Under the pieces are notes generated by a model that saw only the letters and a list, made by a program, of their open reading frames with translations, was not told where the DNA came from and searched no databases. A program made the position numbers and the translations under genes. Shown here piece by piece: positions 1-64,000 of a stretch of 64,000 nucleotides of DNA; the first letter of the stretch is position 1, and each line of letters begins with the position of its first letter. The stretch is taken from assembly GCA_000182565.2 (NCBI GenBank), contig KQ257454.1; one strand, written 5' to 3'. Source of the DNA: Spizellomyces punctatus DAOM BR117 (Eukaryota).

Positions 1-11
1 GTCCATGTGCA

Positions 12-392
12 GTGACCAGAGCTCTTTCATCCGTACCACCTACCATCACTGAGCCTCCCTACCGTCCTACAGATCCTAGATGTTTCGATCCGAAAAGATT
101 CCCTCCATCTGTAAACCAGTCTCGTCCCATAATGTTTTTGGATGGTCAATGGCATATCGGGATTTACACCGGTACAAAACTTTTTTATGAATGGGTGCCG
201 TATTGTGAAGTGGTACCCATGGAACATGCGCCAACCCGGGGGAAATTGCCGCATCGGTTAGCCAAGAAGGTGGAAGATGTACTTGCAAAGATCGAGGAGA
301 CGAGGAAAAGATTTGAAGAAGCTGCGGCAAAAGAGAGAACAGCTGAAAATGCCAGCACAATCGCCTTGGAGCGCGCAATATATTCTATTTAG
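12..392 (+). CDS. 3' part of an unidentified gene, probably starting upstream of the window; possible Tudor/PWWP-like barrel followed by a coiled coil
   Basis: Open frame from the window edge to TAG at 392; IMFLDGQWHIG...EWVPYCEVVP followed by an E/K/A-rich helix; AT-rich 3' flank. Confidence 0.4.
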   Translation: MTRALSSVPPTITEPPYRPTDPRCFDPKRFPPSVNQSRPIMFLDGQWHIGIYTGTKLFYEWVPYCEVVPMEHAPTRGKLPHRLAKKVEDVLAKIEETRKRFEEAAAKERTAENASTIALERAIYSI

Positions 393-3300
393 CAGCGCAT
401 TTTTTGTGCTTTTTTTTGTCATATACTAGTAGCAATTAATCCCACCTTACACTATAATTCCAATGCTTCGTAAGCTACCCACCAATGCATGTTGACTTCT
501 TCTCTCACTCTTTCTCAGTAGGATTTCCTGCTGGTTTGACCTTGCTCAGGGTTATGTGGCAACTTTGCCCTTGCCTCCGCCACGTCTCCTTGCAGTACGA
601 TTAGATGAGTAGCATGTGCTTGCTGGAAGTCTTTTCCGGTCTCGTCCATGAATTTGTACCAAGGGAAGATAGGAAGACAGAAGCACAAGCTTCATCCGTT
701 CATCCAAGGCGTACGTGAAGCCGACTTTCTGCTCTATGAAGATAGTTTCGCTAGAAAATCTCTTTAGGTGAATCCGCTACCCTAAACATATTCGTCTCTT
801 TTCCTTTGCAGTTCTGCTAGAAGTATTGCTATTGATAGCTGCCTTGCCTTGCAATCCTGGCTTTGAAGACGGAACTGTCCAGTTCGGCGAAAATTCTTTG
901 TTTTTTGGATCTCTTAGTCAAGGACCGGATTGTCTGAGTTGTTGTCTTCGGCAGCACATCGTGATATGCGCGCCTGTCACTACGTGTGAAGGGTTATAAA
1001 CGCAAAACCCCGAGATGCTAGTAGAACCACAGAAAAGGCTAGCACATGTTGAGGAGTCAACCGGCGTCTGCAAAAAGGCAGGCAATAGATCCCACATACC
1101 GTGACACCTACGTAGTTCAATATATGATTACGGGCATAGCTCCAATGCCGACGATTGCACGCCTTGCTCACTACCGTCGAGATAGTAGGACGATGGACGC
1201 CAACAGGGACGGCTTACTCTACACTAATGTACACCGATACCTCTCTACCACCAAATGATATCCTCATTGCATTATAGGTCTGTAACAATGACATGCTCTA
1301 CAGCTATTCAACGACGATCCCCACGACCAGCGATGACGCTCACCATATCATATCTCCACGGCAGATGCCTAGATATGTAAAATATCGGGAAGGCTGTCCT
1401 CTTCATGACATCTGCGAAACGACAACCCACAATTTTCAGAGTCGGTGTGACACCTATTTAACTTGTTAACCCCATTCCCAGCATCTCCATATTTGCGCCT
1501 GACACCTCTAAATTTACTGTGTACTTGCGCATACAACATTTCATTAGCTAGTGCTTAGCATTTGACATGTTGTGTCATGCTCAACTTGCTAACGAATACC
1601 TAGCCTGAGGATGTGCCTAGGCTGATTAAGATGTTAGATGGAACATTATTTAATATCAACCATGTATCATGGCATAATACAATCGGTCTGACAATAAGAC
1701 ATATTTTACTTTCTACTACGTTCGCGTCAAAATATAAATCGCGGATGTGATCATAAAGCCCAGAAGGCCAATGACAAATTAACACGAGTTATCGCAAGTG
1801 AAATTGATGCAAACAATAGCCGGCCTAGATGACCGATAACAGAATGCACCGCTGTCAAAACGAGGCACATGATGTGCCGGCCATTTTGCATTGATGGTAT
1901 GCGCAGGACTGCAAATGCCTGTCTCTCTGTCCAGGCAATCCAAGTGTCATGGTCAAATCTACCCTGCAACATTACCAAAAGATTTGCTCACCCAAAGTAT
2001 CAGTCTAGACGTAGCATTTAATGAAACATTACACCGTTTTGATGAAAAGTGCGCTCTCCATCGCTTCTTTCTAGTCAATGGGATTCCGGGACGGAGTGAG
2101 CAATTTCAAAGTTCAAGCCAATGTCTCCGGTCTGATACGTGAGCACCAATACAACAGCGTCCTCCGCTTGGATTCCGTACCATTCTCGAAAGCTGCCATT
2201 GGTTTGAGTAAGTCCCTTGTGTTGCGGGAGGCATAGTCCACAGGCAGTCCTTTCCCCGCTAGAACCCCGCACACTTGGTGATCCGTGCACAGGCGGCAGG
2301 TGAAGAAGCAAAATAACATTTAACTGTAAATAGCACAGAATGAAATTTCTAATTGAGTTACAGGGAACCTGAGACATCTGGGTCCAGCCGGTGGACTGTG
2401 CGAATGATCTCATTTGGCATACCAGGACCTAGAGCGAAATTGGGATAGTCCTTTTTCAGGGTCAATGAATTTGTATACGCATATGTTTCCCACTGCCTCG
2501 TTCTGCGACATGTTTGAGAGCAGTGGCAGGCCCTGGGCTTCTGCCAAAGTTTCTGCAAGAGTGAATGGTGGCCAAGGGACAGGATTTCCAATGCCCGGTT
2601 CGTCTCTACTCAGTTGATTCTCAATATCTTATAGCTTCCTGTAGGCTTCGAACGTGTCCTGGATCATAGCGGCAATTACCTGCCAAGATTCTGCTCCATC
2701 TCTTTTTGGGTTTCAAACTCGTATGAACGATGTGCGTCCTCCAATTGCTCGAAGATTTCAGGTCTGGTGAAACTCTAAACTTGGGGATATACAATGTAGA
2801 CAATCCTTTTCTGACCTAGGTCAATACCGAGACGAGACCTGGTACGTTTGCAAATTGCAATCCTCCAAGGGTGCGCTTATACATATACCTTCTACGTATC
2901 ACGATTTCTCATTGCCCAGCAGCCCATTTGATATTTCGCAACTGATAGCGGTGGAGAAGTTGATCAATCAAGACAACACGCCTGAGACCGGATCCTTCCA
3001 TGGGCCAACACCAAGTAGCATCAACTAGTCCTTCGGATTTGCCGTGAGAATGGCTTCTTTTTAAGTAGCACTGTGGCTTTGCCTAGGTGAAGGGCTTCTT
3101 TACAATTTCCAGTCCTTCTCCACTTTTCTACCTTTTCCAGGAATAGGCTGGCATAGACGACAAACTTGCTCCAGCTGAAGGACATTACAGTGACACTGCT
3201 GATGGCAATGGTGATCATGAGCCCCATCGATTCTTGTTGACAGTAGCGAGACGACGCTGCAGTCTGTCTATAGCTTAATCTGTATGTAATGCTTTTCATC

Positions 3301-3884
3301 TCATCCAAGGGAGGTGAATGATGAACCATAGAGTCCAATTGCGGTTGTGAGGTAGGACATTATCTGATCTGATATGATTGTTTTCTTGTGCGCATGTTCT
3401 GGCCTAGATCTGGTGATAAAGCCAGGCCAATAGGAAAAGTTGTCGTGAAGCTAGGAGAAACGGCCTTGAGCGGGTAAAGGTGATGAAATGTACGAAAGCC
3501 TCACAGATGAAGTAGTCCAGTAGTTGGGACTCCACTATAAATTGGGCTTTCTGCCTATAGTAATATGCGCACCCTCGCAAAAAGGCATGTCCATAGAAAA
3601 AGTGACGCCTTCGAATAAAGTGCATAGTTCACAATGACTTGTAACTTGTCTTGTTCCTCAAACTCGAGCGTAGAGAAATGTAACTCGCTCTTGGCAGGAT
3701 GAGAGATGTCACAGATGCCTTGACAAAGAGTCCATCGACTGTGAAATCTTATCCCAACCGAAACGCTGCATGTCTTGAGTCAAGAACGAGAACGAGAAGC
3801 TGCTCCTTTTAAAAAGAAGCCAGAGTCACATGATTTTCACATGACACGCTGCATTCGCGGTCGTCCGTCTGGGAAGGCTTTTGA

Positions 3885-5384
<1,500 letters not shown>

Positions 5385-5746
5385 TGCCTTGAAGTGATGG
5401 GTCCATGATGTTGTGCCTTTTCTGTACATTGTTTGTTCATGGTTGTGTTGCCGTTGTGTCGCGCACTGAATTCCAGGATCGCTAAATCAGATCTGGGCTG
5501 TAAATATACCTCGCTCAATAAAGTTTATGTCGTTTTGGACAAACTTGGGTTGTACGTATTTTTGGGGGGCACATATTGACCATAACCATCCGGCTAGCAT
5601 CCATGTCCAGGTACAGCGGCAAAGTATCACATTATTATCTACGCATCTCCAGAAAAGTACAAAATAACAAAGGCGACCTAAGCATAAACAACACAATATA
5701 AACATTTTTGCGCTCCTAATCGAACCCGTATACGCAATCAATCCAG

Positions 5747-7411
5747 TCATTGTCCACCAGCGGCATTCGCCTTGATATCTCCCTCACCCTCTAATAGGGG
5801 ATATTCCTTGACAAGAGTGCACTCACCGCCATCTTCAGTGTTTATTTTAAACTGATAAAAGTAACCTTCTGCGGTAACCACCATAAGTATTTGCTCACTA
5901 ATAGCGCAGATGTTTTGCGCTCCTTTGCTTGTTGATGGCAGTTTGGCAAAGCAAAAGTCTCGCGTGGGTTCCCACATTTCAGTTAGCATGTCCGGTAGAA
6001 AGTAAGAGCCTACGGAGCCCGCAACGGTGGCAATTGGCGCTTTTCTGTTGTAGTCGATTGGCGATGAATAACGTACAGCGCAGTAGGTAAGTGTAGGATG
6101 CAACTTACAGTGAACTTATCATGCTGTTTTTTCTTTGTCCTGAACTATGTCTTCGCTCCATTTGTGCGGCTGCCTCCCGTTCCTCTTCAGATACAAGCTT
6201 AAAGACATGAACAGTATCTGTCGCACTCGAGACACATAGTAATGTGTTGTCAAGGTTAAATGAAATTGAATAGATGCGAGCAGGATATGTTCCCCTTCGG
6301 AACTGAAAGAGCTTTTGACCGGTCGGTACCGCAAAGACTCTGATTACCGTCCCCTTAGGACGATTACAAACGCAGAATGAGGATATGTTTTAGGGTTGCG
6401 AATGCCATATTCATTACCTTATCACTAGCAGTTGCCACCATTGTTCCGTCATAATTGAATGCAATACAACTCAATGGACTCTTATGTGCTTGGAGGATAT
6501 TGATAGCTTGAAGGTTTATTGCATCGAATATCAATAATTCACCCGCCGCACCAGACGTATTTGGCGGATAAGCTAGGTAGCAATTATCGGAGGATGGTGA
6601 CAAAGCGCAGAGTGCTAATCAAGAAATTCTTTATTGAGCATTTAGTAAGAAAATTTACTCTATCAGCCGCATATTCGTACCATTAGGGTTGGGGCTAGTA
6701 TCGATTGTGTGTAAAAGTTTCATATTGCTAATGTCGTAAATGTAGATGTGCTCTTCTAGCACCACGACCAGACGCTTTCGGTTTAGTTTAACGGCGAGAA
6801 TGGCCGTGACAAACGTCAGTTCGCAAATGGTGGATTGTCTCTAGAATAGATCGCTTCATTAGTCATCTTGAAGGAAATCGTCCTCGCCCAATGGACGATG
6901 AATACCTTGGTATTTGTAATCTGCAGTCGTCGAGGAGAAAACGCCGGCTGTTCCCCCGCGCCAACCAATGCAACCAAGCTTGTACAAAAAAGCATCTCCA
7001 CTATTCCGATTCCTCCCTCGGCTATCAGAAAATCCATTGTCAGCTGAACCGCGGACTTTATGGATCAACAACTCGCATACTTTTTCCATAGCATTTGCCA
7101 ATGGGATCACAGTTATAGATCTTGTAGCCATGTCGTGTTCCAACTGATATGCAGCTAGTAAAGTTAAAACCGTCGATTGTCAGCATTACAAGCCGTATTG
7201 ATGTCGTCATGCGCGGGTCATTCTCCATCCTGACACTATCACAACTGGCACCGGAAAAAGGATATAGATATCCTGACACTGCAGCGCAGAAGCGCTCTGT
7301 GCGCATGCCCTCTTTGCTTCCCTCACATTGGTACATGTGGCTGAAATACCTGAAGTCTTGGTTGAAGTTTATAAACAGTAGTTCATTGTTTGACTTTCGT
7401 CCGGTGTTCAT
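5747..7411 (-). CDS. ATG18: Autophagy PROPPIN WD40 protein Atg18/WIPI, multi-exon
   Basis: Exon peptides [90 protein letters not shown] introns between them. Confidence 0.93.
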
Positions 7412-7661
7412 GACCGCTGGTCTGGAATACTTTCTTGGACGTATCAACTACGTGATCGATGGAGCTGAATAAACACAATATCGCAAGAATATGAAAGATG
7501 GTGAACAAGAAGAATGCTCAAATGCTGGCAGCAACTCTTCACCGTTGCTTGTGCTTGGGGGCGCGTAATCCCGTGAGTCATCACATCAGCATGACCAACC
7601 AAAGCTCCGACACGCTTCTCCCAACAAAACAATTCCATCGAGTCCTTTGCCTACGCCAAAA

Positions 7662-8535
7662 ATGCACGCAACGTTCCTCTTTGCCCTCCTAGTCTCTTTC
7701 CTTCCTTCCATTTACGCCATATCAGCAGTCCCACTAGCCGACTGGAATCCACCATCTTTGGGATATTGTGCTGCCATACCTGCTGGATCAGGCACACCTG
7801 GTTGCCTCATCATCCAAAATGAAGCTCGCACAAATTCGTCATCGTCACTATACTCCAAAGCAAATTCAGCAGTGGTATACATGAATTTGACCACAAAGGA
7901 CCCTCTTTCGGGTGTCGCAACGAGTAGCATTGCAGTGTTCTATCCTAAAGTCGATGATTATTCTCAATTGGAAATCCCTAACAGTGAGTATATTACTGTC
8001 GTTTCTGTAAGTTTATCAGCAAAGCTGACAGTTATTGCAAGGTTGGACAAATCTGACGCAGTATGCGGACACGACTCCTCCCGAGATTACCATGTATCTG
8101 CTCTATCGGAATCAAATCTTCCCCACTGCGACAGTGAGGTGGGCAACGACGTCCAACGGAAAGCTTGTCTACGTACCCTCACGCACTGTTGTGGTTGCTA
8201 TTGAGAATGGTGATTTTTCAGTGCAATGCATCAGCTTGCTTTGTGAACCGACATTAACATATGGCCGTTTCGTAGGAGCACTGACGTCGTTTCAATGGTA
8301 TCCCACAGCATGCACCCTTAGCACGTGCTTTTGCCTCGACAGCATATGCACGGAGGAATGCCCCGATGCAAACTGCCCAATAACGGTAAGGTTTGCTTTA
8401 GTAAATCGTAAGGTGCTGAAGATGCTGATCGCATGGTCACTTCAGGTGTTTGTTGGATGGGCAGGTACAGATAGAAATGGAGATATCATGACGAGTTCCA
8501 GTCGCGACATTTGGCGGTTCGAGAACGCCTTCTAA
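7662..8535 (+). CDS. Secreted Cys-rich uncharacterised protein, 3 exons
   Basis: Signal peptide MHATFLFALLVSFLPSIYA; in-frame joins at introns ~7984-8041 and ~8386-8446; C-terminal Cys cluster plus VFVGWAGTDRNG. Confidence 0.75.
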
Positions 8536-8635
8536 ATATGTTTACCTTTATACAAGTCCAGTGTATTATAACTCCATTTCAATTCAACTATTCGAATGTC
8601 CCATGAATGACATGAATGAACACTAATGCGCCTGG

Positions 8636-9780
8636 CTACAGCAAATGTTTCTTAAAGAACGAGATACTGCGGTCAAACGCGACCTTAGCCGCTTCGGGAT
8701 TGTACGGATAAGCGGGGGCCTCTTCGTTCATGAAAGCGTGGTCTGCGTCAGGATACTGGTAAAACTCGGATACGTCCTTCCCAGCTTCCTTCAGTCCCGC
8801 CTTGAGCTTGTCGGCAGTCTAATGTGATCGATTAAGCAACCAATAATCTCAAGAGAGAAAACCGTGAAATGACGGAGAAGTTGAGGGTACCTCCTTATCC
8901 GAAAAGCCTTTCGATTCATCTTGGTCGCCGAAATGGAATTGAAGAGGAATCTTTACTTGTTTGGGGTCGGCGTTTGGGGGTACACCATAGAATACTACGC
9001 CAGCGGCAAGTTCGGGGACGTTGATCGAGGATGCCAAGGTCTGCCGTAGCAGTTTTAACAGCTGTCATGTCAAAACGGTTGCAAGTATATCACATACCAG
9101 GGCTCCACCCATGCAAAAGCCAGTAATTCCAACCTAAAGCCGACAAGTTAGGTCAAGATTCGCACAATTGACAACGGGACTAGACATGTACTTTCTCAGC
9201 GCCTTTCGACTTTAAAAATTTGACAGCATTTTTAATGTCCTCAATTGCGCGAGGCCAATCCAAAGTTGACATGCAATGGTTCGCCTAAGGTGATGGTGGA
9301 TATTAGGTGGGTTCAATTTCTCCTCGTCATCAACACCAACCTCGTCGGCTTCAGTAGCCACCTTTCCACGATACCTATTGCCCGGACGGCATCAGCATGA
9401 CGACAATAAACATGACATTTCAAGCGAAAATTCGACGTACAGATCTGGAGAAACCGCAAGACTGCCCAGAGCATCGGCATATCGCTGAGTTGTCTTCTTG
9501 ATCTGCTCATTCAAGCCCCACCATTCCTTTTCCACAAAAAAGATAATGGGTATCAGAACAGTTCCAATAGAGGCATTAAATTTTGCTCGTGCTCACCTGA
9601 ATGACAATAACGCCGGCCTTGGACCCCTCTGCAAGCGACAGCAAAGACGATAGACCAGTGAGTGAGAGACCAGCGAGACGCCATGTGCTTGTAGATGAAG
9701 TCCCCAAATAGACGCAACAATAGATAAGAACCTTTCCCTGTCACAAAGTAGGGCACACCCTCGTAAGTAACGTTCGCCAT
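8636..9780 (-). CDS. Dienelactone hydrolase family (carboxymethylenebutenolidase-like), multi-exon
   Basis: VIQEWWGLN, VGITGFCMGGAL nucleophile motif, VFYGVP, HFGDQD, HAFMNE across exons. Confidence 0.9.
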
Positions 9781-9864
9781 CCTTGACTATTTACGCTGAC
9801 CAAAGTACGGGAGATGAGCAAGATGCAAAAGCAAGATGTCGAGAGGTGGGATCATGATGACATT

Positions 9865-9876
9865 GGTCACATGACC
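9865..9876. promoter_or_regulatory. GGTCACATGACC E-box-like element upstream of the dienelactone hydrolase gene
   Basis: Identical 12-mer also at 14079-14090; near-identical copies in other promoters. Confidence 0.5.
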
Positions 9877-10062
9877 ATGGTTATTGGACGGATTTCAGCA
9901 TATACGATGATGTCCTTCAGGCAGGAGGAGACATAAGAGCGAGGTAGCATGACAAATAATATGCCTAGTGAAACTATTCAGTTCATCTTCATGCACGACA
10001 GAGGACGGCCCGCGATTAAAATGGTATAATATATAGGCCGTCCAGATCTTATGTACCCAGTT

Positions 10063-10876
10063 TTACAAATCTTCCAGTCCTTTCAATGTCGAATCCAGCT
10101 CCTGTTTAGCAACATTGTACTTTTGTGTCATATCGTCTAGTCGCTTTTCAAGCTCGGTCTTATCAGCCTCGAGCTGCTTCGCTTTACGGTCTGCTTGTTC
10201 GGCGGTCAGTTCAAGACCGCGGGCTCTAATAACCAGCCCTAATTAGCTCGCTCTGCTTACAAGATAAAAGTTGCCAACCATCACAATACGCACTTATCTG
10301 TCACCTCCCTCCAGCTCCGTCCCTTGTCTTCTATCTGCTGCTCCAACAATTGGACCTTTCGCTGCAGCGTTTCCACTTGTGATTCTTCCTTGTCTCCTTC
10401 CACTTTCTTCAGCTTAACCTGTTTTACAGAGTGGGAATTAGGAACCAAGGATACCAAAAGTCTTATCGTACACTGAGTTCGAGGACAACAAGTAACCAGG
10501 CCATACGCACCTCTTCTACGCGTTTCTCAGTTCGATCCAAGTTCTCTTGGAGGAGCGTGATCTTGTTATTAAGGCTCTGAACTTCTGTCTCACGCTTAGC
10601 AAGTTGCTCCTTGAGCTGCTTTGCTTCCTCTTCTGCTTTCTCTGCGCGCGACTGATGACTTTCGGACTCAATGCGGAGCTTTTCGAGTTTCTGCGCGTCC
10701 AAAAATCATGATTTGCAAAAGTACGGGTCAATAATACAGTGAGTGCAACGGATCGGACTGATTCAGTTTCAGGTGCTCCCAGAAGGCCGCTCATCGCCCC
10801 GCTGTCATTCGATGCCAGCCCACAGCCCGCTACCAAAAGCATAGCGCGTACCTCCTACCTCCTTAATCTTGTCCAT
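10063..10876 (-). CDS. TPM1: Tropomyosin, 4 exons
   Basis: Exon 1 MDKIKE joined to KLEKLRIESE..RAEKAE; continuous heptad coiled coil ending ELDSTLKGLEDL*. Confidence 0.9.
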
Positions 10877-11010
10877 TATAGCACTTTTCTACAGGGAATT
10901 GTCGAGTACTATGCAATCTCTGACGGTTTTGACCGGCGTGAACTCAATCCAGATGGCGAAATGGCGAAAAGGCCCCAAAGAGCGCGAATCCGACGCCATC
11001 CACATCCTAC

Positions 11011-11022
11011 GGTCACATGATC
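11011..11022. promoter_or_regulatory. GGTCACATGATC element in the TPM1/VMA8 divergent promoter
   Basis: Centred in a 269-bp intergenic region. Confidence 0.5.
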
Positions 11023-11145
11023 AGGATGACACGCGCTGGGAAATTGGAGAGCGGGCAGACGAGCGTGGCCTTGACCTGAAAGTAGATGCTCTCATCCCAC
11101 AACACAATTTACCTAAATTTCCCACACGGCTGTTACTGAGAAACC

Positions 11146-12467
11146 ATGAGCGGCGCTGGACCTAGGTTTGCCATTTTTCCAACGCGGATGTACGTACATA
11201 GCAAGCTTTCCAACCGCCGTGGTCAGGCTCCCAGAACCATCTGACCTGCCTGATAACCAATAGGGCGTTGACAACTATGAAGAACCGTCTAAAGGGAGCG
11301 CACACCGGTCATTCACTATTGAAACGGAAGAGTGAGGCCCTGACCAGGCGGTTCAGGGATATCGTCAAAAAAATAGACGAGGTATGAGAGGTCTGCTTTT
11401 GGAGGGAAAACGGAAGGGAACGACACCGCACCGTTGAGAATGGATGAGGGGATTTGACAATGGGACAATGGGAGCAAACGGAAATAATGCTTAAATGCAT
11501 ATCGGTTCACCTTACGCTCTCCTCACCATTCTGTATAAATAGGCGAAGAGAAAAATGGGCAAAATCATGCAAGTGGCAAACTTTTCATATGCGGAGGTCA
11601 TGTACAGCACGGGCGATATTGGGTAAGGGGTCATATGGTGTGAATGCAAATTACACATGGTAACGGCCGACCATGCCTAGGTACCAGGTCCGCGAAAGCG
11701 TAAAACAGGCACAACTCAAAGTTCGCGCAAAGTCCGAAAACGTATCAGGAGTACAACTCCCAGCATTTGAGATGTATGTGGACGGGCAAAATGGTAGGTT
11801 CGAACTAGAGTAGCTAAGGAGATATGAAACGGCCAAATCAGTTGGGCTTACCTCTCTGCACGTTCAGCGTTCGAATTGACCGGGCTGGGACGCGGTGGGC
11901 AGGCAGTACAAAAATGCAAAGAAACCTACAAAAAGGCAATTGAAGTACTTGTGGAACTAGCATCCTTGCAGGTATGTAAACATAATGTGCTCTGATAGGT
12001 ATCAACAAATTAACAGTGACATGGATAGACTGCCTTTGTGATACTCGATGAAGTGATTAAAGTTACAAACCGACGTGTGAACGCCATTGAGCACGTCATC
12101 ATTCCCAAGATTGAAAATACTATTAAATTTATCACGTCGGAACTTGATGAGGCGGACCGAGAGGAGTTCTACAGGTTTGAGAAATGCTTCCGTCGCGTCG
12201 GATCATGGTGAATTCTCCGTTAATGTTGTGCATCGCACGCTGTGGTAGGTTGAAAAAAGTGCAGGGTAAAAAGAAGGAAAAGCTCGCAATCGAAACAGCG
12301 GAACGCGAAAAGAATCAGAGTGCGTTATTAGCTTGTCTTATCTTTGAACCACTGCATTCCACCCACTAATGTGTCTACATCTAATAGGCCTGGGTCTAAC
12401 ATCAAACCAGGCGCAGCCGTCGAACCTACTTAATGAATACGAGCAGGATCCGGACGTGATCTTTTGA
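11146..12467 (+). CDS. VMA8: V-type ATPase subunit D, multi-exon
   Basis: [79 protein letters not shown]. Confidence 0.95.
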
Positions 12468-12697
12468 AGGTGTTTATAGCCAATTGGTTAGCCGTTGACA
12501 TGGTAAAATGATGAGAGCTAGAGCTGTCTTGACAAAAAGGCACGTGCGGGAGTGAAATTTAATTCTTGAATCGCTGTCCCAGAACGCAACTCTGCTTGCG
12601 ATGGCGGCCAGCACATCAATAACCTGTAACGTCAAACACTTGGCTCTTGCTGTACATCATGTTTACATCCGGCCTATTTTTCTATTCCAATGACAAT

Positions 12698-13996
12698 CTA
12701 CGGCAGTGCGGATAGTATACGGTTTACAATATCCATGGGGGCATCATCTAATATCACGATATCGAATGCTTCCGCGTATTGATCTAGCAACAGCTCTGTG
12801 TCGTGATTAAGAAATCCAATGGTTAGTTTTGTGTCATGTTCGAGACCCTCTGCCATACGGAGATCCCCCAAGGAGTCGCCCATTAGTATCTACGCATGAG
12901 ATGCCCTGTCACTAAGCGAAATTGTAAAACTGTGCATACAACAGAAGCTTACCACATTGTGGCGGTCTTCGATTATACTGCTATATGCGGATCCTCCTAT
13001 AGCGGCTTCATTCTTATTAAAGGTATGAATCAAACGACCGTCAAATCTATCTGCAAAGAGGTCAATGGGGCGCCTAAAACGACGGAATCAGAGTTTGCAT
13101 GTACCTGCCACGCCATCTTCACCAAAATGAAGCCTATTTGAGACAATGTGGACATTGGGCTTCATGAGACCCTCATGCCGTAAAAGTGCGTCAATCACAT
13201 CTGCAAGGTCCAGAATCAGTCAGCAAGCCATCATACATATCGTAGAATTACGCAGCCGACCTCCAAGTCCAGCAGAAAACACCAAAAGGGGTATATCCTT
13301 GGCTGCACAGTGATCCACAAACTCCCGCGCTCCCATTCTCAACAATATTGGCGTTTCTGTTACCATATGGGCCAGATCGCTTTTTGTCAGCTTCAGCTCG
13401 AGGATCAGTTCATGAGCCTTTTCCCACCACTCCACCATCGCTTGTACTTTCTCTTTGTGTGGTATAGTTCGCGATATTTCAATAGGATAATAGTGTTTAT
13501 AAAGAATGTCGGTCTTGTCACTAAACTGTCATGGCCAAAGGTGAGTTTGCAAAATTACGATTTCGTATCATCTGCAAGAGCCTGCCGCTTACCTCCTTTG
13601 GCACTCGACTACTCAAAGCCAGTAATCTGTGTGAGCTCACATTTCGTTCACCATTCACCCAGTATCTAACAGGGTCCGTCCATTAATTACGGTCCCAAGT
13701 CTTTATGCGGAGGTTAACATACTTGCTAATGGTCATATCAAAATCTTCAACAGAAGCACCAAAGAAAACCAGATAATCCATAAGTATCGCATTATCATAC
13801 ACAATTATGGAGAAGTAAGAGTTCAAAACCCACCACTAATTACATGCACCTTGCTACTTCCGTCATCCAGGATGCTTCGAAGTTTCTCGCTAACGCGCTG
13901 GAAATCTTTTATAAAAACGGAACTAGTTGAATCTTGGAGATAGGCAAGTAGGTCAACATAGGAAGATGAGTTATCTCTTCTTGGAGTTTCTGACAT
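12698..13996 (-). CDS. Pyrimidine 5'-nucleotidase cN-III / UMPH-1 family (HAD)
   Basis: VISDFDMTISK motif I, MVEWWEKAH, PLLVFSAGLG, LMGDSLGDLRMAEG, IGFLN, FDIVILDD. Confidence 0.9.
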
Positions 13997-14078
13997 GGTA
14001 AACGGCTTTCGTCGTCGTAGATCTGTTCAAAGCAGATATTGGAGAGTTGGTCGCTGCGCGCACACGTCATGCCTCATC

Positions 14079-14090
14079 GGTCACATGACC
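14079..14090. promoter_or_regulatory. GGTCACATGACC element in the cN-III/WBP4-like divergent promoter
   Basis: Centred in a 155-bp intergenic region. Confidence 0.5.
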
Positions 14091-14151
14091 AAGTGCAATC
14101 CTCGATTTCCTGGTTGAGATCTCGTTCAGCGAGACGCAAAGATTGGCGACC

Positions 14152-14999
14152 ATGTCTGAATATTGGGTGTCCAATAAAAAGTATTTCTGCAAGTACTGCA
14201 GAATATATATACAGGATAACAAGATCGTAAGATGCCTATATCGTCTACTGCGTGGCAAACTCTCATGAGCTGACTTTGTTGACCAGAGCTCTCTTGTCTT
14301 TCATAAATTCCTCTACAGAGTCGACAAACACATGAGAATGGAAGGAAACACAAGGATAACGTAAACGCTTACCTTCAAGATGTCCACAAAAGGCAAGAAG
14401 AACAGTCACAAGAAGATGCGAAGACTAGGGCCATGCTTGCGCGAATAGAACAGGTTAGTTCGTCGATGAATTGGTGCTTCTCATTGTCTCAAAAACTGAT
14501 AGGATTGACCTGGAAGGCTGCAAGTAAGCAATATGCGCAGGACACGCGATCAAAACCGGACATTGCTGCTTGGGATCCTACTGTGGAGGCGGCAAAAGCG
14601 CAGAAGCAAGCGTACGTACCTGAACCTGACAAGGGTCGGCCGAAGGTGATACCAGATGCTGTACATCAAACACGACCGCTACAACCTGTGAGTACTACCC
14701 ACGATGATGACGGACACCCCTACGGTACATGGGCTGTGGTTGACACCCCACCACCGCCATCTGGGACGGATCCGGCCCAAAACCAAAAGGGAAAAGACCG
14801 AGGCGATGCTGTCAATGAATGGGCAGATTATGGAGAGGAAGAGCCAGAGGAACATGTAGCTTCATTCAAAGTCAAGGAGAAGACATTGTCAACAGATATG
14901 GGAGAGGAGGACGCTCCAGGACCTGCAACTGCTACATTTAAAAAGCGGAAGATGACAAGCAACAAAGCGAGCCGGAATATTCGTAAAAGGACAGATTGA
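14152..14999 (+). CDS. U1-type/matrin zinc-finger splicing factor (WBP4/FBP21-like, no WW domains seen)
   Basis: MSEYWVSNKKYFCKYC...HENGRKHKDNV; basic C-terminus FKKRK; 3 exons. Confidence 0.85.
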
Positions 15000-15178
15000 C
15001 AGACTCAGCATGAATAAAGAACTCGGCTCACTTCTGTTTCACAGACCGCACATTGAACAACGTGGTAATCATTTGCGCAGGAAATTACGCCTCCTCGCAA
15101 ACCGCTGAATATCTTAAAGAAGCCCACCGTGCATCATCATTGTTGCTACGCACGCAAGTCGAGTATGTATTGCCCGTG

Positions 15179-16125
15179 TCATCTCGTAGGAGATAGATTG
15201 CGATTAAAACCCCGCCGTCGATTCATATACTGGCGATAAGTTCGCTGCTTGTTGATCGACACCGCGCTCACATCCGTCCCGGCAACCTTCTTTCCCTGTT
15301 CAAATAAGATTTAATAAATGAACTGAAAAAAACTTAACATTTTTAGCAAATGGCTGGCGCGCGCAGCCTAACTTACATGTGTGGAATCGAATCCAGTAAT
15401 TCCCATCAAGGCCATCATTTTTGCCTCCTCGTCCATGTCATCTGTCACTTGTGGGGTTTCATCGCGCTTAGATGAGGTACTGGTTCATACTTGATAAGCA
15501 AGCTTCATCAGAATGATCAACAGTGGAAAGGAGTACCTACGTTGGAGAAGGCGAGCGTGGTCGACGGCGATCTCTTTCCGAGCTACGAGAGGATTCGCGT
15601 CTTCTTGCTCTATCCCGTTCCCGTCTATCATCGTCGCGACCCATACTATCTTCCCGCCGTCTATGTCGACCATTATCATATTCCCTTCCTCGGCCATCAT
15701 CGCGACTCCTTCGGTAATCGCGGTCTCGCCCACGATCATAGCTGTCGTCTTATCACGACCAACGTTGGTACTAAATTTTCATTGGAAGAAGCAAGGAGAG
15801 TTGACCTACCTCGTCTTCGCGGAGAGCGTGATCTTCTGGGTGACCGAGAACGGGAGTGCCGCGATCGGTATCTGTCTCGTCGTTCACCGTCTCGTCGATC
15901 GCCTGGGTCTCGGCGCCTACCTCCATAACGATCCCGGTACCCTAATACCACACCCACGTCTGAGCAAGCGAACTTTGACTCTTTTTTATTAACATTTATC
16001 CCTGTTCACCTCTGTCTTGTTCTCGCGGGTCGTCTAGATCCTTGTACCTTCGCTCCCCTGCAAAATTTCGTTATGTCACGATAATGAGGTAATGAAACAG
16101 CTCAAAGACTACTAACCTTTCCCAT
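15179..16125 (-). CDS. SNRNP27: U4/U6.U5 tri-snRNP 27 kDa protein
   Basis: RS/RD-rich N-terminal exons, MMALMGITGFDST, C-terminal KQRTYRQYMNRRRGFNRNLS. Confidence 0.9.
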
Positions 16126-16347
16126 AATCTGATTCACGAGCTCTAGGATCATCCAGATCTCTATATTGGCCGGCAGAACGTGAAAAGTCAGCACTCATGT
16201 TGGGCAGAATTTCTAGTTTCCAGTCCTTTCGATGAGGACGAGCTCCCTGTCATCGCGTCTTGTTGCCATAGCAACATTAGACCTAGTGTCGGTCGGTGTT
16301 CAATTCTGCAGTGAAGACCAGCGAGATTCGCTCTAACTCCGATCACG

Positions 16348-18309
16348 ATGTCACTGTCGGCTACAAGGGAGCGTCGTGCAAACGCGGGTAACCGCATGCA
16401 CTCTCTTGTTCTCCAGCAACAGGATTCCCTTTTTGAGGAAGATGTGCTGGACGATGTTGAGGAATACATCGTAGAAGGTTGAGCCATTTGTTGTACAATC
16501 GTCCGTATGAAAGGTCATATTTAAACGCCCATGTATAGAACAGGAGGATGTGTTTGACGAGGACTTTGGCAGCACCGATGAGGAAGACGCTGTTGACGAG
16601 GAAGCTATTGTCCATGCCGAAGAGAAAGCTACGCGACAGGTGTGTCCTACGGAAGCCCTCGCGTTTGCCATTTCCTGACTATGCTCAATTTCTGCTACAT
16701 AATAAATGTACTAGAAAAGAAGAAAAGTAGTCACAAGCATAAGTACTCGCTCCAAGAGAAGCGCGGGGGAAACACTGCGGACTGTGTCCTCAAGTTTGCA
16801 AACAAGTTCGAATGCAGCACAAAGTCCCGCAACCCCTAGCCGAGAAACGAGAGAAAAGAAGAGAAGCGCAAGAGGTTAGGCTCCCTTAATGCCAAACTCC
16901 GCATTATCCTTGATTCAGTATGACATCCCAACCTTCTCATTGTCGGCTGTCCGATTTGCTTCAGAAGTATTGCAAACGCCGTTGCTTCGTTCCGTACGAC
17001 AGTCGAACCGGTCCTCAACGGTCGCATCAAAACGCCAGTTACAACAAAAACTTCTAGAAGACCAAAAACGTAGAGCTCTCCTCCCACAGCGCCCGCGAAT
17101 GGTTGATGTTGAGATGACCCAGCAGGAGAAGCTGGCGGAGGCGAAGGAAACGGAACGCCTAAATTTGGCTAGTTTACAAAACATAATTCAGATGGAAGAG
17201 GAGAATCGTCGAAAACGGGCGCAGACGGTGGCCGAACGGGTTGGCCCTGTGATACGATTCCGATCCTTTCGAGTGAAGCTTGTGGAAGAGGTTAGTAGCG
17301 AGGCCAAAGAGTGTGCTACCTCGTCTACTGGGACGAAAGATAGTTACGAAAGAGAAGGCGACTCTCTGGATGTCACTGGTGTACATATAACCGACGATAA
17401 TCTTCGGGGACTGGAGGACAACTCTGACCGTGAGCAACTGCCACAGCATACAAGAATGGACGTCGGTGAAGGACCAAAACAGCCTTTAGAGCGCTTTGGA
17501 GCCTGCAACTTGATGATTTTCGAGCGATTCGACCATGACCCATTCGAAGCCTGGGCCGATAGACCACAATGTACGGACAATACATGTCTCAAAGTTATGT
17601 CACTTGCGATTGAATCTCTTAGCTTTCCCTACTAGATCCTGTCAAAGCAACCTGCCCCTTTACTGGCCTGCCAGCTCGTTACCGAGATCCTAGGACGTCA
17701 ATACCATATGCAACAAAGGGAGCGTACAAAACTCTGCAACGCGTGTTAAACCAGGAATATGCCTGGAGTCCGGTGTTACGTGCTTATATGCACGCCTTCA
17801 ATGCAAAGGTTCCACAAACGGTTCCCAATAAATGGTTTGAATCGACTCTGGGAGTAGCTGTAGAGCGAGAAGAAAAACCCAAACCCAAGAAGCCTCCAGC
17901 GAAACCAGATCAGGGACATGGAACGGACAGCGTATTCCCGCACAATCAGGTTTCCCGTCCCAGCCCAGCCCTTGGTGTCATGTCGGGCACCCAGATACCG
18001 GTCTTCAACCCAGTAATGAGCCTCACGCCGGGTATTCCGGCCCCTGGCCTCATCCCAGCGACTGATCACTTCCGGAGGACGCAATTATCTGAGCTGAGCC
18101 CCGCGGCTCCCCCCGTACCGGTGACTCAGCCCAGCCCAGCAACTGGTCTAACATCGGACACTCATTTAGCAAAGCCTAGCCCAGTGATTGTTTTGACGAG
18201 TGAGGAGCCGACTAAAGGGCCCGCGTACAATGCAGCTGTAGGTCAACCTAAGCCATATGACTCTGACAGCGGAGTAGGTGATGCGGAGGTGATCAACGTC
18301 GATGTATGA
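16348..18309 (+). CDS. VPS72: Vps72/YL1 (SWR1 complex H2A.Z chaperone)
   Basis: RERRANAGNRM, acidic tract, MTQQEKLAEAKETERLNLASL, YL1_C CPFTGLPARYRDPRTSIPYA. Confidence 0.9.
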
Positions 18310-18509
18310 ACTCTCGATACCCTTTTCCTGTACATAATTTTTATTGGCCATGAGGGTTCTCGCGCCTGCCATATACAATAGATATTCAATCAACTTCAGG
18401 TTGATTCCACAAGCAGTTTGAGACCATTATGTTAAGCGGACCCGTAACTATTGTTCAAATCATGTACAACAAATTCCACCCACTAAACGCAAAAGATGAA
18501 TAACTAATC

Positions 18510-19059
18510 GCTTACAGTTTCGTCCGATGCCACCTACCACATCCCAGCCCGTACACCCCATCAATTATTCAACGCACAAAGCAGTGTGATATTGTCTCCC
18601 TTCAGCAATATCCGCCCCAAAGGCTTCCTTGTCGCCTTCTTCAATGACACCTCCTCCGCATCATCCAACACCAAATTCATAAATTCGTCGAAACCCTGTA
18701 GTAAGTGTTGTCAGACATGATGAACATATATAAATAACGCCAAATATTAGAAGCATACGATAATCTGTCCTTCAATGCGCAGATCCGTTTGGTCGTAAAG
18801 CCAGATTTGTGCCCGCGATTTCTAAGATCAGCCAAAAACAGAGAATGTAGAGTGAGCAAAATTATTTAACGAGAAGTACTAGTTCCCAACACTCTGGTCC
18901 TCTCTACATATTCTGCCTCGACATTCCTTGCCCGCAGTGCGACTTTGAAACTATCTCTCCTCAACCGCCAACAAACTACAAATGCTAACGAACCTGTTGT
19001 AGCAGCCGAAAGATCAGGTTGATGGGTGCAACCATGATCTTTTGTACTTTTGTGGTCAT
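18510..19059 (-). CDS. SME1: Small nuclear ribonucleoprotein Sm E (3' end approximate)
   Basis: [18 protein letters not shown] / [16 protein letters not shown] / [28 protein letters not shown]. Confidence 0.95.
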
Positions 19060-19396
19060 CTTTGCAAATTTCAACGGGCAATCGAGTGAGGTGAGGTGAG
19101 GTGTAAGGGCCCGCTACAGGATTTGAGGTTATCAAGGGTAATGGAGGACTGTAGATGCAAAGCAACAAGGCAAGTCTCAGATTGGGCAATGGGTTGTGCC
19201 CACTACCTAGTTGCCATGACAGCAACGAGATCAGGTGCTTTACGCGGGGTAGTCGTCCGGCTTCCTGGACTTTTGGCGTTGATGACAAGCCGCGCGCTCA
19301 ACCTCAACGTTGACGTTTGTGAAGCTGGCTGGCACTCCAGACGTTAGGCTGAATCACGAATAACATTGACTTTTTATCTGTGCACCGTCGTTCAGT

Positions 19397-20538
19397 ATGT
19401 CGGGCTTCCTCTACGCCCCGGACCCTGGGGTCGCCAGCTTATCCAGGGGCATCGCTCGGATGTCCCTTGCACCAAACTCCCTACCACCACCGTCCGTCAA
19501 CCTTGATACCGACCATCAGCTATCTGAGCTCACCACGCGATGCGCCTCGTTTTTAAAGAGATTTGACGCGTGGGTTCTGGCAAAGAAGAAGGAAATGAGC
19601 GATGAAAAATTGGCGCACATAAAAATAATAGACGAACTCAAAGGTATTTGACGGTCAGGAGAGAGAAAGTGCCGACTTGGTGCTAGCCGCGATGTTATCT
19701 ACATTGCTCACATCTTGTGTGTTTTTTGCGGCATATCAGAAAAGGAATCCCAAACAAAAACTCAAATCGAAGTCTACAAAGGCAAAGAATCAGATCTGCA
19801 ACGAGGTGCGTTTGATCTGTATGTATCTACCATGAGCTAGTATTGACAAGGCCAATCCAGCATACGAAAAGGAGCGGCAGGAAGCGGAAGACATGGAAGC
19901 TGAAGTTACGGACCTCCGAATACAAAAAGATGAGCGGGACGCTACGCGAGATGAGTTGATGGACCGCGTGCAAGCCATGAAAAACGACATTCGACGGAGG
20001 CGAGAAGGTGCAGTGCTGTGGTGAAGGTGAAGCTGAAGTGTTTGGGATTGCTCGTGAGCCTGACCTCATACCGTCGCGACAGAGCTGAACAAAAAGCGAG
20101 AAGCACGATTAAATCAGCACAAAAGAATTCAGCCTGAATTAGAATGCTTTATGAACAAACTGGCGATGGATGTGAGGGGGCTTCAAAGTATGGAAACCTT
20201 ATTTCTCCGCCTTTATGTCATGCTGGAGCACTTACGTTGTATCTGTCGTAGCGGACATGTTGAAGTTTGTCTTTACCCATGTACATCCGCAAGACTGGGA
20301 GAAAGAGTACACCTTTAGCATTGATGTGCGAAGAAACGATTACCAAGGTGCGTGTACAAACAGTTGTTCTGTGCTTTCGAAACCTGTACGTAACTGTCTA
20401 TCCGTAGTTGTGGAATGTAACCCGGCTGTGTCCAATCTCGACGAGTTGGTGGAATGGTTGAACAAGACTCGAGATTTCTACACGTTTCTAAAGATGATGC
20501 GACGAAGTTTCGTTGAGCTCGCAAAGATCCATCAGTGA
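19397..20538 (+). CDS. SPC25: Ndc80 complex kinetochore subunit Spc25
   Basis: Long coiled coil then RWD-like LKFVFTHVHPQDWEKEYTFSIDV..Y.VVECNP..L..LN.TRDFYTFLKMMRRSF. Confidence 0.85.
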
Positions 20539-20671
20539 TGACGATGACCCGGTTAACCAAGTTCACGGGGAGGGGAGCCATCCGCGTTAAGTGGACTGCA
20601 TACAAAATCAACGGATGTTACATGTCGAGTATGTTCATTTCTAAAAATATATAGTACATAATATAACTACA

Positions 20672-20688
20672 GGGGGGGGGGGGGGGGG
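20672..20688 (+). repeat. G17 homopolymer between convergent SPC25 and SIVA-like 3' ends
   Basis: Read directly; followed by CCGGGG. Confidence 0.9.
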
Positions 20689-20764
20689 CCGGGGCAAGCA
20701 TTCTCCCTCTCAATTGCTCATCTACCAACTGTTCATGCTCTCTGTAGGTGAGGTACATAATGTG

Positions 20765-21421
20765 TCATCTCCTATGTTTGCTTGAAGATCCAACAGTTGA
20801 TCCTCGGCCATCTTCGCTGCATGATATGCAAAAATATCGCTCTTCTGGCAGATCATAGCTTATGAAAAATGGCGTAACTACGCTAGAGCGATGTGATTGA
20901 ATACCACTAGTGTATACTTACTTTGCCACTGAGCACAAACTGCAAAACAGATCTCCACAGGTATCGCATGCACGTCCGCAATCTTGACACGTCGCGTGCT
21001 CGCAAAATGTACATCGTTCGGCTGTTTGCTTCTTGCATTGCTGACACGGGCCTACGGTGGGTTGTTCTCTTGCGGGACTTGCGGCAGATGTTTTCTGTTG
21101 GAATATCTGCCGTTGTCCTCGTGCAAGCAACTTGCGCGTTTTATCTGCCAAGACGTACATATGAAGATGAATGACGTTATCACGTCTGCAGACCAATGTG
21201 CGCAACACTTGAAAACCTTTTCCGCCGACCAGCTACGAAGCATAAAAAGAAGCGGGCTTACCATGCACTGCATTCCAGTTCACGTCCGCGCGGTGGTATT
21301 TCAGCATACTGGCACAGTTCTCTTCAAAAGGGTTGAGACGTTTTCCTTTACCCTTGATTGATTTGATGTCCCCATCTTGCTCGGAACGTGGAGCTGCCAC
21401 TTCAACGACCGCTGTCAACAT
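20765..21421 (-). CDS. SIVA1-like Cys-rich zinc-finger protein (exons 21421-21262, 21144-20922, 20858-20765; 158 aa)
   Basis: Spliced in frame by GT-AG introns; KRLNPF..., VHDKTRKLLARG and six CxxC pairs ending ERYFCISC, matching the layout of animal SIVA1 as recalled. Confidence 0.75.
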
Positions 21422-21638
21422 GGAGAGTGTCAAGCGTGAACGTTGGGGCAAAAAGGTCCGCCAAGACAAAAGTCCGCGCGTTTGCACATTCCATCCATTT
21501 GAATGACATTCCAATCTCACGTGCCTTCGGTCTGATGAATTCCCCGCTTATTGTCTCACGTGGCCTCCGAGTTGGTCCTCCAACGCATCTTTAAATCCCG
21601 TCCCCGCTCCCCGATTTCCGCAGCATTTCCTACCTTGA

Positions 21639-22943
<1,305 letters not shown>

Positions 22944-23112
22944 ATTTTACGGGCAACATGAGTAGCAGGAAATCCATCATTATCTAAGAGGTAGCATTAC
23001 ATGATAGATTAGCCGACTTAAAACCTTAAATAGTATATTCCAAGAGCCTCTTGCATGATAGTAGGAGATATGGATCTATATATACATACTGGCATTGAGA
23101 CTACTTTTCGTC

Positions 23113-24399
<1,287 letters not shown>

Positions 24400-24585
24400 T
24401 GTTGGAAATTGCAATTTCAAGCAAGCCAAAGTAAGAACTCTGGTTTGAGGGCATAGCATGCTTGTTGCTATGGATACGGACTAAGCCTTCTCGAGAGTGT
24501 CCAACGCCAGCATGTCGTGCCAAACTCATTTGCGGGTCAAACATTGGCATTTTCGTAGCTATTTTGCCAGCACAAAGGGCCTAAA

Positions 24586-25471
24586 ATGACATCGAAAGCC
24601 CTGTGGACATTCAATCTAACTGGTTCGGATACAGTCGCGTAAGTCGCTTGAACGTTGGTGCGCGGGGCATTTGAGACTTGCTAAACGAGTTTCCACACAT
24701 CTTCGTCACAGGCGAGGGAACTCGCGAAATACAAAACTTGACCCACCAGGATTTGCGGAGGCTGTGGCGAATGATGGTGCGAGGATTTCGGTATGTAAGG
24801 GATAGACTATCACGATTGCGAACAGCATGTATGGCTGCACACAAGGCCGTACTTACCGAGCGATGGCAGAGACGAGGAAGCCAAGACGATCAGCAAGAGA
24901 AAGAAGTACAAATTGCCAACCTCAAGATGAAGGTAGTTCTCATGCTGCGACTGCAAAAACTGGCGTGTTTGTTCATATGATGCCCGTCAACGACAGAAAG
25001 CATGGGACGCAGCACTGGCACCTGGGAAGTCAATTCCGATGAACGCCATAATGCTGTACATGTCAGGAAACAGCATACAAATTTTCAGCGTGCTGGTCAC
25101 TGTTATGTTGCTGTGGAACTCGATAAAAGCAATAATGGGTGTCAACACTGGTAAGAATCAGTCCCTATACCGGAAGAACCAATTCATTAGAAACCAACCT
25201 GTTGATTCCAGTTTTCGACCGATTTTCTACAAAATCAACGGAGACACGACCACGGGGAATTGCGGCATTGCTAGCACTTTCTAGTGACCCGTTGCTTCTA
25301 CCAAAGCTTGCCTATATCGTCCTTCAGTTTGGCTGTCTTGCGCTAGGTGTATGGAAATGTGGGGCAATGGGGTTACTACCAACTGCCCACTCCGATTGGC
25401 TAGCGTTTATGGAACCAAAGAAGATTCTGGAGTATGGTGTAGGAGGAAGCCTAGAGTCGCACACGTCATAA
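24586..25471 (+). CDS. EMC4: ER membrane protein complex subunit 4
   Basis: DPPGF, KAWDAALAPGKSIPMNAIMLYMSGNSIQIFS, KCGAMGLLPTAHSDWLAF. Confidence 0.92.
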
Positions 25472-25564
25472 ATCCTTTGTGCAGTTCTCTTGAGATTACA
25501 GATTGGCCTTTACAGAACACATCTAACATCTATTGAAAATGGGTCCGTTTCCAAATGTACATGT

Positions 25565-26210
25565 CTACTGAGTATTCTCTGATTGTCCCGTTACTTCCCA
25601 GAAATCTTCCTTGACCTCACCGCGGCAGCCAGCCACCGTACAAGAATGGGGTGCCTGGTTTGGCGCATAATTTGGCTTCTGCAGTAAACGTAGAGATGTA
25701 TCTGGGTCTACAAATTCCACACCTTGCTGCAGGAGGTAGTTCATATGCTTTTGTGATCTGATGTGGTTCTTGTAAGAGCGTGCGCCTAGTGGACTTTCGG
25801 TTTTCTACAACTGGAGGGTCAGCTTGACGGACAGGGAGAACGGTACAATAACTAAAACATTACCAAGTATCTACCACCACACTCGCAGATCTTGTAGTCA
25901 GTGTCCGCATTTTCGCACTTGAAGACCCACGTGCCCCGTAATGTGCCAGAATCTCTAGGCATAGGGAACAGAGAAGACAAACTCCTCCCCAAGTATCGCC
26001 AGTGGATGGTGAGGAAAGGAAGGCAGGAGAGGTGTGCAGGTGCCGCGAGACACCTAGATCCGTCGCAATCAATCGGCCGCTTTCGGCACCCGCACTTGAG
26101 AAGCTGCGCTACTTTGAGATAACCAGCAACCGGTATCCCTAAAACGCGCGACTATCAAGAGAACTACTTTTCCAACGGGTTTTGATGAAGGAAATGTCCA
26201 TCTCAGTCGA
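25565..26210 (-). CDS. Hypothetical small Cys/His-rich protein (possible zinc finger), multi-exon; 5' end uncertain
   Basis: Exon-like blocks WVFKCENADTDYKICECGGRY and RSYKNHIRSQKH...HSCTVAGC flanked by GT/AG sites. Confidence 0.4.
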
Positions 26211-26503
26211 GGAGCTGCGGGGAACTCGTTGATGACGCATCCGGTTCCAACCACTGCTGCGATGAGGTGTCGCATGCCAGAACGCGCGGGTCGTTTGTCT
26301 TCTCCAACCCATCCACTTTAAAGGAAAACTCGACCTTTGAAGCAAGTCGAATTATCAAGAATATCAAGGACGCAACACTCCAAATCCTTTTGGGTGAGAT
26401 GGCTCTTATGCTATAGGACGCGAGTATCTAGGTCACATGTGGTGAATTAACCAGAACGGGGTTTCTCCTAGTGCCTTTTTGAGCAAGAAGAGTTACAAGC
26501 ATC

Positions 26504-27231
26504 ATGGCAAGTTGTTCATTGACATTGTCATTGTTAGTGCTCGCCTAACTGGATTGTTGGAGCTTACTTGTTTTCATCTGAATATAGTCCTTTGATAATG
26601 GTCTTCGCATGTTGCCACCCGTGAGTCAGGGATCTGTTTCGCAAACAAAAGAAGTTGGTCGCAATACGGCATACGGTGTCCACGACACATTGAGAGAAGG
26701 GTTCCGAACTGTGCGGAGTGAGATTATTCCAAAGCACCCTGTCGAGAATATTGACTCGCAGGTAAGGGCTTCTGGATAACGAAGGCGGATATTGCTGGAG
26801 GCTACAGGCTGTTGATTCGTGTTGTGTTTTAGTGGCAGGAGACCCAAGAGCAGCTTCGTATGACTATGCACCGAAGGGCATTTGGACTACACGCACCTCT
26901 CCGTCTGCAAATGGAAAAGGTGTTGGTATCTCAGGTATGCCGCCGCGGAATGCACTTACATGTTGTTGACATATATGTCTCATGGATGTTGGCCATAACA
27001 GCCGAGACGCATTCCCGTGCTTCCTGTATCGAATCTAGGTCTGGAAATTCTGGAGGGGAGGGATCAAACAATTGATTATGAGGATTTCCTTGGAGGTAGG
27101 TTTGGCTCACTTGCGATCTACTTTGGACCCAGTTAATGGAATGTGCAATTTTGCTAGATCCTCATCTCTCGACGGATATGATGGATCCTCACACTGCTAT
27201 GGAGCGTGTGCTTGGTCTCGGGCCTTTGTAA
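26504..27231 (+). CDS. UMP1: Proteasome maturation factor Ump1/POMP
   Basis: GVHDTLREG, HPVE, RRAFGLHAPLRLQME, LGLEILEGRDQTIDYEDFL, HTAMERVLGL*. Confidence 0.9.
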
Positions 27232-27384
27232 GATGGGTCGTATCAAATGTTGTGTGTGTCAAATAGAGAATCCGCTCAAAACAGCATTGCAGACAGCCTT
27301 TTGCGTCGGTGGTGCTTTAGGAACGTGGATGTTATGCAGATGATCCTTGGAACTGCAGGTTGAAATCTCCTCTCACCCGCCCCT

Positions 27385-27996
27385 TCACAGTTCGAGTTTC
27401 TTTATTGCGCCATTAAGTTGCAGCCAATGTCTGTTATAGTACAAGAGACATCCAAGCAAACTAATCGATGCATAGCTCAGTTTGGCCTGAATCACAAAGT
27501 ATATCCACAAAATCGCTAATCCAGGCGTCTTCAACATGGCCCCAAATGTTTGATCGTCCTGTGAGAGATGTATCAAAGCGCACCCACTCGCCAGACTCCC
27601 CAGCATAAACACTGCCTGTGCCGCTCGCGATTCTTTATATCTCGTCGTAATGTATATAAACAGTGCCAGCACTGGCGCCAGTGGTACCTGGCGACTGAGG
27701 ATGCGGGACCACGTAAACTCTTGAAGAAAGTCGTATTGGAGGTGGACAACGTACTCAAGCGTACCGTGTAGCACCGTGAGAGGTATAGTAAGGAGCAAAG
27801 CTACCAACACTGTGGGCTCCTCTTCTTGTTTGGAACCGGACCTTTGCTCCTTTGTGTCTTCCGCTTTGATTTGGTGAAGAACACCAGACTCGTTTATAAT
27901 CCGCCATTGCTCTTCCTGAGAAAGGTTGACGAGTGGTGGGTTGTCTGATACTTGGTCTGGGCCTTTCTTTTTGGGTTTAACCTGCTTTTTGGCCAT
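27385..27996 (-). CDS. Conserved-looking multi-pass membrane protein, intronless
   Basis: 203-aa ORF; LSQEEQWRIINESGVL followed by about 5 hydrophobic segments and KTPGLAILWIY. Confidence 0.75.
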   Translation of the reverse strand: MAKKQVKPKKKGPDQVSDNPPLVNLSQEEQWRIINESGVLHQIKAEDTKEQRSGSKQEEEPTVLVALLLTIPLTVLHGTLEYVVHLQYDFLQEFTWSRILSRQVPLAPVLALFIYITTRYKESRAAQAVFMLGSLASGCALIHLSQDDQTFGAMLKTPGLAILWIYFVIQAKLSYASISLLGCLLYYNRHWLQLNGAIKKLEL

Positions 27997-30360
27997 TACT
28001 AGTCTTCAAGATGTCTCCACAAGGCAACAAGCAGACTGCCATCTATCCAATACGTGTGGCGCATGCAAATTCGCTTACGTTGCTCGAGCTGTCTGCTGGT
28101 CAGATCTTCTTTGCCGATATGATATTTACAATGGTTTAGGAAAGGACACATTTTGTGCCCATTCTACAATACAACCTAGCGAATTCGTTGCATGCGACGG
28201 AGCTCTTGACACGACACTGTGACCCAATTCTTAAAAAAATGACATGAAAAGCCTCGCCTCGTCCGCTACTGGCAGCTATCTGGATAGTACATGTTACTGT
28301 CAAATCATTGGCGGGATGCCCTTTGGAGGATCAACTCCTACTCCTGTCTACCAAGCGTCAAGAGTATTTCACGCCTGTCGCTCCTGCTCCCCATCCCAGC
28401 TGCGTTCGCGGCGTTAAGTGACTGACAAGATTGGAATGAGATCCGTCAATCGAAACAGAGTAGCTGATCTTGCAGGATATAGGACTCTACTTTGAATGGG
28501 GAGGTCAGTATCCCCGAAGAAAACATGAGCCTACGACAGTAGACCCGGAAAATGCATTATCAGCGCGACATTTGTTAATCCTCGTGTTTGCCGAATGAAT
28601 CACTAGGGAAGACCTCTATCTACTGTCAATGGTAGTCATAAGTGGGTCTATAGAAGCAAGTTAACCCACTGCTCCATGAGGATCGCCGGTCCCAAACCTG
28701 CTTAATTGGCAGTGCCATCAGTACCGCAGAATACATTCGACCACTAACGTCACCGTGGACAGCGTCAACTCAAATCCACCTGCTGCACCTTTGACCCTGT
28801 ACAAAATATAGATGAGATGATTAGCTCTAACTTGCTATGCCTGCAACTGCCTGGTATTTTCTCTTTTAATATTAACACACGCTGAACTCTTGGAAACACC
28901 TTTGATTCATGGGGATGCACACATTTTGGTTTTGCGGGCTGTCAAGCGACAGACGCCGTCACTGCGTTCCTCGCCTTTGAAACTGTAACAGACATTGTGA
29001 ATAACATGTATCTAATCAACAAAATGAAACCGTTCACACCCCGACGACCTTCCCTTGTGTGCTGCGTAAGGCTCGTTAAAAAAGCTCTTAAAGGCCAGCT
29101 TTGACGATCGGTGCTCTTTACCTGATCTAGAAATGCATCCCATGTTTTAGGGCTCTTTTCTAGCACTGGTGTTTGCGAAAGCTGGCTTACCAATATAGAC
29201 AAAAGCCAACAACATTTTTGAATGACTCTGATCTTGCTTTGATTCCTCTTCTTCAGAAGATTGGGCACCAGCCCCCTATTGATTTCCTAAATGCGATTTA
29301 GAAGCTCGGTACCGGGATGATGTCATTAGGCACCGCCCTCCTTTAATCCGGTACAAGTCTCTCTTCGTTGAATCTTTGCCTTGTTCTTCCTGAGTTGACA
29401 TTGTCATTTGTATTGTTTCTTTTTAGGACGTAAGACGTTTCTTTCCCTTAGCCAAACCCAAGCAGTGCGCCGCTAATCAAGCAGAGTGGAGACAATTCTA
29501 ATGTCCCATCATCAGCCGCAGTAATCATCACATTGATGGTGTGTAGCAAGATATTAGGTAACGTTCTAACTGTATTCAATCCGGGGAATGCCCGGCAGAC
29601 ATACAGAAGGGCCACAAGGTAAAGGGTCGTCTGATGAACACTTTGAAGGAAAGCAAAGGAATTAAGGGAAAACTTGAAGGAAATTGAGATACAGAAGACA
29701 GCGGTTCTGTCGACGAGGACAATGGCTCTAGTGCTGCCAAAGGCGGGAAATCGTAAATGTACATTGTCCGTTGATACAGAATACATTGGTGTGTTCATAT
29801 AGGTGCGCATAATTCACGAATGAGATCCTCTGGAAAACAAAACAATCCGACATTTCCACAGTCAACCAACACCGCAACCGTTGCTACCAATAGCTAGCTG
29901 CGACAGTATCCTCTCACCGGGAGCCCTCCATTGGACACGTCCCCCCATATCTTTCATTCGCCATGTCCTCCCTATCTGACCGACCTCATTTTCCTATCTA
30001 CTTGGCAGTCATAAAGATGCCTCCTACAAGAAGCACGGTTTTTTCAATTGCACGTCCATGGGTGTGATCATAACACTGGTAAGATCAAGATTCAGGACAG
30101 GTACTGGCGTGGTCCATATAATCTGCGAGAGGACGTTGCCTTGATGCATGATTGTTGATACCCATTTTACGGACAACTGAACTTTATTCACTTATACAGG
30201 TGAGACAACTTATACAGATGAGACAAATATTTCTGCTGACACTATATACATATGCACTTGGCATGCCACTCTTGCAGTGGAATACAAACAGCCCAGTCGC
30301 AGTGTGTGACTTTTTACGGAGAACTCGTGCTGGAGTTTAGCCGGGGCCGAGCTGGGGAGC

Positions 30361-30696
30361 CTAGGAAATTACGTCGTCGTCTTTCTTGGGTGCCGGCGCT
30401 GGGGCTTGGGGCTTCGGCGGCGGTACTGCAGCCTTCTTATCCGCTTGAGGACCCTTCGGCTGTGGGAGCGATGGCGGTACTACTCCAACCTTCTGACCCT
30501 TCGGCGCCTTAGTTGCCGCCTTGCCCGTTTGAGGCGCTGGGGGCCTTACTACGGGGTTAATAGCAATTTGAGGACCCTTCGGCTGTGGCGGCTGTCCTGC
30601 ACCCTTCTTAGTCGTTTGAGGCGCAGTCATCGCCGACATGGTCAGCCAGCCTACAAGGAAGAGCAGCACCATGTAGAGAGTTGAAATGCGGGCCAT
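30361..30696 (-). CDS. Small secreted Pro/Lys/Gln-rich repetitive protein
   Basis: Signal peptide MARISTLYMVLLFLVGWLTMSAMT; repeated PQPKGPQ and APQTxK. Confidence 0.7.
   Translation of the reverse strand: MARISTLYMVLLFLVGWLTMSAMTAPQTTKKGAGQPPQPKGPQIAINPVVRPPAPQTGKAATKAPKGQKVGVVPPSLPQPKGPQADKKAAVPPPKPQAPAPAPKKDDDVIS
30445..30588. repeat. 21-bp direct repeat TTGAGGACCCTTCGGCTGTGG (30445-30465 and 30568-30588) inside the secreted-protein ORF
   Basis: Two identical copies read directly from the sequence. Confidence 0.85.
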
Positions 30697-32099
30697 CTTG
30701 ATTGGTTCGTCAGTCGAAATGAGTGCAGGTGGTGGTTGCTTCTGCTGTTGTTGTCAAAGGTGAATGAGGACGAGTGACAGCAGTGTCTACCGTCTGCTTT
30801 TATGCATTTCGGCGATGGACTCTGGAAATGGTCCTTGAAACATCGCTCGTCAAATCCAAGGTGGAGAAGATTCCATCTGCCAATCCCAGGTGGCAAGATA
30901 TTCAGGATCTCCTCCAAAGTTCCTATAATACCGATTATTTCATCGTAGGGCGCGCGGCTAAGCCTGGATTTGTCATTTCGGGGTCCGTTCCCTTTTGCTA
31001 GGGACGAGTCCACGGCCAGAGTACTCGAACCAAGTTAGTGGCCATTGTTATGTGTATCTTTCCTAGATTATCTTCCATAATCTCCAACAATTATCGGGTA
31101 ATGATCATAATGGAATTGGCAGAGCTATCCAAAACGGTCCCAAATATGCGCCCAGTACAGACCCGATCCAATGGGATTATAGAACGCGAACGATGCGCTG
31201 CTGGAGGACTACAAGTTTTGTTAATGCTTGTACATGAGACGTTGGGTTTGAAAGCAGACGAACCCTCATCTGGGGTAGTATAAGCAATTACGCCAGGGAA
31301 GAATATGAGCCAGAGAATGTCACATGAAACACAACATAGACCGTTCCTCCTTATTGACGAGGAAACTATGTGTTCGATAAAATCCGGTGTATGTGGGGTT
31401 TTATCGAGTACCTGATTCGTGTTTCTATACGCATATGAGAATACAACTTTTGTCGATAGGTGAGTAGTATCTCATATTCCGCCCCATTCATATGTAATAT
31501 TCAATTCAAACCCCTACTTTTAGAATAAATGCGTGACTGTAAACATCTCCGTGCTCTGAGCCCATAGGACGTATTACAGCCAATGCCGGACATGGTCAAC
31601 AAATATGAAATCTGACATCCCCCAATTGGATCGAGTTGTGAAGTGCGTGCACCTGGCGCTTGCTGGCGCCGTAGCAAGTGAGAAAGGAAGTGGCTGCCAT
31701 TGTCGTTATCTGTATCGGACACGGCTGCGTTGGACCTCTCACGATAGCTAATACCGGAATCCCCGTCGACATATTTCAAAGGACAGTTAGACAAGTCAAG
31801 AGACCCAGGACGGGGACCGCTAACCGGCCGTTCAGATGGGGAATCCGTGATCCTTCCCAAATCAAACGAGATGCAGTTCGCCCTTTGTTCTCCATGTCGC
31901 GCGAGGCTCAAGCCTCAATTGGGATTTGAGCACAGTCACATTTTATGATGGCACAGCGATGGTAAGCCAAGGCCAATAAGCGGGTGAGTCTAAATCTCCA
32001 CCAGCAAGCTTTCAATGCAAAATACATTTGGTATCACATACAAAATCTCCCAAATCCATCATTAAATATTCTGAGATATTTGTCTTGGGTAACATTCGA

Positions 32100-33653
32100 T
32101 TATCGATATGCGCCATCAAAATCTCCTCCAACAGCTGGTCCCCTCAATTGTGTATCAAGATATTGTCTCTCGTCGACCGTACAATGACTGTGAATCTGAT
32201 GGTTCACAGCAGAAAAATACTGATGTTCAAGAGCTTGGCAGGCCCGGATACGCCGACGAGGATCGTAAAGCAACATTTGCTGTCATGATGGAGATACCAT
32301 TAGAAAAGTAGAATAAGCATAGATGTTCAAATGGGGATACCAACAGATAAAAGATCCACTCCTATGGAATCCAGTGGACCTGCATATTCTTCCCGACATA
32401 CATATGCCGACAGTGGCTGTTCTGGGAATGGGCTGATTCGGACCGGATCTCGGTCAAAGTCGTATGTGAGGTCGGTTTGCTTTGGATCACCAAGTTTACT
32501 GGTATCCGGAGCAAGACATTTTAGCATGAACTGGTAACTGCAACGTAGAGCAACCAGACGTACCGCTGTATGTCCCTAATGACTGCTAGATCTCCAGTTG
32601 CTCCTCCACCAAACAACCGCTTCCCTCTCACCATCTCTGTAGTAATGAAGCACGAAATGAGAGTTGATCTCCAGTCATGTTGAAACTCATGAAACGGGAT
32701 ATGCTCAATTTACCTGCAAAGATGCATCCCACACTCCAAATATCAACAGGCATGCTGTACTCTGATGAACCGTAAAAGACTTCCGGAGCTCGATATAGAG
32801 CTGTTACTTGCTGTGAAAGAAAAATGACCAGATTGACGTCAGATGAGAGTAATGCGTGTACTCGCATAAAGGAAGCGTAGACTCTCACATTTGGAGAATA
32901 TGCTTTCGTTGGACATGAAGCAATGCGGCTTAGGCCAAAATCAGCAAGCTTGATGGATATATTGCCCATTAGATCGTCGACAAGTAGTATGTTTTCTGAA
33001 CATAAAGAGAGATTGTGATGAGTGCTCATCAAGCTGATCTCAGTGTCAGGGCTTGACCTACCTGGCTTCAGGTCCCGATGCGCAACTCGACGCGCATGGC
33101 AGTATTCTAAGCCTTGTAGGATTTGTCTAAGAATCACCTGAAATAAAAAAAGTAGTGTTAATTCCTTATCATGGTAGGGCTGGCTATCGTGCATATTGTA
33201 TCTGTATCTGACCTTTGTCACCTCGGTATCCAGACCGCGTTGGCGAGTCTCCAGCATATCCCTGAGACTCCGCGAGCATAGTTCCATCACCATAAATGCC
33301 TTGAACTGTCCGTTGTCAATATATTGAAACACTTCCTCGATCCTATATATCGAATAATGTCACGAGGTTATGCAACAACCCAAGATGCAAGGCTCTACGC
33401 GTAGATCGCACCTGACGATGTTGGGATGATGCAGACTTTTCAATAGAGTTATTTCTCTGACAACATCAGCATTGAATCCAAACTCTTTTTCCGGAGGGAG
33501 CTTGCAGCTCTTGACTGCAACGATTCTGCCGTCGGAGCGATATCTTGCCCGGTATACCGTCCCATACACACCACTGCCAACAGCTTCTCGCTCACAGAAA
33601 AGATTCCAAAATGCCTTCTTGTCTCCTGCCCCACATGTCGGTTTTGCCAACAT
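32100..33653 (-). CDS. Divergent cyclin-dependent kinase-like Ser/Thr kinase (CMGC group), multi-exon
   Basis: GSGVYG, VAVK, VVREITLLKSLHHPNIV, HRDLKPENILL, KLADFGLSR, YRAPE, DIWSVGCIFAEM, MLLYDPRRRIRACQALEHQYF. Confidence 0.9.
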
Positions 33654-33755
33654 GCCTTTTGATGTTCTATTTGCCTACAAACGCTCCAGATAATGTTCCA
33701 AATTGGATCACTAAAATGGTTGCGAAAACCACAGCGCAGTAGATCCTTAATAGCT

Positions 33756-33766
33756 GTCACGTGACC
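33756..33766. promoter_or_regulatory. GTCACGTGACC palindromic element in the CDK/HAD-2H divergent promoter
   Basis: Perfect GTCACGTGAC palindrome between head-to-head starts. Confidence 0.5.
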
Positions 33767-33978
33767 CTGGACACGCTGCTGACTTCACACTGCGACACTT
33801 CCCCGGTCCGGTTCCTACCTGATGTGAAAAAAGGTCATTTCCGCTCAGGTAGAGCATAGACGGTGCAAATGCCAGCAACAATGGAAATCTTTGAGTATGA
33901 GCGTCTTATACAAGGTAGGCATGAGTGTCAAATGCTTGGATTCTGTGCAATCGTGTCCATGTTTAATAACTTGTTTGA

Positions 33979-35663
33979 ATGCATTCGGTAGAATTCGAAA
34001 CAGTTGTCCACGCAAACTGGAAACATAACGGCGAAAGCGGCGACGGTCTTCACAACACAGTATTGAATAAACAGGAGCAATCCACAGACTCTTCGACTCC
34101 GAATCGGCCCTTTTCGATGACGTGTGCTGAAAGTTCACCCCGACGTCTTTCCCGCCTCCTTGTTTTTGATTTCGACTCGACTCTCTTTCGGTCACCTTTA
34201 CCAAACCCAGCTCTCTGGTCGGATGAGCTTCGTGGTGCTCTCATTTCCGACTGTGGCTGGTTTGCAGAGCCAAGAACGCTGCATCCGCCATTCATTCCAG
34301 TGCGTGCCAATGTTGTGTTGAAGAGAGGCCTGCGTATCCACTTATTAACCTTCATTCACAAAAGGAATGTCCAGGAGACGAATGGTGGGACACGGAAACA
34401 ATACGGGATGTTCAGAAAGCATGTGCTCATAAAGAAGAGACTGTAACCGTCCTCCTCACGGGACGACGGCAAGACCTTTTTGGAGAGCGAATTAAAAGAA
34501 TGTGCGAACAGCACAACCCACCTCTTACGTTCGATCTATTCTTTTTCCGCGAAGGGTATGATCCAACATCCATTTTACATCATCCAACGACGCTGGACTT
34601 CAAGCTCGCCGTTCTCCAACGCCTATTGTCGACCTTCCCAAGCATTTCCCAAATCGAGTTTTATGATGACAGAAAAAAGCACTTGGACCTTTTTGCAAAA
34701 GAGCTTGAAAAACTTCGTTTCAATGGAAGAATATCGTCGTATATTGTCCACCACGTTGTGCACGCGCCGGTGGAGGCTAGATATATGCCAGCGGACTGTG
34801 AAAGGGCCCTAGTAAGCGATCTCGTCGATAGGTGCAATAGCAGAATCCTTGCCGCGAGACGAAGCCAAGAAGAGGCGTATGCGGCAGAGGGGAAAGGAAA
34901 CAGTGGAACGGTGTCGGGACGAGGCTTTCCCTGCAAGATGCAACGGAGAACAAGTGCGTCCATTTTCCGGAACACTCTCGAGTTGACCGATCAAGTTGCC
35001 TATACTGCCATTCAAATGGATTCAAATGACGTGCTAGCATTAAGGGCCAAGTATCCACCTCCTACTGCCAAGTGGGAAGTGCGTGCTGATCATGTAACAG
35101 TTTGTTTGGGCCCCGCCAAAGCCGAATTAGTCGAACCGATGGGCGGTGTAGGCGCTCGAGTGAGCATAAAAGTGACAGCGGTTGGGGAGCTACAGGACAA
35201 GGTCATGGCTGTCAAAGTGGAGGCCGTTTCAGGTGGTGTTCTTTTATCCGACAATGCAATCCCCCACATCACCCTCGCAGTTGCGCCTGGCGGAAGAGCT
35301 CGCGAAAGCAATCTGATCGACACGTGGCGAGCTTTGGACCAGCCTTTTGTGGTAGCAGGCACTATTATGGAGAAGGTCGTAACAGGGCTAAAGTTGGAAC
35401 GAGGCCCGTCACAGTTGCCAAAGAGAGATGTCTCCATTGGCAGTCTCATTAAAAAACATCATTCCCAACTGCGTGGACGAGACATTGGGGCTGCAGTCTC
35501 CTTAGTTGAGGAATGGATGGGAAAAACATTTATTGAGAATCTGGGACAGAATGCAGCCGTGATAGAATGGTATATACAAGGACTTGATTTATCAGCAATA
35601 CGGGACGGTGGGACAGTCAATGGTAGTTCAGGATTAATGGTAGATAGACAGGAAGAAAACTAG
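33979..35663 (+). CDS. HAD phosphatase (Swiss-army-knife RNA-repair type) fused to a 2H phosphoesterase domain; 2 exons; start at 33979 or 34117
   Basis: FDFDSTLFRSPLPNPALW, VLLTGR, TLDFK, FYDDRKKH; two HxT motifs (DHVTV, PHITL); intron ~34300-34364. Confidence 0.85.
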
Positions 35664-37284
35664 CTAGGCACAGGACGCTGTTATACGATATTTTTAAGAC
35701 AGGCAGGACCTGTAAACCGCTCATATCCTGATATTGATGATGAGTAATGAATGTCGTAGCCTGCCTTATGTGGGATCATTATATATCAATAGCTGCACAA
35801 AAGCACGTACGCATAAGGGACTAATTCCTCGACGATTTTCCTCTCCTCCCAACCCGACTTTGTCGTGAAGGGGATTTGTCTCAGTATTTCTCCAAGGTTC
35901 CTATCGAGCGCTGGGCTTGTGGTAATTTGCTCACAACTATGGCTATCAATTGAAAGAGCCCTCTAAGATTGCTTTGTAACCAGAATAACGAGCCTTAGGC
36001 AGTACAAAAGTGTACATGGCGCTATTAGCTTTGACTTTCTCTGTCAGGCACACAATGTGAGCCAATCTGCAGATCAATCCAGCGCACAATCAATTAGAAG
36101 GGAAAAATGGTGGACATCTCATCACCTGTTTCTATTGAAGCGAATGAAGAGCAATGTAGTGATTCAACTATTGACAGTTGTTAAGGCCGAATGACAAGAC
36201 ATGTCTCCATGTATTCTGCACTTACGCCTTTCATACGCCTTTCAGTGTAATCTCCCCTGTAGGGCGACCCGCGCTGGTTCGAGTAACATAGGACTTGCGG
36301 TCCACGTTCAACTATAGGGCGTGCGCTAGGCTGGTCCTGGCGTCGCCCACAAGATTATGCCATCATGGTACCGTGAGGAGGGAGGTAGACGTATCAGGTT
36401 TGCATGGCGGTTAGTGTCAGACGATGGACGGGGATTTGTTTTGTCAATGGACAGAGTAAGACTTGTCGGATTCTATTGTTCTACAACCTTGTCCGTTGAT
36501 GCGCTTTTAAAAAGATACTTCTAAGAGATATTTTTTCCCGGTAATTCACATCCTGTTCGCACCATATTATTGCCATATTGCATTTCCAGCTTTGATAATT
36601 GATGAGTGCATCCATTCTAACAGGACAAATTAACCGAGGATGCTGCATCGTTGCATTGCAAGTGTGTAGATATCTGAACTTGTGGATCTGCACGGCTTGT
36701 TTACCAAGTCAAGGCCAATCCATCAGCATCAACCATTTGACAAACCAAGTCTGGCGTGCAGGAATTTGAATCACACAACGTCTACTGGATTTTCTTCATT
36801 TGACGGTTCTCTCTCCGTGTGGTGTGGTGGAGGTGAATTCGGAATCAAGGCAATGGGGTTCATTCCCCAAGTACGATATTTGGCCTCCTGTTTAACCTGA
36901 GCGTATTTACGGCAGTCACATAAATTCTAAGCGACGTTCTGAATTGCAGTACGCTCCAGACAGGTTAAGACATGCCTCCTCAGTAATGGTCGTAGATGGA
37001 GTACCTGTAGACAGTCGATTGGGACTTCCTTCCTAGGAGCATTTGTCATGCCACGACCCCACCAAACAACAAGGACTTGGAGGTGGCAGGAACAAAGGTT
37101 AGATTTCACCCCAATCATACGGATCACCTTATACTCGATGATATATTGTCCATCTTCCTGTGGAAAAGATCACTCATGTCGCGGAATAGGATTTTTTCGG
37201 CCTAGCCAAACCTTCAATCATCTATACATGGACCAGCCCACATGAGGTGCAATGTATTTCCATAGAAGTACTATATGAGTAAGT

Positions 37285-37970
37285 CTACATGACAGTCAGA
37301 ATCAAACTGGCCACGCCGGCGCTAGCGGCAGCAGCCGCGAAGAGTCCCTTGGCCAATTTTCCAGCATCATTCGCCAAAATGGGAGCAGAACTACCAGAGA
37401 CCACCTTGCCCTCCGCATTCTGGAAAGGTGCATTGTATCGGGCTGCAGTGCCATTCCCTTGCTGCACGCTGAGCGTGTACTTGAGCGTGGTTAATACGTT
37501 ATTGTAAGCGCCGGATGCGCAGGCCTCTTTGAACTTTGGGTAATTGTCCTTGTTGCCTAGGTGAATTTGACAAGAGAGGCCGCAAAAATGAGGACGTTGG
37601 GAAGACATGCACAATGTGAAATCTTTTTGCACTCACCTTCACCCCAGATGGACGGGCACACTGCGATCAGCGCTTCACGAGTCGGATACTCTGCAAATGT
37701 CTCGCAGTTGCAGGTTGCAAAGGTTTTGAACAGAGCATCATAGCCAGATGATGGGTAGGTCAGATTGGCCCGAGCGGTTTGAAAGTTTGTTTCGCATGCC
37801 CAGTTCGCGTCCTGAAGTTTCTTTGGGCAACCTATACATACATACGGAAATGAGTCGTTCAATACACGCCGCACATGAAAAAAGCGATTAAAAGTGACCT
37901 GACCTGATTGGGCTGTAACTGATCCTGCAGCTGCCAGCGACAAGCAGACAAGAGCTGCGAGACGAGTCAT
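37285..37970 (-). CDS. Secreted Cys-rich, probably GPI-anchored protein, 2 exons
   Basis: Signal peptide MTRLAALVCLSLAAAGSVTA; intron GTGAGT ~37635 to CTAG ~37557; hydrophobic C-terminus preceded by small residues (NDAG). Confidence 0.8.
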
Positions 37971-39476
37971 TTCTTACGGAAAGCGTTGGTGGTGCGTGGA
38001 CTGACGGAATACGGAGCGTTGGGGGCTACCCATTGAACACGGCAGCTTAAGAGCGAAAATCGTAGGCCGTCCACCATCTAATCCGATACCGCGGTATTTA
38101 CTCGTTGCGCGTAACTTTTTAAAGCTTAAATCCCTAATTTCGGCAAGTTAAAACCTGGGCGACATTAAAAGCAAAACACAATCTGCCAAATTCCGTAAAG
38201 CCCCACAAAAGGAACTTTGACGTTGAAGGAACTTGGATTGCTTGGCCAACTCAACAACGACCACACGACACCGACGCCGCCTGACAAGCTTCCTCCCTCC
38301 ATAATCAAACAGTTGACTGCCCGTTCTGCCCACCAAGATGGGGTTATTGGGCCGATCAGTCGTAATCTTGCAGGCAAAAATCCTCCAACGACTACTATTC
38401 ACCAGAATTGCTCCGCAAGTGCCAGCGAGCGGTTTGGCACTCTAAAAATTTGGGTCAAGATAAGTCTCCCCAAAATGGCGGTATGTTGACAAGCTTTTGG
38501 TCATTTCTCCACTTTTTTTTTTTGCCTGGCGGATCAATTTCGGAGCGGAACCTCAAGTCGCACTGCACACTGTCCGATTTGGTTCTGGTTCTAAGCATCG
38601 AGCCCAGCGTTCAAGTAGGCTATCGGTGAGCTACACTTACTCGACTGCGTACATACTGCTCAGCGTCACAAAAAAAGTTGTGCCAATCATGAGTTGAGTC
38701 CTACCCAAGCGGCGGGAGGCACATTCAAATTCATTCATTGCGACTCGACATGCGATTCGCCGTCGCTTTCTGTCGCAAAGGTGAATAATTTGTTTACCAT
38801 GATAGGAGTGTGGTAGTTGCTCCGATCAAACCAACTCGGCCAAGCGACTCAGATGGAGTTTTCGACAACAAACCCCAAATCACCCACATGTCGCATTACC
38901 TTCTTCAAATAAGTGCTGGTTCAATCGCTTTTTTCTTGGTCGCAGTGAGCCCCAACGGCACCTATATCTCGTTTAAAACTTTATTCGTTGTATCGGATGC
39001 TTTTCTTTAATCTCCATGTTCTTGTGACAGCCAACTGGTGTAAAACGGCCAGCACTTTTCCGCTTTGGAAGGACTAGGACAGCCCAAAACCAAGAATCCT
39101 GATCAAAAAAAAGAGTGACTTGAGGGCTGTCATCCGCTTCACTAGTCCTCTTATGAAGACGCATGAGGTATCCAGTTGGGGAAAACCGTACGGCGTACGG
39201 TCATGGTTCCCTTCCCCCAAGCAGCACTCTGCTCCGCACTGTAGTTACGCTCATCATGCCACAGTTGAAATCTGCTTGATTGCTACTTCTCTGGTGGGCG
39301 GGCGTACGCGGGCGATGTAACTCATGTCTCGACTGATCCTCGAATGATCAAGTTGCCAATGTCCTGCAAGCCTGAGTGTATGATTTGGAGCTTCTTGAGC
39401 CAGTGCACCGATGCTCCCTGCCGCATTAGTACCATGTATTACATTTGATTCTGCATAAAGGAATTCACAACTTGAC

Positions 39477-39953
39477 TTGCAGATGAAATCTGCGTCCTGC
39501 GCCGATTACCAGGTTACTCTTGACAGTGTTTCCAAGGGTTGGGAGTACAGGAACAACATGATTACGGCTCTCCAAGAGACCCACAAAGGCGTCAAGAAAG
39601 TTGAAGAAAGGAGCACGAACGTCTGCAAGGGACACTGCGATTGGCGGGAATGCGAGACCGAATACTACAATGTATATGTCGTCCCCAAACGTATCGCTTT
39701 GGACAACTTCAATGGCGGATATTCAAAAGGATGGATGATCACTCAATTCGATGCGCCCGAGCAAAAATGGGGCAATGCGGTGCTATCCTTGACGGTGTTT
39801 TTACCGCTCTGTCCTTCTTGTCTGGGGGCGTTCACAACTCTGAACTTTTTCCAGCCTTTCTTTGAAGAATCCTGTGGCGCTTCTCTGGTCCCTGGTGAGG
39901 ATACTGAACTCGCGGCCCATTTCAACGATGAAATGGGAGCAAATATCTGCTGA
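39477..39953 (+). CDS. Orphan coding block (probable terminal exon) of an unknown Cys-containing protein
   Basis: 158-aa open frame beginning just after a TTGAC..TTGCAG acceptor-like site; protein-like composition; no upstream exon identified. Confidence 0.4.
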   Translation: MQMKSASCADYQVTLDSVSKGWEYRNNMITALQETHKGVKKVEERSTNVCKGHCDWRECETEYYNVYVVPKRIALDNFNGGYSKGWMITQFDAPEQKWGNAVLSLTVFLPLCPSCLGAFTTLNFFQPFFEESCGASLVPGEDTELAAHFNDEMGANIC

Positions 39954-41049
39954 CTATATAAAGAACCTCACGAACTCGGGAGCTCTTGAACACATGCGTA
40001 CTGCAGCCTACTGGGACGACCGTCAAAGCGTTGCGTTGCAGGAAAAGACTCCTAAACTGACCCGCCCAGCTCGTCCTTGAATTAGCCTCAATGTGAAAAC
40101 GTGGGAACAAATATGTTCGCAGAGGTCGTACTTCTATGTCTAGGTATTCTAGCTGGCAGTTATCATTTGTGCACCTCATACTTTGGGCTAGGACGTTATA
40201 GAGAAGATGTTTGCAAGGATGTAGTTAAACATGCTTCATAATAGATTGAATAGAAAGTATCTGCACATCTCCTTCCGCTCACTTCTCCCACGACGTCATG
40301 GTGCTTATTCTGAACGACATGGCTCTCCCGCATCCTGCACTGTTGTCTGACCTAACTGGTTTGTGATATATCTGCAGAACGATGGCACAGGCTTCCAAGC
40401 GAGGTCTCTCTCACGTCAGCTATTTCTCATAACTTTCCATGAGCACAAAGTTTCCAAAGCATCTCGCTGTTATACTCTTGCCCGCGTTAATCTTGGCCTT
40501 CGCTCTGTCAATCGGTGAAGATCACATCACTCTACCTACGGGCCGAAGAAAGTTAGAAGTGTTTCTACTATGACAGATGATGTCACCCTTGGGCGGATGC
40601 CCTGGGTGGCCCTCTCCATGACGCTCAAGCCTACAGACACTGATGGCCATTTGCAGCCATGCGCTTTTGAGCGTGCAAACGAATGCATTGGCGACCGAAA
40701 AGCGTAAATGCACATTTCTGTCATGAAAAGGCCGAGTCAAGGGTCAAGCCTGCGTAGTTTGCACTCTGTTCCAATATATCAGTTTCGCAACGGGCTGACT
40801 ACAAGATAGAAATGCCCTGGAGAATGCTTCCGCAGTCTCCCAACTGGAGTACTCATGAATGATGACCTGGCACGATACGTCCATCTTGCCGCCTGAGATG
40901 TTATATCTGTATCCCGACTAGCTTGAGCCCAGGGCCGTTCCCTTTTAGCTTGGGAGGATATAAGTCCTTCTGGTAGCTGTCGCGGATGAAACTACGCGGT
41001 GCCCATATGATCCTGGAGAAGAGAATGATTGTCGGCGGAGAGCGCATGA

Positions 41050-43833
41050 ATTAACCTAGCTTGTTTTCCGTTATCAAGATACCCTTAGATGTGTCGAGAT
41101 GCCTGCTTCGAAGTACCTCCCTAATACGTTTAGTCGGATTCCCGGAGAGGTGCATCACAAGTCCGGCCGTACACTTGGTTCCGTTTTGTGTAGTCTCGTT
41201 TGTTATCCTGCGTGCATTCCTGCACATCGGCGCCTTCAAGAGCTCATGTAGTAGTCTTTAACGATGACACCGACAGACCGAGTCCCAAGGACGCATGTAA
41301 AGGTATCAGGCATTAAAGGGAGAGTGCTTCGATTCTTGCAATAAGAGAATCTTTACTACAAAAGCAGCATTTATACATGGCCTACAAAAGCAAGCCGATA
41401 TGCATCAAATGAAGTGCTGAGACGGCCTATCCCTACCTGGTTTTGCACACCCTTTATCCCGTTGATTGTTGCTTTGTCGCAGACGAAAGGGTGAACACCA
41501 GAGATTCTGAAGCCGTTACCACCCAAGATGTTGTTAACGGGCATTATGGTCGGTGTTCCGTGCGCGATGAAATGAGTTGCTGCCAGGGAGCGTGGTACTG
41601 TAGGCGGCAATATGGGATCGGCGCACGATTGCTTTAGTGAGAACCGTGAAGCCTTACGAACCTTCCGCCAGAATTTGCCGACTCAAAAGTCCTTTGTTTT
41701 TCCGACTCTATTGATCCTTTTCTCAGCTCCTGTGGTACGGATCCATCACTTAGAGTCGCTCTTGATTTCATGCTTGGTCCGTTCGTTCATGGGTTATCAA
41801 TTGTTCTAGGTTTTGGTGGGTGGAGCTGCACCACCTGATCGCTGATGAATGAGCCCAACGGGTCGCCAGGTGGGAGGGGCAAGAGGTGGGAAGTGAGAAG
41901 AACGCTTTGAGCATTCATCGCTTGGATAATATGTGGCAGTATGGTCTGTGTAGAGTCTTCTGCTCTGTTTGGCAGTATGTCCATTTGGATAGTTAAGGTC
42001 ATGCGCTGTAATGTATATTCCTTTACACTGAAAAAGAATGCCAGAGACTGCCCCACTGACAATATCGAGGGTTAGGAGAGCGGATGTGGACACAGTTCTT
42101 TAAGACCAGACAAAATGGCACCAAGCGGGATAGCGCTTCAGTTATGATCCATCGTCCAAATAGATAGTGCGTCAATAGTGCCAGATATTATAGACAGAAA
42201 CCTGTGACCCGCACAACTATGTAAGCACCGTAAACCTAACCCCCAGGATGGGCGATGCCCAATACCGGAAATCTTCCCAAAAATGTTTTTGAATATGACA
42301 AGCGATGATAGTTAATGATAGCTTTTCGTGCTATCTCGTGGATGGGCTTTAATTGCGATATAACTTGACCGTTACGGATGCAATATGTGAGACGACGATC
42401 GTAGTCACAGGGGGGAAAGCATGGGGCTGTCCAAGAGCATATGCGTTACGGCTGCGTTTAAGGCCGGTTCGTCATATCTGACCGTTGCTCGGAAGTGGAG
42501 GTGTAAGTTGATATAATGCTGTACTCGCTTGGACACAAATTCGCTCATCAATGCATCAAACCCGACAGTGTGCAGCCTAGTGCGGGCCAGTTGTCCAAAT
42601 TTCCCAAGTTCGAGAAAGAGGCCGCCTGTCCAATATGCCAACGTATCCAATTGTTCATCTGTAATGGTGTCGGTAACCAAATAACTACGCATTTCCGACA
42701 GCGAGACAGTGGGCAGTAAATGCCAGGCATGGAATCCCTCGGAATACATCTTGTGCCGATCGTTCGTGGCATTCGCAACAACGACAACCTTGCTACGTCT
42801 CACATTGCGGAAGGAGACTGGCACATCCCAAGGAAAACACGTTTTCCATTGATTCGGATACATGCCGTTAAATTGATCGAATATCCATAGTAAATGAATT
42901 TCGCGGGATTTACACCAGGCTTCTAAATGCCTTAAGAACTCAGCAAACACCTTAGAGGCCACAGGTGCAGCTAACATTCGTGTCCGCCAAGTGCTGTAAG
43001 ACAGATTGACATCTTGCCAGTCATTGACCAGTGCGGCGTCGATTTCGGACAGAAGAAACTCGAAGGCTTCATGTTCCCAGCATTTGGTCCATTCGTAACA
43101 ATTGTTAAGATAAATAACTCGATATGTCGGATCCGTGCGAAGAATGGACACTATGCCATAGACAAGATGGGATTTTCCAATTCCGAATGGACCAGTGATG
43201 TAGAGGCCTGACTTGCGCCATACATGGCGACCGGCTTCGTCATATATGCCGTCGTTTGACCCACGCAACGTTATTCCAGAGACCTGCACTGACTCTCCAG
43301 GCTCCCCTATTTCCTCCAGCACAGAACGTAATCCACAAGTGAAAATTCGTCAAGCGGTTCCTCCATCTCGCTAACAGCCTCACTTAGGGTTAATGCCCCC
43401 AACTGGATTGGCAGGGCATCATAATCAACCACGCGTTGAGTATCGTTTTTTTGCGGATAAGAAGCAAACTCAGTAACACGCGTGTGCAAATCTTTCAACG
43501 CTTGACGAACAAGGTAACGAACAAAGTGACCGCCTTGTATACGCTCGAATCCATTGGATAGACGGTTGGAACATATCATTGGCAACCTAACATACGTGCC
43601 GGGCTCAATGTGGAGAAGGTCCAAGCGGGCTATATATCTAATTGCACTTTGTAAAGATTCCCGTTGCTGCTCGTTCTCACTAAACTGAACTGTAGACATG
43701 ATAGCAGAGAAGGTGGAAAAGGTGCAAGAAGTTCCTTTGCTGTTTTGACCTGTGTTTTAACAGCGTCAAAAAATGGCAAATCGCTGGCCGATCTGTCCCA
43801 TGTGGCGCAGGGATTAAGGGCTGCTTTTAGCAT
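41050..43833 (-). pseudogene. Decayed Crinkler (CRN)-type P-loop NTPase effector gene
   Basis: Overlapping ORFs in changing frames (43833-43630, 43699-43307, 43322-42405); Walker A GPFGIGKS + RVIYLNNC + Walker B LWIFDQFN; stops and frameshifts downstream; 3' limit uncertain. Confidence 0.6.
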
Positions 43834-43945
43834 GAAGCTACCAACGTCCGTAGAGTTGCATTCCTATTTTTAACTCGTTTGGTGATTACTTTAGGCTCTA
43901 CTCCCAAAGAAGAGAATTAACCTGCAATGTCGTAACTGAGACTGT

Positions 43946-43958
43946 GGGGGGGGGGGGG
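43946..43958 (+). repeat. G13 homopolymer just upstream of the CRN-like pseudogene
   Basis: Read directly; followed by AAGGGG. Confidence 0.9.
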
Positions 43959-44676
43959 AAGGGGAAAAGAGGACATGACTGCTGAAGATTATTTACAAAA
44001 CCTCCATTGACAGGGCAATCAGTGGCATAGTTTATTCTTTGGAAGTGGGAGAGGTTGAGCTTGTCGTTTGCTCTCAGCATGTATATATTACCAATCAGCA
44101 AGAGGGCAAAGCCAAATAATTGCATGACGGCGGAGCGAGAGCGGCGATGCCAGCCATATAGCGTCCCTTGCATGTAAAGAAGAGGAAGTCGCGGTCGCTC
44201 CCGTAGCATGTTACTCGTGCGAGAATGACACCACACAGCTGCAATGCAACAACCTCTGCACGCAGTCAACATATTTATACGCTAAGAAAATCAGCGATGG
44301 ATTGGCAGAAGCTCTGTCAAGGAGACATGGTCCTTCAGGTGCATGATGTGGGACCTTTCGGGATAATGACACCACCTGAAAGTTTCCAACACACCCTCCA
44401 GACCTCCCTTCATGAATGATACCAAGTCGATCCCGTCGCGATGGTCAGTAGAATTGTGCTTGGTAGAGGCATCAAATGGCATATCTCAATTCATTCTAGT
44501 TGACAGCGATTTGTAAGCTAACCCTCCGATTGGGAGACAAACTTTTAACCTTAAATTTGCTGGTTAATGCGGTTCGCTCCATTCTAATCTGAATCAAGCC
44601 GCATGTCAATCACGTGATGGTAGCTTCAGCTTCAATCAACCACTTCCATGTAGGATTTGAGATCGTTCCATTCGGC

Positions 44677-46606
44677 ATGCTTCGCCGACGAATCCTCCCA
44701 CTGGCCGTGTTCCTAGCTCGGCGGACGCACACCAAACCTCGAGCGGGCGCTCCTACTCCTGAGGAATACAAGCAGTATAGACTTGACTCACTGCAGCAGC
44801 TCAATGTATCTCCATATCCTCGCTTTCGAGTCTCTCCTTCTCTCTTGTCTTGTGGTGAATTCAACGCCAAATTCCACGAGCAGTTTGAAAAAGGAGAATG
44901 GAAGCGAGAAGAACATTATGTCCTAACTGGAAGAGTCACCTCACGGCGCGATGCTTCTCGGAAACTCGTTTTTCTCGACATTCAACGTGGATCGGACCGC
45001 ACGCAAATAATTGTGAAAAAGAACGAGTACGAGAGTGAGGATGGCTACAAGAGCATCGTTGCAAGTGTCAGAGAAGGTGATATTGTAGGTATGTGCTTTT
45101 GTGATTATTGCACTGTAACTATCGTCTCGGATATTGACATGAACATGCAGAGGCCGCTGGATATCCGGGCAGATCTCCAGCCGGCGAACTGTCTCTCGTC
45201 GCTCGATCGCTGACACTCCTTGCACCCTGTTTGCATCGAATACCTAAAGGACAAGGCCTATTGGATCCTGTGAGAATCTATGAAGAACCCTTGTGGGTTT
45301 ATTTCTGCAATGTCTTCATTTGACCTTGTCTGACAGAATTGGATGGTTAGGAAACACGGTTTCGAGCCCGGTACCTGGACCTGATTGCCAACAATGAGAC
45401 GATTCACATTTTTAGGAAGCGAGCTGAGGTGTGAATTGTCCTTCATTCTTATCGTCCGTGTCCGAGAGACTCAGGATCCAAATGTAGGCCGTACAATACA
45501 TTCGCAACTATCTTGTTTCCAGAGGTTTTCTGGAAGTGGAGACCCCAATATTAGGCGCTCAAGCTGGAGGTGCCAACGCAAGGCCTTTTAAAACTACGAG
45601 CAATGCTCTAGGCTTGGACATGTTCTTGCGGGTTGCTCCAGAGCTGTACCTGAAGGTTATTATCGTGGTTTGTTAATATCTGCCGCACGCCCTTGGCTGA
45701 TACTTGCTGGTTCTGTACTTAGCAACTGGTAATTGGCGGAATTGACAAAGTCTTTGAAATGGGGAAGCAGTTTCGAAACGAAGGCATCGATACGACCCAC
45801 AACCCTGAGTTTACAACCTGCGAATTTTACCAAGCGTATACAGATCTGGAGAGCGTTATGGATATGACGGAGGATCTTTTGCGAGGTTTGTGCTATCGGC
45901 GATGCAGGATGCAGTTGCATGGTATCTCATGCGTTCAATTTCATCAGGACTCGTGTTTACACTGCAAGGGACGTATCAAATACCATATACTGTACATGGT
46001 CCTAATGGTGAAATGCAAACGATTGAAATTGATTTCGAAAAGCCTTTTAAGCGTGTGGACGTGCTGGAAGCACTCGAACGGTCGTTTGGCAAAGTCCCCG
46101 ACCTAGAGGATCCCGCATCCACTGCCGCTCTGTTAACTATCTGCAAAACCCACAATATCCGCGTATCACAGCCGCATACCGTCGCCCGCATCCTCGACAA
46201 AATGATCTCTACGTCAATTGAACCCAACTGCACACAACCCACATTTCTCCTCAACCACCCCGTCGCTCTCTCTCCCTTAGCCAAGCGCTCCTCACCAACG
46301 AGTCCCACCACCTCCCGCTTCGAGTTATTTATCGCTTCGAAGGAATTAGTGAACGCCTACGAGGAATTGAACGAACCATCGGAACAACGTCAAAGATTTA
46401 TGGAGCAAGCTCGGGATCGGGAGGTGGGGGATTTAGAAGCTCAGGTGGCCGATGAAGGATTTTGCGAAGCACTTGAATATGGATTGCCTCCCACGACTGG
46501 ATGGGGTTTGGGCGTCGATCGGCTTTGCATGCTTTTGGTGGGCGTGAGACGGATTAGGGAGGTGATTGCGTTTCCAATTTTGGGCCATGGTGAAAAAAAT
46601 GCATAA
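44677..46606 (+). CDS. MSK1: Lysyl-tRNA synthetase, class II, likely mitochondrial
   Basis: Arg-rich presequence, OB fold, [65 protein letters not shown]. Confidence 0.93.
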
Positions 46607-46671
46607 GCTCCATATATAACATCATCTAGTTGAGGCTATTTATAAGAGATACAAGGGAAGCACAGTGTTGA

Positions 46672-47595
46672 TCATCCTTTCAAAACCCTGTCCAACTTTT
46701 TCGATACTCCTTTTAGTCTCCCTTGGACTCTGTTTACACTCTCGTCAACCTCCTCCAGCAATCCATTTTGCAAATCTAGCTCTTGACCGATTGCAAGCCC
46801 AATTTGCTGCTGTCGCTTGATGATATCCGACAAGGAGCCCAGCGTTTCGTCTTGCTGTTGCATGATGAGGCGTTGGTTTTCGAGGAGACTCGGCGGGGAT
46901 GCGTTTGTGTTGCCAAACTTCCGGGTTGAGGAGGACGGTTTCGCAGGGGCGGGGAGGAGTGTAGCCCGCTCTAAAACCCGGTCGTCACTTCGTTGCTGCC
47001 CATTACACATCTTTTCCAATGCTTCCCGTTCTCTCTTTAGCCCATCTACCATATCCTCCCTTCGTACTCTTTCACCCCCTGTCACCCCTCGAACTTGTTC
47101 CAACGCTTTTATCCTCGCTCCCAAATTCGTCATTGACCGTTTGGCATTCAAGGCGTGCCCAGGAGCTTTATCCCTAACCTCCATTCTCAGACTTTGCAAT
47201 TCATCTTTGACAAATCTATATTCTTCCATCCAGCTCTCGGCATCGGGTTCCGTGCGCGCCGCAGGGACCGAGAGAAAAGCTTTCCATGCATCTGTTTGCC
47301 GCCATTTCGGGTCTTCAGCGTACAGGATTCCTTTCAGGTAGGACTCAAGTCCTATCCGCCTCGATTCAATTTTGGAAGCGTCGGAGAGGGAGAAGAAGGT
47401 TTTGGGCGGAAGAGGGGTTGGTGGGGTCCCCAATGCGAGTAGAGTGGCATGCAGGGCGGTGAAGTCCGAGTAGCGGTGCGAGACTCTCCATGAGCGGACT
47501 GGGCCGCGCAAGTGAATTTCGTACAGGGTGTATGGCGGCGTACTGGGGGACTGGACGGTGGCCGGGATGGAGATGGAGGTGATTGGTTCTGGCAT
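46672..47595 (-). CDS. VAM7: PX + Qc-SNARE vacuolar protein, intronless
   Basis: PX domain (HRYSDFTALH, LPPK, RRIGLESYL) and a SNARE coil QQQDETL..I..ELDLQNGLLEEVD; no transmembrane segment. Confidence 0.9.
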   Translation of the reverse strand: MPEPITSISIPATVQSPSTPPYTLYEIHLRGPVRSWRVSHRYSDFTALHATLLALGTPPTPLPPKTFFSLSDASKIESRRIGLESYLKGILYAEDPKWRQTDAWKAFLSVPAARTEPDAESWMEEYRFVKDELQSLRMEVRDKAPGHALNAKRSMTNLGARIKALEQVRGVTGGERVRREDMVDGLKREREALEKMCNGQQRSDDRVLERATLLPAPAKPSSSTRKFGNTNASPPSLLENQRLIMQQQDETLGSLSDIIKRQQQIGLAIGQELDLQNGLLEEVDESVNRVQGRLKGVSKKLDRVLKG

Positions 47596-47848
47596 CTTGT
47601 CTGCAGCTGGAGGAGCAAACGATGGCCAACAGTGGTGTAAGCAGTTCCTGGTGCCCGAGTCACGTGTGTAAACAAACCCTTGGATTCAGCTTTGGGCTTT
47701 TTATCAGGATATTCATCTTTTAAAATACGTACAAATAACCACACGCCGGAAGGAAATGCTACGACTTCAACCTACACTAGCCCTCTTTGTACTCTCCTTC
47801 CTACTGCTAGCAACGAAATCCAAATGTCATCATTCGTCAGGCGTAAAG

Positions 47849-48711
47849 CTAGTACCTTCTCTTCACCGGACTCCTACTCCGACTATCTCTCCGGAAACTC
47901 CCACGTCTACGATCATCATACCTATCATACCCTCTCCGATCATCATATCTCCTCCTGTCACCATACCTATCAACCCCTCTTCGTCCCCTACTCCAACTCC
48001 TGCTTCGACTCCTCCCATACCTCGCCTTCCTCTCAGGCCTGGGGTCCGCGTACACAACGCGCACTTCATTGCCGTCAATCCAGCCACCATTCATGGCCAA
48101 AAGAGCTTGCTCGGCGTCTTGGCGGGTGGCGAACTCAATATATGCGGTACCACGGTTACAGGGCCTTCCATCGATAGTCTGGCGTCTGGCCTCGTGGGGG
48201 ACGAGGATGTCAATGGTCTTACCAAAATGGGAGAATATTTCCTTTAGGTGATCCTGGGTTGTGTTTTGGCTTAGATTCGTCACCTGGACTCTGGGACGTT
48301 TCAAAGACAGTCAGCGCTTATACTTACGAGCAGATGCTCGAGATCTTACCTCTTGTTGTTAGGATCAGCCGCAGACCTCACTTTAACATCCGATCCTCGT
48401 CTACGATCTTCCCTTCTCCTTGGACTTCTGCTCCTGGAGTAAGACCGCGACCTGGAGGTCGACCGCGAAGTGGACCTTGATCTAGACGACGAAGACCGAC
48501 TATAAGATGATAAGGAACCGGAGCGAGACCGCGAAGATCCGGTAGAAGAGCGGGACCGAGAAGAACGGGAGGATCGAGAGGATCGTGAACGGGAGCGGGA
48601 AGGGCTGCGAGAGCGAGAGCGGGAACGTGGGGATTCGGCCATTGCACGTTGGATTGATTGCACAAGTCGCTCGTCGTCCTTTGCCATAAAATGGACCCCT
48701 GTTGTTGCCAT
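47849..48711 (-). CDS. RNPS1: RNPS1/SR45-like RRM + Ser/Arg-rich splicing factor, 2 exons (start may be 48642)
   Basis: S/RS-rich N-terminus, RRM VTNLSQNTTQDHLKEIFSHFG..RGTAYIEF..MNGGWIDG, RS/RD tail. Confidence 0.85.
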
Positions 48712-48804
48712 GGCAGCATATCTGACTCAGCGAGCGGAACTGGACGACAAGTTGCAACTTTGCTTCGAAACGTCATCGCATCCGTCCATCTCGCTTCACG
48801 GGAA

Positions 48805-49965
48805 ATGCCATCTCCACAACCATACACGCTCCCCGCCGACTTTGCATCGTCTCCAAAGTCGTCACCAGCAGATTTGACACCACAGGTTTCGAGATCCGTG
48901 CACCTCACACCAGCCAAGACTCTCTTCGTTGCACTTCGAACTGCGGATCCGATCTTGCAGTATCTCATTTTTGCAAAAGGTGTGATGGGGATGGGTTTTA
49001 GAATTTGGAAGGGGATCTGATTTATCTGGTTTTAGGATGGGGAAACGCACTGTTTAGGGTATTGGGCCTGACCGCCGCGACGCCCGTGATTGGGATACTG
49101 TCACCCAGACAGAAGCTTTTGGTTGGATTCGCAGCCGTCGGGGCTGTTCGGCAGGTTTGTTCAGTCTTGGAAACGGCCGACTTAACCATATCCTCAACGA
49201 TCCTCTGATTGATCGACCATATAGATATATTGGTGCCTCCATATAAGCGAAAATGGTGAGAGGGCGCTTATTCTATTTCTGTCGGCATTTTATGCAATTC
49301 TGACCTTAAAGATAGCCTTGACACCCGCTGAATCGCTCCATGTCTCCCTGTTCAACCTCCTAACCGATACGCTCAATACGCTCGTCTCCCTCTCCGTCCC
49401 CGCCTGGCACCTTACACTTCGCCAATACACCGGTACCCTCCTGTTTTGCATTGGATCAGTTGTGGAGACTCTTTCGGAGTTGCAGAGGAAGTGGTTCAAG
49501 GAACGGAAGGAAAACAAAAATAAGGTCGTTACGGAGGGGTTGTGGAAAGGAGCAAGGCACATTAATTATGGGGTGCGTTGCTGGTTTCAACGACGTCCGC
49601 GCATGAGTGCGATCATATTGATATTTGTTGGTGCAGGGATATGTTCTATGGCGAGGTGGATATGCATTATCTACTGGTAACCTCTACGCTCTATGGAATC
49701 CTATCATGCATATCTGGGACTTTACAGCAAGGGGTAAGCTGTATACGACGGCTGTCTTCCTCCTCCCGAACTTCGCGCTTAATCCTGGATACTTTTATAG
49801 GTATACCGGTTCTGGATCATTACATGAGCCACAAGTACAAGGAGCAGGTGCTTGCGTCATTAAGTACTTGGTGATACGTGACTGATTGCTGATAGCTGTC
49901 TTGTTTTACAGTGGGGAGAGTACAAGCGGCAAACTCCCTACAAGTTATTTCCGTATATCTGGTGA
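48805..49965 (+). CDS. DUF1295 / steroid 5-alpha-reductase-like membrane protein, multi-exon
   Basis: ETLSELQRKWFK..NKNKVVTEGLWKGARHINYGGY, IPVLDHYMSHKY, YKLFPYIW*. Confidence 0.85.
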
Positions 49966-50085
49966 AATGCTCGATGATGCCCCTCCCGTATCACAAATTA
50001 CGGACCGTAGATGGAGAATGCACAAAGGAATCTCATTCGCTGCAATACGTCCTGTTTATACAATTGGTCGATGCAATTACAATGG

Positions 50086-51915
50086 CTACTCCAAGAACGG
50101 TGTATAGAAAGGGGCAATGAAAGATTTCCCCCTTCCGTTCACTTCTGCCTCCACCCGCTCCAGGTTTTGCATGTCCACCGTCGTCTCCTTGTGCCCCAAC
50201 TCCCTCTTGGCCAAAAGTTTCTTGACAACTGTTCTGACCCACGCATCTCCCGTCCATCCCTCCTTCTTCATCCTATTCCACAGCTCTAAGGCCCGGTTAG
50301 GCATACAATCCGCGAACCGCGTGATAAGCATTCCGCACATTTCTTCATCCAATTTGACACCCATTTGGTCCATTCTCCAGACGTGCCGGAGGGCATGAGC
50401 GTTCTTTCCACAGCGGATGTAGGACAGCAATACGAAACGATGCAGAGACGGATCTTTCGGATCTGGGACCATGGTGCGATCTTGTAGAAGGATGTCTAGG
50501 AGACTGTGCGCAGTGGTGACACGATGGGTCCGAACGTTAAGGTAAAAAAAGGACAAAAGGATGCGTTTATCAGGCTTGACGCCAGAGCCTTGCATGAGCC
50601 GCAGAATCCTTTCTGCTCCCTCTAAGTAGTTATGCTTTGCAAATACTTGGATCGTGGCTGCAAAGAGACCAGAATCGCAGTCTTGCTTCAGGGCGGCCCC
50701 GAGGATCCGGGTCGCTAGGGTCAATGTACTGAGCTTGCGAATGTTGTGCTTGTAATTTCTGCCTTTTTTGTCAACATCTACACAACGTCGTAGTGATAGG
50801 CCATGCAACATGCTGCAGTATATGGCGCGGTTGGGAATAATGCCTTCGCGAATCATGCGCGCAAAGTTCCTGTATGCCGAGTTGACGTCGCGGAGCTCCA
50901 CATAAGAGTCAATGATATGCCGGTAGGTATGGATGGTGTGTCGGCACCGGGAGAGGAGATTTCTTGTGACCCATTTAACAGCGAAAGGGTGCCGTGTCTT
51001 TGTATAGTGCTTCAGCAATGAGAGGTAGAAGCCAGCATCCGAAAATGGAACTGTGTCGCCATTTTCCATTGACCCTCTTCCAGCAGCCAGCTGAGACATC
51101 CGCTGAATCTCCCATAACATGTAAGGGACGTCGTCCAGTTTTCCCCAACGATCATAAGCTTTCAGTACAATAGTCCAGTGTTTCAAGGATGGTTTGATTC
51201 GGCAGAACCCCATGTCTGCGATTATGGTATAAAGGCGGTCCAGGCAGGTTTGGCGGGATGTCACTGCTAATACAGTGTAATTCAAAATGACGGTAAAAAG
51301 TTGGCTGGGGCAATGAGTGAGAAGGGTCGGATCGTGCGCAAGACAGCTGTACAGCATCCATGGATCCTCGTGTTTAGTGACTTCTCCTGGGTGATGCATG
51401 GGAAAAGTAGAATCAGGAAAAGTTACTTGTTCTTGTTTCCGCTGTTGTGCTCGCTCCCTGAGCAGTACGTCGGTGTGGTACTCAATCGAAGCGAATAACT
51501 CCACACTCTGCGCGGTAGCCGTTTCTCCTAGATTCTGTTCAACAGCAGGCCCGTAAAATCTTCCAAAAATCCATGGCCCCAACGCTGTCATATTAACTTC
51601 AGCTTCCGCAACAGCCGAAGTGTACTGATTGTATGGGGTTATAACCAATTCTTGTCGTGGGCTCTGGTGTTTTACAAGGCGACGACAGCTGGATTGGGTC
51701 CACGGTTGTTGGCGGACAGAGGCGTGCGAACTGGTGACGAAGGGCCGGTGTCCCCTGGGGCGGAGTTTGGACGCTATACATACGGTTGATGCTATCGGCG
51801 ATGAACGGGGGGGCATAGAGCGTTGGATCGCTGCAAATGCAAACTGACTGGGGTTTAGAACGCTTGTTGACATGGCAACACCCTCTGGGCTTCGCTGGTT
51901 TTCCCCCGTCGTCAT
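50086..51915 (-). CDS. Pentatricopeptide-repeat (PPR) protein, likely mitochondrial, intronless
   Basis: PPR-like repeats: TYRHIIDSYV..AYRNFARMIREGIIPNRAIYCSML, AERILRLMQGSGVKPD, ALELWNRMKKEG. Confidence 0.85.
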   Translation of the reverse strand: MTTGENQRSPEGVAMSTSVLNPSQFAFAAIQRSMPPRSSPIASTVCIASKLRPRGHRPFVTSSHASVRQQPWTQSSCRRLVKHQSPRQELVITPYNQYTSAVAEAEVNMTALGPWIFGRFYGPAVEQNLGETATAQSVELFASIEYHTDVLLRERAQQRKQEQVTFPDSTFPMHHPGEVTKHEDPWMLYSCLAHDPTLLTHCPSQLFTVILNYTVLAVTSRQTCLDRLYTIIADMGFCRIKPSLKHWTIVLKAYDRWGKLDDVPYMLWEIQRMSQLAAGRGSMENGDTVPFSDAGFYLSLLKHYTKTRHPFAVKWVTRNLLSRCRHTIHTYRHIIDSYVELRDVNSAYRNFARMIREGIIPNRAIYCSMLHGLSLRRCVDVDKKGRNYKHNIRKLSTLTLATRILGAALKQDCDSGLFAATIQVFAKHNYLEGAERILRLMQGSGVKPDKRILLSFFYLNVRTHRVTTAHSLLDILLQDRTMVPDPKDPSLHRFVLLSYIRCGKNAHALRHVWRMDQMGVKLDEEMCGMLITRFADCMPNRALELWNRMKKEGWTGDAWVRTVVKKLLAKRELGHKETTVDMQNLERVEAEVNGRGKSFIAPFYTPFLE

Positions 51916-51967
51916 TTATTATCTACAGGTCGACCTCCATAACTAAAAACAGACCGCCGCAAGCACC

Positions 51968-53688
51968 ATGCCCAGACCGATTCCTCCCAAACCATCAGTG
52001 ACCGTTCCGCCGTTCAATGATATCACTCGACACAACTTGTCAACCTTACAGCTTGCCATTCGCCATATTCTCGACCGTGCTCACCATATTGCGTTGGATA
52101 CGGAGTTCACAGGACTGGGGAATAACAGGAAGACAAAGGATTCGTATGTGTTTTCGGCGATCTCCTTGCTGCACTGAAGTTCATTCTCACGATCGTCATA
52201 TCTTGTTTCGGTGTTGTGAGCAGAAATATTGAACTGCGCTACAGAGCCCTTGCAGACGTTGCACGCACACATGCCATTGTGTCCTTTGGCATCTCTGTCT
52301 TCGAGGCAAAACCCTCGGCGAATTCCGCTGGCACCAAAGAGCATGGATACATCGTCCATAACTTCAATTTCCTCATGCTTCGATCAACCGAGTTTACCGT
52401 CAACTCTGAGAGTATGACCTTCTTGGTGGACAATGGTTTTGACTTTAACAGATTGTACAGAGATGGTATTTTCTATAAGCCGGGTGGGGATGAGGTGAGA
52501 CGATGGGACATATATCACGCAATGATCATATTTCTCTGATCATGGACTGCAGGCCGTAGATGTACCTCCCGAAGACACAAACCAGATCATGCGTTCGATT
52601 TTCGCCCATATCCTGTCGTTGAAGGTTCCTATAGTTGTTCACAACGGACTTCTGGACCTGCTGTTCATCTACTACTCGTTTCACGCCGATCTTCCCAATG
52701 AGCTGGGGACATTCGTTGCCGACATGTTGGAAATGTTTCCGGCGGGCATATATGATACAAAATATGTGGCAGACTATGTGACGCGGGAGAAGGCGAGTTT
52801 TCTGGCATACCTGTTTCGAAAGTAGTAAGTTATCATTGCATACTCATATCGTGATGCAAGAGCTGGTCGTAACTATTTCGTGGATCCCTAGCGAGCGAGT
52901 ACAACTTGCCCGCAGCATATCCAAGGAAACAGACTTCATTACATGCGAGATCAAGGACCGTATGCCTACCATCACACGGAAGTGGACCCCACCCCCTGCA
53001 CCCACAAAGGGAAAAAGGGCGTTTCCGGACACTGGAAAACCTTTCTGCGAACAATATGCTGTATGTTTCAGTTGCGTCTCTGGTAATTAAGACGGCACAT
53101 CTGACGTGTTGAATATAGGCTCATGGGATCTGCAACAGTGGGCGATATTGCACAAAGTCCCATGATCTGGATATCATTCTAGATGACGAGCTGGGAGCGC
53201 CCTCCGACGGAAATTCCTCAAAGCGACGGCGAAAGAGGCAAAAAAAGGATGACGGCCCGGAATTGTCTGAAGCTGATAATCTGGGCAAGGTCGAGGATGG
53301 GGTTGATGATGAGGCTGTGGCTAAAGGGAACGTGGATGGATTGAACTTAGAGAACAGTTCTGTGGAAGGTCCCGTATCAAACCCAGCGATATCCACATTA
53401 CAGACGCCCATGCCAACCGAGCTGCATCCGCCACCCCCTTCAGACGGAACACTATTTGAGAAGTACCATTCGGCTTGCTTTGACGCGTACATGACCGGCT
53501 TCATTTTCGCACACCAATTATTGGAGCATGGCGGAGGGGAGCAAGGGACCGCCGAGTTGCGAAATAAGATTTATCTGATGAGCAAGTCTATGCCTTTGTT
53601 GATACAAAAGAGCAAATTTTCAAAGACGAGTGAGGGACATCGAGCTAAAATGAAGAAACTCGCAAAGGCGCACGCGAATGGGGGGTAG
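51968..53688 (+). CDS. TOE1: TOE1-like CAF1-family 3' exonuclease/deadenylase with a C3H finger
   Basis: ALDTEFTG, FLVDNGFDFN, VVHNGLLDL, IYDTKYVADY..ASFLAYLF, CEQYAAHGIC..C..H, KRRRKRQKK, HSACFDAYMTG. Confidence 0.9.
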
Positions 53689-53955
53689 GTATAAGATCTG
53701 AGGCCGGAGTTTTGTAAATAGATGTATATTGCATTAGAATACCCATGATTTGATTACGGAAAAGCTCCGCGAATCGATAGTTCCCATGTTTATGAGGAAT
53801 CCATATTTTCATGTTGGTTTGTATAGATCGCGTATCAGGTGATTGTGAGGAGAATCACCAGAAAACGCCTGAAAGCCATGGACGCAGCAACATTGAATAT
53901 GCGCTCATAGTCGTTGGTTGTGCATGCGCACTTATCTGCAGTGGGACTCGTCCTA

Positions 53956-55020
53956 CTATGCAAATCCCGTTTCCTTCATTTTCCTTCTAACCAGGTCTTC
54001 GGTAGTCTGTATCTGGTCTTCCAAAGACATGTTTGAACTGTCCACCACAACAGCGTCATCGGCCTTCAATAGAGGTCCTACTTCACGGGTCCGATCCGAC
54101 AAATCTCTAGCCTCAATTTCCTTTAGCACTGTTTCCAGATCTGGAAGATCACCCTTGGATTGCTTTCTCTGGAGTTCCTCCAACCGCCGCTTAGCTCTAA
54201 CAAGTGGATCTGCTTCAAAAAAGATTTTGAGATGGGCTTGTTTAAGGACGTTGGTGCCAATGTCTCGGCCGTCCATTACGACGCCGCTGGGGACTTGTGA
54301 CTCGGGCGACACGTCTTTTGGGGCCAATTCAGCACAAAGGTCACCGAGTTCTTTTATCTGGTCCTTGAGACTTTGAACCTGTGCGAAATCTCCTTCGGAA
54401 GTTGCCGTAAATAGGGCCTTCTCAAGCTCGATCTTTTCCTGGAGGAACATTGCGTACTCGGAATCAGCACTCGCCTCCTCGGGTGGGGGCTGCCCTTCCT
54501 TTCCTTCAGCAATAGCTCGCTGTTTGGAGCACAGAACCTCTCGTACTGAGGGTAAAGCTGCTATAGGGGCTACGGCGCGCGTGATCATTGGCAATCGGAT
54601 CTCATCCGTCACATCGACCCCGTCCAAGTACACGTGCGTTATAGCTGTTCTGGCGTTATCCAGCTGATCAACGGGAAGTTGGGGTGTACGAAAAGCAAAA
54701 TTGGTTTGAGAGGCCATATTTGTGATGGTTTGAGCGTCTTTCGTAGGGTCCAGATTCCACGCCATAGCTTTGAGTGTCAAGCCTCGATACATTGCCCCAG
54801 AGTCGATATATGTGAAGCCTAGACGCGACGCCACTGCACGGGCGGTCGTGCTTTTCCCGGACGCTGCTGGGCCATCTATGGCCACTTGGAAGCTCTTAAT
54901 TGATGTGGAATAGTATTGGACTCTGGCGACAGGGAACAGGTTGGCGTTGAAGAGCGGAGATCGGAACCCTAGCACGGAGAGTCTGGGCTTAGGAAGCCAG
55001 TTTGCATAAACATGAAGCAT
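53956..55020 (-). CDS. cmk: Bacterial-type cytidylate kinase with an N-terminal targeting-like leader and an internal insertion, intronless
   Basis: VAIDGPAASGKST, YIDSGAMYR, LDGVDVTDEIR, VR..L...QR, VVMDGRDIGTNV, KIFFEA...RAKRR, RDLSDRTR..PL..A.DA..VDSS. Confidence 0.9.
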   Translation of the reverse strand: MLHVYANWLPKPRLSVLGFRSPLFNANLFPVARVQYYSTSIKSFQVAIDGPAASGKSTTARAVASRLGFTYIDSGAMYRGLTLKAMAWNLDPTKDAQTITNMASQTNFAFRTPQLPVDQLDNARTAITHVYLDGVDVTDEIRLPMITRAVAPIAALPSVREVLCSKQRAIAEGKEGQPPPEEASADSEYAMFLQEKIELEKALFTATSEGDFAQVQSLKDQIKELGDLCAELAPKDVSPESQVPSGVVMDGRDIGTNVLKQAHLKIFFEADPLVRAKRRLEELQRKQSKGDLPDLETVLKEIEARDLSDRTREVGPLLKADDAVVVDSSNMSLEDQIQTTEDLVRRKMKETGFA

Positions 55021-55284
55021 AAACAGAGAAAGATGATAAGATGTGAAAACGTTATAAAGGCTCTAAAGAAGATGAAAAGATGCTCCTTACCTGCAACATG
55101 TTTCAGAGAAGGAGGGAGGATGGCGATGAATGATCTCAAAGGCGACTCGTGCAGCAATGTCCAAATAAATCGATGATCGGCTTAGTAAGCAATGAGTCAG
55201 CAATTTTGTGACTTGAGGTGCCGACACTGGGTCTTGTTTGAATTGTTGGGTCTTCCTGTGCGATCACCGTAGCGACGGAAGAGA

Positions 55285-57707
55285 ATGACATACCTGGCCA
55301 AATTAGCGACCGCTCTCACTGCCAAGCGGCTGCTGGATCATGTCACCGTCACATTACCTCACCCACCGCCTGTCGCAGAACAGCTTACTACCATTCTCTT
55401 GGGAGCACACTGTTGTCCTCGGTGTGTGCTGAGGTTTTTGGGTGTGAGGGATAGGAACGTCCACGCAAACCTATTAGCGTTAACAAGAGAATGGAGTGGA
55501 CTGCCTTTTGGCGGGCAGCACGTGAATGGAGAGACCCAGGCAGAGGAGGTTGGAGTGGAGGGGGAGGCGGAGTCGGAAGACGGCGTGGAAGCAAAGAGAC
55601 TGAAGCTAGAGATAGAAGACGGAAAAACTGTTGGTGGTTCGTGTCTTCCTGCTCTATGAGACGTTTTAGAAGAGTGTTACATATTGAAAAGCTGCTACAT
55701 CTAGTCCCTAACCCAACATCACCCGCAAATCCTGTGATGCAAACCGCACTACCAATGCCCTCCAATGATTCAGCACCCCAACGGACCTGTTCTGCGTGTC
55801 TAGGACTTTTACAGTGCGACCACCACGACCTTGCTGGAAAGGCCTTTAAGCTCTTTCAAAGCGAAGGGTACTCGCTCGGCTCCAATAACAAAACCTTTCT
55901 CTTGAGCATGCGATTACCTCCGCAGCTTGCAATTCGTCAGAGATCGTTTGTACTGCTGGTGGAAAAAGAGATGGGGTAGGTTCCTTGTGCATTTCGGGGA
56001 TGTAGAGGCTGAGGCTTATGCCAATTTCGAAGGGCGGACATGATTGATGGTTCCGTCTCAGTTGAGGTCAAAGAGATATTGAAGTATTTAATATCGGATG
56101 CGTTTGCTGAGACGTCCAGTATAACGTACGATCCAGAGGTACTTCTTATGATGTCCCCAACAATAATGTACGAGCTTGTAGGCGAGATTATAACGATCTT
56201 TCTAGAGCCCGTTCTCGTTGACTGTGCATTATGATCACCCGCAAACAAAGAAGGAATATGAATTCATGACCAAAATTCCAGAAGCTGACTTCAAAATTAA
56301 GACGTCACGTCAAAAGGTGAGTAATGGGTAGATGCGGTGCGCTCAGGGTCATTCTTGCTTCTTCTATTTGAGCTCACCGTTTCTGGGATGCCCCTCTCAC
56401 AAAGGGGCAAATTCTTGTTCATGGCACCTCTTTTGAAAAGATCGCGAAATCGGTTGATAAACTCTCGTATACACATTTTGCAGAGTAAGCAATGGAGTGG
56501 TGATGCGTGAATCAATCTTAGTGCATGTGAAACGATGCATTGGACTTACCGTGATTTTCAAAGTGCGGCGATGTGTCCTCCGCCAATAGTGACAAAGCCT
56601 CCTCGATTGGTTGAGCTAGGACTGCAGCATGCTCCCATCTACGTCGCAGGTAGGCATTTTGATGTAATCAGTAACATGATACGTGTGCTAACTTGACTGC
56701 TGTGGAGGTCGCTACCTGAAGCTTCAGCGTCACATTAGCAACTCTCCATGGGAAATTGGCGGCAAGCGAATGACCGAGCATTCTGTGGAGGAACTGATTG
56801 CGAACAAAGTGGACGCATTTTTCCGTAATGATGGTACAAATGCGGTAAATGTGAGCAACATATGCCTGTAAGCTGATCGCACCCTTATGTAGGACACAAA
56901 TTCTATTCTTCTGGGCGGGAGGATGCCGATGTGCTCATGCTTGGACGGGGCCGACCATACTATCTGGAGTTGGTCAATCCCCGACGCGTGGAGGCATCTG
57001 AGACCGAATTGAAGGCATTGCAGGACACGATCAATAAAGAAGCGAACGGGATGGTACTGTCAAGGGATATGCAAATTGTGCCGAGGTATGCGAAGAGGTC
57101 GATTAGAGCATTTGAATGCATCCACACTAACGGTTCTCAACAGAGAGGAGACTAAAATCTTAAAAGATGCCGCTAATACAAAGTCAAAGAGTTACTCGTA
57201 AGTAATACATGGACACAGTGTTGGGCAAATGTGCAATTGCTAAGGCCGATATAACGATCAGAACGCTTGTGAAGCTGGCTTCACCGGTGACGGCCGAAGC
57301 TTTGGATAAAGTATCCAAAATAAGGGACCTTGCTATCAAGCAGCAAAATCCGACTCGAGTACCACGGTAATTTCATGAGGCGGGCGTGTTTTCTGCAAAC
57401 ACTGATTAACCTCAGCCGCTACTCTCGTAGCCGAGCGGACCTAATGCGAGATAAGGTCATCGAATCCCTTCGGGTGTACCCAGCTGCCCCAACAACTGTT
57501 TCACCGACCGATGAAGTCCGTGTCGACTTGCGCACGAGCGCCGGAACGTATGTTAAAGAGTTTGTTCATGGGGATAATGGACGTACGAATCCGAATTTGG
57601 CCAGCTTGCTTGGTGTAGAGTGGGCCAAGGTTTTGGAGTTGGATGTGCTGGAGGTACACTTGGATTGGCCCAAACAGATCGATTCGGAGATAGCACCGTT
57701 GATATAG
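55285..57707 (+). CDS. PUS10: tRNA pseudouridine synthase Pus10, multi-exon
   Basis: CCPRCVLRF and CSACLG zinc site, YVAGRYLKLQR.ISNSPW, SSGREDADVLMLGRGRP, QQNPTRV, TSAGTYVKEFVHGDNGRT. Confidence 0.93.
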
Positions 57708-57832
57708 ACAGGCAGAACACAAATGTGTAGATTTTCATGTATTTAATAGCGCGGTTGTAGCAATATCTACCTTCATATAAAAATGCATTTCATCTAGAAC
57801 GGCAAACCAAACAAAAACCCGATCCCGACAGT

Positions 57833-58603
57833 TCATCCTAAAAGATTTGATTTTCCAACTGCATACCCAACGGCAGCGGCCGCAGCAGCGAAGCCAACCA
57901 GCCATCCCACTACCTTGTTGTCAATCAACGAAAGGCCCCGACGCGCTACAGTACCATGCGTGAATTCCGCCCCATCTCGTACATAATATCTTGCAAACAA
58001 GTCGTTTTGAATCCACAACAGCTTTGATAATGCTGCCAACGTCTTTGCCCTTCCCTCCGGATCTGCCTGCAAGGCCGGGTGTGCATCCAGGGTCTCGATC
58101 AAGAACCCATGTAGCCAGGCAAACAGAGCATTGACGTGAATGTATTCAACGTTGATTTTTGACTTTTTCGACGGCGTATCAGTATGAATCTTGCCCACCC
58201 AATCCAAGTACGTCACGAAAGCCTTGTCGTACGACCCAGTCACCAGTTTTACGAGATATTTTCCCAAAAAGTCTTTTCTGAATTTGATTTGCTCCGAATC
58301 CAAGACAAGATGATCCAAGTCGCTGGCGAGCTGACCCTCAAACCCCTGATTCCGCTGCAAAAAGACGCCCTTGGTAATGTCAAACGAAAAGAGACGCTCG
58401 TAAACCTTATCCACAATCGTTGGGACAAGAGGAGCGACAAGGGGAGCGGCTGCCTTGAGAGCAGCGATATCGGTTTCGTTAAAGTTTGCAAATTCCGAGA
58501 CGTACGTGAAGCGGTAGTACGTGTCAGTGTAAAGACGCGGTCTGTCAATGTGTTTGGGAGCCGCGGGCGTAGGAGTTGTTGAAGTCGGATTAAGAGGAGC
58601 CAT
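57833..58603 (-). CDS. Protoglobin/sensor-type single-domain globin with a C-terminal hydrophobic tail, intronless
   Basis: RFTYVSEFANF, LVPTIVDKVYERLFSFDIT, IKFRKDFL, YLDWVGKIHT, INVEYIHVN, KLLWIQNDLFARYY. Confidence 0.85.
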   Translation of the reverse strand: MAPLNPTSTTPTPAAPKHIDRPRLYTDTYYRFTYVSEFANFNETDIAALKAAAPLVAPLVPTIVDKVYERLFSFDITKGVFLQRNQGFEGQLASDLDHLVLDSEQIKFRKDFLGKYLVKLVTGSYDKAFVTYLDWVGKIHTDTPSKKSKINVEYIHVNALFAWLHGFLIETLDAHPALQADPEGRAKTLAALSKLLWIQNDLFARYYVRDGAEFTHGTVARRGLSLIDNKVVGWLVGFAAAAAAVGYAVGKSNLLG

Positions 58604-59163
58604 GTTTTGCGATTATTCGTCAGAAGGGGATGGTGATAATCAGCACGAGTGTGAGTGAAGAATGCAAAAGTTGGAGGTTGGGGGGGACGGAGAGGAAAGC
58701 TCGCCCTTTATATATGTGGCAAAACCCGCCTTGAAAATGATGCGATGCGTCAAAAGCGACGGATTGAAACTCCGATTGCGTCGCCCATGGGAGTCATCGA
58801 CTCTCATGGTTACCAGGAATGAGTCACACTCTACGCCAACCCAGGTTACTGGAAATTCTAAATATGGAAAATAAACAAGCTGCGTTGTTGCAAGGACGGG
58901 ATTATCGGATAACATCGGGTGGGAGTGTTATTGTGTGTGTGTGCAAAAAAAGGAGGTGTGCTAAATGGGTCAAAGGAGGAGAACAGGAGGCCGCATAGAC
59001 AAACGGAGCGCGCGCCGAGAATTTATGGCACACTATTCACGTCTTTCAAAGGGGGGACATTTCAACTAAAACTGTTTAATAAATCCTGCATGGACTCGTA
59101 AAAGGCAAAAACTTGCCAGCATGGGCTGGTGTTCAGTTCAACAACGAGCCATAGCACGCTGTA

Positions 59164-62100
59164 TCACATTAATCCCCGTACAAGTAATCCCTCCACCCTC
59201 TTAGCCAGGACTTGAATAATTCCTCTGCGCTCATACTCCCCCTCTTCAAATTCCTTTATGCGCTTCTTGACAAGATCAATTTGCTCTAGCACGGAACGGC
59301 AGTCCTTACCTTGCGCCGTCGCACTGTCAGCTTCCTGTTGGAGGCCTGTGAGCAAAATGTGGTTTTGAGCGTGCTGAGCCTGGAGGTGACTGTAGTATTG
59401 CAATTGGGATTCGATAAGCGTAATTTCCGATGGCTGCTGTTGGATGGATGGGTGGGGAGCGCTTGGTCTGGTGGTTTCGGACTGTGCGGGTGGAATGCTC
59501 GCACTGTTTGCTGGACGCGATGATAGCAATTGTTCGGATGGCGTGGTAGCACGCCTTTCGCATGAAAGTGCATGTATCGGTGCGAGTGACCCACTCGTTG
59601 GTATTGCGCGAAGCGATGATTGTGACTGGTGCGGTATGGGTGACTGCGGCGATATCGGTGGAAGATGCATCGACGATGTGAGTTTCGGGACGTGCTCGCT
59701 TGTGCTTATAGTCGAATCGCCGACTGCATCACTTCCTACTTGCGCTTCTGGTACTAGGAGTGTCGCGAAGGTAATGGCACTACCGTTACTGACTGCAGTC
59801 GCTATAAAAGGGTCTTCAAGCAAAAACCCAGGCTTTCTCGGTGGCGGTCTCGGACGCCGTGGAATGGGAGGTTTGGGGATCGGCGGGACAGCTACAGGCA
59901 GGTTTTCAGAATTTTGTTTCTTGGGCGGTACCACGGCGGACGGAGCAGGCGTTGTGCTCCGCAACCGCTCCGGGTATAATTGAATCGGTTGTGCTGGTGG
60001 AATAGGTCTTTACGTGCGGGAGAAAAACATTGTAGAAACATTGCATGTAACTTCAAATGCAGAGCGCATATAAGTGATTACCTGCTTTGTGGTCCAGGAA
60101 TAGTGAAAAATGCCTCTTTATCGAGTTCCCGGAAAAGTTCCTTACGATGGACCGCTACTCGTAGAACCTATCAATGGTTTGCCGACGACAGTGCAAAGAA
60201 AGAAATCACTCACTCTCCGACAGTGGTCTGTGGTCCCTTGACGCCAGCACCTTAGCCCGCCATTTGAAAGCAAATTTTTGCACCTTGCGCAATGACTCCA
60301 CGGCTGTTGCAGCTTGATCGTTCAAGGCATTTTCGGTTTGCGTCGTGCGTATTGCCTCCGCGACCTATAGTCATAGGCCTGAATATTTCCATGTTTGTCT
60401 ATCATGATGAAGACAGCAAGCCAACCTTGAGCCACTGCACAGCAACTCTCCGCATCGTCCTCTCCCTCTTCCATCCCATGGCATCCTTGATCCTCTCGTT
60501 CAGCTCTCGCTTGGTTCGCACGTACTCTATCCATGCATGGAAGGTCTTGCGCGTTATTCCCATGCCCCAGAAAATGATGGGTTGGCGAACATTTGATTCG
60601 TAAATCGCAGCCCAGTCTGGACGTGAAGAATACCAACATTGAAAGTACCGACTCAATAGCTTACGGTGCTGGAACGCAGTCGACTTTTTCAGGGATTTCT
60701 GGGTGTGATTATGGCATTGGTTCAATGGAAATGTATATCTCCTGATGGAAACGGTAACATCATACCTTGGTCCAGCGCTGATGAGCACAAAGTCCCTTCC
60801 AAGCATACAGTGCCTTGCCCACCAGGGAACGTTCATGAAATCGTGCAGCTTCGACTTCGAGAGCTCTCTTGTATCTTTCAATGCGAAAACGGAAGATCCA
60901 CTTTCTCATAGCACATTGCAATTTCACTAAACGTTTCACCGGCTTGTAAAAAATTTCCAAACCATCTGGCACGATGAGATCCTTACCACGCGATAATGCG
61001 GCATGTGCTTCGCCGAGAACCTTTTGTTTAAATGCTCTCTCTTCTGAGCGCACATCGGCATACTCTTTCCAACCATGAATAATCTGTCATCACTTGTCAA
61101 ACAGAAGGCCGACAGTTACCATAGCACAAACCAAAATTCTTTACCTTACGACATAACCGTTGTTCCCATTTTTGCAACGCATGAGCCAGTTCCAAACGAT
61201 TTTGGCGCGATTCAATCATTCTCTCACGCCATGTTCGCATAGAGTGTAGGAGAAGCCTATAAGCCCGCCGATCCGCAAAGTTTGAATATACAGCATGAAA
61301 GGCAGAGCGTGCATCCACGGCTGACTGTTTGATAATCTATGAGATTCATATAGTCGGTAGATTTGATTTAATTCTCACCTTCCACGCGAAAATATATTGT
61401 CGTTGAGTCTGCCGGTCTGCATGCGCGACGGCCATTCGCCATTTTACTCGATCTTGGTGTACCTCCTCCAGCTTCTATAAACGAAAATAACAAAGATGAT
61501 GCTTGAATACGAAAAAAAAAACTCGCGGTAGAACGTGATTTCCATACCTTACGCCATATTTTCCATACCAGCCTCATCACATTCAGATACCGATGCCGAA
61601 CGGCCTGCCGCCATCTTGACATTTTATGACTGGATTCATCTGCATACACCCACCAAGCATTTATCACTTTACGAGCCACGGCAGAATTCCGATGATATAT
61701 GGCTAGCGCCTACAAAAGCAACGAGGTTACGGAGTCTAGCGCACAATACACACAGTTGCTAGGAAGCCCTACCTGCTTATTTCGGGCGTCAATTTGCGAC
61801 CTCGCGTGCCGCCGGAGAACGTTCAGCGCATTTCTCATACACAATGTATCGTGGAAGGTCGCGAGCTGCATGCAGCGGTTTTTGTTTGTCACTTATTTTT
61901 GAACTGATACGTAACTCATGCCATGCTAACCTTTTTTGTAAGGATATGTTCACTTTGACGTTCAGTGAGAGCGGTAGTCCACGTAACCCAAAATCGTCGT
62001 AGTAGAGTACAGCTGTAATGCTGCGCTGCTGCATCACGTTGACGCTTTTTCAAAGAAGCTACAATAGCATGGTTTTGAAGCGTTCGAATGGCGTGCCGCA

Positions 62101-63971
62101 ATAGTTGTCGATCACGAAAGTCTTCGGCTTTATGGTATCGCTCCTAAACAGCGCTGTAAGCCTTTATTGCCGTTCACGGATCCGTCTGCCCACCACACCT
62201 TTTCAACCCGCCTCTCATTAACGAAGGCTTTCCATTCTGCAAAGGTCAGCCGTTTCAAACGCCACCGAAAGTGTTCGACACCCGCTTTAACCTCTTCAAG
62301 TTCGCGTAGCCGCACATGGGCTGCGTTTAATGTGCGCCAACGATGCCACGCACTTCGCAATACCTATTGTGACGCAGGTTAATGGACAATGTCCAAGGCA
62401 TCAAGTCCGTCTATTTCAACGGCCCAGCTACCCACACAACACCTTACGGCAATACTGCATGTCTGCACCCTCACTCAGTCGCGGTAGAGCTTTCAAACAT
62501 CTGAGGCTTCGACGCTAGGTGGATCGGGAATTTCTGTCACAACAGACAGTAGACAAGAATGCGACGGCATTTCGGCATACCTTTAGCAGGGAATCATAGA
62601 ACTTTTGCGCCTTTTGCATCGAGAGACGCTGTTCTGCCGCCACCGATTGGTCTGCAAATACACCACATGCCTGTTAGAAGGCCCACGTACGAACTCACGG
62701 CCCCCTTTGACTGCCTACATGTCTGCCAGCCATGGAAGATAACTCGCAGCATTTTTTCTCGATGGTGGTGCCGAGCAACGTTTTCCAATTCGACCATAGC
62801 AAGTCTATGGTAATACTTTAGGTGCCAGAGATGCAGTGCGGATCGCGCCAGGTGGCGGTTGCTGAAGACTATTGCTCGTTCTGTGCACACAAGAATCAAT
62901 GAGATGTGTTTCTGTACGCTGTCCAGTTGAACGACACGCACCAATTTCACTTTTTCGCATATCCTTCATCTCGATGGCGCTGATCCACCGCTGCATGACG
63001 ACGCGTAACAGTGTTCGTTGATTGAACTTCAGGGCGAACGCTGCCCTTCGCGCGGTTTCTCGTCTTGTTGCATAAAGTCTAATCCATTTGCTCATCCATT
63101 TTCGAGTAACATTCAACTTCCAAAGAACGTCCGCCGATTGCATTGTGGCCTTTTTCTGATTGTTGATGTTGTGTTTTTGACGCCAATCCTTCCAAGCCTG
63201 CTCCATCTTCTTGTTCGCGTAATGCTTCGTTGCATCCGAATAGCGCAAGCTTAGCGCATGTTGTAGTTCTCGCTGTTGTCGCCACGTACGAAGCGCCTGG
63301 CGCAGCCGAAGGTGGTGACCTGTGGAATAGATACTCGTTAGACGGCAGTTTAAGCCGCAGATCATGACGAATGTAGCAGTAGGTTGCCCACCAAGAATCG
63401 CAGCTTGATCTTTGACAGTGCGATCACCAGTGCGGGTTCTTATGTACGACCTCCAACCCCGCCAAGCTCGCAAACTCAGGATATATTTCCAGTGAACATC
63501 AGCTTTAACATGATTTCTCCAATCAATGCGTGCCCTCGCAAATGCTTGCCGCCACCGCCGCAAGGTGGACATCAGTAGAGTGTGGATATAATGACTTTCT
63601 GCAAGCTTGCGGTTGCGTCTCCTTCTCACTAGCATTTTCCACTGTTTGACGGAGCGCACCGCGAGAGCAAGATCGCGCTCATTCAACATTAGGCCTTCAC
63701 TTGTCAATTGTTCCAACGGTATCTGTGCAGGGTCGCGATGGGATGCAACTGGGAGTCGTGAGGCAGTCTTTGACACGCCCTTCGGACGCTCGTTCGCACG
63801 AAATTTCGTTCCTTTCTCGTCTGCATGCCCATCACGAGTAATAGTGGTTTGAGTCCAGAGGTTGCGTCCCGTCAAACCTTTGTTAAGCAGGCGACCCAGT
63901 CCCAAGTGATGCCCAGCTGTGCCGACGGTGTTGCCTTTGAGTTCGTGGCCGCTGTGGGCCATCATAGTCAT
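59164..63971 (-). CDS. SFI1: Sfi1-like centrin-binding repeat protein, multi-exon; may extend beyond the window
   Basis: Dozens of A-x7-LL-x3-(F/W)-x2-W repeats across exons; Pro-rich region (RPRPPPRKP) and a C-terminal coiled coil. Confidence 0.85.
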
Positions 63972-64000
63972 CCAAATTGCCTTGAAAAAGCGTCCAGGAA

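Follow-up and report, generated by a model that had tools for sequence, protein, structure and literature searches.

A probable SIVA1 orthologue in the chytrid-type fungus Spizellomyces punctatus and its candidate function

In a 64,000-nucleotide stretch of Spizellomyces punctatus DNA (hereafter the window), a three-exon gene on the minus strand very probably encodes a single-copy, vertically inherited SIVA1 orthologue of a chytrid-type fungus, as judged from sequence and intron position. Comparison of the homologues indicates that the known SIVA family gains a wider range and a narrower ancient core. The chytrid, Basidiobolus and green-alga orthologues mark the N-terminal motif, the helix and the zinc module as ancient parts, and the central PIP and death-domain-homology region as non-ancient. 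The gain is moderate, because domain databases already label such proteins and the function proposed here is inferred. A review (PMC6171514) collects many roles for human SIVA1, some of them in conflict with one another (pro-apoptotic, oncogenic, ARF ligase, RAD18 adaptor), and states that mouse embryos die without the protein. S. punctatus, apparently without p53, BCL-2 and TNF receptors, would offer a system for probing the core function of SIVA.

Gene structure and transcript signal

The SIVA gene has a convergent Spc25 gene on one side and a divergent nitronate monooxygenase-family gene on the other; the features of the locus are as follows.

21422-21662, no strand: head-to-head region with the nitronate monooxygenase-family gene, 241 nt; one ACGCG core, two CACGTG sites
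21262-21421, minus strand: exon 1, 160 nt; start codon, basic KGKGKR stretch, KRxNPF family motif, first half of the conserved helix
21145-21261, minus strand: intron 1, 117 nt, GTAAGC..CAG, phase 1, within the D54 codon (H-D-K-T)
20922-21144, minus strand: exon 2, 223 nt; rest of the amphipathic helix (KTRKLL..G), low-complexity linker, CxxC pairs 1-5
20859-20921, minus strand: intron 2, 63 nt, GTAAGT..AAG acceptor, phase 2, within the N128 codon (N-Y-D)
20765-20858, minus strand: exon 3, 94 nt; YD..ERxFC motif, CxxC pair 6, short tail, TGA
20618-20764, minus strand: 3′ UTR, to a probable poly(A) site at 20618; overlaps the 3′ end of the convergent Spc25 transcript

The first-pass annotation had proposed three GT-AG-joined exons that give an uninterrupted 158-aa protein, present in the ORF track only in pieces. 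Both points were borne out. The spliced exons comprise 477 nt (158 codons plus TGA) with zero internal stops, and the length of each intron is divisible by three. An ORF finder yields fragments only because both introns keep the frame, each with one in-frame stop. All of the motifs quoted earlier were found in the spliced sequence, together with the six CxxC pairs (12 cysteines). No earlier ATG than the one at 21421 occurs in its open stretch, and the chytrid homologue P0003, also of 158 aa, begins alike. We rejected an alternative in-frame acceptor within intron 2: it would shorten the intron to 39 nt and give the protein 8 residues that the homologues lack.

P0003 matches all three exons in order, its residues 13-60 falling on exon 1 and residues 126-150 on exon 3 at 52% identity; with only 3 matches in the genome, this points to one locus. 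The insertions in the genomic read-through of the S. punctatus gene sit exactly at gaps against spliced homologues (one chytrid and two coral-type proteins). At the intron 1 column, the coral-type read-throughs P0032 and P0037 break as well, with junction residues Y-G-K..A-E-K-T in P0032 and H-G-K..A-D-K-T in S. punctatus. At the intron 2 column, the read-throughs P0002, P0004, P0029, P0032, P0037 and P0009 break or end, and the coral-type ones show a K and then a stop after the fifth CxxC pair, as at S. punctatus intron 2. From these sites, read in the proteins of coral-type genes and not in those genes' DNA, we infer that both SIVA intron positions are common to chytrid and coral-type genes, an independent line of evidence.

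Four of 10 sequencing runs were compared with the locus. X8, the one among these four recorded as RNA, was aligned at 80% likeness, with about 6% of the run used. X8 placed 245 short reads on a 3-kb stretch, with a minus-strand depth of 1-9 across 20611-21014. Six X8 reads carry a poly(A)-type loose end (poly(T) before 20618), 147 nt beyond the stop codon, and the signal fits a transcript that ends 147 nt past the SIVA stop. No joint across intron 1 or 2 was listed in the 4 runs, and X8 reads cover neither exon 1 nor the greater part of exon 2; the splicing is accordingly read from homology. Contigs from X1 and X2 cover the upstream neighbour only and not the SIVA gene. X8 further suggests that the Spc25 (plus strand) and SIVA (minus strand) transcripts share about 40-90 nt at their 3′ ends (20538-20711).

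Family membership and range

Exon 2 alone matched the Pfam Siva family (PF05458) at 26.0 bits (E 8.5e-6) against a gathering cut-off of 26.2, and the intron-containing read-through reached 21.3 bits, below the cut-off. The next-best Pfam family for exon 2 was the ANCHR-like B-box (E 0.0076), and exons 1 and 3, each searched alone against Pfam, gave no match. Both Siva scores being under the cut-off, the protein could be read as no SIVA orthologue at all, only an unrelated six-CxxC protein scoring on cysteine spacing alone. We consider this extremely unlikely and already largely refuted by the comparisons below.

A phmmer search of 1.84 billion representatives returned 17 matches. Siva was the best family in 16 of these, and 12 of the 17, both best ones included, passed the Siva cut-off. 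One match, P0005 (fibronectin repeats), aligned to query residues 44-76, which are mostly translated intron 1, and was set aside as spurious. A profile search built from 8 phmmer matches retrieved 18 proteins, every one with PF05458, and one cluster among them contains corals named 'Apoptosis regulatory protein Siva'. A homology search with exon 2, limited to longer proteins, retained none of 12 candidates. A further homology search from the alignment retained 5 of 4229 candidates, all already known; the homologues retrieved include no vertebrate SIVA1. The top three Atlas matches were Siva clusters (0.92-0.93; 184-202 shared features), with a recognition value of 1959 that marks this as weak. 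Across the 14 members compared, Siva was the best family each time, and FYVE_2 was matched by one of them (E 0.49).

We built a coral profile from six SIVA proteins of coral or coral-like type, of which one is named, another clusters with named corals and four are unnamed. All six came from searches seeded with the S. punctatus gene, a choice that favours the result and is a point for the cysteine-spacing reading. Against this profile, spliced residues 27-143 aligned to positions 3-127 at 80.1 bits. Shuffles with the cysteines fixed (n = 1000) gave a mean of 9.5 and a maximum of 38.1 bits. A cysteine-free N-terminal coral profile scored 14.3 bits, which none of 1000 shuffles reached (maximum 9.4). 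In a profile-profile comparison, 12 animal-type members and 4 others (two fungi, an alga and one unnamed) aligned end to end with 99.6% probability. These results, and the two intron sites common to coral-type genes, speak against a score from cysteine spacing alone. The SIVA-family identity claimed in the first-pass annotation thus holds, with signal beyond the CxxC pairs.

The six CxxC pairs have SIVA-family spacing and are followed by the YD..R.FC tail; the KRxxPF motif and the amphipathic helix, which spans residues 51-62 in the model of a homologue, both lie outside the cysteines. Among animal SIVA1/Siva proteins, coral Siva (Oculina P0025, Stylophora P0042/P0043) is nearest in build. S. 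punctatus and animal SIVA have in common the KRxxPF N-terminal motif, the (V/I)(Y/H)xxTxxL..G helix, six equally spaced CxxC pairs and the NYD..ERxFC tail; the coral-type proteins add the two intron sites. Compared to animal SIVA, the S. punctatus protein has about 25 extra N-terminal residues and keeps the animal PLQLKTHV stretch only in part. The middle is short in S. punctatus and corals, where the bilaterian death-domain-homology and PIP region is missing. In the snail Nucella lapillus, by comparison, P0014 (323 aa) has a far longer middle with the motif Q-x-x-L-D-x-x-G-H-L twice, a motif absent in corals and fungi; from its sequence it is possibly a bilaterian PIP-like element.

The host had been described as an early-diverging fungus, and this was confirmed. 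The genome encodes a fungal alpha-aminoadipate reductase and IFT57, which mark a flagellated fungus, and the best named match is a chytrid protein, Phlyctochytrium arcticum KAI9101380.1, also of 158 aa. Other named members are Basidiobolus meristosporus ORX99780.1 and the snail protein P0014, and the streptophyte green alga Chlorokybus atmophyticus contributes EP00898_P004251 (Siva 40.7 bits, a single record). The P. arcticum, B. meristosporus and Chlorokybus proteins belong to the Siva family and have the S. punctatus architecture; the first two are deposited as hypothetical proteins and the third under a gene-model identifier.

The Chlorokybus homologue, albeit one record, argues for a SIVA that predates the opisthokonts and is hence older than animals. 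The earlier wording 'ancestral opisthokont SIVA' is therefore probably too narrow. SIVA1 is described in PMC4068132 as having no yeast counterpart. Our search of the literature (mostly open-access main text) found no paper in which a fungal or algal SIVA is described. The fungal homologues already carry precomputed Pfam PF05458 labels, so fungal SIVA has been latent in the databases. The best identity among the 1.84 billion representatives was 43%, from which it follows that the S. punctatus product itself was not seen in the collection; its absence fits an unannotated gene and is no proof of one.

We note that many SIVA entries in the collection are unspliced read-throughs (P0002, P0004, P0009, P0012, P0015, P0017, P0029, P0032 and P0037). 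Several of these look neither animal nor chytrid by sequence, and the family may be wider than its named records.

Predicted fold of the zinc module

We modelled the chytrid homologue with AlphaFold2 from an alignment with 14 sequences. The N-terminus was predicted to be disordered and residues 51-62 to be helical; the cysteine region, which closes with a helix of its own, is modelled with confidence (pLDDT 90-95 over 91-140). We suggest three interleaved zinc sites, formed by CxxC pairs 1+3, 2+5 and 4+6, with sites 2+5 and 4+6 probably making a FYVE-like cross-brace that lacks the lipid-binding motif. The best 13 rows of a VIA-align search (Z 4.3-5.9) and the best 14 of a Foldseek search (E 0.038 or worse) were FYVE/Rab-effector zinc fingers; these scores are middling, and the matches cover residues ~96-152 of the homologue. 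A coral SIVA control model was poor (mean pLDDT 44), so the FYVE-like assignment rests on one model.

The individual matches included RUFY1 2yw8, melanophilin 2zet, RIM 2cjs, rabphilin 1zbd and CARP2 1y02, which superposed on the model with Z 5.0-5.9 and rmsd 2.4-4.7. Compared to FYVE/Rab-effector fingers, SIVA has two extra CxxC pairs and no lipid-binding basic motif, and these fingers have 14-22% sequence identity to it with no significant profile match. Pfam FYVE gave no match for the S. punctatus exons. The first-pass annotation had held that a best match to FYVE/Rab-effector fingers would speak against SIVA; by sequence Siva wins, and by predicted fold these fingers are indeed the best match.

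The SIVA cysteine region has been called B-box-like (PMC3935273). In a sequence-profile search, the nearest solved structure was the MID1 B-box (2ffw; E 3.5e-4 over 37 positions), with one SIVA CxxC pair and the B-box histidines skipped. The structural searches put FYVE-type fingers first, with no B-box among the matches listed. A sequence search of the PDB found no relative of SIVA itself.

Rabphilin, melanophilin and RIM have this layout, a helix and then a FYVE-like finger, and the ancestral job of SIVA could accordingly be a small GTPase, trafficking or cytoskeletal interaction, as in Rab effectors. We regard this as distinctly unlikely. Both structure searches agree with it, as do a weak profile match to rabphilin-3A across helix and finger (E 0.79) and the reported binding of the human SIVA1 C-terminus to stathmin and receptor tails (PMC6171514). 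However, the fold scores (Z <6, Foldseek E >=0.038) show only a common zinc-finger arrangement, the one FYVE_2 match is at the level given above, and the SIVA N-terminus resembles a nuclear signal. The FYVE lipid motif is of the RRHHCR type and the Rab-binding motif of the SGAWFF type; both are absent from the SIVA alignments.

Candidate functions and the wider locus

We tentatively propose a nuclear adaptor for a ubiquitin ligase, with Rad18/PCNA ranked first among the candidates, a mechanism that, taken as a whole, we rate as possible and somewhat short of probable. SIVA would be a small nuclear adaptor without a catalytic site of its own. Its basic N-terminus with the KRxxPF motif would carry it into the nucleus, the conserved amphipathic helix V52-G63 would dock on a partner, and the 12-cysteine, probably three-zinc module with its FYVE-like core would bind a second partner. 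By binding two partners, SIVA would bring a ubiquitin ligase to its substrate. The Rad18-Rad6/PCNA damage-bypass system leads as the partner candidate because the helix matches the human RAD18-binding stretch and because, of the known SIVA1 partners, these were the ones found in the genome. The apoptotic roles (CD27, BCL-xL, p53/ARF) would have been acquired later, in animals.

In human SIVA1, residues 1-33 are reported to be enough for nuclear entry (PMC3935273), residues 40-58 to bind RAD18 and residues 83-96 (Q85, I88) to bind PCNA (PMC4068132); this last paper is the one source for the RAD18/PCNA role. Residues 1-55 of snail P0014 align to Pfam Siva model positions 1-55, and through P0014 the helix V52-G63 maps to ~38-50, assuming that the model numbering follows human numbering. 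By this alignment, the segment equivalent to human RAD18-binding 40-58 is kept in S. punctatus. The human helix is reported to bind BCL-xL, XIAP and RAD18 (PMC6171514, PMC4068132), and since these partners are unrelated, the kept helix does not single out Rad18.

S. punctatus SIVA has no canonical PIP box, and the bilaterian-type central motif found twice in snail P0014 is missing. What is present is Q64-x-x-I67, a QxxI half-motif without the aromatic pair of a PIP box; a local HMMER alignment puts it at model positions 84-87, and a collinear alignment at the end of the helix. By eye, P0002, P0011 and P0012/P0029 retain the Q, and P0003, P0013, P0016 and the corals do not have it. The half-motif is absent from the nearest named relative.

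The S. punctatus genome contains PCNA, two matches to Y-family polymerases and a Rad18-like locus that is matched in both its RING and its C-terminal part. A host without TNF receptors and BCL-2 proteins had been presumed, and this agrees with our exon-by-exon scans, run with no positive control, which found no match to BCL-2 (PF00452), TNFR_c6 (PF00020), p53 (PF00870) or stathmin. Compared to animals, S. punctatus thus has no detected CD27/TNFR, BCL-2 or p53 partners. The label 'apoptosis gene' stands as no more than a family name. A complex prediction for residues 38-150 of the chytrid homologue with a C-terminal exon of the Rad18-like locus scored 0.00, with the alignment unused and the partner fold uncertain, and speaks neither for nor against binding; the Rad18-like exon had no PDB match.

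A fuller version of the adaptor proposal, which we find doubtful in its entirety, would place SIVA in the last common ancestor of green plants, fungi and animals, if not before, with a gene structure that chytrids and corals have kept, and would have it act as a non-apoptotic nuclear ubiquitin adaptor, its helix on Rad18 and its FYVE-like three-zinc module (no B-box) on the substrate, before loss in yeasts. If true, animals added the death-receptor, BCL-xL and p53 links, and the chytrid shows the core function without such partners.

SIVA could also serve some different nuclear or cell-cycle target, as adaptor or E3, within an animal-like regulatory set that was retained in early fungi and lost from yeasts, as E2F-Rb was. 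This is rather unlikely in our view, less so than the trafficking reading. It would account for the PIP box not being retained, and it agrees with reports that human SIVA1 is an E3 for ARF and an E2F1 target (PMC6171514) and that basal fungi retain an E2F/SBF hybrid network (PMC4862756). One ACGCG core does lie 56 nt upstream of the start (21477-21481), but its locus count is near chance (reached by 14 of 200 shuffles). As promoter motifs, ACGCG and TTTSSCGC (one mismatch) were both rejected, being at or near chance in the 3.2-kb locus. The protein has no RING consensus (zf-C3HC4 E 2), and no target can be named for it.

A role as an ancient cell-death regulator, with for example a fungal BIR protein or metacaspase as partner, is very unlikely. 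Human SIVA1 is reported to bind XIAP, though through the XIAP RING and not the BIR (PMC6171514). A CARP2 FYVE-type finger is among the fold matches, and BCL-2, TNFR and p53 are without a match in the genome. The genome has a BIR-domain gene; fungal BIR proteins, however, are mostly survivin-like mitotic factors. We therefore keep the nuclear adaptor as the working proposal.

Nothing at the locus suggests a functional link of SIVA to either neighbour. The head-to-head region carries CACGTG(A) E-box/Cbf1-type sites at 21518-21523 and 21557-21562, spotted post hoc, out of 12 in the 64-kb window; the PCNA gene has a CACGTG-type site ~125 nt upstream. GT-AG introns of 64, 81 and 68 nt (21781-22174) in the nitronate monooxygenase-family neighbour are joined in X1 contigs, the first also in X2. 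The alpha-aminoadipate reductase search met several multi-module adenylation-domain loci (NRPS-like). Elsewhere in the window, a minus-strand ORF at 42405-43349 matches AAA_16 (E 2e-4) and nSTAND3 (E 5e-4) weakly and is possibly a STAND-type NTPase, and 53956-55062 (minus strand) encodes a bacterial-type cytidylate kinase.
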